Shown: positions 1 through 64,000 of the stretch, one piece after another
Layout: every line of letters starts with the position of its first letter
Numbering within the stretch: the first letter of the stretch is position 1
Assembly: GCF_006345805.1 (NCBI RefSeq)
Contig: NC_043022.1
Location: forward strand, 19,778,001 to 19,842,000
Origin: Octopus sinensis
Taxonomy: Eukaryota
Reading direction: 5' to 3'
DNA length: 64,000 nucleotides
Translations under genes and position numbers: made by a program
Notes under the pieces: model-generated
Seen by the model: the letters and a program-made list of their open reading frames with translations, nothing else
Database searches by the model: none
What the model was told of the DNA's origin: nothing

Positions 1-190
1 ATAAATATATAGATGTATAGATATATAGACTGATAGATAGATAGATAGATATATAGATAGATAGATAAATAAATAGATAGATAGATAGATAAATAGATAA
101 ATAGATAGATAGATAAGTAGATAGACAGACAGACAGACAGATAGATAGATAGAGAGATAGATAGATAAATATATAGATAGATAGATAGAC

Positions 191-275
<85 letters not shown>

Positions 276-296
276 GTAGATAGATAGGTAGACAGA
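1..296. repeat. (GATA)n/(GACA)n microsatellite
   Basis: Long tandem GATA array with GACA interruptions, directly visible. Confidence 0.95.
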
Positions 297-529
297 CACA
301 TCTCACTCACTTCATTATCGTTGACACATTGATTACTAAACGCCAATTTCAGTGTTGACAAGTTAAATGCCTAGAAGTGGGAATAACTTAAATGAATCGA
401 TCGTACTCAATTCTATCAACAATATAGTCGTTAGAAAGAAAACAGACAACACGTCTGCCTGGCAAGTAACAGATGGAATTAGAAAGGAAACCCGAGAAAA
501 ACTAATTTTGTATTCCATTTTCGTTTATG

Positions 530-591
530 CATGTATGTGTGTGTGCTTGCGAGTGTGAGTATGGGCATGTATGTGTGTGTGTGTTTATATA

Positions 592-647
<56 letters not shown>

Positions 648-838
648 CATACATATACATATATATCTTTTCATTTTTGGATTTGGTTTTCAAATTCTTA
701 TGTGAGTTCGCGTGTTGAAGCACATTCTGTTGTGTCTGGGAAGAATCATTCTCTTTTAGTGCCATATATATATATATATATACATAGATACATACATACA
801 TACATATACATACATACATACATACATACATACATACA

Positions 839-874
<36 letters not shown>

Positions 875-948
875 CATACATATATATGTATATATATATA
901 TTCATATATATAAATATATGTGCGTATATAAATTATTTTATATATAAT

Positions 949-995
<47 letters not shown>

Positions 996-1133
996 ACATA
1001 CATACATAATATACATGCAAATATTAAGATATTCACATACACACTATATATATACTTATAATACATATATACATACATATATTTGTTCCACGTCCTCGCG
1101 TTGTTGAGCTTTTGTGTTGGTTTCTTGTTTGGA

Positions 1134-1175
<42 letters not shown>
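530..1175. repeat. Compound (TA)n/(TACA)n/(TG)n microsatellite region with embedded dispersed-repeat fragments
   Basis: Simple repeats are visible. 673-762 matches 35304-35395, and 1083-1140 matches the tail at 47381-47440. Confidence 0.85.
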
Positions 1176-1176
<1 letters not shown>

Positions 1177-1667
1177 TATATATTCCAGTATACTGTCCAC
1201 CAAAAATGACAGTTTACACTTTATTTCTTTGTCGTTTAAGTAATTCATAATTATTGTATTTCAAGCTCTGCTCCATTTACATCTCATGTTTCATTTACAT
1301 CTCATTCTCTCTTCTTTCAGTCATACTTATTCTTATTCCTAATACTTCAAGATTTCCTTGTTTACTTTTTGTGTATCTTCTTGTCGTTTCATAAGATATA
1401 TATCCTGTTCCATTTCACATGCGGAACATTGGTTTCTAGTGATCATCTTCTATCTGCAAGTTCCCAAGTGGAGCAGTTTCTTAGTCTTTCAAAATCTCGC
1501 CTACTGCTTAGCTGGTAATTACCTCTTGTATACACGGAAAATCATGTATTCGCCTTTTTATCTTTGATTCTCAGTCTCTAAATCTTTTCTCACTATCATC
1601 TCTCTCTCTCATTTATTTTATTATTTCTTCTCTATATAATTCTCTGCCCTCTCACACACACTCGCAC

Positions 1668-1867
<200 letters not shown>

Positions 1868-2107
1868 TGAGCAAACATAACCTAATCCCTTTTTTCTTCA
1901 TTTCATACACTCATTGCAACACATGCATACTCACACACACACACACATACACACACAACACATACACACACAACACATACACACATACATACTCACACAC
2001 ACCACACACACACACAACACACACACACACACACACAACACACACGCTCACACACACATAGAGAAACTTTATTCTCTTATGCGTATTTATTTCTATTTAT
2101 CCTTTTA

Positions 2108-2490
2108 CTAGCAGTATCGCCCGGCGTTGCTCAGGTTTGTAAGGGAAATAACTATAAAGCATTTTTAGAGTGTTATAGCCAAAAAATAGCAAAAAAATGG
2201 GAAAAAAATTATGGTAAATTTTTTTTTGAGTTAAAAAAGGTGGAGTTGCGTCCCCTAGACAGTCTGTGGTTTGGGTTTCTGATTCTCGACCCCATGTCGA
2301 ATTTATTGATTTTTTTCAGAACTGGGGGAACTTTTCAAAATTTTTGCTGCGTTAGTTTTGAATTATGACATTGGGCTATGTGTGTGTCAAGTTTCATCAG
2401 AATCGGTTGAAAGCCGTGGTCAGAGTGAGGGTACGAGAAAACAGACACACAGAAAACGCACAGACAAACTGCCGTTTATATAGAGAGAGA
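2108..2490 (-). mobile_element. Non-autonomous Helitron
   Basis: On the minus strand it starts TC and ends CTAG, with a subterminal hairpin (CCTGAGCAACGCCGGG) about 10 nt before CTAG. It sits between A and T with no TSD. The same 3' end occurs at 36460. Confidence 0.8.
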
Positions 2491-2495
2491 TTAAA

Positions 2496-2640
2496 GGGGT
2501 GAACTAGAAGAATCGTTAGCGCGTCCGATAAAATGATTAGCGATCCTTTTACATTCTAAATCTCGCTCAACTTCACCTTTCATCCTTTTAGGGGTCGCTA
2601 CAATAAATAAAATAAAGCAGCAGTCAACTACTGGCGTCGA
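2496..2640 (+). mobile_element. Degenerate SINE with Meta-like central domain (family C)
   Basis: Head 'gtgaactagaagaatcgttagcgcgtccg' and core 'cctttcatccttttaggggtcg' match the better copies at 39513 and 52144. Confidence 0.6.
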
Positions 2641-3692
2641 TCTATTCCTTTCTTTCTATCTCTATCATTTTTTAAATATCTTTTGCGTATTTTCTCCAGC
2701 TCATATTGTATATTATTTTATCCCGTTACTTCTCTAATTCTTTTGTCTCTGTTTCAAATTTTTATCTTTCTTCTTTCTACCTCTCTTTTCTTACTCATAC
2801 AATATCTTTCTTTTTCATTGTTTCTTCTATTCCATCCCCCCTCCATTTTTGCTCATCTGAAGACATTTTATGTTTGCTAGCATCGTTCCTCTCTTTGTCT
2901 CTGTCGTCTCCCTCTCTCTCTGTCTGTCTGTCTGTCTGTCTCCCTCTACTTTTTGTCTCTCTCTACATCTCTGTCCATCCTATTCTCTCCCTGGCTCTCT
3001 GTCTCTCTCTTTCCCTCCCCACACACTCTCTCTCTCGATTTATCTATCTATCTCTATCTCCTTCTCTGTCAATCCTCCACCTATCTCTGTAATATGTTCT
3101 TTTAATCTCATCCATATCTCTTGGCCGGAGCCACTGCTTTCTCCTTGGTTCTTATAGAAAGGCCTGAGAGACAAGGCAGCTAGTTGGCAGTATCGTTAAA
3201 ATCTCAGAAAATCACTTCTGTCCTCTATGCCCAGAGACTAAACCACGCTGAGATCGTTTCCGACTCCTCACCCCCGCCGCCGCCACCAGCACCAGCACCA
3301 GCACCACCACTTTCATTTGATCAAGGTCAACAAATCAATTCAATTCTTAGGTTGATTTCTCTCAACCACCCTCTCTCTCTCGTATCAGACTTGAGAAGGG
3401 AGGGTCTTCCGATGTGTTTATAATTTCCAAAACAAGCCGTCTGTTACTATGGCGTCCTTACGATTCTAACTAGAGTTGAAGGTTCCAAGGAAAGAACGAT
3501 CGAATAAAGTAAGGAGCTTGACAGAAGAGTGCAACCATTAAATATAAAATGGTCGCGAAACTTGGGTTGTTTTATAATATATCAAAAGTGTTCCAGTGTG
3601 TATCACCGTAGTCAAATGACTGGAACCATTTGCTGAATATCTTTGTATATATGATATCCACAATATATAGACATCACAGAGACACAGACACA

Positions 3693-3751
<59 letters not shown>

Positions 3752-3859
3752 GCATATATATTTAGTTTATAGGTTAGAGACAGGTTTTCGCTATACACTT
3801 CGAAGTGCTCAAGAGATATGAACTTGAACGGGTAGGCGAGTAAAAGTAATGATATATAT

Positions 3860-4041
3860 ATATATATTGACAGAAATAGTAAGACAACAAAAGAATGAAA
3901 GAGGAATTTATCTGTAAATATATATGACACTTATTCGGTAGCCATGATAATACACCAAGTTTCGGATGTCGGGGCGGAAACCCACGCCGCCATCTCTTCA
4001 GTTATCCGGCCATCGAAAAAATGCTATGAAAATGACCGTTA
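3860..4041 (-). mobile_element. PLE pseudo-LTR-like repeat carrying a hammerhead motif (family H2)
   Basis: Homologous to 43240-43583 and flanked by TA/CA microsatellites. Confidence 0.65.
3941..4010 (-). ncRNA. Type I hammerhead ribozyme
   Basis: Minus strand reads GATAA-CTGAAGA-GATG...CATC-C-GAAAC-TTGGT-GTA-TTATC. The core is canonical, stem I is GATAA/TTATC and the cleavage triplet is GUA. Confidence 0.75.
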
Positions 4042-4046
4042 AACAT

Positions 4047-4081
<35 letters not shown>

Positions 4082-4286
4082 CATACGTATACACATATAC
4101 GTATATATATATTATAGATCTATATGTATACTACATTTCTACATATACATATATATGAATATTATAATATATATATATATATAAATATCTATATATATAT
4201 ATATATATATATGATTATAATATATACATATGTATATATTTAGCTTGATATATATATATATACATATGTATATATTTGTTGATATA

Positions 4287-4345
<59 letters not shown>

Positions 4346-4835
4346 TATATGTATATTTACACATATATATACTTGTATGTGTGTATGTGTCTATGTGTGC
4401 ATGTACGCATGTATGCCTGTACGTATGTACTGTTTTCCCAATTCTCTTAAATGAAGAATGATACGGTCCGGTATTTAGAATCGGTTCAGTAACATTGCCG
4501 GATGTTTTTATACCATAATAGCAAGTAATGAGATATCACAAATCATTTTATCTGACGCTCCACTGAATCTGTCGTTAATTTCCCAAATGTGTATATATGT
4601 GCGTACGTGTGTGTGTGTGTGTGTGTGTGTGCATGTCTGTGGGCGTGTGCATGGATCTAAGTGCAACATACGCACATATATGTTTGTTATATAATGCCAT
4701 ATATAGACTTACATATTCATACACTAATATATTTATACATATACAGTACATACATATCTATCAAATATGAGAAACTCTGTGAATAATAAAACAAGAACAT
4801 ATATATATATATGCATGTATATATATATACACATT

Positions 4836-4869
<34 letters not shown>

Positions 4870-5586
4870 CATTATATGTGTATATATATTATATATATTT
4901 TGTGTGTAGGTGTGTAGGTGTATGTACATAATATTGTATACATATAATATATATACACATATAAAGTATTCTGCCAGCTCGCTCTGGCATATACATGCAT
5001 ATATATATTTATATATACATATACACACACACACACACACATATACATATATATATATATATATGTGTATGGGGGTGTATATCCTCTTTTATATTTATAT
5101 TATATTTATTTATTTATTTTATATGTGTGTAGATATTTGTGTGTATGTATGAGTATGGGTATGGGTTGTACGTAGATGTATGTAAATGGGTGCATATGTA
5201 ATGTGTATATGGATGTGTGTATGTGTATGTATGTATGTATATATATATATATGTATAATATATATATATATATATAGTATTGTATGTATAATATATATGT
5301 ATAAGTGAGAGTCTCCTTATTACCTAAACTCTATTATTCTATTTATTCTATTTATTATCTTTTATCTACTTTATCACTGATTCCTTTGACCACTCCCTAA
5401 GAATGATAGTTTGCGCCATGCCTACCCCAAAAGTCCCCTACCACCACCCCTTTAAACCTGCCTAAGTGTATAAATGCCAAAACTATTCTTGTCACCTAGT
5501 TCCTGATGATTTCTTTTGAATGAAAACAGTTCTAGTCCTGTAGAAGCTCCTTCTATAATATATATATATATATATATATATGATAT

Positions 5587-5676
<90 letters not shown>

Positions 5677-5714
5677 TATATATATATATATATATTTACT
5701 AATCCAATCTTTGT

Positions 5715-5853
5715 TAGATTTCCTATGATATTTAAAGTTTTATAAAACCTGTGCCTACATGTTGAAAGTGCTTCTGATGGACAATTTATTAAATTCTTAT
5801 GTTTATATAATAATATATACAGTGATTCTTTCATGCAGAGACGGCAACTATTA
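5715..5853 (-). pseudogene. PLE GIY-YIG endonuclease C-terminal fragment
   Basis: SNSCRLCMKESLYILLYKHKNLINCPSEALSTCRHRF resembles the PLE C-terminus CxLCxxEKxxI...LLNxRxE...CRH. Confidence 0.75.
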
Positions 5854-5890
5854 GATACACACACACACACACGCACACACACACACACAC

Positions 5891-5953
<63 letters not shown>

Positions 5954-6639
5954 CATATAGTGTACTGTTCCGTGAGTGTGAGATAAACAAAAGGAGTACT
6001 CCATCTGGTGAGAGATAAATACTATTTAATAAATACATATATTTATGTCCTGCTATTAGTTTCATGTGCCGAGAGCTACGACACTAAACGTGTTAAAAAA
6101 TACTGTTTGGCCTCCTCTTAGCACTTGAGATTAATAGAAGCACACAAATACATATATTGTGTTTATTATATAAACACCAGGACTTATAAATATATAAACA
6201 CACACGCATGCGCGCGCACACACACACGCACACACACACACGCACACACACACACGCACACACACACACACAAGTTTCTTGTTTTACTTTTAATAAGCAA
6301 TTTATTTGGTTCATATAGTTTATAGTATGGAACTTGTTTCATAGATATTGTTCTAAGCTTGTTCTTTTCTTTGTACACCCACCCATTCACACACCTGTCA
6401 CTACACCCACCCATTCACACACCTGTCACTATAGCTGCTGATCTCTCACTGTGACATTACACACACAGGCTACCACGCACGCACACTCAGTTACTGCCAC
6501 ACACACGCGCACGCTATCATACACATTCGCACTATTACACGCTCATGCCAACACACACACGCGGCGCGCAGACACACACATTCACAACCATCTTCACACT
6601 TTCTCTTTCTCCTACTTCTGGTCATTTCAAAAATGCAAC

Positions 6640-6836
6640 TACACGTGGACTGTTGGCAATTTCTTCCTCCTTCCTTTTCCTTTGGACTCTCCTGTTTCCT
6701 GTTTTCGAAGAAGAGCTATGCTCGAAACGTAAAACAACCACTCTTTTTTTCCTGAGTGTCTTATTAATACATGTGCTACGTCCTCACGTTGTTGTTCTTT
6801 CTTGTCTTTTTCTCCGTTGTTTTTTAATTAATTATA
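6640..6836 (+). mobile_element. PLE-type pLTR fragment with degenerate hammerhead (family H1)
   Basis: 6701-6735 reads GTTT-TCGAAGA-A-GAGC tat GCTC-GAAAC-GTA-AAAC. It is homologous to 47235-47440. Confidence 0.65.
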
Positions 6837-6837
6837 T

Positions 6838-6992
6838 GGAGTGGCTGTGTGGTAAGTAGCTTGCTTACCAACCACATGGTTCCGGGTTCAGTCCCTCTGC
6901 GTGGCACTTTCGGCAAGTGTCTTCTACTATTGCCTCGGCCCGACCAAAGCTTTGTGAGTGGATTTGGTAGACGGAAACTAAATAATCCCGTC

Positions 6993-7075
<83 letters not shown>

Positions 7076-7280
7076 TGTGTCTGTGTTTGTCCTCCCACCA
7101 TCGCTTGACAACAGATTCTGATGTGTTTACGTCCCCATCACTTAGCAGCTCGGCAAAAGAGACCGATAAAATAATAATAAAATACAAAGAATAAGTCCTA
7201 GTGTCGATTTGCTTGACTAAAAGGCAGTGCTCCAGCATGTCCGCAGTCAAATGACTGAAACAAGTAAAAGAGTAAAAGGA
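6838..7280 (+). mobile_element. tRNA-derived SINE family A, full length, with internal TA/TG microsatellite
   Basis: A-box-like TGGCTGTGTGG, B-box-like GGTTCAGTCCC, CORE-like 'ggcaagtgtc' and tail 'aatgactgaaacaagtaaaagagtaaaag'. Many copies occur in the window. Confidence 0.85.
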
Positions 7281-7287
7281 TAAAAGA

Positions 7288-7328
<41 letters not shown>

Positions 7329-7781
7329 TAGACAGATAGATTGATAGATATAGATATATAATTTTTTTCAATCTTTGGAGAAGTAGCTAAATTTTCTATG
7401 TTTATATGTCTGCTACATAGGGTTACATATATCATACCCTTGATATTGTGCGGCCTGGGTTCCCTTTGACTGTCCGCCCATATTAAAATAAAGTGTTAAA
7501 TACATATAGTATATAAATTAGTATCACCGGTTCTCTGAAGCTGGTGGATTTGCTGTCTGTATAAAGAGATAGGCTATTTAATTCTTTCGGATTGGTAAAA
7601 CGAATGTAGACAGTTCAGTTAATGCAATCTGAAATCCGATTAACGCTGTTCATAATTTTTTTACTTTTCCGGACGGAGAACAAGTTAAATGTGTATATCT
7701 GAACTACGTAGGTTTCTACACATACAGCCACACACACACACACACATACATATGTATGTATGTATGTATGTGCCTGCGCGC

Positions 7782-7829
<48 letters not shown>

Positions 7830-8266
7830 TGTGTTTCTCTCTTAATTTTTGTTTTCTTGTTGCATAAATTGCTTCAGAATCTTTTGTAAAATCGTCATTT
7901 ACGAAACGTAAATCCAGAAAAACAAGAAGAATGCTGTAGGGTGGAGCGTGGTATATAGGTATGAATTTGCAATATGTGAAACCGTAAACAAGAAAAGAGA
8001 ATTACAACATTCAAAAATGTAACAACAATAGAAACAGAGAAAAAAAATTGTGATAGAAAAAGAGGTTGAAAAATGCGAAATTTTGTTATTTTCCTTCAGT
8101 TAAATTCATTATCATACGAAATAAAAGAAATCCTTCGAAGGAAAATTGACAATTAAGTTAAGAAATTGATATTTCGGTCGTTGGGTGGCATTTTTTTTTT
8201 TTTGTTCTCTTCAGTAATAAAAATATCTACTTTTGACTGTAAAACATAAGAGGAAAGAAAAGATTT

Positions 8267-8667
8267 GGATATTTTCGGTTTGAACGGCAGTTTTTTCTAG
8301 CGGTGTCATATGAAATTGTCACCCATAATTATGACCCTAGTCTGTTTTAGGGTTAGGGTTAGGGTTAGGGGTGGGGGGAAGGGTATCTTTTTTCTTCACA
8401 AGTGTAAATAAATCCAACCTGTTTCTTAAACGAGGGACATACTCATACGGCACAGAATGCTTTTTACCTCGATAGACGTCATTGATTGGTTGAAATTGCA
8501 GAAATTGAAGAAAAAAAACAACAAATATCTTACAAACTATAGAATTTTCTCAATAAAGCCAAGAGAAAAAGATGTTTTATAAACACATTCTACCAGTATA
8601 CGAAGTTTAAAATTTTTTAGTTACCTAGAAATTATGTTAAAAACTGCCGTTCAAACCGAAAAGATCC
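8267..8667 (+). mobile_element. MITE (Merlin-like) containing (TTAGGG)4
   Basis: TIRs GGAT(A/C)TTTTCGGTTTGAACGGCAGTTTT. Flanks AAAGATTT/AAAAATTT form an 8-bp TSD with 1 mismatch. Four copies occur in the window. Confidence 0.8.
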
Positions 8668-8689
8668 AAAAATTTAATTAAAACTCTAA

Positions 8690-9900
8690 CGAATTAAGAG
8701 AAACAAGTAGCAGCCGTCAACACCCAAAGGTATTCGATTTCTAAGGGAAGGCGATAAGTCTCCTGGGACGAAATCAGTTGTGGGAGACCAATTTTCTGTT
8801 TTGCATGAAGCCTCAAACTGGGAGAAGCAAGTGAAGCAAAAGGGTAGGCCCGACTTTTTGGAAGAGGTTCCAGTAACATTGCTCCGACCAGACACGTTCC
8901 TCATGTCTAGGTGTGCAAAAATAATCACTGTGGCTGAAGGTACAGTTCTCCCCGGAGAACAGACTTCACATTTCTTACCTGCCGAAGAAAACCAAATATC
9001 ATGTCTTGGTCGACAAGGCTTCCGAGAAAGGAAGGAAGGTAGCCTCATTCCCTACTAAAGTCAGCTAAAGCGCTTTTCCAGCAAGCGCTGTTTCCTGCAG
9101 AAAGTGAAGGCGTGTGGTTTAGTGTTTAGGGCATTCGGTTTACGATCGTTAGATCATGAGTTCGATTCCCGCTGGCGCGTTGTGTCCTCGAGCGAGATAC
9201 TTTATTTCACATTGCTTGAGCTCATTCAGATGGCAAAAATGTGTAGTACCTGTATTTCAAAGGGCCAGCTTCGTCGCATTCTGTGTCACGATGAATCTCC
9301 CTGATAATTACGTTAAGGATTCGCATATTAATGGAGTGCTCAGCAACTTGCACTTTAATTTCACGAGCAGGCTGTTCCGAGGCAGAGCCGGTATTTCCCG
9401 CAGGAGATTGCTTTCGGAATGAAACAACTGAAGAACGCTACCAAAGCGATAACTGTTGCTGTGATTGACAGGAATCCTATTGCATGAGGAGGCTAATTCA
9501 CTCGTTGCTGTCCCACTCGAGCGAAGCGTGCAAGTTAAGGAGCGAAACGCTTGTGACCCTGAGATAGCAATTGAGGAAGTGGAAGGATTTTCAACATTGC
9601 AATGGATTTACTCGCCACCAGAAGACCTTGCAATATTTTAAAAGTAGCTACTTCAGTATCTACGTGGCGCAAAGCATCTCTAATGGGGCGAAACACTTGT
9701 GGCCTTCAGATACCGGCTGAAGATGCGTAAGGTTTAGTCACCATCAGAAGGACTTGCAATATTTTCAAATAATTCACTTTCTGCGTGGAACAAAGCATCA
9801 CTGATGGGACAAAACGCTTGTGGCCTTGAGATGCCAAGTACAGACAAGGAAGGATTGCAATAGGTTTAGTCGACATCAGAAAAGCTTGGAACATTTTTGC
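8690..9900 (+). mobile_element. Degenerate 3' part of an RLE-type non-LTR retrotransposon (HERO-like), interrupted by a SINE
   Basis: ASNWE...VTLLRPDTFLMSRCAKIITVAEGTV, then after a frameshift KKTKYHVLV, matches the restriction-like endonuclease pattern RPD...ELTVPWE...KxxKY. It continues MKQLKNATKAI after the SINE and has a repeated 3' UTR. Confidence 0.75.
9104..9379 (+). mobile_element. tRNA(Arg)-like SINE family B
   Basis: Head with B-box GTTCGATTCCC; body homologous to 21880-22202 and 57750-58124. Confidence 0.85.
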
Positions 9901-10613
9901 GTAGCTCTTTTAGTTTTGGCGTGTTTATTTCACTTGCATATAAAAGTTATTGCTATATAAAATATAAATATATTTATATTTTATCAGTATAGCCTCATGG
10001 ACAATTATATTTATATCGTTATTGAATTATAGAATTTAAATCAAAGTTAAGTTCTTCAAAGTACTATGTTGGGAACATAATTCATTACAGTATATAGATA
10101 TAAGCTTGGAGTATACTGAGAAACAAAATAGCAAAATCATGAAGCGTTTACTAAATTTCAAGACGAAATTAAAAACAACAGGAAATTTTGCTATTCTCAT
10201 TAAATTAGATGCGTCAATAAACGAGATAAAGAATTCTTTATTGTGAATTTTGGCTTTTTGTTTGTTTTTCTTTGTTGTTATTGTTTTTGGCAAGTAAACT
10301 AGATGAGTATATCAAGAATGTTGAAACATGAAAAAAAGACATTAACGAACGAACACAGTGAAAATTTGTCCATTAAGAAAAATGAGCTAATGTGAAGTTT
10401 GGCGATGTAGCAATCAACATTGGATTTCTTTTCTTTGCATTTGGTAAAGCTAATACAAACATGCAGTGTACAATTGCATAGACAGAAGCATAGAAAAGAT
10501 CTACATCAAATATGATTTCCTATATATTGGCAGAAAGCCATAAATTTGCAGTGAATTGGCGGAAAGGCGAGATTATAATTGTGTTCGATTAGATTTACCC
10601 TCAACACATGGCT

Positions 10614-10668
<55 letters not shown>

Positions 10669-11148
10669 GTGTGTGTGTGTGTGTATAAATATACATGTAT
10701 TGTATGTATACAATAAATATTGTGTACATATGAGGAACATTGATGTATACATATGTATGTGTATGTATAACGCCATATATATTTGTATATGTATGTAAAA
10801 TATATATAGAATATGTGCATTATACATATAAATCTATGCACGTAAATACATGTAAGCGTTTCTCTGTATAACTATATAATATACATATGTGTATGTATAA
10901 TGCATGCATGTGTTCATATATAAATGTATGCATATACATATATGTTCTTATATATGTATGTATGTTTGTATGCATAGTATATATATATATATATATGTAA
11001 GTACAAACATATATATGATACATATGTTCTTATATAATGGAATATGACATATGTGTATGTATATAAAACATATATACGCATAATACACATAGAGATTTGT
11101 ATGTATAATACATATATATGGATGTATGGTTAATAAATACATTCATCC

Positions 11149-11183
<35 letters not shown>

Positions 11184-11380
11184 TGCATACATTTATAATA
11201 TATGTATCAATGCGTGTATCTATGTGTAATATATTTATATTTGTGTGCCTGTGTGGTTATATATATAGTTGGCTGTGTGGTTACTTTGTTATAACGAAAT
11301 ACGAAATATCTAACTGGAAGATGTTTCAAACCTATGTAACAGCATTGCTAACTTTTGCATCTATTTGTCTCTCGCATATT

Positions 11381-11533
11381 GGCGCAGCAGTGACCGTGTG
11401 GTACGAAGCCTGCTCCCAACCACATGGCACCGGGTTCAGTCCCACTGCGTGGCACCTTACGCAAGTGTCTTTTAGTATAGTTCCATTGATCGTATCAGCT
11501 GGAAGCCTCGTCGTCGTAACCGACGGAGTGCTT
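11381..11533 (+). mobile_element. Chimeric SINE: family A head plus family B tail
   Basis: 11381-11480 matches the family A head. 11481-11533 matches the family B 3' end (ctcgtcgtcgtaaccgacggagtgctt). Confidence 0.7.
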
Positions 11534-11544
11534 CTATAACCATT

Positions 11545-12673
11545 GTTGCTCACCTTCTTCCTTTTTTCCTTTTTTCGAGGCAGTCTCCACCTCCTCGACT
11601 ACCTCCATCTCTCCCTTCAAAGGAGGAGGGACGCTGTTTTTATTAACTGCTCTAGGACCCTACTTTGGTCCTGGGGACAGTTCTTCTAAATATGGCCTGA
11701 TTCCAGGCACAGGTGACACTTGGGGGCGTCCCTCAAGTATCACTAGGTACCTGCAACCGGCCATTTTCAGAAAATCTGGAAATACCAGATCTTTAGCGGC
11801 TGATTGGGTCCATAGGGTCAAAATCGCTTTTGATCCCTCCCAATCAGCCGCCGACAACAATTTCACATTTAAAAGCTTGAGCCCGCTGCCACCCAGACCC
11901 CGGCGGTTAGTATCCTCTATCCATTCTGGTTCAATGCCCAGTGGCAGCCCACAGCCCACAGCCCACAGCCCACAGACCCAAGCTCTTGTTAATTTCTTCA
12001 AGGAATAGAATCTTTTGCCCTTTTAAGGGCTGGCTCGCAAATTTGCGAGCCACCTCAGAGGTTTCAAATAGCAACCACACCGTTGCATATCTAACACCCC
12101 TGGAAATAAACTTAATAGTTGGCAGATATTCTGCCAACTCTTTTTTCTATTTCTGTCTTAGGAAAGACCGTAATGGTGTCGAGTGACTTAGAAATAAGTC
12201 CTCAACACCACCGTTGTTTCCTCTATGTTTTTAACCGTTGCTTGGGTGGGATGCTTTCCCACTCCAAAGCAGTGTTCAGTTTATTCGCCATGCTTTGAAG
12301 AAAAAGTTCAAGAAATAGTTGAAAATATAAAAGCAGCAAAAGTCCAAACAAAGTCAAAAAACAGTTCGAAGTAAGACAAAGAAGAGCAGAAAGACAAAGA
12401 AAAGAAAAAGAACGAAGGAAGACAGTTCAAAACATGGGAACACACAATTCCGGCCAACCGGTTCTCCTGGTCAACAGATACTCCAATAAGGTACTCCAAA
12501 AAAGGTACTCCAAAAAAGGTACTCCAAAAGTGAACAGGGATGCAGCAGCAGGAACACAACTTCAAAAAAATCTGCCACAAATTGGTAGAAATTCAGAAAA
12601 TTTTCCAAAAGAATTTCACAATTTTTGGAAGCGGGATACGCCTCCAAAACAACAAATAACCCGACGCATGCGC
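11545..12673 (-). mobile_element. L1/Tx1 LINE 5' UTR plus frameshifted ORF1 (gag-like)
   Basis: ATG at about 12291 gives MANKLNTALEWESIPP...TVVLRTY...YATVWLLFETSEVA...LPLGIEPEWIE. A CCHC knuckle KCHLCLESGHI*KNCP lies at about 11676-11721. Homologous to 61088-62280. Confidence 0.8.
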
Positions 12674-12711
12674 AGAAGCAGGCTTCTTACTATATAGCCA
12701 CGCTTGCGCCT
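12674..12711 (-). mobile_element. Truncated SINE A head abutting the Tx1 5' end
   Basis: Minus strand 'ggcgcaagcgtggctatatagtaagaagcctgcttc' versus the family A head 'ggcgcaggcgtggctgtgtggtaagaagcttgcttc'. Confidence 0.7.
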
Positions 12712-12744
12712 ACTATCTCATTTCTTATATTTAACTCTGCGAAG

Positions 12745-12960
12745 ACGGAGAGCCAGTAGAATAAGCGCATCGAACAAAATCTTCCCGCTGCATTTCTTTT
12801 GGATATTTACGTTCTGAGTTCAAATGACGCCAACGTTGATTTTGAGTTTCTTTATTTCGGCGGAAAATAATATGAACTAACCGGTTGAACACTGTAGGTG
12901 ATGTAATGGATTTAATCCACCATAGAATTGCTGGTCTTGTGCCAAAATCAGAAGAAATTA
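12745..12960 (+). mobile_element. Degenerate SINE family C
   Basis: 'tacgttctgagttcaaat' and tail 'ctggtcttgtgccaaaat' are shared with other family C copies. Confidence 0.55.
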
Positions 12961-13204
12961 TTTAATCTTAGCTCTCTCCAGATCCAGCTGGCGTATAATC
13001 AAAAGCTTGCCAAACGTGACCAACCCGGCTTTTTCTTTTCAAGCTTTGTGTAACTGATTTATGACTTCATTATCCAGTATATTCTTTTTTTGTTTTGTTG
13101 TATTTAGGAATGGTCATTTTGCCAGTTTAGCCAATAAAAACACACGCACGATATATTTGGTGTTACTTTACCTTAGCGTTATTCATTTTTTACATTAATC
13201 TTAA

Positions 13205-13258
13205 TCTTATTTCGGCCAGAGTTCTTTCTTCACACTCCCGTGACCTCATCAGTGGTCC
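13205..13258 (-). ncRNA. Hammerhead-like core, partial
   Basis: Minus strand reads CTGATGA-GGTCA...TGGCC-GAAAT. Stem II is present, but no clear stem I partner is visible. Confidence 0.4.
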
Positions 13259-14217
13259 TTTGCTTTCTTCTTTCTTATTTGTGTGTCTCTCCTTACTAAC
13301 GGTCAGTCATTTTGTATTTTGTATTCCTGTTGTATGTGTCTTCATTTGCGCATGCGTATACCTCTATGTGTGTCTATGTTTAGTTAATGTGTGTGTGGGG
13401 GGGAAGTGTCTGTGATATTTGTATCTCCTGTTTATATACGTTCGTGTAATTTGTTTTTTGTCTTTGTTTTTGTTTATTTTTATTTTGTTCATGTGTTTAC
13501 ACCTACTTATTATAATCTTTGTGTTCTTTTATATTTTCTGGGGGTTTTTTTGTGTGTTCTTTAATAATTTTGTAGACACCGATTGAGAGAGACTTGGCTA
13601 TGTTTCCAGCAAATCAAACGACTGTGTATAAGATAGGCGAGAAAAATATTTAATGATAAAATAAAGAGGAAAGAACACAAAATTGGAAATGAGATGAACG
13701 TGTGAAATATTCGGAGACGAGACCAGTACCGAGAGAAAAACCAGAACAAGAAGCCATCACACTTCCATAGAATCTGTTAGATATCACAATAATAGTAAAT
13801 GTGAAGTCGGAAAGGAATGTGTGTGTGTGTGTGTGTGTGTGTATTCAGATACATGCATACACTGTTATGCAATTTTTCTATTAATATATGTACCTCTCTC
13901 GCATTGTATGTGTGTATGCAGATATGTATGTATGCGTGCGTACGTGTGAGTGTATGTATATATGTGCGTATGTGCGTATGTATATGTGTGTATGTATGTA
14001 TATACATGTGTGCGTAAGTGTATATATATATATACTCACACACTCAATCAAAGGTATACACGTTTATACCGCGTTTCTATTTAATCTATGCATCTATCTC
14101 ATATTGTATGTATATTCATGTGTCTGTGTTGACATGCATGTATGTTTGTAGGTAGGTAGGTATATGCTCAACATATGCATATGCATATTCATATATAATA
14201 TATATATATATATGGTA

Positions 14218-14292
<75 letters not shown>

Positions 14293-14754
14293 ATTGATAT
14301 ATACAATATATACATACATATAATTATATACACACATGATACATATAATTCTTCTGAAGCAGGAAAACTTTTACAAAGCGTAATTCTACGTTTCACGTTA
14401 ACGATTTTGGAACATAATGAAATATTTTTGGTACAATACACATTTTTAGCAAGAATTTATCGTTGCAAGAATTTGCCTTCAAATAGATTTCTAGTTCTTA
14501 TTGGATGAAGGAATCTTATGTCATGAAAATTGAAGAAAACCGTTGACTGAATGATGCTGTCATTATCGGAGTTCATTCGAACATAACCAGCGAATTAATT
14601 TAATTATTAAAATATGGTATTATGCTGGAATTCACTTGGATCAAACGAAAGTTTTCAGAAATACCAATTTATATATCCGGTAGTGAAATAAACTTTTTTT
14701 TCAGAGAAAATATGTCTGACGATATAGAATTTAACTATGCCGGTCCCAAACCCG

Positions 14755-15145
14755 GTCTACTCTGACCTGGAGTAGTGGAATCTGTCAGAATCTCAAGTAT
14801 GGGTTAATTAACCCATCACGGAATCAACTTCGGGGGAAAGTCGCTCACAGACTCCCCAACTGACCCAGGGCAGACGAAGGCCTCCAGCTCTTTAGCTGCT
14901 CATCTGTGTCCTGGGTATGACTTTAAAGTGCATCCGATAGTGGAGCTCTGGTTCGGAAGTTCCAGGGTTTTTGAAGAGTGTGTAGCCAACTCTTGCCCAC
15001 TATTGTTCACTCTGACCTGAAGTAGTAGCGCCTCGCAGGGCCCCAGCTAAGGGTTAACTGGGACATCACAGAGTTACCTTCACAAAGAACTAACTCAAAT
15101 AAAGACAGGGTAGATGAAACCCTTCAGCTATTTAGCTACCCATCA
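14755..15145 (+). repeat. Diverged tandem pair, ~250-bp period, of a dispersed repeat
   Basis: 'actctgacctg(g/a)agtagt...gggttaa...catcac...cagggyagaygaa...cagct(c/a)tttagct' occurs at about 14759 and 15009. A related fragment lies at 52705. Confidence 0.6.
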
Positions 15146-15321
15146 AAGAGAAGGTACCTCCATACAAGTCCTGGACCCTGATAAGTACTAGTTTTGTGGC
15201 GTTTGTTGCACCAGACCAGTATAAATCTAAAGGAAAAGCGGTTGAGACTGGCTCTCCACAAACCACGCTCGGTAAAATACTATTTATCGTGCAGGTTATT
15301 CAGCGAATTAAGACACCAACT

Positions 15322-15662
15322 GTGAAGGCGCATGGCTCAGTGGTTAGAGTGTCCAGCTTACGATCGTGAGGTTGGAAGTTCGATTCCCGGACCGGGCTTC
15401 GTGTTCTGTTCTTGAGCAAGACACTTTATTTTACGTTGCTCCAGTTCACTCAGCTGTAGAAATGCGTTGCAACGCCACTGGAGCCAAGCTGTATCGGCTT
15501 TTGCCTTTTCTTTTGGATAACATCGGTGATGTGCTGAGGGGAGGCTGGTATGCATGGGTGACTGCTGGTTTTCCACAAACAACTTTACCCGGACTTGTGC
15601 CTCAAAGGATAACTTTCTAGGTGCAACCCCACGGTCATTCATGCCCGAAGGGGGTCTCCTTC
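15322..15662 (+). mobile_element. tRNA-derived SINE (B-type head, alternative tail) with 13-bp TSD
   Basis: TSD TAAGACACCAACT at 15309-15321 and 15663-15675. A-box TGGCTCAGTGG and B-box GTTCGATTCCC. Confidence 0.9.
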
Positions 15663-15937
15663 TAAGACACCAACTCTGTTCCTGAACCCACATTTATCGA
15701 AGCGATGAGTTTACCACTCAATTTACTTCAGTTTCTTGCGAATAATATGCCTAAAATGTTTGCACTTATAAAAGAAAGGTCCATAGATCTTTGTCCCCAA
15801 CGATCCTGAATGTGGCTATAACAAAGGGGTTTTATAATGTGCGTGTTTCCTTCCACCGTAAGAACAGATGGTAGGTCGGACATGTTAAAATATTTGAGAT
15901 AGTATTTTTCTTTTTCACTCCTCAAGTAGATTCTGTT

Positions 15938-16465
15938 GCTGATGATGGTGATGATGATGGTAAGGAGGAGAAGGAGGAGGAGGGAGAAGATGGGAAGGGG
16001 AAGCAGGATGATGATGATGAAGAGAAGGAAGGGATGGAAGAGGTGGTGGAGGAGGAAGAAGTGGTAGCGGATGAGGAAGATAATGACGATAATGATGGTG
16101 ATGATGATGGTAAGGAGGAGAAGGAGGAGGATGGAGAAGATGGGAAGGGGAAGCAGGATGATGATGAGGAGGAGGAGGAAGGGATGGAAGAGGTGGTGGA
16201 GCAGGAAGGGATGGAAGAGGTGGTGGAGGAGGAAGTTGTAGCGGATGAGGAAGATAATGACGATGATGATGGTGATGATGATGGTAAGGAGGAGAAGGAG
16301 GAGGATGGAGAAAATGGGAAGGGGAAGCAGGATGATGATGATGATGAGAAGGAGGAGGAGGGGGAAAGGATAGAAGAGGTGGTGGAGGAGGAAGAAGTGG
16401 TAGCGGATGAGGAAGATGATGACGATGATGATGGTGATGATGATAAAGACGATGATGAGGATGAA
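15938..16465. repeat. Minisatellite built from GAT/GGA triplets, ~3.3 units of 150-174 bp
   Basis: The anchor 'ggtaaggaggagaagg' recurs at about 15959, 16109 and 16283. Confidence 0.85.
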
Positions 16466-16791
16466 CCTGAGGGCAAGTGGCAGTGACACCTCTGCGTCCC
16501 CGCTGCCTCACCATCAACTACCACCATACAGCGTTCAACGTTTTTGCGGTAACTAGGTACTCTACAAAGATATTCAATTTTTATTGGTTCACTGTTGTGT
16601 TTCTCTTCACGTGATTCTGTACACATAGAGTAAAAGAAGATTGTTATTTTCACGCAGAGGAGGGAGGGCGGAAAGAGAGGGAGGATTCGAGAAATTTGTA
16701 TCGAAACACACCTCAATTCATAACATGGAAATCAGCATCCGTGTGTGTATGTATACGTGTATGTGCGTACGCACGAATGTGTGTATGTATG

Positions 16792-16824
<33 letters not shown>

Positions 16825-16902
16825 ATATGTATGTATGTATATTTGTATGTATGTACGTATGTTCGTATGTATGTGTGTGTATGTGTATGTATATATATAT
16901 AT

Positions 16903-16948
<46 letters not shown>

Positions 16949-17947
16949 ATGCATATATGCATATGTATATGGACGTATATGCAAATATATAAACAAATAT
17001 GTGCACAGACAAGCACACACATACACACACATATATACATATATATTTGTGTGTGTGTGAATGTGAGTGTCCATATATATAAACCTACATATGTATATGC
17101 GTATTTACATATGTATTTATACATATACATACATACATACATACATTAACATACATACATACAATAACATACATACATACATACTACATACATACATACA
17201 TACATACATACATACATACATACATACATACATACATTCATACATATATGCATGTACGCACGCATATAGGTTCAGGAAACAAAATGGAAGCAGAATATAA
17301 GTGAAATCAAACAAAATGAGATTCCTGGAGGTGTGACATTAACAATGTTTTATATGCTGCTACTGTTGCTACCGTTGCTACTGTTGTTGTTGCTTCTGAT
17401 TCTGCTGATGCTGTTCTGTATATTTGTATGAAAGAAGAATAACGATGTGAAGGATGTAGAGGGTTGGTATGGATCTCATACGAACAATTAAATTGCGTGC
17501 AATACAAACAGCAGAAAGAAACAGGAATCAGATCAGAAGAAAAGAAAAGTAATATTAAATTTTGTTTTTTAAGGCAACATCTTGAGCAGCAAGGATAATT
17601 ATGAAAGATTGAATTGAAGAAAAAAATGTAAAGAAGGGGAAACGCAGACGACACCATTGCGTGAAGAACAAATAAAACTGGAGAACGAAGCTGGAGAACG
17701 TTGAGAGAACGATGTGTTGTAAACTGGTTCGATTCTCGGTACAGAAACATGGCGCACGATCCTGGACCGGATGATGTGTTGCGTTCTTGAGCAAGGCACT
17801 TCATTTCACATTACTACAACCCGCTCGCTGTAAATGAGCAGCCGTTTAAACACTGACGAATGTCGTGATTTGATCCCTTCAATGGCATAAATATTGGATA
17901 ACCTTCCTTATGAGTCCTAGATGTCAACACAGTAACGTCCAGGGGTT

Positions 17948-18094
17948 GATGATGATGATGATGATGATGATGGCGAAGATGATGATGACGACGATGTTGA
18001 TGACAATGATGGCAAGGACGATGACGAAGATGATGATGTTGCTGATGATGATGAAGGTAGTTGTAGTAGTGGTGGTGGTGGAGGTGGTGATGGA

Positions 18095-18132
<38 letters not shown>

Positions 18133-18221
18133 CGATGATGATCATGATGATGATGATGATGACGATGATGATGATGATGATGATGATGATGACGATGATG
18201 ATGATGATGATGATGATGATG
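17948..18221. repeat. (GAT)n microsatellite
   Basis: Directly visible. Confidence 0.95.
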
Positions 18222-18552
18222 GAAATTGACATCTTACATAAGGAAATATTGCTTCGTATTAAAAACATTTCTGCGACTGTCCAGTGACGTAAACCATACA
18301 TTAGATCAGAGAATAAATAGAAAAACAGCACTAGAAGAAACCTTGGCACGTAGCCATATTGGAGATAAAGTTGGCTGGTGGTCCATAGCACTTTGCAACC
18401 AAGCACTGACAAATAAAGAGAGACACAGATGGAGATAGAGAGAGAATGAGGGTGAGAGAGAGAGAGAGAGACAGAGAGAGAGATAAACAAAGACAAAGCT
18501 AGCTAGCTAGCAATGTAGATAAGTAGACAAACAGACAGATAGATATATAAAC

Positions 18553-18617
<65 letters not shown>

Positions 18618-18622
18618 TATAG

Positions 18623-18653
<31 letters not shown>

Positions 18654-18662
18654 GATAGATAG

Positions 18663-18786
<124 letters not shown>

Positions 18787-18916
18787 GCATACACACAAAG
18801 GAACATACACATACATGTGTATGCTCAGATAAATGCATGCATACACCGTTGCAAACATACACACACACACACACAATATATATATATATAAATCGAGAGA
18901 GAGAGAGAGAGAGAGA

Positions 18917-19110
18917 GATTGAGAAATTCGATTTGGAATGGAAAATTCTATCGAGATCCTTCCCATATGACAAAGGTAAATATTTTTGTCCGCTCTGTAA
19001 CCAAGAACAATTTCTTATCCTTTTCACGGAGAATACATTTGTGGTGCACCTGAGCACCTGGCGTTTATCGTTGTAAACATTGGCAAAAACATACCTTTAG
19101 TTCCTGTAAT
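18917..19110 (+). pseudogene. PLE GIY-YIG endonuclease C-terminal fragment
   Basis: FDLEWKILSRSFPYDKGKYFCPLCNQEQFLIL resembles the PLE motif IxWxIL...PY...CxLCxxEKxxIL. Confidence 0.75.
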
Positions 19111-19560
19111 TAATTTCTACCAATCTATAAAATTCGACCTTTAGCTGTCTTCTTACATTTCATCTTCAGTACATATATCTATTTCTACGCTTTTAAACGT
19201 TATTCCCATTCATTTATCACACCATATTTTCCCAATCTTAATTTTCTGCTAATTTCTTTCTTTCTCCTCCTTGTCTTTCTCTATTTTACCTTTGACGTTA
19301 AATCTATTAACGGTTTATTAAAAAACATAACTTGCTAGCGTTCACCTTCATCATATAATTATATACATGGTAATTATATTCGGTTAAAATGGCTTATTGA
19401 TGTGTTTTGTTTCTCTTTTTTTTCCCCTGGCGAGATGATTACATTGTTTTACATCATTTTTATTCCCTCCGAAATAATTTCAATGCTTTCTTCGAAACAT
19501 ATGTTGGAAGTATAAATTATTTGAATAACACCTGCGTATGACTCCATTTCCTAATTTAAC

Positions 19561-19612
<52 letters not shown>

Positions 19613-20418
19613 ATATGTATGTATGTATGTATGTATGTATACACACACATCAATAGATAAATTCGTTTTTGTGAAACGTTTTTGAGTGCGCTCATAAAAA
19701 GCTCCTATGCTATTTATTCCGACTAGTGCTTATTGTTCCCATCTTCCAGATTAATTTTATGGGAAGGTTATTACTCTGGTGCCACTATAGCGTAGGATGA
19801 ATATAATAATAACAGTCTTTGGGTTGGAAATTTATAAATCCGTTAATGCATAGCTACGCACGTTTCCACAAAACTCATGCTTTAGTTATTATATTCCACA
19901 TCTATAGAATATTACAAATATGATTTGCAAAATCCATGGATTTTAAGGGGAATATTAATACTTGTGTTGTTTTCTTCAGGAAAAAGTTCTATTAGTGTTC
20001 TGGATGTATGGAATGTTTAGCGAAGGGATATTTACCAGTTGCACCAATCAGAAGGATCAGGAGGGTTTATGGACGGTTCCTGTGATTATTTTGACTTATC
20101 ATACAGATAGATATCTAAAAAGAATATGGGAGGGTGGATATATGTAGTGCTTAGATAGATAGATAGGTAGATAGGTAGATAGATATATAGATAGATAGAC
20201 AGATAAACGATATAAATTGGAATTAACGACAATATTTAATTTTTTTGTCATTTATCTGTTTATATAAACTTTATGAATACTTTGGAATTCCTAATGTATA
20301 TCCAGTAGTAAGTGCACTACCGGTGTATGATGACACCAGGTAGCCAATAACTGTGGACAAGCTTTGAACAGCATTATACAATCTTACTTAGCTATATATG
20401 TATATACATACATACATG

Positions 20419-20473
<55 letters not shown>

Positions 20474-20593
20474 TGGCCTGCTCGCTTAGCCAGCGGGGTG
20501 GCGTCATTCAAAGGCTAAAACAATGCGAAGCGCATTGTGACCAGCGATGTGTAACAACATCTGATAGCCTGGTCGGTCACAGTGATCACGGTG

Positions 20594-20646
<53 letters not shown>

Positions 20647-20731
20647 CAGAGAGACAGAGAGACAGAGAAAGAAAGAGATGTATATGTATATTTTACATAT
20701 CTAGCTCAGATGGTTTTATTTGTTTATTTGA

Positions 20732-20788
<57 letters not shown>

Positions 20789-21009
20789 TATATATATATA
20801 TATATATATATGTATACACACACATACATATATATGTATATGTATATCTGTATGTCCGCACGTACGTATGTATGTACGTATTATATATTTCATGTTACAT
20901 TTATGTTAAACAGTTCATCAGTTTCAGCCTATGGGTTAATTCTGGTGAAGTTATCGATTGTCCCATTAAGATAACAAGAATAATAAAATAGCTTTCCTCC
21001 AGTTTAACA

Positions 21010-21610
21010 TAAATAACTGTCTTTCCACGATATATCCTTTTCTGCTGAATAAGGCTAGAAATTTTTTTTAAATCTCTAATGACAAAATTTATATATTTCT
21101 AATGACAAAATTTATATACCCTGATACCCGCGCGTTCCGTGATAATCAGTTCAATGTTGCTATGGGCTCATCTGACTCTGTTCAGGTTACTGACCTTGTA
21201 GGTCTATATATTTTATATGAACTATGCAAATTCTTCCCACATATCAGTGGAGATGACATTCAAATTACGGTTTCGAACCACGCTTCCTCGTCCTTAGAAA
21301 GATTAAGGAAGAAATTACACAGGTTTTTCAAAAACGTTAATCTAACTATCTCGTTCGGAAATTGGAAATACTACTGTTAATTTTCTTGACCAAACCTTTG
21401 ATTAATCTGACAAACACACCGCTTCTGTCATAAGCCAAACGAGAATCTACAGTACATCCATCGATCCTTTAACCATCCATTTTCAGTTAGGAACGGCATA
21501 GTAAAGAATATATCTATTAGAATCTCTAATCTTTTCACCAACCAAATGATATTCTTAAATAATGCAGAATATTACAATGAAGTCCTCAAACGAAGTGGTT
21601 ATCAAGTGAT
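21010..21610 (+). pseudogene. PLE reverse transcriptase fragment
   Basis: FNVAMGSSDSVQVTDLVGLYIL...DD..., then after a frameshift TVNFLD...KPNENLQYIH..NHP...YNEVLKRSGY, matches the PLE RT core and thumb. The LYR of GLYRDD is deleted. Confidence 0.85.
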
Positions 21611-21879
21611 ATTTTACCACCATAGCATTAAACTTAAGGTTATTTGTACTAATAATCAGATGAGTAGAATTGACACACGAGCCACTGGCCCGATCAAACT
21701 TAGAAATGACCATAAGACGACCCACCAAGTACTAAATACGTCTGATACACCTGATAAATCTCATAAGTCTGGAGGATTAGCAATCGATACAGGTAAAAGA
21801 AGCTATAATATAAAATTAACAGAAAATGTAAACAAAGAAATAGTAGCGAAGATATATATATATATATATATATATATTA

Positions 21880-22200
21880 AAGACTCCGCCGGTTACGACG
21901 ACGAGGGTCCCAGCTGATACGATCAACGGAACAGCTTGCTCGTGAAATTAACGTGCAAATGGCTGAGCATTCCACAGACACGTGCACCCTTAACGTAGTT
22001 CTCGGGGATAATCAGCGTGACACAGAGAGTGACAAGGCTGACCCTTTGAAATACAAGTACAACTCATTTTTGCCAGCTGAGTGGACTGGAGCAACGTGAA
22101 ATAAAGTGTCTTGCTCAAGGACACAACGCGTCGCCGGGAATCGAACTCACAACCTTACGATCATGAGCCGAATGCCCAAACCACTAAGCCACGCGCCCTC

Positions 22201-22202
<2 letters not shown>
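21880..22202 (-). mobile_element. SINE family B, full length
   Basis: Minus-strand head GGCGCGTGGCTTAGTGG...GAGTTCGATTCCC with the family B tail, inserted in (TA)n. Confidence 0.9.
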
Positions 22203-22237
<35 letters not shown>

Positions 22238-22426
22238 ATACTAGACTAGACTAGACTAGACTCCACGGGATCCGTTGGGTCACCAGGAAAGTCTGAGTTC
22301 CCAGCAACGGAGTTTTGTTTCCTGTGTTATGACCGTCTTTTCCAGATTATTTCGCATGCTTTCAACGAATGTGAAAAAATCATGCTTAAACGGTCAGAAA
22401 AGGAAAGATTCTCCAGAAAAGGAAAG

Positions 22427-22521
22427 ATTTGGCTGCTATCTCTTGCACGCCCTGCTACCACGTAACATGTATTTTGGGTCCTTTATATGGTAGCAGGATG
22501 TGCTAGAAATAGCAGCCAAAT
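22427..22521. repeat. ~35-bp inverted repeat of the dispersed motif 'atttggctgctatttctagca'
   Basis: atttggctgctatctcttgcacgccctgctacca pairs with tggtagcaggatgtgctagaaatagcagccaaat. The motif also occurs at 44771, 52863 and 63010. Confidence 0.7.
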
Positions 22522-23329
22522 ATTTGGCGGTGAGATACGATGAATGCACTCGAAAAAACCTATGGAAAAAAATTATTTCACACCGAGGTTATGAACGGGT
22601 CTTTTACAAAATATTTACCGTATTTTTATAGTCATTTTCACTTTAAATATTTTTGAAATATGCCAAAAATGATTTTTGAAATGGTATCCACTTGAAAATG
22701 ATTAAAAAACATTAAAATATTGTGTGTTTAAAGAAAGCTAAAATATAAATACTTCACAAACAACTTACTATTTTGAAATCACATTCACTTAAAAATATTT
22801 CTAAATGATTAAAATGTTTAACAAAAGCGAAAATAGGAACATTTACTGTAAAAAGCAAATAGTTTTTTTTTTTCGTTGTCAAGTCACTGTGTCTTATCGA
22901 AAGGTTAGAGTTTCTTCCCTTTCAGGATGTATATATATTCGGAATACTTTCCCATTATGCACCGTTTTAGGTATTTATAGTCCGAAACACTGAATATCGC
23001 GATAACTACTGGTCCGATTTACGCGAAGCTTGTTTTATTTCGTTCGTATTAACATTTCAGGGGCAACTTGATTCATAGTATTTTCCCAACCACATGGTTC
23101 CGGGTTCAGTTCTACTACGTGGCACCTTGGGTAAGTGTCTTGTACTATACCAAGGGCCGACCAACGCCTTGTGAGTGGATTTAGTAGACGTAAACTGATT
23201 TCTTCGACTAAAGCCGGTGCCCCCCCCCCAGCATGACTGCAGTCAAGTGACTGTAACTATTAAAAGAAGAAAAGAATATATATATATAAATGTGTATGTA
23301 TGTACATATATATAAGTGAATACCAATTG

Positions 23330-23720
23330 GTGGTAAGTAGCTTGCTAACCAGCGACATGGTTCCGGGTTCAGTCCCACTGCGTGGCATCTTGGGCAAGTG
23401 TCTTCTGCTATAGCCTCGGGCCGACCAAAGCCTTGTGAGTGGATTTGGTAGACGGAAACTGAAAGAAGCCTGTCGTATATATGTATATTTATATGTGTGT
23501 GTGTGTATGTTTGTGTGTCTGTGTTTGTCCCCCTAGCATTGCTTGACAACCGATGCTGGTGTGTTTACGTCCCCGTCACTTAGCGGTTCGGCAAAAGAGA
23601 CCGATAGAATAAGTACTGGGCTTACAAAGAATAAGTCCCGGGGTCGAGTTGCTCGACTAAAGGCGGTGCTCCAGCATGGCCGCAGTCAAATGACTGAAAC
23701 ATGTAAAAGAGTAAAAGAGA
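23330..23720 (+). mobile_element. SINE family A (fragments also at 23085-23270)
   Basis: High similarity to 6838-7280. Confidence 0.9.
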
Positions 23721-23925
23721 TATCGCCATGTTGATTCGCTAGCTTCTGCACACAATTTTTTTCTCTCCTTGTTTCTTTTCTGTGTATCTCTCTGTTGAAG
23801 AGCGTAGGCTCGAAACGTAAAAGACTCGTTTTTTTTTTATATTCCTGAGCGCCATACTAATACAATTGTTTGTTTGTATTCCACCTGCCTTCGTCTTTTG
23901 TTTATTTTCATAAAGCTTCCCGTTA
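23721..23925 (+). mobile_element. PLE-type pLTR (family H1b) with hammerhead variant at 23787-23824
   Basis: TCTCT-CTGTTGA-A-GAGC gtag GCTC-GAAAC-GTA-AAAGA. Homologues lie at 29306, 42485 and 50383 on the minus strand. Confidence 0.7.
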
Positions 23926-24278
23926 TATATATGAATATGTCTATATATGAATATATCATATCTATATGAATATTTATCCGTATGCTTATATATGAATAAT
24001 ATGTGTATAAATAATTTATAGTTTACATGCAAAGTGACAAGCAATAGAGTCCAATAACAGGCATAAATAATCAGATTCATGTGTTAACGTATACGATATA
24101 AAAGTACATCTAATCCGAAGAAGAACTCTATAATAACGTAATTAAGTCAGGCTGCTCAAAGATATATGTATGTATGTATGGATGGATGTATTATGTATGT
24201 ATGTATATATACACATTCATACATATGCATGCATACATATGCATATATATATATATAGTAAACATTAAGAACAGAATT

Positions 24279-24316
<38 letters not shown>

Positions 24317-24744
24317 TGAATGTATGTTTATATATATACATTTAATTATTTGCCTTCATTTCATGTTCATGTCTCTTCCTGTAACCTGTTGTATATATAC
24401 TTATTTGTATGTATTTGTATATATACTTATTTGTATGTATTTGCACGTACTTATTTGTATGTATATGTGTGTGTGTGCAAATTTATGTATATATATATAG
24501 TGTATGTATGCTACATTGAGGGCAAATGAAATAGCTACAATCAATTCGGATATGAATATTTGCATTTTTAATGATGTGTAAATGGAAATATATATAAACA
24601 TCCAGAAGCATATTTATTATTAATATTACTATTATTATTATTATTATTAATTTTCGTGGGTAATTATTTATTCAGAAATGGACCAGTATAGTACAAACGT
24701 TTTCCAAAGCCTCTCCGACTCCCACACACGCACACACACACACA

Positions 24745-25957
24745 CACACACACATGCATACCCACAAACACACGTAAGAAAGATGAAGATGCATATGTGG
24801 ATAAATATATGTGTGTATGTATATATACATGTGTATGGACGTATGTATGTATTTAGATATGTATGTATGGAGGCGCATGACTTAGTGGTTGTGGTGTTGG
24901 ACTCGTGAGCGTAATATTGTTCTTTCGATTCCTGGACCGCCCGATATAGTGTTCTCGAACAAAACACTTGATAATATGTTGCTCCAGTTCACACGACAGA
25001 CAAAAGTAAATGTTCCAGCGACGGATCGGAGTCCCGTCCAGGAAGGTAGAGCGCATATACGCCAGAGAGTCCGTCAGTCTATACGAGTCTATATGACGCG
25101 CGAAGGAGCTTTGTCCATGTTACTTTATTTCTATACATAGGCGCAGACGTGGCTATGTGGTAAGAAGCTTGTTTCCCCACCACATGGTTTCCGATTCAGT
25201 CCTACAGCGTGACACCTTAGGTAGCTATCTAATATAGCTTCGGGATGACCAAAGTCTTGTGAGTGGATTTGGTGGACGAAAATTGAGAGAAGCCCGTTGT
25301 ATACACACACACACACAGAAACACACACACATACACACACACACACACACACACCACACACACACACATGCATACCCACAAACACACGTAAGAAAGATGA
25401 AGATGCATATGTGGATAAATATATGTGTGTATGTATATATACATGTGTATGGACGTATGTATGTATTTAGATATGTATGTATGGAGGCGCATGACTTAGT
25501 GGTTGTGGTGTTGGACTCGTGAGCGTAATATTGTTCTTTCGATTCCTGGACCGCCCGATATAGTGTTCTCGAACAAAACACTTGATAATATGTTGCTCCA
25601 GTTCACACGACAGACAAAAGTAAATGTTCCAGCGACGGATCGGAGTCCCGTCCAGGAAGGTAGAGCGCATATACGCCAGAGAGTCCGTCAGTCTATACGG
25701 GTCTATATGACGCGCGAAGGAGCTTTGTCCATGTTACTTTATTTCTATACATAGGCGCAGACGTGGCTATGTGGTAAGAAGCTTGTTTCCCCACCACATG
25801 GTTTCCGATTCAGTCCTACAGCGTGACACCTTAGGTAGCTATCTAATATAGCTTCGGGATGACCAAAGTCTTGTGAGTGGATTTGGTGGACGAAAATTGA
25901 GAGAAGCCCGTTGTATACACACACACACACAGAAACACACACACATACACACACACA

Positions 25958-25972
<15 letters not shown>
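24745..25972. repeat. Near-perfect 614-bp tandem duplication containing SINE B and SINE A fragments
   Basis: Identical ORFs at an offset of 614 (24889 and 25503). I spotted one substitution. Breakpoints lie in (CA)n. Confidence 0.9.
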
Positions 25973-26001
<29 letters not shown>

Positions 26002-26172
26002 TGTAGTGATGGTTTGTTGCCAACTGAATGTGGCAGTCCCAGGAAAGAGGAAAATGTTACTGCTTTCTAGCCCCATGAAACACCGTTTCCAGTTGGCCAC
26101 GTGACACAAGCTTTCTAGGCCCTTATATTTTCAAACATGGGAGATAAGCACCTCCACCCAACAAAGCCAGCA

Positions 26173-26215
26173 TCCAGAGACTAGTTTCAGAGTCATTGCT
26201 TATCATCAGTCTGGA
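26173..26215 (-). ncRNA. Minimal type I hammerhead ribozyme (family H3)
   Basis: TCCAGA-CTGATGA-taagcaatgactct-GAAAC-TA-GTC-TCTGGA gives a 6-bp stem I, palindromic stem III ACTAGT and a GUC site. Stem II is weak. Confidence 0.75.
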
Positions 26216-27485
26216 GTAGCATGGCTTGCTAGCTTAATTCATTCTTACAGGCACAAGGCCTAAATACAGAGAGGACATACAAAGACATACGGGAACAAAA
26301 AACACATGAAAAAATGAATGTAAAATGAATTAAATACAATGAAAATGAGACGGTCATCTCGGAGCAGGTCCGAGATGACCGTCTCATTTTCATTGTAATT
26401 TAATTCATTTTACATTCATTTTTTCATGTGTTTTTTGCTCCGAGATGAAACCGTGAAATCCTTTAAGTTTTTAAATTTTCATTTTAACTAAACATTTTCA
26501 GCCCCGCTCGGAGGCGAAACTGCGATTTCCCTTTTGACTTTCACCATACAATATCAAAACTTTTTTTTAAAAAACGTTCGTTCATATAGTTCCAGAATTT
26601 ACTTATTTCCTTTTTTCCTTCCTTTTTTTTCAACAGTAAGTTTAAGCAAATGTTTTTCACACAGTTTCTAAAGTAAGTCACGAATTTTCGTCCACATTAT
26701 TCACCACCGAGGCGCAGGGTTCGACATCTACCTCCAGCCTCAGTCAGATCAATCTTTTACAATGTCTTTCAATTTTGAAATTCTTTCAAGTTTGGGGTGT
26801 CCTATATTTCACAATAAATTTTCTTTTTGTCTATGTTTTGCGTGTTTTCACTTTTTGTCTCTATATTTCCGCAGTTTTTGGCTTCCACGTGATTGTGTCC
26901 GTGTGTCCGTGTATTTGTGTGTCTGTGTGTTCGTTTGACTGTAATTCTACGTGTTTCGTCTGTGTGTCTATGTCTTTAGGTTTCCGTAATTCTGGGTTGT
27001 CTTGTTTCTGCCCGTTATTACTTGTGTGCATTTGCCTGTTCATGTGTTTAAGTGCCTGCTGGTCTGAATGACTCTGTACTTGTAAGTCCTTTACTGGTGA
27101 TCCTACTGGTAAATCTTCCCCGTTTCTCGTCGTGAGTTGGGTTTCCTCTTCCATTGTTTTGTGCTTCTTTAATCCCACTATCGTCACTGACTTCCTTCTC
27201 TCATCGCTTTTCTTCTTCAGCTCCGAATTAAAAATTGCTGCTATTATCTACTCTGGGTCTATCGACGGTGGGATTCTTCCCATCCTAATTCTAACAACAC
27301 CGTTTCCAGTTGGCCATGTGACACCTTTGCTGGGTGGAGGTGCTTATCTCCCCTCTTTGAAAACATAAGGACACAGAACGCTTGTGTCGCATATCCAACT
27401 GGAAACGGTGTTTCCTGTAGCTAAATAACAGTAGAATTTTCCGTTTCCTGGGACTGCCACATTCAGTTGGCAACAAACCATCACT

Positions 27486-29055
27486 TTATCGTGCAGCTAC
27501 TGTTTAAATTTCTCTAAGATATTGAAATCTATGTTTTCAAAGCGTCGACAGCTAGCAAGGCCACGCCTTTGTTATTTTTTGAAGAATTCTAGCCGATTTT
27601 TTTGTGCGAAGCCGCCATTATTGGGTGGTAGTGAAACAATTGAAAAATTGAAAATTTACGCAGAGGCTACTGGAGGTCGAGTTCCCCTAGACCCACGTGT
27701 GTTGAAGTCGGAGATGATACAGTGGAATGAGAAGCTAATAAACAAATATCATGGTATGGTAAAGAAAGACGGGTCAAATATAAAAATGACCCTGCCAGTG
27801 GAGGAAAAAGGAAAATAGAAAAGAAGACGGTCATATTCAGAACATTTTTGAATGAAAATAGAAGAATGGAACACGCGCCGCAGGAAGAGATAGAAGAAAT
27901 CTTGGAAGAACAAATAGGAGACTATGACGTTCTTTACAAGAGGAAAGATATGTCGATAGTAGTAACCTGTGTATCAGAAGAGGAGGCGATAAAACCCGAC
28001 AACAGGCTGATACAGGAAGAAAAATGGACGTTGATGCTAAACTTTGGGCAAAAGAATTGTTAGAATTAGGGTGGGATGAATCCCACCGTCGATAGACCCA
28101 GAGTAGATAATAGCAGCAATTTTTAATTCGGAGCTGAAGAAGAAAGGCGAAGAGAGAAGGAAGTCACCGATGATAGTGGGATTAAAGAAGCACAAAACAA
28201 TGGAAGAAGAAGCCCAACTCACGACGAGAAACGGGGAAGATTTACCAGTAGGATCACCAGTAAAGGACTTACAAGTACAGAGGCATTCAGACCAGCAGGC
28301 ACTTAAACACATGAACAGGCAAAAGCACACAAGTAATAACGGGCAGAAACAAGACAACCCAGAATTACGGAAACCTAAAGACATAGACACACAGACGAAA
28401 CACGTAGAATTACAGTCAAACGAACATACAGACACACAAATACACGGACACACGGACACAATCACGTGGAAGCCAAAAACTGCGGAAATATAGAGACAAA
28501 AAGTGAAAACACGCAAAACAGACAAAAGGAAAATTTATTGTGAAATATAGGACAGCCCAAACTTGAAAGAATTTCAAAATTGAAAGACATTGTGAAAGAT
28601 TGATCTGACTGAGGCTGGAGGTAGATGTCGAACCCTGCACCTCGGTGGTGAATAATGTGGACGAAAAGGAGACGAAATGGTAAGTCGTGATTTATTTTAG
28701 AAACTGTGTGAAAAATATTTGCTTAAACTTATTGCTAAAAAAAAAAAGGAAATAAGTAAATCCTGGAACTATATGAACGAATATTTTTTAAAAAGTTTTA
28801 AAATTGTATGGTGAAAGTCAAAAGGGAAGTCGCAGCTTCGCCTCCGAGAGGGTCTGGAAATATTTAGTTAAAATGTAAATTTAAAAATGGGTGGGGGGAA
28901 GGAGTTCACGGTTTCATCTCGGAGCAGGACCGAGATGAACATCTCATTTTCATTGTAACTTAATTCATTTTACATTCATTTTTTCATGTGTTTTTTGTTC
29001 CCGTATGTCTTTGTATGTCCTCTCTGTATTTAGGCCTTGTGCCTGTAATAATGAA
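27486..29055 (+). mobile_element. Internally deleted L1/Tx1-like element: ORF1-like region plus 3' end, no RT or endonuclease
   Basis: KKTVIFRTF (about 27820) and IRVG*IPPSIDPE*IIAAIL (about 28065) align by eye with the ORF1 motifs KTVVLRTY and LPLGIEPEWIE seen elsewhere in the window. A T-rich 3' UTR-like end follows. Confidence 0.6.
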
Positions 29056-29077
29056 TTAAGCTAGCAAGCCATGCTAC

Positions 29078-29120
29078 TCCAGAATGATGATAAGCAATGA
29101 CTCTGAAACTAGTCTCTGGG
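29078..29120 (+). ncRNA. Hammerhead family H3 copy with C3>A core mutation
   Basis: TCCAGA-ATGATGA...GAAAC-TA-GTC-TCTGGG. Confidence 0.6.
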
Positions 29121-29305
29121 AGTTGGCTTTGCTGGGTGGAGGTGCTTATCTCCCATGTTTGAAACTATAAGGGCCTGGAAAGCTTGTGTCACGTGGCCAA
29201 CAGGAAACGGTGTTTCATGGGGCTAGAAAGCAGTAATATTTTCTTCTTTCCTGGGACTTCCACATATGTGTGTGTGTGTATACAACGGTTCTAGGGTGAT
29301 AAAAT

Positions 29306-29341
29306 CTTTTACGTTTCGAGCCTAGGCTCTTCAACAGAAAG
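29306..29341 (-). ncRNA. Minimal hammerhead, CUGUUGA variant (H1b)
   Basis: CTTT-CTGTTGA-A-GAGCCTAGGCTC-GAAAC-GTA-AAAG. Confidence 0.65.
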
Positions 29342-29797
29342 GAACACGAGAAAATAAACAGAGGGAGAATAAAAAAAGCTTCAGTGGCTAGCGATCGATC
29401 ATAGCGATGGCTGGACAGAGGTGGACAGATAAGAGAGCTAGGAAGAAGGGGAGATAATAAAATAGTGGTGATCCCAAAACGAAGGTGCGCCTGCGTGTGT
29501 ATTTGAGAGCGAGTGTGTACGTTTGGATTGGGGCTGGTGATCTTGACGTGTGTGTAGGCGTGCGGATGATGGTGTGCGCGCCGAGAAGTGGTCAGTGCTA
29601 GTGTGTGTGATGTGGTGTGGCATGGTGGGTGTGGTATGGTGATGTGTGGTGTGGATGCGAGGAAGTGGTCAATGCTAGTGTGTGCAGGGTGTTGCTATGT
29701 GGTGAAGTGGTTTGGTGATGTATGGTGGTTTGTGTGTTGTGTTGTGGTGTGAAGGTGTGTGAGTAGTATGTGGTTGTGTGGCTGCGGTGTGGTGTTG

Positions 29798-29951
29798 TAC
29801 GACGGGCTTCTTTCAGTTTCCGTCTACCAAATCCACTCACAAGGCTTTGGTCGGCCCGAGGCTATAGTAGAAGACATTTGTCCAAGTGGAACTGAACCCG
29901 GAACCATGTGGTTGGTGAGCAAGCTACTTACCACACAGCCACTCCTGCGCC
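29798..29951 (-). mobile_element. SINE family A 5' half
   Basis: Reverse complement of the family A head and core. Confidence 0.85.
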
Positions 29952-30002
29952 TATACATACATGCATGCATACATACATACATACACACACATATATATAT
30001 AT

Positions 30003-30056
<54 letters not shown>

Positions 30057-30661
30057 ATATAATATATATATATATAATATATATATATATAATATATGTA
30101 TGTATGTATGTATGTAGTATGTATGATCTATATACACGGACACACACGTATGCGTTTAACTGATTCATTATATACGCTGTGTTATTGTCATTATTTGATG
30201 GCTGTTATTCTTTTATATCTGTTTAATCTCCATCATGGTTCACCTACCACATAGTATTACCGGATGCAGCTATGGGAGAACTATGGGCGGGGAGTGGGGC
30301 CTCATCAAGAAACTAGTCATAATCAGTGAGCTGTGAACATTGACAAATACATATATAAAAAAAGATTTTCGTTTTCCTGATGACTGTTTTCGAAGTTTTC
30401 ACCATCGCATCGTTTTTATTCGTTTATACTTTTTTTCATTCCCTCATTCGTTCATTTTCTTATTCTGTTACTAGCTCATTCGGTCATTCACTCATTTATT
30501 CAATGAATTGTTATGATGTGGAACAGTGCAAGTAACTTTGCATTATATATCTGAGCGTGTGAGTATGTGTGTAATATATATATATAATATATATATATAT
30601 ACATATAAATATTTATCTATATATGTGTATGTATATACATGCATATATGTATATATGTATG

Positions 30662-30714
<53 letters not shown>

Positions 30715-30735
30715 GTATATATAAGCATATATCTG

Positions 30736-30767
<32 letters not shown>

Positions 30768-31437
30768 ATATATATAATATATTATATATATATAATGTTT
30801 ATATATGTGTGTGTTTATGTGTACACACATATATATATATATGTATGTATGTATACGTATGTTTGTTTCTCCTGTCGGTTGTACAAGACAAAGGAAAATT
30901 AAATGTAATAACGGATACGGAGATAGAAAGTTGGATTGAAACAGTGTGAAGGACAAAGGAGAGAAGGAGATGAGGAAAGAAAGAGAGGGAGTGCAGGAGA
31001 AAGAGAGAAGTAGGAGGAGAAAGAGAGAAGTAGGAGGAGAAAGAGAGAAATATGATGGATTTGTGATTGGAGCGACTGAAAGAGCGGGATTGAGTGAGGG
31101 AATGATAGAACGAATGGGTAAGAGTGGAGGAGAAAATTGAATAACAAAATCTATAAATTGCACAGAAACACGTATATAAATAGAGATACAGGCCCTTACT
31201 AAAGCATACACATATACATAACAGTGAAATATTTTATTGGTTACCATGAATTGGTATCTGTGAAGTATAATTCTCACAAGAGGACTCTATAAGGCGTAAA
31301 ATAAAGCATAGAGTAATAACATTGTGAAAAGTTTATCGCAAAATTGAAATCTCCAATGAATTCACACATCACAAAATATATGTAGAATACACTTATATAT
31401 GTATGTAAATGTGTATAAGTATGTGTGTATGTATGTA

Positions 31438-31630
31438 TGTAATCTGGTTTGATCCCGTATTCTATCTTGATGTCTCTGCTAATGTAGCTAGAAGCTTTCT
31501 GAAACTACTTAGACAGCTTTGCCCAATAATCCACAGATATAAAAAACTCTTTAATGTCCATAATGTCAAGATTAGCTATTCATGGTTAGATAATATTACT
31601 TCCCATATTGCACACTACAACTGAAAGAAA
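31438..31630 (+). pseudogene. PLE thumb/linker fragment
   Basis: VIWFDPVFYLDVSANVARSFLKLL...HRYKKLFNVHNVKISYSWLDNITSHIAHYN resembles IIWFNPP...N...FL...H...K.FN...VK.SYSC..N....I..HN. Confidence 0.8.
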
Positions 31631-31869
31631 CATGCACCCAGATAGTTCTCAATTCAAAACTCAATGGTTAGCGGTTTAAATCCCACCAACTGTCCACTAA
31701 GAATATCTTCACTCTCAAATGATAGGATCTACTTAACCACTCTAGAATATATAGTTCAGCCGATGATTTGAATGGCAGATTTACACAATAGCTGCATTTC
31801 TTAGGCTGTAGGGACAGAAAAACACCTCTCTGTTCTGTTTTATCTTGAGACTCTGAAACCAACTCTGGA

Positions 31870-32340
31870 TCTCCTTCAGCATCTTAAAGCTTCATTTTAC
31901 ATTACAGTAGCATAATTTTATCCATCAGAAAATATTCTAGAAATTTTTTCATTGATTTTAAGTACATTTTCCAGATTGGCTGAGGGATAATTCTAAGTTT
32001 TTAAATATATTTTCGTTTGACCTTCGAAAATATGTATGTGTTGTAAATATCTGAAGCTGGTTTGAGTATGGTGTATAAAATGTTGATTAGCACTTACAGC
32101 AATCCTAAGAACGAGACTTCTAATGCTTAAATTCTTTCTAAGTATGTCTTATTGAATGCCATTCTTATTACAGGTGAAGATTAGACCGTCGTCTCTATAT
32201 AACCCTAATTTTATGCAGTGAAATTTGGATAGCTGGTTGCCTACCATAAACAATCTTTTCATAGTTCAGATCTGATCACTACCAAAGTAGTCCATAGGGC
32301 TATCAAATAAGCCCGAGCCATTATTCATCACCCAGAAAGA
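31870..32340 (-). pseudogene. PLE reverse transcriptase fragment (absent from the ORF track)
   Basis: Manual translation gives GLFDSPMDYFGSDQI*...LGLYRDDGLIF at about 32175-32320, with stops. Confidence 0.8.
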
Positions 32341-32877
32341 ATCATTGACAGACAAAAGAGAATTTTTCGCTCTGGTGCTTATTTTATTGACCCCGAAAAA
32401 ATGAAAAAATGCCGCTAAGCATTCTGTACTGTGTGCTAACTATTCTGCGAGTTCGCTGTTTTTCTTTGTACCAATAATACAAAGTCTTGGTCGATAAAAT
32501 AAGTACCTGTTGAACACTGGGGTCGATCAAATGGCCTAACCCCTCCCCCATAAATCGCTGGCCTTGTGCCAAAATTTGAATTCAATACAAAGACTTATAA
32601 GAAAACTGATTCCAACTCTTACAAAATACAAGAAACAAAGCAACTGGCCTTGGTCTTTAAGATAAACGACAGAGCTGAACGAATGTTTTGCTGTTAACAC
32701 AGCCACCTCGGATACTTAAAAAGACCATGAACTAATTTTATTGGTGGCCCAAAGTGCAGGTTTATAAAACTACTAAAAGTGGGTTTGTTTAGAATTAACA
32801 ACGTCAGTGTTTCTTCCAGCTGTTGTTTTGAGGATATATTGAAGTAGTTACTCTTCTTTTGTCCCTTTTTGAAGGGC

Positions 32878-32932
<55 letters not shown>

Positions 32933-33475
32933 GTGTGTGTGTGTGTGTATCTGTGTGTGTATGTGTGTGTTTTCCGGGGGTGGGGAACTGTATTGAATAC
33001 CGCTCTGTGCATAGCGAAACTCTGATTTTACCGTCATTAATATCAGAAATAACATTTTTTGTTTCAATTTGATAAAAGTCTTTGTTGTGCACGACAGCAT
33101 ATTTGTATAAATTTCCTTTCTTCCGTTTATGAAACTTTATCTAAAGGCTCTTAAATTTTTTCTTCAAATCCTTGGGAGTGCGAGCTATTCATTGTTATTA
33201 CGCTTATGGCAAGCAGCTTTTGTGGACACCTCAAAAGAAGCAATTTTTAAATAACTGGTACAAAAGATACTTTAAAAATATAGCCCAAAGGACAAAGACA
33301 AGACATTTCTTTACTCAAGTAAAAATGTAGGCGTCTGGAAATCTCAGAAATCGTTTCTTTTCAAAATGAAACAAACAAAAAATCATTTCTTTCATCAAAG
33401 AAATTATACCACAGGTTGCAAACCCGCTACTCTTGGAAAAGCCAAAGAGTTCCAAGAAACCCTGAGATAGGCCAA

Positions 33476-33613
33476 ATAATACTACTACTACTACTACTAA
33501 TAATAATAATAATAATAATAACAACAATAACAATAATAATAATAATGATAATGATAATAATGATAATAATAACAACAACAACAATAATAATAATGATAAC
33601 AACAATAATAATA

Positions 33614-33644
<31 letters not shown>

Positions 33645-33755
33645 TAATAACAACAACAATAATAATAATAATAACAACAATAACAACAATAATAATAATG
33701 ATGATGATGATGATGATGATGATGATAATGATAATAATAATAATAATAATAATAA
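33476..33755. repeat. (AAT)n/(GAT)n compound microsatellite
   Basis: Directly visible; an (ATT)n tract also lies at 33976-34047. Confidence 0.95.
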
Positions 33756-33991
33756 AGTATGTATTTAAAAAATTAATAAATAAATAAATTCATGAATGGA
33801 TGTTGTTTTCACAGCAATAATGCTCTTCTCAGTACATGAACCGTTCCAGTAAACACGATTTTTTGCACTTCCTGTAGGGATGGTAAGCCTGGTATCATTT
33901 TCAAATAGGTTTCAGTACCTTTTTTTTTTATCATTCCTAGAGATCCTACAATCACTGGTACTGTAGTCGCCTTGAGATTATAATTATTATA

Positions 33992-34048
<57 letters not shown>

Positions 34049-34273
34049 ACTAAAACTTTTTATTTATTTATTTGCCACAAAAACGATGGTTGATTGGGAA
34101 AAGTGCAAACATCGGAAATCGGCTTCAGTTTCATGTGGTGTTAGCGATGTCATCTGATTCTGTATTAAAGAGATATTTCTCATATTTGCGCTGCTGCTGT
34201 TGATAGTGACATATTTTATATTGTTTGTAATTTCATCGATCAATCTCATTCTCTTTTCTCCTCTTCCTCCTCC

Positions 34274-34305
<32 letters not shown>

Positions 34306-34623
34306 ACGTCTCTCTCCGTCTCTCAAGTCGCTCGTTCTATTAAACCTGACACATACGCATCGCAACACTGCCTTCACATATTTCTCTTTCTCATATTTTT
34401 CCTCAGGTCATACTCAGCAGTTTATTCAACATAATTGAAATCCTGCATTTTAATAATTGTATTTAAGTATGAAAAAATGTATTTTTAATAATTTCTTTGC
34501 AAATAAAATGAATTACTTCAAGTATTTTATACTTTAGTAGCAAAAAAACAAACAATAAAAGTATATTATAAATATAATGAATATATCGTATATAAAAATA
34601 TATGCATGAATATATAATCTTAA

Positions 34624-34748
34624 GCGCAGGAGTGGCTGTGTGGTAAGAAGCTTGCTTCCCAACCACTTGGTTTCAGGTTCAGTCCCACTGCGTGGCACAT
34701 TGCGCCTTGTGAGTGGATTTGGTATACAGAAACTGAAAAAAGTTCGTC

Positions 34749-34750
<2 letters not shown>
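34624..34750 (+). mobile_element. SINE family A 5' part with internal deletion
   Basis: gcgcaggagtggctgtgtggtaagaagcttgcttcccaacc head. Confidence 0.8.
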
Positions 34751-34793
<43 letters not shown>

Positions 34794-34850
34794 AGAGAGA
34801 TCCTGTCCGTTAGTATGGTTGTTCGTTTATATATATATATAGAGAGAGAG

Positions 34851-34889
<39 letters not shown>

Positions 34890-34929
34890 CAGGATATAGA
34901 TGTAGACATACGCATGTAACCACACATGT

Positions 34930-35030
34930 GCCGTTAACGATTTCTTCTCCACCTTTGGATCTTTCATGTCCTGCTTTCAGACTATGAGCTATGATCGAAA
35001 CGTCAAACTCTCTCTTTTCAACGAGCATCA
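34930..35030 (+). mobile_element. H1 pLTR fragment with decayed hammerhead
   Basis: TTT-CAGACTA-T-GAGC tat GATC-GAAAC-GTC-AAA at 34974-35008. Confidence 0.5.
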
Positions 35031-35154
35031 AGCTCATACATTTCTAGTGCACGTCCTCTCTATATATGTGTGTGTGTATGCATGCATATATATGCAAAAG
35101 ACACATGTTATATATATATAAATACAATCAGTGCGTGTGTTAATTATATTAACA

Positions 35155-35550
35155 TAATGACTCTCCCTAGATACAACACTTGTCTCAACACACGAATTCA
35201 CATAAATAATCTTACAAACCAGATGCAAAAAAACATACCATATATATATATCAAATGAAAGACAGAAGCTGGAGTATACGAGAATTTATATATAAATATT
35301 ACGTTTTTGGATTTGGTTTGCAAGATTCTTTATATGAGTTCGTGTGTTGAAGCATATTCTGTTGCGTCTGGGGAGAGTCATTTTCTTTTTGTGCCTTATA
35401 ATGTAACACACTCACCGGTAAAATTTCCTCTTATTTCTTCTTTTTATTTTCCTAAAATGTTCGTTGCGTCTTGCAACCTTTTCAATAGTCTTGACTCTGT
35501 CCGTTATTATAAAGCACAAAAAGGAAATGGCTCTCCCCAGACACAACAGT
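35155..35550. repeat. Three alternating-orientation copies of a dispersed repeat
   Basis: 35155-35232(+), 35304-35400(-) and 35508-35550(+) share 'aatgactctccccagacacaacag'. A fourth copy lies at 673-762. Confidence 0.7.
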
Positions 35551-35582
35551 ATATATAAATACATATATAAAATTCACACACA

Positions 35583-35625
<43 letters not shown>

Positions 35626-36049
35626 AAAAACTTATACTACAAGTGTGGCTGTGTGGTAAGAAGCTTGCTTCCCAACCATATGATTCCAGATTCATTTCCA
35701 CTAGGTGGCACCTCGGGAAAGGGTCAGTTCCTCTGCTTGCAATATATATCGGATGCAGATTGCATCCAATAACCAGCTAGTGAAGGCGCACTCCTCAGGT
35801 TAAAACGGTTGTAACGTCCGTTCCTACAGAAGAGCCATATTGAAATAATGATAAACCTTACTTCTCCGTATAGTTACTGTTTCATCTCTTATAGAGATTT
35901 TCTTACTGGCTAATATTCATTACCATTTACAAGGAAAAATAGGCTAATGTCTTCGAAGTCACTGCTTGCTAACATTTTTTAAGCGGTTTGCTCATTGCAG
36001 AGATTGACCTTTGACCTTTTCTTGTACCTACAATTTCTCTTTCTTTGCA

Positions 36050-36275
36050 TACTCTTTTACTCTCTCTCTCTCTTTTGCTCTTTTAGTTGTTTCAGTCATT
36101 TGACTATGGCCATGCTGGAGCACCGCCTTTTAGTCGAGCAAATCGACCCCAGGACTTATTCTTTGTAAGTCTAGTACTTATTCTATCGGTCTCTTATGCC
36201 GAACCACTAAGTTACGGGGACGTAAACACACCAGCATCGGTTGTCAAGCGATGTTGGGGGGACAAACACAGACGC
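36050..36275 (-). mobile_element. SINE family A 3' half
   Basis: Reverse complement of the family A tail. Confidence 0.85.
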
Positions 36276-36294
36276 ACACACATACACACCCACA

Positions 36295-36328
<34 letters not shown>

Positions 36329-36459
36329 GCACACACACGCGTACATACACACATGCATACACACACAATCTAATCAATCTAATCTATGTGTGATGTGTGT
36401 ATATATGTATGTATCTCTCTATCTATATATATGGGGAAGTACGTGACGTATATAAATAA

Positions 36460-36838
36460 CTAGCAGTATCGCCCGGCGTTGCTCGGGTTTGTAAGGGAAA
36501 TAGCTATATAAGCATTTTTAGAGATGTAAAGTATAATAGCCATCTCAATATGGCTAACCACAAAGGGAGTGTTACTGTAGCATTTTACGTTCTGAGATTT
36601 AATAATACATTTTTAGAGAGTTATTTCCCTTATATAATAGCAAAAAAATGCATTAAAAATGGTAATTTTTTTTAAAATCGTAGACTCATAGTAGACGCGC
36701 GCTAATACCCAGAAGGGCTCGATATGAATCACGACTATAAGATATCCGCTTTTGGTTACACTGCACCGCAAAATGTGGGAGTAGTTAGGAATCTAAATCG
36801 TAGGAGACAGACACACAACTTCACTTTTATATATAAAT
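36460..36838 (-). mobile_element. Non-autonomous Helitron (3' end shared with 2108-2490, different body)
   Basis: CTAG terminus plus the CCCGAGCAACGCCGGG hairpin on the minus strand. Confidence 0.75.
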
Positions 36839-36849
36839 ATATCTATGTA

Positions 36850-36852
<3 letters not shown>

Positions 36853-36884
<32 letters not shown>

Positions 36885-37198
36885 TAATAATAATAAAATA
36901 ATAATAATAACAATAATAATAATAATAAAATAATAATAGTAACAATAATAATAAAAATAAAATAATAATAATAATAACAATAATAATAAAAATAAAATAA
37001 TAATAATAACAATAATAAAAAATAAAATAATCATAACAATAATAAAAATACTACTACTACTACTACATAATAATAATAATAATAATAATAGTAATAATAA
37101 TAGTAATAATAATAGTAATAATAATAATAATAATAATAATAGTAATAGTAATAATAATAGTAATAATAATAGTAATAATAATAGTAATAATAATAATA

Positions 37199-37234
<36 letters not shown>

Positions 37235-37292
37235 GTAATAGTAATAATAATAGTAATAATAATAGTAATAATAATAGTAATAGTAATAATAT
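36853..37292. repeat. (AAT)n/(AGTAAT)n microsatellite
   Basis: Directly visible. Confidence 0.95.
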
Positions 37293-38727
37293 AGGCAATT
37301 GTGTGTTACATCGTTAACATCGATAAAGACAGATACCAAAGATACCGAGATAATCCAGCAGCCATCAACTGAACGTAACTAAGTCAAAAGAGGCTTTACT
37401 TACTTGACTGACATACTAAGAATTAACTTACATAACGATTCCATTTCTCTTTCTTCAAAGACAACAAAAATGAGACTGCTTCCTAAAGAATACGTCTCTT
37501 TGTAGTTAAGTCTGAATGTCTGGAGTAGAGAATTTACTAAAAATAGTATCTTTAGTTTTCCATCTTATTATGGTATTATGTAGACAATTATAAACATTTT
37601 TCTTTTGCTTGCTTCTATGTTTTGTCTTGTTTTGTTTTGTTTTGTTTTGTTTTGTTTTGTTTTGTTTTGTTTCTTTATCGTTCGTTCATTCCTTTATCTG
37701 TTCTGTTTTTGTTAGTTCTACTTTACTTCCGGTATTACTTCTACGAGACTATGAAGTAGGGTAGCATTAAAAACGAAAAATAAAACGGGGTTTGGAGATT
37801 GCAGAGTGCATTGTTCGGAGAAAATGTACGTGTGTGTGTGTGTGAATGCGTGTTAGTGTGTGTGTGAATGTGTACGCAGATGTATGGAATCATGTATTCA
37901 TGAATATTTATATATATACATAGACAAACACACAAATATAAATACGGACGAATATACACATATATACATACATAGTTGTGCATGTATATATTTGTATATA
38001 TGTATATATATATATATATACATATATATCCACTACATATACATATGAAAACATATATATATATATGCATGTTTGTGTGTGTGTGTGTGTGTGCATGAGT
38101 ATATCTATAATACAACTAGACGTCATTATTTAATTTGCTTTGCGGGAGCAACTGTTATATCGAAAGCGTATATTGTTGTTAAATGCTCGAAATACGAGAG
38201 TAGAAAACAGCCAACAAATGATGAAGGGTGGTTCTTTGTGTTGTCTGTCTTGTTTTCCGTTTGTGCCTTTTGTTGTTCGAAAAAATAGTTCATATTCCAC
38301 GTATTCGTCTTCGTTTATTTTTGTTGTAATGTTTCGGTGACGTCCTGTGCCCACATATGCATATATATATATATATAGATATATATATATATATATATAT
38401 AATATATATATATATACACACACACCTCCAATATATATATATATGTATCTTATATATATATATGTATATTCTATATATATATATATATATATATCTTATA
38501 CGTATAGATATAAGTATGTACATATACGTATGTATATATTATTTATATTATTATATACATACATACATATACACATACATATTATATATATATAATTGCA
38601 ATAAATACATACATAAACAAACACTCACATATATATACACATACAGATATGCCTGTGTTCACACTACATATATATATATATATATATAATATAATATATA
38701 CACACACACATATATATATACTAACAC

Positions 38728-38770
<43 letters not shown>

Positions 38771-39166
38771 GCATACATTCATACATACATATGCATGCAT
38801 ACATTTATACATACATAATGCATGCATACATACAGATAGATAGGCATATGTACATACGCACACACTCACGTACGTACATCGCAATTTTTATTGAAAAGCA
38901 ATACCCTTTGCTATCTCATCGATTTGAACTTGAAATATGACTGTCACTTAAATTCCTGCGACTCCAAACACACGAATGAGAAATTTAAGCCTGGTAGCAA
39001 TTTGAGAATTCGAAATATCAAAGGACGTCACTCTAGAAGGCAATCCATTTACTCTAACTATTATAGCACAGGTGCGACTTGCCTGCCTTCCTCATCGCTT
39101 TCTCTAAGTGAAGTTACTTAAATACATAAGGACTCATTCTTATAATATACACGCACATATATACTC

Positions 39167-39231
<65 letters not shown>

Positions 39232-39257
39232 CTATCTATCTGTCTGTCATCTATCTA

Positions 39258-39334
<77 letters not shown>

Positions 39335-39512
39335 ACAAAACAAACAGATGTATTAGTATAACGCTCATGAATAGAAAAAGTCTTTTACGTTCCATATAAT
39401 ACTTCCTCGTCGGAAGTGGAATGTTTTTGGCTGAGAAGTCGAATTGGTCTTCATTCATTATCGGTTGTATTTACTCTATTTCCTACAAGAGTATACAAGC
39501 ACATACCCTATT

Positions 39513-39749
39513 TATATATTTCTTTACTACCCACAAGGGGCTAAACACAGAGGGGACAAACAAGGACAGACAAAGGGATTAAGTCGATTACAACGACCCC
39601 AGTACGTAACTGGTACTTAATTTATCGACCCCGAAAGGATGAAAGGCAAATTCGACCTAGGCGGAATTTGAATTCGGAACATAACGACAAACGAAATACG
39701 GCTACGCATTTCGCCCGGCGTGCTAACGCTTCTGTCAGCTCGCCGCCTT
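39513..39749 (-). mobile_element. SINE family C (Meta-like domain), full length, with 13-bp TSD
   Basis: TSD CACATACCCTATT at 39500-39512 and 39750-39762. Core 'gcctttcatcctttcggggtcgataaattaagtacc'. Confidence 0.9.
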
Positions 39750-40283
39750 CACATACCCTATTCATATATTAGGATAACATTAAACTATCTTCTATTCATG
39801 AAGAAGGTCACGTATGCACGAAATATTTGTTTCTTCCTTTGTTGTATATTTTGCGCTTACTTTTTATTCTACACAGCAATAATTTCCCTTATACAGTATC
39901 TAATGGCTACTGGAGATCAGCCATTTGGCCATTCTTCTCGATATCCCCTTCTTCTCATAATAATCAGACAGTAAGATTATGTGGCTATGTTTTCTACTCC
40001 AACGCACTCGACAACGTCTTCCGACGTCACAAGTGCTGCTTGTATGTGTAAAGCATCGGCAAGTGGTTTACAAATAAAAGAATGGATGATTAATGTCTAT
40101 GAATTAAATTTTATGTCACCTCAGCGATTTGGTATTTCCTTCATACGTATTCAGAATTAATGTTCTTGTCGTATACTTATTTCATTTTCTATTCTAGTAT
40201 TTTTATAAATCTATCCAAGATTGTTTTTATAAAAACAAATGTCTAATCTTAACCACGTTGTCCTTTAAAACTGTTTTACTCTC

Positions 40284-40383
40284 NNNNNNNNNNNNNNNNN
40301 NNNNNNNNNNNNNNNNNNNNNNNNNNNNNNNNNNNNNNNNNNNNNNNNNNNNNNNNNNNNNNNNNNNNNNNNNNNNNNNNNNN
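40284..40383. other. Assembly gap (100 N)
   Basis: Run of N. Confidence 1.
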
Positions 40384-40654
40384 TAAAAAGAGACAAACAT
40401 TAAAAATTCAACGCCGAATCAGCAACGTCAAAAAGGCGGCAGCAAAAGAACTGCGCCAAGACGTCTCATATCCTGGTGCTGGTTGTTGCTGTTGTTGTTT
40501 GACTCCATTTCAGGCCTGCATAAAGCAGTATTATGCTGGAGGATATTCCAGATGTGACCATCCCATTGTTTCCATATGTGTAGAAGAACATTTGGCTGTT
40601 ATTTTTTAGATCACAAATGACCACATACGTTGTCCCTCGCTGGTGTGAGATGCA

Positions 40655-41060
40655 GGTGGTGGTGGAGTTGGTGGTGGAGTTGGTGGTGGTGTCGGTGGTT
40701 GTTGTTCTTGTTGTGTTGGTGGTGGTGGTGGTGGTGGTGGTGGTGGTGGTGGTGGTTATGGTTGTCGTGTAATAGTGGTGATGGTGGTGATGGTAGTGAT
40801 GCTGATGGTACTGGTGGCAACGTTGTTGGTAGTGGCGTTAGAGTGGTGGCAAAGGTGATGATGGTAGTGTAATGGCGGTAGTGGTGGTGGTGGTGTTGGT
40901 GGTGGTGGTTGTAGCGTTGCTGTAGGTAGTGGTGGTGGTGGTGGTGGTGGTGGTGGTGGTGGCGGTAGTTGTGGTGGAAGTAGTGGTGGTGGCGATAGTG
41001 GTGATAAAAGTGGCGATGGTGTTGGTGGTGGTCTTCGTCGTGGTTGTCGTGGTTGTCGTT
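40655..41060. repeat. Degenerate (GGT)n microsatellite
   Basis: Directly visible. Confidence 0.9.
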
Positions 41061-41301
41061 AGCGAGAGACGAAATATTTATTGGATTCCTCTAAATTCCA
41101 GTAAAATCTGATTTTGTCATTTATTTAATCATTGTATTTTTCTTTTAGTTTCATTTCGTTTTCATCTGCGTTTTTTTTTCGGAGGGTTTAAAATTCGTTG
41201 CACTAGGTCATGTATTATGGAGAAGATACACACACACACATACATACACTCACGCACCTACACACACACCTACACACACGTGCACACGCATATACAGGAG
41301 C

Positions 41302-41354
<53 letters not shown>

Positions 41355-41435
41355 TATGTATATATATATATATATATACACTCACACATACATATACATA
41401 TATATTACACACACTTTTGTTCTGTATGGCTGTAA

Positions 41436-41469
<34 letters not shown>

Positions 41470-41507
41470 GCGTGTTTATGTATGTATATGCGTGTGTGAG
41501 TTTAAAT

Positions 41508-41549
<42 letters not shown>

Positions 41550-42327
41550 TATATGTATGTATGTATATATATATACATAACACACACTTATATATATATA
41601 CATATATATATATGTATATATATATATATATGCATAGGCATATGTATGAATGTATACATATGTGTAAATGCATATATTACACATCGCACTTAGGTCATAC
41701 GTACATATAAAAAGTGTATAATGCCCGATGAGATGTATGTATATATATGAATATATGTATGTACGTATGTATGTATATATGTATGTCTATGTGTGTATGA
41801 ACGTATGTATGTATATATGTATGTCTGTATGTGTTTATGAATGTATATATATATATGTACGTATGTACGTATGTATGTATGTACATGTGTGAGCTACCGT
41901 GTTATATTTTCCTCTGCTCCACCATAAGTGGATATTAATGCTTATTTATGCAATAACAACTTAGAAACTGCTCAATTTCAAACGAATTCACTCTTAGCAA
42001 ACTCCATTACATATTTTTAATGTCCTATTCACAAATCCCATTTGTGCATCTCCTAATGTTCAAAGCTTAAGCAGACCAGACAGTAAGCATAACATATACA
42101 ATCCATTATTAACCCCTCAATGTATCATTAAATGCCGTTATGCGGTTGTTCGGTTTGCTAGAGATAGTAGAGACATGACTGTACAGATCTACGATCGTTT
42201 CGCCTAATGCTAGGTAACGAGTTCAATTGCACTGCATATGGTTTTAAGCGCTTCTTTTTACCTTATACTCGAGTTAACAAAAACTGTGTCAATGTAGATG
42301 AAAATGTACAGATATATAATATATATA

Positions 42328-42382
<55 letters not shown>

Positions 42383-42404
42383 GTGTGTGTGTGTGTGGGA
42401 GAGT

Positions 42405-42590
42405 TTACGAAAAAAAAAAGACGAAGACAGGTGATGTACAAAACAAACAGATGTATTAGTGTAACGCTCGGGAAGTGAAAAAGTCTTTAACGTTTCGAGC
42501 CTACGCTCTTCCACGAAAGGAACACAGAAACAAAGAGAGAAAATAAAGAGAGAAAATAAAAAAATGTGTAGTGGCTAGCGATCTATCATG
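42405..42590 (-). mobile_element. H1b pLTR with hammerhead remnant at 42485-42519
   Basis: CTTT-C-GTGGA-A-GAGC gtag GCTC-GAAAC-GTT-AAAG. Homologous to 23721-23925. Confidence 0.65.
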
Positions 42591-42597
42591 CAATATG

Positions 42598-42675
<78 letters not shown>

Positions 42676-43239
42676 TACTTGGAAATGGCTGCGTGGCGTT
42701 CAATCAAAGAAGGTTTGAAAATGCCAATTTAAAGATGTTTATTCACTTGACCGCTTTCACTTTTGTCAACAGTAAAATGTAAAGCTTTGTTGTGTTAAGT
42801 ACTGGTTATCACAAAAGTATTGAAAAACAGAAATACATTCTTTGGTAATAATAAGAAATTGTTGAAAACAGTTTACAAGAAAGTATTTAAGTAATCAGGA
42901 CGCGACTCCAAAAAGTAGAGTTCAATAAAAGTCATGTTTGTTTGGTAGTATATATATATATATATATATATACATATACAGGAGATATATTTAAGCATTT
43001 ACAAAAAATTGCAGAGGAATAACTGACCTTTCTGACATTTTCTCTTGTGTGTAGCTAAGGAATATTTGCTATCTTAAGGGACAGTGTGGGAGGTTGGTCG
43101 GGGTGGGGGCACACAACACCCAGACAAATACTATTCACACACATACACACACACCACCAGGACAATTACAACAACACGTACATACTCAGACAGACACACA
43201 TACACACAACAATTATATGTATATAATTATATATTATTT

Positions 43240-43583
43240 ATTGGTAAAAACGGTAAGATAACAAAAGAAAGAAAGAGACCTCAATATTATGTAAATAGAG
43301 GAATTTATCTGTAAAATAATAAGTGACAATTATTCAAAAGCCAAGATAAAACTCTGAGTTTCGGATGCCGAGGTGGAAATCCACAACACCATCTCTTCGG
43401 TTATCTGGCCATCTGAAAAACGCTATGAAAAAAGACCGTTATATTATTCGGTAGCCATGATAAAACTCTGAGTTTTTCAGATGGCCAGATAACCGAAGAA
43501 ATGGTGTTGTGGATTTCCACATCGGCATCCGAAACTCAGAGTTTTATCTTGGCTACCGAATAATTGTCACATATTATTTTACA
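43240..43583. mobile_element. H2 pLTR in inverted arrangement with two hammerheads (43340-43409 minus, 43484-43553 plus)
   Basis: Arms 43310-43420 and 43473-43583. Motif AGATAA-CCGAAGA...GAAAC-TCAGA-GTT-TTATCT. A partial third copy lies at 43444-43472. Confidence 0.8.
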
Positions 43584-43594
43584 TATAAACACGG

Positions 43595-43975
43595 GAGTAG
43601 GTTCGGCTATTTGATCAGAAATTTTGTTCTCATCGACATGGTTTCGGCTTCTGTTGGAGACACTTGCCCAAAGTGTCTTTTACTATAGGATCGGGCCGAT
43701 CAAAGCGTTATGAGTGGATTTTGTAGACGGAAACTGAAAGAAGCTTATCATATGTATATGTGTGTATCTGTCTGTCTGTTTGTCCCATACCATCGCTTAA
43801 CACTCGGCCTTGATCTGTTTACGTTCCTGTTACTCAGCGTTTCGGCAAAAATGATTGAAAGAATAAGTTTGAAATACAAAATACAAAATAAATACTGTGT
43901 CGATTTGTTCTATTAAACTTCTTCAAGGCAGTGACCCAGCATGACCGCATTCTAATGACTGAAAGAAACAGAAGA
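43595..43975 (+). mobile_element. Old diverged SINE family A
   Basis: Colinear with 23330-23720 but heavily mutated. Confidence 0.7.
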
Positions 43976-44118
43976 TAGACGATATATATTATGTACATAC
44001 ATACATACACACACATATATACACATACATATATTATATTGATGCATTAAATATATATATTTATACACACACACACACACACACTTCATACATGTGCAAG
44101 CATGTGTATATGTATGTA

Positions 44119-44157
<39 letters not shown>

Positions 44158-44230
44158 ATGCACTATATATGTTGTGTGATATAATATATATAGTTATATG
44201 TCTATATGTATGTGTATATGTATGTATATA

Positions 44231-44280
<50 letters not shown>

Positions 44281-44596
44281 GTGTGTGTGTGTATGTATGT
44301 GTATCTATCTATCTATCTATCTATCTATCTTCTCTATCTATCTATCTATATATATATATAATATATATATATATATTATATATATATATATATTATAATT
44401 AATCTCCCTCTGATTATGCTTCGGATTTTACCGAAATAAGCATAGTGTTTGATGTTTTTAACCACGCTGGTGGAAAGGGGAGAACAGAGATTCTTCGCTT
44501 GCTTATTTGAATTTGTTGGCACTGTTAGTTACGAGCAGATCTTCAAAAGGGTATGTTCTTATTTTCAGTGTTTCCAAATCCAAACCAAGGAATTTC

Positions 44597-44649
44597 TGAG
44601 CTGATGATAGAAGTGTTGTTTTTGACTAATCTTGAAACGTACGTTCTCA
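44597..44649 (+). ncRNA. Type I hammerhead ribozyme (family H4)
   Basis: TGAG-CTGATGA-t-AGA...TCT-t-GAAAC-GTAC-GTT-CTCA. Stem I is TGAG/CTCA and stem III is the palindrome AACGTACGTT. Confidence 0.7.
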
Positions 44650-44830
44650 AATAACCTTAGCATTTGATTTTTCGATGTCCTTACCCCCAAACTTTTGTGA
44701 GTTGAATTAAGCAAACATATATATGAGAGAGATTTTCTTTAAGTATTAGAATAGCTTTAAAAAAGTTTTTTGGCTGCTATTTCTAATGAGTTCAGTATGC
44801 GGCAAAGTAATTTATTTTACTAAGCCCTTT

Positions 44831-44882
<52 letters not shown>

Positions 44883-45258
44883 AAAGTCACAATATATAAG
44901 TAATCCGGTAGTACTCATAAAAAAAGCTTTATGTATTTATATATAATTATTGCTATGAGAATTAAGCAGTGTTTTAGCTAGTGTAATGTAGGTTAATTTC
45001 TTACTAGAATATAAGTAATCCCTGTCTTAAAGATGTTCATATCTCCTCTGAGATCAGTCACTCGGTGTTGACAGTTTTATGCCGATCTAGTTTGGGGAAA
45101 TATATGAACACTGCCTAGCACTGTTATTGGTGATTTCTTTCTATGCAAGTGTATCTGCCTATATTTTACGGCACTGAGCTACGTCGTTTTCGTTTATTTT
45201 TAATCATGCCCACGCTACCTGTTGCTGTTATTGTTGTTGTTGTTGTTATTCAGAAAAT

Positions 45259-45455
45259 CGGTGAGCTGGCAGAAGTGTTAGCGCGCCGGATGAAATGTTT
45301 AGCGGTATTTCACTCGTCGCTACGTTCTAAGTTCAGATTCCGCCGAAGTCGACTTTGCCATTTATCCTTTCGGGGTCGATATTGTTAAGTACCAGTGATG
45401 TAATTGACTAGTCCCCACCTACCAAATTTCAGGCTTTGTGCCTTCAGTAGAAAGG

Positions 45456-45456
<1 letters not shown>
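45259..45456 (+). mobile_element. SINE family C with (ATT)n tail
   Basis: Head 'gtgagctggcagaagtgttagcgcgccgg' plus the Meta-like core. A shorter copy lies at 46501-46640. Confidence 0.8.
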
Positions 45457-45520
<64 letters not shown>

Positions 45521-45522
45521 TA

Positions 45523-45558
<36 letters not shown>

Positions 45559-45568
45559 CATTATTATT

Positions 45569-45840
45569 GAGTGAGAGAGCAGTGCATGCCATCAAAGTGA
45601 CACTGGGATAAAATATACGAAGCCCAGTATACTCATCATGACTACCCGTTTGATAAGGGTACACCAGGCACATGCATCACAACCATATGTGCGCGACATG
45701 GTGATCTCATATCAAAATAAACAGCGCATGACCTTGCAGGTGGGGCCCAGTTAGAATTTTGTTCTGATCGAGTAACCCATCCCGCTCAAAAGGTCCCTGA
45801 ATAAGGGTTGTTTAAGGATGTTGAACGAAACACCCATGTA
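45569..45840 (-). mobile_element. 5'-truncated retroposon 3' end with (AAT)n tail
   Basis: A GC-richer island that ends, on the minus strand, directly in the (AAT)n tract 45457-45568. Family not identified. Confidence 0.4.
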
Positions 45841-46641
45841 GGCTTCATATGAATCTCTCTTCTCCTCCCCTCACCCTTTCTCTTTCTCTCTCTCTCTGTA
45901 CCTCTCTCTCTCTCTCTCTCTCTTCCTCTCTCTCTCTGTATCACACATGATTTTATCATCCCCCTTTCCACAACCTGACAGATCGTCTACACCACAGAAA
46001 CGTATCGTAAGCACTTTAATCTAAAAGATTTATTATTTTGCTGTATCTCGGGAGGGTCGTTAGAGTAATGATAAACACTCGCACTGACTCTATTTCACCA
46101 TTATTATTATTATTCGTCAACTGACGAATCATTTAACCGATTAACTTATCGATTGTTTGATTAAGCGATTGACCCAACAATTTATCAAATAATCATGAGT
46201 TAATTGGTTAAATAATTAACCAAGTAATTAATAATAATAAAAGAAACGAAATGAAACTCGTGCGTTCTATATATTCAACATAATGATCCACCCAACCACC
46301 CACGACATAGAAGAAAAATTTTTTCAACGCACGACTTCGCATCAAGAATCCTGCGAATGAAATAAAAACACGATTTATTATTACTGCTAAAGTGTTAAGG
46401 ATATCTCTACAAATTTTCCATAGAGATTACACCGCTATATGTAGTGGTTGTTTAAGTAAAGAGTTCGTGGGTGATTAATATGTTACATGGGCGCTGATGA
46501 AGGAGAGCTGGTAGAATCGTTAGCACGCCGGACTAAATGCTTAGCAGTATTTCGTCCGTCTCAGTTCAAATTCCGCCAAGGTGGCATTTGACTTCCATCC
46601 TTTCGGATCCTCCGAAATGCTGGGGTGCCAAAATGTGAAAC

Positions 46642-46672
<31 letters not shown>

Positions 46673-46732
46673 TTATTATTATTATTATTATTATTATTAT
46701 CGTTATTATTATTATTATTATTATTATTATCA

Positions 46733-46790
<58 letters not shown>

Positions 46791-47065
46791 ACTTGCCGCC
46801 GCTATTGTTATTACTTTTGTTTTAAAATACAAAAGTCTGGAGTTATATATTATATCACGAATTATGTTTGGATTAGTTATTCTTGCTGTAGTAGTAGTAG
46901 TAGTAGTAGTATAGTAGTAGTAGTAGTAGTAACGTCACCATTACAATCCTTTTTTGCCACCGATCACGATTTAGAGTTCGACCTATTGTCAAATATGAAA
47001 AACAAATCTAAACAGACTGTACGAAAAATTACATATATATATATATGTTTATATATATGTGTATA

Positions 47066-47114
<49 letters not shown>

Positions 47115-47234
47115 TACACACACACACACACATACATACATGTACATATATATTTGTGTAATATGTAAATAATGTAAATATTGCACATAATTACTCATCT
47201 CTTAAATATAGAATATATATATATATAAATGTGA

Positions 47235-47440
47235 CCGCGTGTGTATGGTTGGCGATTGTTTTCCTCCGTCTTCCTTTCCTTGGATCTTTCCTTTTCTTAT
47301 GTTTCTGACGAAGAGCTCCGCTCGAAACGTTAAATCCCCGTTCTTTCTTTCTTTTCCTGAGCGTCCAATAACACTGTACTTGTTCCACGTCCTCGTGCTG
47401 TTGTGTTTTCTCTTTGCGGTTTCATGTTTGGACTAACTAT
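47235..47440 (+). mobile_element. H1 pLTR with canonical minimal hammerhead at 47301-47335
   Basis: GTTT-CTGACGA-A-GAGC tcc GCTC-GAAAC-GTT-AAAT; the repeat ends in (TA)n. Confidence 0.75.
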
Positions 47441-47657
47441 ATATATATATGTGTGTGTGTGTGTATGTGTGTGTGTGTGTGTGTGTGTGAGTGTATGTGT
47501 GTGTGTGTATTTAGGGAAACCACTAGGTGGACAACCATACGCTAGAAGATCACATACGATCTAACTACAAAGAAAAAGTGTTCTCCAGAGAAAATTCAGT
47601 GAACACCAGAACATAAGCGGGCAAGACAGATGAAAATTATTTAAAAATCAAGAATTA

Positions 47658-47732
47658 ATCGTATACCAGTTTCGTCTGTTACCGAATAAATTACTTACGT
47701 AATCCTTCGTCCGCAGAACTCGTCAGCACGAT
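47658..47732 (-). ncRNA. Type I hammerhead ribozyme with extended stem II
   Basis: ATCGTG-CTGACGA-...-GAAAC-TG-GTA-TACGAT. Confidence 0.75.
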
Positions 47733-48067
47733 CGTTACAATTTCAATATAATTTGAAAAACAAAATAATGAGGGAGATAAATTGAATATTAATTTAATTA
47801 ATATCAATTTAAAACCAGTAGCCTAGCGTATAAAAAAATCTGAAATCTAATTTTTTAAATTTTATTTAAATTTTAAAATAACTATGTTCTCTAACAGGCA
47901 AAATTAACTACAGTAAATTATCTGCTGCAGAACTGTTTCCGGAATTTAGCGCGCCAGAACTTAGACATTTGAAAATAACCCCTATATTATCGGTAGAACT
48001 AAGCACGTGTCTAGTTTTATATGGACAAATAGTGTTTAGTTTTTCAAATTATATTGAAATTGGAACG

Positions 48068-48142
48068 ATCGTACTGACGAGTTCTTCGGACGAAGGATTA
48101 CGTGAGTAATTTATTCGGTAATAGACGAAACTGGTATACGAT
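48068..48142 (+). ncRNA. Type I hammerhead ribozyme with extended stem II
   Basis: ATCGTA-CTGACGA-GTT...GAC-GAAAC-TG-GTA-TACGAT, with a perfect 6-bp stem I and a GUA site. Confidence 0.8.
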
Positions 48143-48470
48143 TAATTCTTGATTTTTAAATAATTTTCATCTGTCTTGCCCGCTTATGTTCTGGTGTTCG
48201 CTGAATTTTCTCTGGAGAACATTTTTTTCTTTGTAGTCAGATCGTATGTGATCTTCTTCTAGCGTATGGTTGTCCACCTAGTGGTTTCCCTAAATATACA
48301 CATGTATTGAAACTTTTTCTCTGTTTTCAGATTTTTATACGCAAGGCTACTGGTTTTAAATTGATATTAATTAAATTAATATTCAATTTATCTCCCTCAT
48401 ATTTATATATATTATATTATATATATATATATATATAATATATATATATAATATATATATATATATATAA

Positions 48471-48676
48471 AGGGGTAAAGACCCCCTTCGGTCATGAATG
48501 ACCATGGGATTGCACCTAGAAAGTTACCCTCCTAGACACAAGTCCGGGCAAGGTTGTTTATGGAAGACCAGCAGTCGCCCATGCATACCAGCTTCCCCTC
48601 TCCACCCACCAGTGTGTTATCCAAGGGAAGACAAAGTCGATACAGCTGGCACCAGTGACGTCGCAACTCATTTCTA
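48471..48676 (-). mobile_element. 3' half of a SINE of the 15322 type
   Basis: Reverse complement matches about 15457-15660. Confidence 0.8.
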
Positions 48677-48683
48677 TATGTAT

Positions 48684-48833
48684 TATATTATGAAGTGTAA
48701 GGTAGTCGTTGGTTCATTAATAGTTTCTATATTATGAATCTCTTGTTTTAATGAAGCATGTAATAAACAATTTAACATAGCGGCATTGACTATCAGAAAG
48801 AGGCTCGTGGGCTTGTTAGCTGCTTTCCTCTCT

Positions 48834-48890
<57 letters not shown>

Positions 48891-49050
48891 CGGGATAGAG
48901 AGAGGAAAGCAGCTACAAGCCCACGAGCCTCTTTCTGATAGTCAATGCCGCTATGTTAAATTGTTTATTACATGCTTCATTAAAACAAGATTATTCATAA
49001 TATAGAAAACTATTAATTGAACCAACGACTACCTTACACTTCATAATATA
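48684..49050. repeat. ~150-bp inverted repeat centred on (TA)n
   Basis: 48684-48835 versus 48897-49050, differing mostly by 1-nt indels. Confidence 0.85.
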
Positions 49051-49141
49051 TACATATACACATGTACGTGTGTGTGTGAGCGCATCTGAGTGTAACTGTA
49101 TGTGTATGTATACTATATATATATATATATGTATATATGCA

Positions 49142-49288
49142 CATGGCTCAGTGGTTAGAGCGTCGAGCTTACGATCGTGAGGTTGTGAGCTCGAATCCCG
49201 GACTGGGCTGCGTGTTGTGTTCTTGAGCAAGGCACTTTATTTCACGTTGCTCCAGTTCACTCAGCTGTAGAAATGAGTTGCGACGTCA
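49142..49288 (+). mobile_element. 5' half of a SINE of the 15322 type
   Basis: catggctcagtggttagagcgtcgagcttacgatcg... matches 15331-15478. Confidence 0.85.
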
Positions 49289-49345
49289 TTATGTAAATAA
49301 TGTAAATAATGAATATATATATATTTATATATATATATATATATG

Positions 49346-49785
49346 CTGTTTGTGTTGTTGTTGGCATCCTTTTTTGTCTTGGGAGACAATGGAGATGCGC
49401 ATAAAATAATCTAGTCCGGCTTTTACATTTCCTGTCCTAATACATCCCCTGCTGTGGCTATGTAGTCCTATCCTGGACAAACACTCCCTCTAGCAGGTGC
49501 CGCAAATGCAGCGAAGAATTTGCCTGGCTAGTTGCAATGTCATAGTTTCTTGTTGACGTCTTTTCTGGTCTTTCCATTTATCCTCTCTCTCTCTTCTACG
49601 GTACGTCGCCAATCTCCACGGTTGCTGGCAACTGCTTCCCAGTTGCTAATATTGATGTTGCAGGCCTTCATGTCCCTTTTGCAAACATCCTTGTATCGTA
49701 AGAGTGGTCTTCCCACAGACCTAGTGCCCCTAGCAAGCTCTCCGTAGAGTATGTCTCTGGGGACCCCGCCATCTTCCACCGGCAA
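49346..49785 (-). mobile_element. RTE (BovB-type) LINE 3' end, 5'-truncated
   Basis: EDGGVPRDILYGELARGTRSVGRPLLRYKDVCKRDMKACNINISNWEAVASNRGDWR is a typical RTE C-terminus, followed by a (CAA)n-like tail. Confidence 0.9.
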
Positions 49786-49876
49786 AATGATCCGAAACCG
49801 GTACTGAAGTGTTCTTTATAAAATTATTTTAGCATTTTCTATTTTGATGTTTTTACACACACACATATATATCTTA

Positions 49877-50014
<138 letters not shown>

Positions 50015-50304
50015 TCCATACATATATCTGTTTATGTATATGTCTATATATGTACGTGTGTAAATCCTCTGTTTAATGTGTGTGTGTGTGTGTGTATATA
50101 CATATATATATGTATAGTAAAATAAATATATATAATGTTGTCAGCGCTTACTTTAGTTAAAACACAGTGAAGTGTTGTATATAAATTTTCCCCGCCCACC
50201 AGACGCATTTTCCTCGTTTCCACTCATTTTTGTTTATTTATTTATTTAGTTATTTCTTTCTTCTTATTTTTGTTGAACATCATATCCCCAATATAGTGAA
50301 AATT

Positions 50305-50480
50305 AAAAAAAAGAAAAAGATGAAGACTGGTGTGTAAACAACAAACAGATGTATTAGTTTAACGCTCGGGAAGTGAGAAAGTCTTTTACGTTTCGTGCCA
50401 ACGCTCTTCGACAGAAAGGAACAAAGAAATAAACAGGGAGAGAAAATAGAAAAGGTTTAGTGGCTAGCGGTCTACCATGG
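50305..50480 (-). mobile_element. H1b pLTR with CUGUCGA hammerhead variant at 50383-50418
   Basis: CTTT-CTGTCGA-A-GAGC gttg GCAC-GAAAC-GTA-AAAG. Confidence 0.65.
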
Positions 50481-50811
50481 CGAATAGGAATGAGAGGCGG
50501 GGATTGTTATACAACAAAGGCAGTGCATATCCATAGACATGCGTGTCTGCACAGGCATGCATGCGCATGTTTGCCAGTATGTGGGTGTAGGTGTGAGTCG
50601 CCTGTATTCACGCGTGTGTTCATGCGTGCTTGTTTTTCTTCTGGTGTGATGTGATGATGGTGGTGGTGGTGGTGGTGGTGAGCATAATGATCACGATGGT
50701 GTAGGAGAGTTAATGAGATGTTGAAAAAGGATGAAAGGAACATGAAAGTGATAAAAATTAACAAGAATTGAAACTGGGGAGTCACGAGATGTGACAGACA
50801 CGCAAGATGGT

Positions 50812-50822
50812 TAGATAGATAA

Positions 50823-50903
<81 letters not shown>

Positions 50904-50994
50904 AAGGGAAGACAAACAGTTTGATAGACGGACGGACGGACAGACAAACAGACAGATAGATAGACAGACAAACGAAAAGACAGACAGACAGATG

Positions 50995-51077
<83 letters not shown>
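50812..51077. repeat. (GATA)n/(GACA)n microsatellite
   Basis: Directly visible. Confidence 0.95.
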
Positions 51078-51078
<1 letters not shown>

Positions 51079-51558
51079 CTAACTTTTCTACCATAAGACA
51101 TATTTCTAAATTTCGTGCTCACGTCTTATTTAAATATTGTTATCGTTATCTCGTAATTAATTCATACGGATGACACCTTTCACTTGCTTGAAATTGTCTG
51201 TAATTACTGTAACAGAAAAAGCGAAAATAGAATTGACAGAGAAAGGTTATACACACAAACACCAAACGCACATACACAGACGCATACGCACACACAGAAG
51301 TACAAACACATCCATATACAAGGAGATATACTCTCCTACACAACTCTGATTATTCATGAATAATTAAACCTGAGCGTCTCCGTGTGTGTTTGTGCGTGTT
51401 TATGTATGCGTGTTTGTGTGAGCGTGTGTGCGTCTATGTGTATATGCGTGTATGTGCGTACGTGTGCGAGCGCTGAAGTATTGAGAAGCTATATAGTTTG
51501 TCGACAAATGAGGAAGAGAGAATCTGCAATCCAAATTTTATTTAAACTGAATATCTTT

Positions 51559-51625
51559 ATGACTCGAATTCCACTCTAACAGCGATCATCGCCTGATGAT
51601 CGCTGAGTAGTGAAACTCGAGTCAT
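51559..51625 (+). ncRNA. Hammerhead core inside an imperfect 67-bp palindrome
   Basis: CTGATGA (51593)-tcGCTgagtAGT-GAAAC-TCGA-GTC, preceded by its own diverged reverse complement. Confidence 0.55.
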
Positions 51626-51728
51626 CACGGAGAAAATATTCAGCTTATTTATGAAATATTCATGCATATGTATGTATGAACGTGTGAATCTATGTATGTA
51701 TGTATGTTTGTATGTATGTATGTATTTA

Positions 51729-52046
51729 GGCGCGTGGCTTAGTGATTTTGTTATATGTCTCACGAGCGTAAAGTCACGAGTTCGATTCCCGGCAGCAGAT
51801 TGTGTCCTTGAGGAATACACCTTATTTCACGTTGCTCCAGTCCGCACACCTAGCAAAAATGTGTTGTACTTGTATTTCAAAGAGCAAGCTTTGTCGCATT
51901 TGGTGTCGTGCTAAATCTCCTTGAGAAGTACGATAAGGGTGTGCAGGTCTGTGGAGTACTCAGCCATTTGCACGTTAATTTCGCGTGCAAGCTATTCCGT
52001 TGATTGGGTCATTTGGAATCCTCGTCGTTGTAACCAACAAAGTGCA
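51729..52046 (+). mobile_element. SINE family B
   Basis: GGCGCGTGGCTTAGTG...GAGTTCGATTCCC head and family B body. Confidence 0.85.
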
Positions 52047-52143
52047 GGTATTTTTATGTATGTATGTATGTATGTATGTATGTATGTATGTATGTATGTA
52101 TGTTTATTTGTTTGTATTCATGTTTGTATATATGTATGTCATA

Positions 52144-52540
52144 GGTGGCGAGCTGGCAGAGACGTTAGCACGCCGGGCGAAATGCGTAGCCGTATTTCGT
52201 CTGTCGTTACGTTGTGAGTTCAAATTCCGCCGAGGACGACTTGCCGTTCATCCTTTCGTACCAGTTACGCACTGGAATCGATGTAATCGACTTAATACCT
52301 ATGTCTGTCCTTGTTTGTCCCCTCTGTGTTTAGCCCCGTGTGGGTAATAAAGAAATAGGTATTCCATCTGTCGTTACGTTCTGAGTTCAAATTCCGCCGA
52401 GGTTGACTTTGCCTTTCATCCTTTCGGGGTCGATAAATAAAGAACTAATTTCGCACTGGAGTCGATGTAATCGACTTAATCCGTTTGTCTGTCCTTGTTT
52501 GTCCCCTTTATGTTTAGCCCCTTGTGGGTAATAAAGAGAT
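52144..52540 (+). mobile_element. SINE family C with tandem duplication of its 3' three-quarters
   Basis: Units about 52190-52358 and 52359-52540, each ending 'tgtgggtaataaaga'. Confidence 0.85.
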
Positions 52541-53764
52541 ATATATGTATGTGTGTATGAGTGCATGTATGTATGTATTTGTATGCTTGTATGTATGCAT
52601 GCATGTATGTATGTATGTTTGTATGCATGTATGTATGCATGTATGTGTATATGACTTTGAATTTCATCCTGTAGTGGGACTCTGCTTCGAAAGTTCCATG
52701 GTTTTCAGGGTCCCAGCTATGGGTCAACTAGTATGTTATGACAATGCATCTGAGCGCGAGGATGTTCGTTTTCGTTATTTTTCCTTCTTTTTGCATATGT
52801 GAGTTACAAGTAAATGTTATATTTGGAGATATATTTGTAGAAAATAGGAATAAGCGGTCTTTGACTGCTATTTCTAAATTTTCGGTATGTGGCTAAGCAA
52901 CTTGTTGCTTAACCCTATATATATACATAAAGAACTTTTTGTAAAAGTTCTTACCGATAATGGTTATATTTCCATACCGAATCTACTCGGTAATAATTAT
53001 TAATTTTAAAATTAATAATTATTTACCCTTATATTATTAATATATATATATATTCATGATCACGAGATTTCACAATGGCTATTTTTCTCCGCTATATACT
53101 AGTTAAATGCACTAAAACTTTACTTCTAAATTTAGACACGGAGCAGTGAATAGCCTCATACAGATTTCTCTTAATTTCTCCATCGATTTCAATGCTATAT
53201 TTAACATTACAGCTCCATAGTTTTTGTTGCTTTTTTTGTTTGTTGTTTCTTTACATTTATTGAAATTTATGTAAATACAATAACAAGTTTATCGATTTTT
53301 TTTTCTTTTTCGGTTTTCTTTTCCCATATGGCACCAACTTTTTCTATTTGACTAATTTTCCTTCTCTTTATATAAAATTTCTTTCATTTCACTAATTTCG
53401 TCTATGCGTATGTAGTTCACGTGACAGCCTGCGTCTAAGTAGTGAGTGTGTGGCACACGCGGTAGTAAAATTGTGGTTTCCATTTCTGAAACGGCCGGTA
53501 CGTTGTGTTTACTGAGCAAAATATTTCCTTTCATCTTGCTCCTGTCTGCTTAGCTGGCAAAAATGGGAGCTCCGCCTTGAAGGGTTTTACTTGAACAAAT
53601 CAACCCAGATATATTTTTGAAGTAAGGTACTTATTCAATCTCTTTTACTGAACCACTAAGTTACGGGGAATAAACTAACCAAGATTGGTCGTCAAGCGAA
53701 TCAGGGGTACAAAAATAGATACAAAGATACGCGCACATAGATATTTATATGTTCGCGAGCACGT

Positions 53765-54345
53765 GCGTGTGTGTGGGGTGTATTTATGTATGTATGCATT
53801 TATGTATGTATGCATTTATGCATGTCACCGTATAACTATGTATGCATGCATGCATGCATGCATGTATGTATGTATGTATGTGTGTATGTGTGTGCGTGTG
53901 TGTGTGTGTTTATGTATGTATGTATGTATGTATGTATGTATGTGTGTGTGCGTATGTTTGTGTGTTTATGTATGTATGCATGTATGTATGTATGTATGTA
54001 TGTATGTATGTATGTATGTATGCATGTATGCGTGTGCGTGTGCGTGTATGTGTGTGTTTATGTACGTATGTATGTATGTATGTATGTATGTATGTATGGT
54101 TGTATGTATTTATTTATTTATGTATGTATGGTTGTATATATGTATGTATTTATTTATTTATGTATGTATGTATGCGTGTGCGTGTGTGCGTATGTGTGTG
54201 TGTTTATGTATGTATGTATGTATGTCTGTGTGTGTGCGTATGTGTGTGTGTTTATGTATGTATGTATGTATGTATGTGTGTGTGTGCGTATGTGTGTGTG
54301 TTTATGTATGTATGTATGTATGTATGTATGTATGTATGTATGTGT
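53765..54345. repeat. (TATG)n/(TG)n compound microsatellite
   Basis: Directly visible. Confidence 0.95.
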
Positions 54346-54346
54346 A

Positions 54347-54518
54347 GGCGCAGGCGTAGCTTTGTGGTAAGAGGTTTGCTTCCCAACCACATGGTTCCAG
54401 GATCAGTCCCATCGCATGGTACCTCGAGCAAGTGTCTTTTGCTATAATCTCGGGTCGATCAGAGTCTTGTGAATGCATTTGTTAGATGGAAACCGAAAGA
54501 AGCCTGTCGATCTATCTA

Positions 54519-54573
<55 letters not shown>

Positions 54574-54772
54574 TGTGTGTGTCTTTGTGCTAGTGTTTGT
54601 TCTCCACTACCGCTTGATAACCTGTGTTGATGTGTTTACATCTCCGTAACTTAGCGGTTCGGCAAAAGACTCGATAGAATAAGTACCAGACTTAAAAAAG
54701 ATAAACAGTGGGTTGCTTCATTCGACTAAAAGTTCTTCATGGCGGTGCCCCAGCACGGCCGCAGACTAATGA
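54347..54772 (+). mobile_element. SINE family A, full length
   Basis: Head, internal (TG)n and tail are colinear with 6838-7280. Confidence 0.85.
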
Positions 54773-55025
54773 TATACAGATGTCTGACTATCATTTCATC
54801 TCTTGATCAGCCTTGTATTTTACAAAACAATCAGGTTGAACGTGAGACGGCTATCATCCGACAAGATGAAGCAATCATCATACCTGTATCCAAAGTGAAA
54901 TATGATGGGATAAAATAAACGCTTCGAAAAGAAAAATGCATCGCGGGGTTCAATTCCAACTGAAATATGTTCCTTAACATCTGTGTCAAATTTACAGTTT
55001 CTATCTGCAAAATGAAAAAAAAAAG

Positions 55026-55230
55026 GATATAGCTCCTTCCCGAGTTATGTCCTTCTTTGGTCGCAAAAGACACTTGCCCAAGGTACACGCAGTGGGACTG
55101 AATCTGGAACCATATGGTTGGGAAGATATAGGTCCTTCCCGATTTATGACTTTCTTAGGTCGCAAAAGACACTTGCCTAAGGTACACGCACTGGAACTAT
55201 ATGGTTGGGAAGATATAGGTCCTTCCCTAC
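55026..55230. repeat. ~100-bp tandem duplication including a SINE A fragment (minus)
   Basis: 'gatataggtccttccc' recurs three times and 'ggtcgcaaaagacacttgcc' twice. Confidence 0.8.
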
Positions 55231-55457
55231 TCATAGGGCCGCTTTCCTGGTTTCCATGGTGAATATATTCCCCACGTGGATGGGACCCCAGTTTGTCGCA
55301 GCTTAGTGAACTAGAACAACATGAAGTGGTTTGTTCAAGAACACAACGCGTCGCACGGTCCAGGAATCGAAGCCACAATCTTACAGCCCTTAATTACTAA
55401 GCCACGCGCATCCGCCAACCTATAAGACTAATAATATAAGTACCAGATAAAACAGCG

Positions 55458-55876
55458 GGATCTTTTCGGTTTTTTAAAATAATTTCCATGTAACTAAACA
55501 CTTTTAAACTTCGTATACTAGTAGAATGTGTTTATAAAACATTTTTTTCTCTAGGTTTTATTGAGTAAATTCTATAGTTTGTAAGATATTTGTTGTTTTT
55601 TTCTTCAATTTCTGCAATTTCAACCAATCAATGACGTCTATTGAGGTGAAAACATTCTGTGCCGTATGAATATGTCCCTCGTTTAAGAAACAGATTGGGT
55701 TTATTTACATCTGTGAAGAAAAAAATATACCCTTCCCCCACCCCTAACCCTAACTAACCCTAACTCTAACCCTAAAACAGATTGAAATGCAATAGATCGA
55801 TACTAGGGTCATAATTATGGGTGACAATTTCATATGACACCGCTAGAAAAAGCTGCCGTTCAAACTGAAAAGATCC
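55458..55876 (-). mobile_element. Merlin-like MITE with (CCCTAA)n
   Basis: Reverse complement of 8267-8667; one TIR is partly deleted. Confidence 0.85.
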
Positions 55877-55972
55877 CGTCGCCCGGTCCAGGAATCGAAG
55901 CCACACTCTTACGATCATGATTTCAACAGCCCTTAATCACTAAGCCACGCGCATCCGCCTACCTGTAAGACT

Positions 55973-55973
55973 A

Positions 55974-56004
<31 letters not shown>

Positions 56005-56148
56005 ATTTGGCTCAAAAGCAAATAGCAAGGCCATGTAGGGGGACATGGAGTTAAGTACAGGGTGGTGTTCATGTAAAAAGTTCAGGCTACCTGAGGTTAA
56101 GGGAGGCTTTGAACAAAGCGGTCGTCGGCATCTTCACCATCTCGTCTG
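55973..56148 (-). mobile_element. CR1/L2-type LINE 3' end with (TAAC)n tail
   Basis: DEMVKMPTTALFKASLNLR resembles the CR1 RT C-terminus (LPxxVVxAxSxxxFKxxLD), followed by a tetranucleotide tail. Confidence 0.65.
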
Positions 56149-56682
56149 ATAGTATAAGTACCAGGTAAAATACCGGGCTTGGTATAACACAGTACGTATT
56201 TATAAAACCAAAAGTATCTGCTTTCCAATCAGTGTCCCAGCATGACCGCAATCCAATGTCTGAAACGAAAGAAAAGAATAAAAGAATATAAGAATAAAAG
56301 AATAATATAACTAAACATTGAGATCTTAAATGAAAAATCGATTCTTTTATCTACTTTGATAAAGGAATTGAACTTTTTTTTAAATTTTTCCTCTACGTGC
56401 CAAAATTTTTGATAAAAATTTTACACATTTATTTATCAGAAATAATATTTTGGCATCAAACTTTACTTCGATTTATTCACCGAGTTTATCAGTGTTTATT
56501 TGTTCCTTGATTTATTTATTTATTTTGGAGATTTTTCTGGCTGTGTGTGTGTTTGTGTGTGTGAAATCTTTGTTTATCTGCTGCATTAATCTAAGGATTC
56601 ATCCACTGATCTTTTCATTACGTCATCATCAATTCATTCGTATCTCCTCTCTCTCTCTCTACACACACACACACACATACAC

Positions 56683-56792
<110 letters not shown>

Positions 56793-57144
56793 TTATGTGT
56801 GAGAGATATACATGCACTAATATGAATATATATATATATATATAAATATACATACATAAATATATACATATGTACATATATATATACATATATATATAGT
56901 GTGTGTGTATACACATATAGTTCTATGCACACAAACACACACACAGACACACACTTATATATATATATATAGACATATATATGTGTGTGTGTGTTTTGGC
57001 GGTGAGTCAAACGTTTTGTTGCACGTGGATAATTTTTTCTATTGGAATTGTTGTCTATTGTTGAATATTTTCGAAATGAAAATTTTTGTGCTTTTTCCCG
57101 GTGACGGGAGAAAGTAATTGTTGAAATATTGAATGTATTAAAGC

Positions 57145-57548
57145 TGTTGTAGTCTTTATTGTCGTGCCCCACCCACCAGCTGGGGTGGGATTTGAACTGT
57201 TATCCTCATTAAGAGGGAAAAAAATATTATAGGTTTCCTGTTTTTTGGCATAAGCAATTTATTACTGCGAGAAAAATTAAATTTTAGCCGTTGTAGGCTC
57301 TATTGTGACATCTGCCACTAGCGTGGGCGAGATTTGAACTGTTGTCCTCGTTGTGAAGAAAAAAAAAATATTATAGGTTTCCCGTTTTTTTTGGATTCTA
57401 TATTTTATTATTGTGGGAAAAAAAATTAATTTCGAACGTTGTAGGCTTCATTGCTACGTCTCGCCCCCCAGCAGGGGTCGGATTTGAACTGTTGTACTCG
57501 TTAAGAGAAAAAAAAAGTAAAAAAATTATAGGTTTCCCTTTTTCTGGG
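57145..57548. repeat. Diverged ~145-bp tandem repeat, 3 units
   Basis: Units start 'gttgtag' at about 57145, 57290 and 57438. All share 'gatttgaactgtt' and 'ttataggtttcc'. Confidence 0.8.
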
Positions 57549-57689
57549 ATTAAATTGTGTTTCATTTATTTCGAATGAATATGTCGGTCGAAATAATCCA
57601 GGAAACGAACCAGCTGCATGAGCCAGCAAAAAAGTTCGCGGCAGTAGCCACTGTCTCTTCTAGAAATATTGTTATAGAAACAGAGAAGC

Positions 57690-60600
57690 TTTCCGATTTT
57701 TATCGGCGCCTAGAGAACTTTCTCGTGACTATAACGCTATTGTTGATGCGTGGAGGCGCAATGGCCCAGCGGTTAGAGCAGCGGACTCGCGGTCATAGGA
57801 TCGCGGTTTCGATTCCCAGACCGGGCGTTGTGAGTGTTTATTGAGCGAAAACACCTAAAGCTCCACGAGGCTCCGGCAGGGGATGGTGGTGATCCCTGCT
57901 GTACTTTTTCACCACAACTTTCTCTCACTCTGTTGTACCTGTATTTCAAAGGGCCGGCCTTGTCACTCTCTGTGTCACGCTGAATATCCCTGAGAACTAC
58001 GTTAATGGTACACGTGTCTGTGGAGTGCTCAGCCACTTACACGTAAATTTCACGAGCAGGCTGTTCCGTTGATTCGGATCAACCGGAACCCTCGTCGTCG
58101 TAACCGACGGAGTGCTTCCATTCCATTGTTGATGCATTCATCGATAGCGTTGGCTCGATCTATAGGAAAGTAAACTCACGTCTCGTGGATCTGCTCAAGC
58201 GGTTTCAGCTGGCAGATCGTTACAGACTTGACCATCCGAACGTCCCGGAGTGGACCTGAATGAGTGGCGACGGAAGGTTCAAGTCCTATTTAGATAGGAT
58301 AGTGATAAGAACTGGAGATAAGTCTAGTTTTAGCTGTCCACAGCTTGTCCAAATAGCATACACTGACCATAGAATGGTTACGTGTAGACTGGACATAGAT
58401 AGTACAGTTAAGAGAGGATCCGGCTACTGGAAGCTGAACAAGTCTATTTTGACTTGTGAGGCATACCTTAGCCGGATTGAGGAATTAGTACAGAGAGGGT
58501 TAACCGGCGCGGTGGTTAATAACCGATGGTGGTTCGCCCTGAAGAGAGCCATTCGTTTTGAGTCTATTAGGTTTAGCCGTAAGCTAAGACTAGATAAGGC
58601 CAGAATAGAAGGGCAACTAGTTAAAGACCTAGAGGAGGCGTTGAGGTTGGGCTCTGCATCTCACATTTTGGCAGCGAGAACGGCCTTGGACCGTCACCTC
58701 AAAGCCAAACATGAGGGGTGCAGAGTTCGGGCTAAAGTGTGCGCATTGAGCCGTGGGGGAATTAATGTTGCCGGATGGGCCCGTACGGTAGAAACCCAGC
58801 GTGGAAATGATGCCACAATTAGGTCTCTCGTGGATGACAATGGGAGTTCGGTCGATGGACGGGACGTGATGTGTGAGGCGATTCACAGGTACTTTGCCGA
58901 GTTGTTTGGGAGTGGCGGGTCGCTGGATCATGGCGAGACCCTTAGGGACTTCCTATCTGGCGGCCCGCGTCTCTCGAGAGGCTGAGTGCTGTGAAGGACC
59001 AGTCACGGCCGAGGAAGTAATTGAGGTACTGGGCGAATGCCCCGAGGAGAAGTCACCGGGTCTCGATGGTCTGCCTTATGAATTTTACAAAACTATGCCA
59101 GACTTGTTCGGGCCCCTGCTGGCCAGTGTCTACGCCAATTGGCATCAGAATGGGAGAATTCCCAAGTCTGTGAGCGGGGGGGGGGTGACGTTGATCAGGA
59201 AGGACCCGAGTAAGGCCCATAACTCTGCTGAACACAGAGTTAAAGATTTTGGCCACGGTACTAGCGAAAAGGTTGGCGCGGGTCGTGAACAAACTTATCG
59301 GGGAAGCGCAAACGTGCGCTATCCCGGGCAGGACGATTCACGACAATCTCCACCTTATACGCTACTCCTTAAAGAGGGTGGGGAAGCTTTCTGGTGCGGG
59401 GGCGGGCACTGGTACATTTAGACCATCGGTACTTGGCGGTGGTCCTCGAGAAGGCTGGCCTGGGCCCAACCTTTCGCGGTTGGATTGCTGCGTTGTACAG
59501 AGACATCGAGTCCGTCGTAAAAGTGAACGGTTTCCTTTCGAAGCCATTCAGGATCGAGCGCTCAGTGCGTCAGGGGTGTCCCCTGTCCTCGCTTTTGTAT
59601 GTACTGGCTCTCGAGCCATTATTGTGGAAGTTGGAGGCACTAGGGGGACGCACCGTATGATCTATGGTCTGGAAGAGGAGCTACGGCGTATGCGGATGAG
59701 GGCCAGCTTCCAATGGTGGAAAAGGCTATCAAAAGTTACGAGGCGGTGGAAGGAGCAAAGGTTAACAAGGACAAGTCAATTGGTTTGCAGCTCGGCACCT
59801 GGAGGGGCAAGCCGATGCCGTCCAATAACGTCGTGGGGCGTTGGACAGAAGGTCCTGTTAAGCTGCTCGGAGTCTGGTTCGGGCCAGACCTCCAGATAGA
59901 GAAAAATTGGAGTGAGGTGGCCAGCAATGGAGGAAAGCCACCCGTGAAGCGCTCTGTCTGCTGCCAGAAACCGCTAAAGGGTGGGCTAGGGATGCGTTGT
60001 CTGAGGATGCGAAAATTCGCGTTAAGGTTGAGGCAATTCTGGCTTTATCTGGATGGAGAGCAGGTGTGGTCACCGCACGTTCGATTCTACCTTCCGCAAT
60101 TAACGTCCGTAACGGACATTGGTAATTGGATCAAGCAGAGACCTAGGCTGGGGGACTGGCAATTGGAGTGCCGCCAGGCACTTCAGCTACTCTCTCGAGC
60201 GGGCAATGCCGGCAATAAGAGTTCCACCGCGGATTTCTATAGCGGGTTAGTGGAGGTTAAGTCCGAAGACGCCTTGAGGGAGACCCTGGGCTCCGATAAA
60301 ATCAGTTAATCAATCTGTTCCGGAGAACTTTCGGGCCAGGGTATCTGGACAATTACCAGAAATCTCTGGCTTGGCAGTGCTTCCGTGCGGCATTACCTGT
60401 TCGTGATAAACTGTCAAGGCACGGAAGTGGCGTCTCGCCGACATGTCCGAGGTGCGAGCAGGACAGGGAAACCGTCTTGCAAGCGGAATTAACGAGATTG
60501 ATAGTTTTCGCAGAGCAACTGTTCCCATCGATGGGAAGAGTACAGCTATCAGCTAAATCTATCATCGAGATTGTGCCGCCTCCTGCCCTTAACAGGGAAA

Positions 60601-61087
60601 GAAAGGCTTGCTTTTTCTGCGTAGTAGCAATACTGAAAGAAACAATATCGAAGACGCGTGTGAGAGGCATAGTGTCGAGTACCTTTGTATCCGGCCAGGG
60701 GTTGGTTAACTTTTTTAGTTACCACCTCTGTAATAAGATCAGGCTGGAAAAAAGGTACCTGTCACGAGACAGATTCATGAGAAGATGGAAGCCTGTGGCG
60801 AGGAAGCTGGGGGTGTTTGGCACAAGGTAAGTGGAAGCCAAAGTCAGGAAAGAAAAAGCAAGGGGTCTACCCTGGTGGTCGGATGCCTATCCTTCAGAGA
60901 AGCCATTACAAATTTCATTTGTAATGAGCAACACTTAAGTCAAAAGTTATAAACATATTTATTAAATTATTGCATATTTTAAATTGTAAATATTTAATCG
61001 CTACAGCTACTTCACCCTTTTATGTTTGTCTGTTCTTGTCCGTCCCTTCTTTGTAATGCCTTCATGGCAAATATTTATGAAATAAAG
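57690..61087 (+). mobile_element. 5'-truncated L1/Tx1-clade LINE; degenerate ORF2 (APE endonuclease, RT, zinc finger) to 60830, plus 3' UTR
   Basis: Motifs SDFYRRLE, YNAIVD, SYLDRI, TDHR, GSGYWKLN, SPGLDGLPYEFY, RQGCPLS, AYAD (about 59686) and CPRC. Multiple frameshifts. AATAAA near 61081. Confidence 0.92.
57750..58124 (+). mobile_element. tRNA(Arg)-derived SINE inserted in the Tx1 endonuclease, with 11-bp TSD
   Basis: TSD ATTGTTGATGC at 57739-57749 and 58125-58135. The endonuclease frame resumes after the insertion. Confidence 0.92.
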
Positions 61088-62280
61088 TAGCTTGCTAAGC
61101 TCATTGCGCATGCGCGAGCCAGAATTGTGTTTGACACTGAAGCAGTAAGACGCGCTTTTGAAGCCGTTTTAAATGGATTACCTATGAAACTCAGCTGTAA
61201 GGTAAGACTTTCTTTCGTCTAGTGAGGGCCTGTTGTATGTCGCAAATTATTTTTACAAAAAAAAAAGTCTGAGGCTGAGTGAAAATATTATTCACTTAAT
61301 TGTGAAAATTATTGGTTTGGTGGGCGTATCCTGCCAAATTTTTTGTTTGAAAATAGTGTTGTTCCTGTTAAGGAGTACCTAGAAGAAAATTGGAATGATT
61401 TTATTAAACTGTTTTACAATTGTGTTAAATTTTGGCCTAGAGTACCAGGTGGCCTTTGCTATCTCTTCTATCTTTGATTAAAAAAAAAAAACTTTATTGA
61501 ACTGTTGATTTTTTACTCTCTCCTTCCTTTTGTTTGGACTTTTTTTCCTCTTCCTTCTTTTTCTTTAATTATTTTATATTTTAACAACTGTAGGATCTTT
61601 TCGGTTTGAACGGCAGTTTTTAACATAATTTCCAGGTAACTAAAAAATTTTAAACTTCGTATACTGGTAGAATGTTTTTATAAAACATCTTTTTATCTTG
61701 GCTTTATTGAGAAAATTCTATAGTTTGTAAGATATTTGTTGTTGTTTTTTCTTCAATCTCTGCAATTTCAACTAATCAGTGACGTCTCTTGAGATAAAAA
61801 AACCTGTGTTGTATGAATATGTCCCTCGTTTAAGAAACAGATTGGGTTTATTTACATTTGTGAAGAAAAAAAGATACCCTTCCCTGTAACCCTGATTGAA
61901 ATGCAATAGATCGATACTAGGGTCATAATTATGGGTGACAATTTCATATAACACTGCTAGGAAAAACTGCCATTCAAACCGAAAAGATCCCATCTGTATT
62001 TTTGGAGTCTTTTAAAAAAAGCATAGCAAATAACAATGAAAAGTTGGAGTGGGAAATTACACCGCCCCAAAATTGGTTAAAAGAACTTGAAAGTAAGACG
62101 GTGGTTTTGAGGACCTACTCTAGGACCCTCGACGCCATTGCCGTTTTCAGAAAGGATATGATCGAAAGAGAGCTGGCAGAATTTAAGCCAGCGATTAAGT
62201 TTATCACTGGGGCGGGGGGTCAAATACGCAACCGTGTGGTTGCTGTTTGACTCCCCAGAAGTGGGCTGTGAATTTGCAAG
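61088..62280 (+). mobile_element. Second Tx1 element in tandem: 5' UTR plus ORF1 N-terminus
   Basis: 5' UTR motifs 'tgcgcatgcg', 'ggcgtatcc' and 'ggagtacct' are shared with 11545-12673. The peptide reads LEWEITPP...KTVVLRTYSRTLD...YATVWLLFD. Confidence 0.8.
61593..61990 (-). mobile_element. Merlin-like MITE with 8-bp TSD
   Basis: Both TIRs are present. Flanks CAACTGTA/CATCTGTA differ by 1 base. Confidence 0.88.
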
Positions 62281-63910
62281 GGATCTTTTCCTTTTGAACG
62301 GCACATGTCAACACAATTTCTAGTTAACTAAACACTTTTAAACTTCGTATACTGGTAGAATGTATTTATAAAACATCATTTTTTCTTGGCTTTATTGAGA
62401 AAATTTTATATGTTGTAACATATTTCCACTTTAATTTCAAGCATTTCGGCAATTTTAACCAATCGCTGACCTCCATTGACATAAACAACATTTCGTGCTG
62501 TATGAATATGTCCCTCGTTTAAGAAACATATTGGGTTTATTTACATTTGCGAAGAAAAAAAGATACCCTTCCCCTAAATCTAAAATAGATTGAAATGGGT
62601 ACTAGTCGCGTAGACTGGACCCGGTGCGCGCAGACGCGCTAGCCAGTCGTAGGTAGTCGATCCTACAGCAAATGAGTATTTTTCAACGATATACGGTGTA
62701 TATTATTTCAAAGACAATTGCGGTTTTTTTTTCGTTACAAAACAATTAGAAGTATTGAAAAAAAAGCAAAACAGCCTTAAGGACAGTCAAACATTTTTTT
62801 TTCAAAGTAGACCACTACAGGCGACAATTCACTTGTGTTTACTTTGAATAGCTACGGCAAACTTCGTTAACCATTCAGCTATGCTCGTTCTCTTTCAACT
62901 GGAATTTAACCCCTGACCAACCCTAAATTATTAGACATTTTGGTCGTGGCCATCCCGCTTTGTTGTAAATCCAATACTGCATTGTTCAGTTTGACTTTAA
63001 AAAAAATTCGGCTGCTATTTCTAACAGCTCGGTGGAAGATATCTCTTGACCGAAGTTGTACAAGGTCTGTGTTTGCTCTTTGTTTTCAGTTTCTCCAAAG
63101 ACCCAACTGAACTCTCGTCTTTAACTTCAGCTGAACAGTTCCCAGTCCCAAGACTGCCTTGGTCTTGCAGACCTGATCAAAGGAGTTTATTTTTAACCAG
63201 ACGTAAAATAACCCTTTACTTCATAGAAATGTTTTATTTCTACGTGGGGGAAATTTGGTTACTATAAGTTTACATTGAAGAGACTTGGTCGTTGACAGGA
63301 ACCTCATAAGTTAACACAGTGAAGAGGCAATTAGTGTTATCTTCGTCTGTGATCTGTTACTGTACTACCCTTCCTCTATCTGTCTGGCAACTAAATTGGC
63401 TTGTCACCAGTAACCGATTTTCCTGATGAAGCCAACAGTAAAATTACCTTGTTGGGGAGGGGTTAAGCCAATTTTTTAAAACCTTTTTTTGAATTTTCAT
63501 GCTGCAGTTTGCCGTAGCTATTCAAAGTAAACACAAGTGAATTGTCGCCTGTAGTGGTCTACTTTGAAAAATAAATGTTTGACTGTCCTTAAGGTTGTTT
63601 TGCTTTTTTTTCAATGCTTCTAATTGTTTTGTAACGAAAAAAAAACGCAATTGTCTTTAAAATAATATACACCGTATATCGTTGAAAAATATTTCCTAAG
63701 CTTCAGTAGGGGCTCGCTATTAACTTAGTTTTTGCAGTGTTGCGCCTATCAGCTCATTTGCATACGCTAGTCGCTGTAGGATTGGCTAGCGCGGATGCGC
63801 GTCTCCGCGCACTGGGTCCAGTCTACGCGACTAGTACCTTGAAATGCAATAGATCGATACTAGGGTTATAATTATGGGTGACATTTTCATTTGACACCGT
63901 TAGAAAAAAA
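62281..63910 (-). mobile_element. Older copy of the same MITE, split by a nested transposon
   Basis: 62281-62597 and 63839-63910 are colinear with 61593-61990. Confidence 0.8.
62598..63838. mobile_element. 1241-bp non-autonomous TIR transposon (Merlin-like) with long inverted repeats
   Basis: TIR GGTACTAGTCGCGTAGACTGGACCC. Perfect 8-bp TSD TTGAAATG at 62590-62597 and 63839-63846. Inner inverted repeats at about 62678-62862 and 63507-63693. Confidence 0.9.
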
Positions 63911-64000
63911 TCCCATTTTCCGTAGCGGTGGCTATTGAAAAGGACACTTGCTCAAAGTACCGCGCAGGAGAACTAAATCCATGATCACGTGGTCGGGAAG

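What the first reader, a model, noticed from the sequence alone, without database searches (positions are those of the whole stretch)
25908..29288. RT-less Tx1 derivative bracketed by hammerhead-associated repeat units, within a 3.4-kb diverged palindrome
Seen, on the + strand: a partial repeat unit (27328-27485), then a decayed L1/Tx1 ORF1-like region with a T-rich end (27486-29055), then a hammerhead (29078-29120) and the same unit again (29128-29264). An inverted copy of the right part (about 26005-27295) keeps an intact core with a GUC site and the palindromic stem III ACTAGT. The arms differ by scattered substitutions, so this does not look like a simple read fold-back. Established: minimal type I hammerheads with palindromic stem III act as dimers in PLE pseudo-LTRs and in short tandem non-LTR retrozymes, while L1/Tx1 LINEs are not known for them. 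Inference: either this is a composite non-autonomous retroelement (ribozyme-bounded RNA carrying gag-like cargo), or a Tx1 family inserts at the junction of ~240-bp retrozyme monomers.
Basis: partly seen in the sequence, partly recalled or inferred. Interest (0 to 1): 0.75.

Follow-up and report, generated by a model that had tools for sequence, protein, structure and literature searches.

The report
Half-LINE parked in a ribozyme repeat
This is a broken copy of a one-gene jumping element that sits, like its relatives, at one fixed spot in a hammerhead-ribozyme repeat, a spot that is likely the repeat's transcription start, and its mirror-image arm may have formed when repeat and passenger were later copied together.

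Summary
The palindrome, the hammerhead motifs and the ORF1-like cargo are real, and the inversion junction is bridged in DNA of two independent studies. The cargo (27567-29058) is a decayed ORF1-only derivative of an L1-group, Tx1-like LINE. It lies at a fixed site just 5' of the hammerhead of a ~350-bp retrozyme, with a 16-17-bp target duplication. All 30 sampled 5' ends and all 30 sampled 3' ends of this family sit on such a site, in several retrozyme types with different sequences. Young autonomous relatives (APE+RT) use the equivalent site (29 of 30), and empty sites are common. The site lies 57-60 nt behind an ATCAGT motif that also precedes U2 snRNA genes, so it is likely an snRNA-type start site. 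The inverted arm has the Penelope-type shape; whether it arose by re-copying of composite RNA or by local duplication is open. Both window hammerheads are damaged. My searches found no paper on this targeting, but this scan has reported the system several times, in this genome and others. New variant of a known kind; this locus is a dead example.

The parts
25745..26004 (+). Flanking SINE and its (CA)n tail; target context, not part of the element
   Evidence: sequence; SINE family repeats in the window
26005..27297 (-). Inverted, 5'-truncated arm: unit 3' end, hammerhead, linker, 3' UTR and 3' part of the cassette; carries the same private 337-bp deletion as the direct copy
26173..26215 (-). 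Type I hammerhead, core letters intact (C3 at 26209, predicted cut after GTC at 26179), stem III palindrome ACTAGT, stem II damaged
26219..26234 (-). Linker copy (target duplication) in the inverted arm
26292..26441 (.). 150-bp fold-back inside the inverted arm, at a small hairpin of the 3' UTR
27296..27324 (-). 29-nt inverted unit fragment at the centre junction; 4-nt microhomology (TGTT) to the cassette
   Evidence: junction bridged in X5 and X7
27325..27549 (+). 5'-truncated upstream retrozyme unit (no hammerhead); the ATCAGTG motif of the family is deleted here
27550..27566 (+). Target duplication, 5' copy (type A linker); likely the unit's start site
27567..29058 (+). Decayed ORF1-only cassette: family start codon reads TTG at 27648, frameshifts, 337-bp deletion at ~28150 removing the end of RRM2 and the CCHC knuckle, 3' UTR, AATAAA worn to AATAAT at 29047-29052
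29059..29074 (+). Target duplication, 3' copy
29078..29119 (+). Type I hammerhead, broken (C3>A at 29084, stem II damaged)
29120..29265 (+). Downstream retrozyme unit body, ending 23-24 nt short of the usual family end, then (TG)n

Best explanation
The locus is a decayed ORF1-only cassette of an L1-group, Tx1-like LINE family that sits with a 16-17-bp target duplication at a fixed site just upstream of the hammerhead of a ~350-bp retrozyme; it was likely inserted there by target-primed reverse transcription using the enzyme of an autonomous relative, the site is likely the retrozyme's snRNA-type transcription start, and the inverted arm possibly formed when the loaded retrozyme was copied again by Penelope-type machinery. 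Shown: the anatomy, the duplication, the fixed site across copies and retrozyme types, empty sites, stacked cassettes, intact APE+RT relatives at the equivalent site, and the fixed distance to a motif shared with U2 genes. Inferred: (1) the retrozyme spreads through Penelope-like elements, giving tandem and 5'-inverted copies in (TA)n/(CA)n; (2) the LINE lands at +1 of the retrozyme promoter, so each full insertion would be transcribed from the borrowed promoter, starting with the duplicated linker and ending at its own AATAAA; (3) the linker is restored on both sides, so later insertions stack; (4) ORF1-only cassettes borrow ORF2 in trans; (5) read-through RNA (cassette, linker, hammerhead, unit body) can be copied from the unit's 3' end, which would give arms like this one. 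My odds by step: site-specific insertion 0.9; site is the start of transcription 0.75; promoter position rather than sequence alone guides the choice 0.5; this palindrome came from composite RNA 0.5.
For: 5' ends of the window's cassette family: 30 of 30 loci lie behind a linker (12 type A with unit, 12 type D with unit, 6 behind another cassette's 3' end). 3' ends: 30 of 30 (two are the window's arms) run into a linker, 19 then into a hammerhead unit of type A, B or D and 11 into a further cassette. Both ends carry the same linker type in 12 of 12 cassettes where both were found; 7 more rows had no 3' end found. On a tree of cassette-only DNA the host type changes 5 times, at least 3 forced by supported branches. 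Empty sites: 20 of the 30 best unit loci; 28 of 30 sampled type-F sites, of 1561 exact matches, control 0. Autonomous relative L222: ORF1 28% identical to the cassette profile, E 4e-29; ORF2 with Exo_endo_phos, RVT_1 and zf-RVT, best solved match human L1 ORF2p, E 3e-66. 29 of its 30 best 3' ends lie on the type-F linker; the other is a 5'-truncated copy at an unrelated site with an 11-bp duplication. ORF1-only and ORF2-bearing elements share arrays (L068, L172). ATCAGT lies 57-61 nt before +1 in 19 of 20 U2 genes, and it or a one-letter variant lies 57-60 nt before the duplication in types A, C, D, F, G and in type B for a full LINE; the 20th U2 gene has a LINE 3' end at +1. Inverted unit pieces lie directly 5' in 9 of 20 empty units; inverted arms that include cassette sequence occur at L117 (674 bp, 98.8%) and in the window.
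Against: No RNA data: start site, cleavage and circles are untested. ORF1-only cassettes in type B duplicate a stretch starting 65 nt from the motif, 5-8 nt off the rule. Host type is clustered on the cassette tree (5 changes against 9.5 in shuffles, 0 of 500 as low), which composite spread would also give. 12 of 20 long loci chosen from 3'-end hits showed no unit within 6.5 kb upstream, which pure insertion into units does not predict, although these copies are old and interrupted. Only one 5'-truncated cassette with an upstream linker was seen (L150/L177), and it may be a later deletion. The ORF1-only clade is separate from the ORF1 of the young full LINEs, so its actual partner is not identified. 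The arms are closer to each other (95-97%) than to any other scored copy (at most 86-90%) and share a private deletion, and no source locus was found among the 40 best candidates per search. No Penelope-like element with this terminal repeat was searched for or found.
Confidence: 0.72

Rival explanations
1. The unit of transposition is a composite, ribozyme-bounded RNA (unit plus gag-like cargo) copied by Penelope-type enzymes; a few ancient captures founded all loaded copies, and stacking comes from template switches at the short repeated linker.
For: Host type is clustered on the cassette tree. 12 of 20 long loci lack an upstream unit, and L182 joins an inverted unit end straight to a truncated cassette. 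Inverted arms containing cassette in the window and L117. A nested antisense cassette recurs in at least 5 loci (L166-L169, L183).
Against: At least 3 forced host switches; duplication follows the local unit type and even its allele in family F; young intact APE+RT elements sit at the equivalent site and make a target duplication off-target; arrays hold cassettes only 65-74% alike; the 5' and 3' units of the window differ by 15-18%, unlike copies from one circle.
Confidence: 0.15
2. Targeting is by ordinary endonuclease sequence recognition: several LINE subfamilies each cut their own sequence, which happens to lie at the start site; ORF1-only cassettes follow whichever partner carries them. 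Promoter position plays no guiding part.
For: Target choice of non-LTR elements is mainly set by the endonuclease (PMC4494074, passage). Family F was found only on the F linker (29 of 30). The G linker and U2 both begin ATCGCT. Type B shows two offsets.
Against: Six target types with little shared sequence keep a 57-60-nt distance from the same motif; one cassette family occupies types A, B and D.
Confidence: 0.4
3. The palindrome at this locus is a later local DNA event (inverted duplication by template switch, or gene conversion between an older short arm and the direct copy), not a product of retrotransposition. This concerns the arm only, not the cassette.
For: Arms share a private 337-bp deletion absent from the other scored places; arms are 95-97% alike while the 5' and 3' units are 82-85% alike; no close source copy found; 22 nt of flank also match in inverted orientation; 4-nt microhomology at the centre and an internal fold-back; a 30-kb inverted duplication with shared flanks exists elsewhere (L033/L034).
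Against: The arm ends at the usual family 3' end beside a microsatellite, as inverted arms do in empty units and as described for Penelope-like insertions (PMC8557442, passages); the flank match is SINE tail plus (CA)n, and a young family-F arm also abuts this SINE's tail (C4a).
Confidence: 0.42
4. Assembly fold-back or chance nesting of two unrelated repeats.
For: The assembly has many indels in young ORFs and a 614-bp near-perfect tandem duplication lies next to the locus. No record spans the whole palindrome.
Against: Arms differ at 3-5% of positions; contigs from two studies bridge the centre; the junctions recur in 30 of 30 loci at each end.
Confidence: 0.02

Closest known systems
Target-specific Tx1-clade LINEs: Tx1 in Tx1D, Tx1-Mar and SINEU-3 in Mariner-N4_AMi, Keno in U2 genes (PMC4494074; passages and section 15 read)
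   Same: L1-group APE+RT elements that insert into another repeat, with a ~16-bp duplication, tandem insertions sandwiching the duplication, non-autonomous passengers, and proposed transcription from the flank.
   Different: The host is a hammerhead retrozyme; several unrelated target sequences are used at one distance from a promoter-like motif; a relative inserts at U2 +1; the passenger encodes ORF1.
HAL1 (half-L1), ORF1-only L1 derivatives of mammals (PMC5753468, passage)
   Same: Encodes only ORF1 and would need ORF2 in trans.
   Different: Site-specific, Tx1-like ORF1 (two RRM-like domains and a CCHC knuckle), a diversified lineage in a mollusc, no long poly(A) tail, likely promoter borrowed from the host repeat.
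Non-LTR retrozymes of animals (PMC7229834, passages and Discussion; bioRxiv 10.64898/2026.07.22.740005, parts 1-3 of 5)
   Same: ~350-bp monomers with a type I hammerhead, tandem arrays, AT-rich, thought to be moved by Penelope-like elements.
   Different: The parts I read describe no protein-coding passengers, no LINE target site and no snRNA-like promoter motif.
Penelope-like elements and their minimal hammerheads (PMC4209133, parts 1-2 of 4; PMC8557442, passages)
   Same: Palindromic stem III for dimer folding, a U3-A8 core variant (family F here), inverted 5'-truncated copy next to the direct copy, microsatellite bias.
   Different: No RT or GIY-YIG gene in the unit; stem II is short (3-4 bp) and often flanked by an unpaired pair; no autonomous partner identified here.
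Position-specific retroelements at Pol III genes: TRE5-A, Ty3 (search listing only; mechanism recalled)
   Same: Insertion at a fixed distance from a promoter, not at one sequence (inferred here).
   Different: Here an snRNA-type promoter of another mobile element; tethering is untested.

Membership tests
Type I hammerhead | Conserved core (CUGANGA, GAAA, NUH) | tested here: met
   Left arm complete; right arm C3>A. Family copies complete.
Type I hammerhead | Stem II closed by pairs in the window copies | tested here: not met
   TAAG/CTCT in both arms gives two pairs; the family has AGAG/CTCT (17) or TGAG/CTCT (10) among 44 counted motif matches, overlapping loci counted repeatedly.
Type I hammerhead | Stems keep pairing through sequence change; palindromic stem III | tested here: met
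   Stem I TCCAGA/TCTGGA, CACACG/CGTGTG, TCTGTG/CACAGA, GCTGCA/TGTAGC; stem III ACTAGT, ACTCGAGT, ATCGCGAT, ACGCGT; core C3-G8 to U3-A8 in family F (read by eye, no shuffle control).
Type I hammerhead | Self-cleavage | not testable with these tools
   No RNA reads; single-strand folding z about -1, as expected for a dimer-type motif.
Non-LTR retrozyme | Short tandem monomers each with a type I hammerhead | tested here: met
   Arrays at ~360-bp spacing for type F; type D dimer at ~351 bp; partial tandems of type A.
Non-LTR retrozyme | Expression as linear and circular RNA | not testable with these tools
   No RNA run listed as holder.
Non-LTR retrozyme | Related terminal repeat in an autonomous Penelope-like element | not tested
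   No search aimed at a Penelope-like element with this repeat.
Penelope-type insertion | Inverted 5'-truncated copy beside the direct copy; microsatellite targets | tested here: met
   9 of 20 empty type-A units; head-to-head linker pairs in family F; 3' ends mostly in (TA)n or (CA)n.
L1 group, Tx1 clade | ORF2 with APE endonuclease and RT nearest to L1 | tested here: met
   Met by relative L222; absent from the window cassette.
L1 group, Tx1 clade | ORF1 with RRM domains and CCHC knuckle | tested here: met
   zf-CCHC over Pfam cut-off in relatives; model pLDDT 69, tandem RRM-like match by Foldseek E 1e-4, VIA Z up to 7.9, a common-fold level. The window copy lost the knuckle. ORF1 type label is recalled.
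L1 group, Tx1 clade | Target specificity with target-site duplication | tested here: met
L1 group, Tx1 clade | RT groups with named Tx1 elements rather than L1 proper | tested here: inconclusive
   The 120 listed homologues carry no Tx1 name; no tree with reference Tx1 was built. 'Tx1-like' rests on host range, ORF1 layout and specificity.
HAL1-like half-LINE | ORF1 only, amplified as such | tested here: met
   Linker-to-linker length 1.68-1.80 kb in 8 of 12, 1.48 kb in the window, longer by nested inserts in 3. No whole ORF2 follows ORF1 in 20 of 20 10-kb loci; one (L129) keeps the last third.
HAL1-like half-LINE | 3' end shared with an identified autonomous partner | tested here: inconclusive
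   Only the terminal TAATAAAGA is visibly shared; ORF1 trees apart from the young full LINEs.
snRNA-type promoter | Proximal element at fixed distance from +1, shared with U2 genes | tested here: met
   ATCAGT 57-61 nt before U2 +1 in 19 of 20; 57-60 nt before the duplication in six types. Function not tested; deleted in the window copy.

The most novel reading that the evidence does not exclude
A lineage of L1-group LINEs and its ORF1-only satellites select snRNA-type transcription start sites by position, parasitise a family of hammerhead retrozymes that carry such promoters, and are then carried to new places as passengers when Penelope-type enzymes copy the loaded retrozyme: a three-layer system in which one element uses two unrelated retrotransposition machines.
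Probability: 0.3. Interest if true: 0.75.

Novelty: new variant of a known kind. Interest (0 to 1): 0.5.

Why it matters
Site-specific LINEs are thought to choose targets mainly through the sequence preference of their endonuclease. Here closely related elements use at least six different target sequences, all at one distance from a motif shared with U2 genes, and young intact copies exist. That makes promoter-guided targeting, and the way such elements change targets, directly testable. It also gives animal retrozymes a candidate promoter, which has been missing, and suggests a way for LINE sequence to spread inside ribozyme repeats. The window locus itself is dead; its value is as an example of the ORF1-only branch and of an inverted arm that includes the passenger. 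The scan has already noted the system several times.

Tried and rejected
Rfam found no hammerhead. Pfam found nothing significant in the window's own frames, because the knuckle is deleted. Single-strand folding gave no significant z-score. I tested whether the 337-bp gap is a spliced intron; its ends are purine-rich microhomology, not a clear GT-AG pair. An RT next to ORF1 at L125 is an unrelated R2/HERO-like element nested in (GAT)n, and the one at L118 is a truncated Penelope-type RT; neither is the partner. A tight 3'-junction pattern gave only 5 exact hits, too strict for old copies. The linker census had windows too short and patterns too strict to use. The five full LINEs of the head-to-head array on C3 differ by 3-13 sites, like unlinked copies, so local amplification from one template is neither shown nor excluded. 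No RNA holder was listed; this is no evidence on expression. Read depth is far higher on the unit than on the cassette but is not a copy number. Rejected: the cargo as a Penelope or Terminon ORF (it is homologous to ORF1 of an APE+RT element); bracketing by two hammerheads (the 5' unit has none). The C-terminal domain of ORF1 (residues 372-453 of the model) was not searched alone. Literature searches that found no report of LINEs targeting retrozymes or retrozyme start sites. Repbase, Dfam, subscription papers (including Kojima and Fujiwara 2004) and supplements were not seen; a family description there would lower the novelty.
Full report
Observation. The window lies in a 2.7-Gb genome; the nearest named homologues of the cargo protein come from Octopus and Argonauta. 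The palindrome is real: 26028-27297 and 28057-29265 align at 91-94% with gaps and 94.7-97.4% by segment. Contigs from runs of two studies each bridge the centre junction in one piece (X5, X7); none spans the whole. The unit appears three times. The left hammerhead has all core letters, the right has C3>A, and both have a damaged stem II. The 5' unit has no hammerhead.

The unit. Searching with the unit gave 2276 first-look candidates against 108 for the cargo (only 40 scored in each). Among the 30 best unit loci, 2 are the window, 5 carry this cassette family upstream, 3 carry other cassettes, and 20 are empty. Sequence downstream of the unit's usual end reappears upstream of the hammerhead, so the monomer is ~345-360 bp and permuted; 9 of the 20 empty copies have an inverted piece directly 5', and most end in (TA)n or (CA)n. 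Related types B, C, D, F and G turned up beside other cassettes. Their stems change while pairing is kept, stem III is a palindrome in A, B, C, D and F, and family F has the U3-A8 core, a variant reported for Penelope-like elements (PMC4209133, parts 1-2 of 4 read). Type F has 1561 exact linker matches, in ~360-bp arrays and head-to-head pairs. This fits non-LTR retrozymes (PMC7229834, passages and Discussion; bioRxiv 10.64898/2026.07.22.740005, parts 1-3 of 5) and Penelope-type insertion shapes (PMC8557442, passages). Cleavage and circles are untested.

The cargo. Better-kept relatives encode one protein of up to ~460 aa with a zf-CCHC knuckle. A model (pLDDT 69) matches tandem RRM proteins. 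Two different ORF1 queries gave 13839 and 11920 first-look candidates. In the window the family start codon reads TTG, frames are broken, and 337 bp including the knuckle are missing. That deletion is in both arms and in no other scored place. No whole ORF2 follows ORF1 in 20 of 20 10-kb loci of this clade; L129 keeps the last third. This is the layout of HAL1 (PMC5753468, passage).

Fixed site and duplication. All 30 loci found with the cassette's 5' part begin behind a 14-17-nt linker: 12 in type A, 12 in type D, 6 behind another cassette (L007 read by eye). All 30 loci found with its 3' UTR (two are the window's arms) run from an AATAAA-like end into a linker; 19 continue into a hammerhead unit and 11 into another cassette. 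Both ends match in 12 of 12 cassettes with both ends found; 7 rows had no 3' end found. Arrays hold cassettes 65-74% alike and mix ORF1-only with ORF2-bearing elements. On a FastTree of 599 cassette-only columns the host type changes 5 times, at least 3 forced; shuffles average 9.5 and none of 500 is as low (one row of another type not counted). So host type is both switched and clustered.

The autonomous relative. A divergent ORF1 query led to young two-ORF elements. L222 has ORF1 homologous to the cassette profile (28%, E 4e-29) and a 1132-aa ORF2 with APE, RT and zf-RVT, closest among solved structures to human L1 ORF2p. No named Tx1 was among its listed homologues, so 'Tx1-like' is not a tested clade assignment. 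29 of its 30 best 3' ends lie on the F linker; the exception is a truncated copy with an 11-bp duplication at an unrelated site. 28 of 30 sampled F sites are empty. Its ORF1 groups apart from the ORF1-only clade (99/99 against 82/92), so it shows the mechanism but need not be this cassette's partner. Tx1 elements that target other transposons, with stacked insertions around a 16-bp duplication, are known (PMC4494074, passages and section 15).

Why this site. I had noted a TATA-like stretch about 30 nt upstream. Earlier notes of this scan pointed to snRNA-type promoters, so I tested U2. ATCAGT lies 57-61 nt before +1 in 19 of 20 U2 genes; the 20th has a family-G LINE 3' end at +1. The motif or a one-letter variant lies 59, 58, 59, 57, 58 and 60 nt before the duplication in types A, C, D, F, G and B (full LINE), whose target sequences differ; ORF1-only cassettes in B start at 65 (one or two loci measured per type). 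The site is therefore likely +1 of an snRNA-type promoter. Whether the promoter guides insertion or only makes such insertions successful is open. I did not test U1. The motif is deleted in the window copy.

The palindrome. The left arm starts at the family's usual 3' end beside (CA)n and runs through hammerhead and linker into the cassette, as at L117 (674 bp, 98.8%). L182 joins an inverted unit end straight to a truncated cassette, and 12 of 20 long loci show no upstream unit, while 7 keep unit and promoter. These point to copying of loaded retrozymes, but old copies decay. Against it at this locus: the arms are younger than the rest (5' and 3' units differ by 15-18%, arms by 3-5%), share a private deletion, and no close source was found (best other copies 86-90%). 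Local duplication or gene conversion is about as likely.

Verdict. A dead, ORF1-only, Tx1-like cassette at the specific site of a hammerhead retrozyme, with a Penelope-type inverted arm of uncertain origin. Nine literature searches found no report of this targeting; Repbase, Dfam, subscription papers and supplements were not seen. This scan has described the system before, in this genome and others; those notes are leads, not support. New variant of a known kind; interest 0.5.

Noticed in passing
window 24741-25354 and 25355-25968: 614-bp tandem duplication with 2 mismatches, directly left of the palindrome; recent duplication or assembly artefact.
   Followed up: no
window 29337 (-), 23792 (+), 47305 (+), 50414 (-), 51593 (+): Other minimal hammerhead-like motifs of Penelope type, some with altered cores; the one at 29337 begins the repeat that follows the right arm.
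   Followed up: no
window ~57580-61100 (+): Decayed L1-group LINE, ORF2 43-72% identical to L222 ORF2, interrupted by a SINE; its 3' flank is not one of the units seen here.
   Followed up: partly
L218-L221 (G000:C3:72.50-72.53 Mb): Five full young LINEs, each followed by a type-F unit, four on one strand and one on the other, head to head: a large version of the window's layout.
   Followed up: partly
L357 (G000:C3:19731389): 3' end of a family-G LINE at the first base of a U2 snRNA gene.
   Followed up: partly
L166-L169, L183: A second cassette lies antisense inside the window-family cassette in at least five loci, with similar right junctions.
   Followed up: partly
L125: Three different cassettes stacked on another linker type (E); the middle one is interrupted by an R2/HERO-like element in (GAT)n. 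The target of type E was not identified.
   Followed up: partly
L226-L230 (G000:C2:157.23 Mb, C9912): Arrays of full LINEs on further linker types whose flanks show no hammerhead; one has a TATA-like stretch about 30 nt upstream.
   Followed up: no
L033/L034 (G000:C5:88.07-88.10 Mb): Two near-identical loaded units about 30 kb apart in opposite orientation with shared flanks: an inverted segmental duplication.
   Followed up: no
L118: Truncated Penelope-type RT frame abutting an ORF1; three loci score alike.
   Followed up: partly
L116:2300-3679: The ORF1 model has a further confident alpha/beta domain at residues 372-453, not searched alone.
   Followed up: no
window 40284-40383: 100-base assembly gap.
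   Followed up: no
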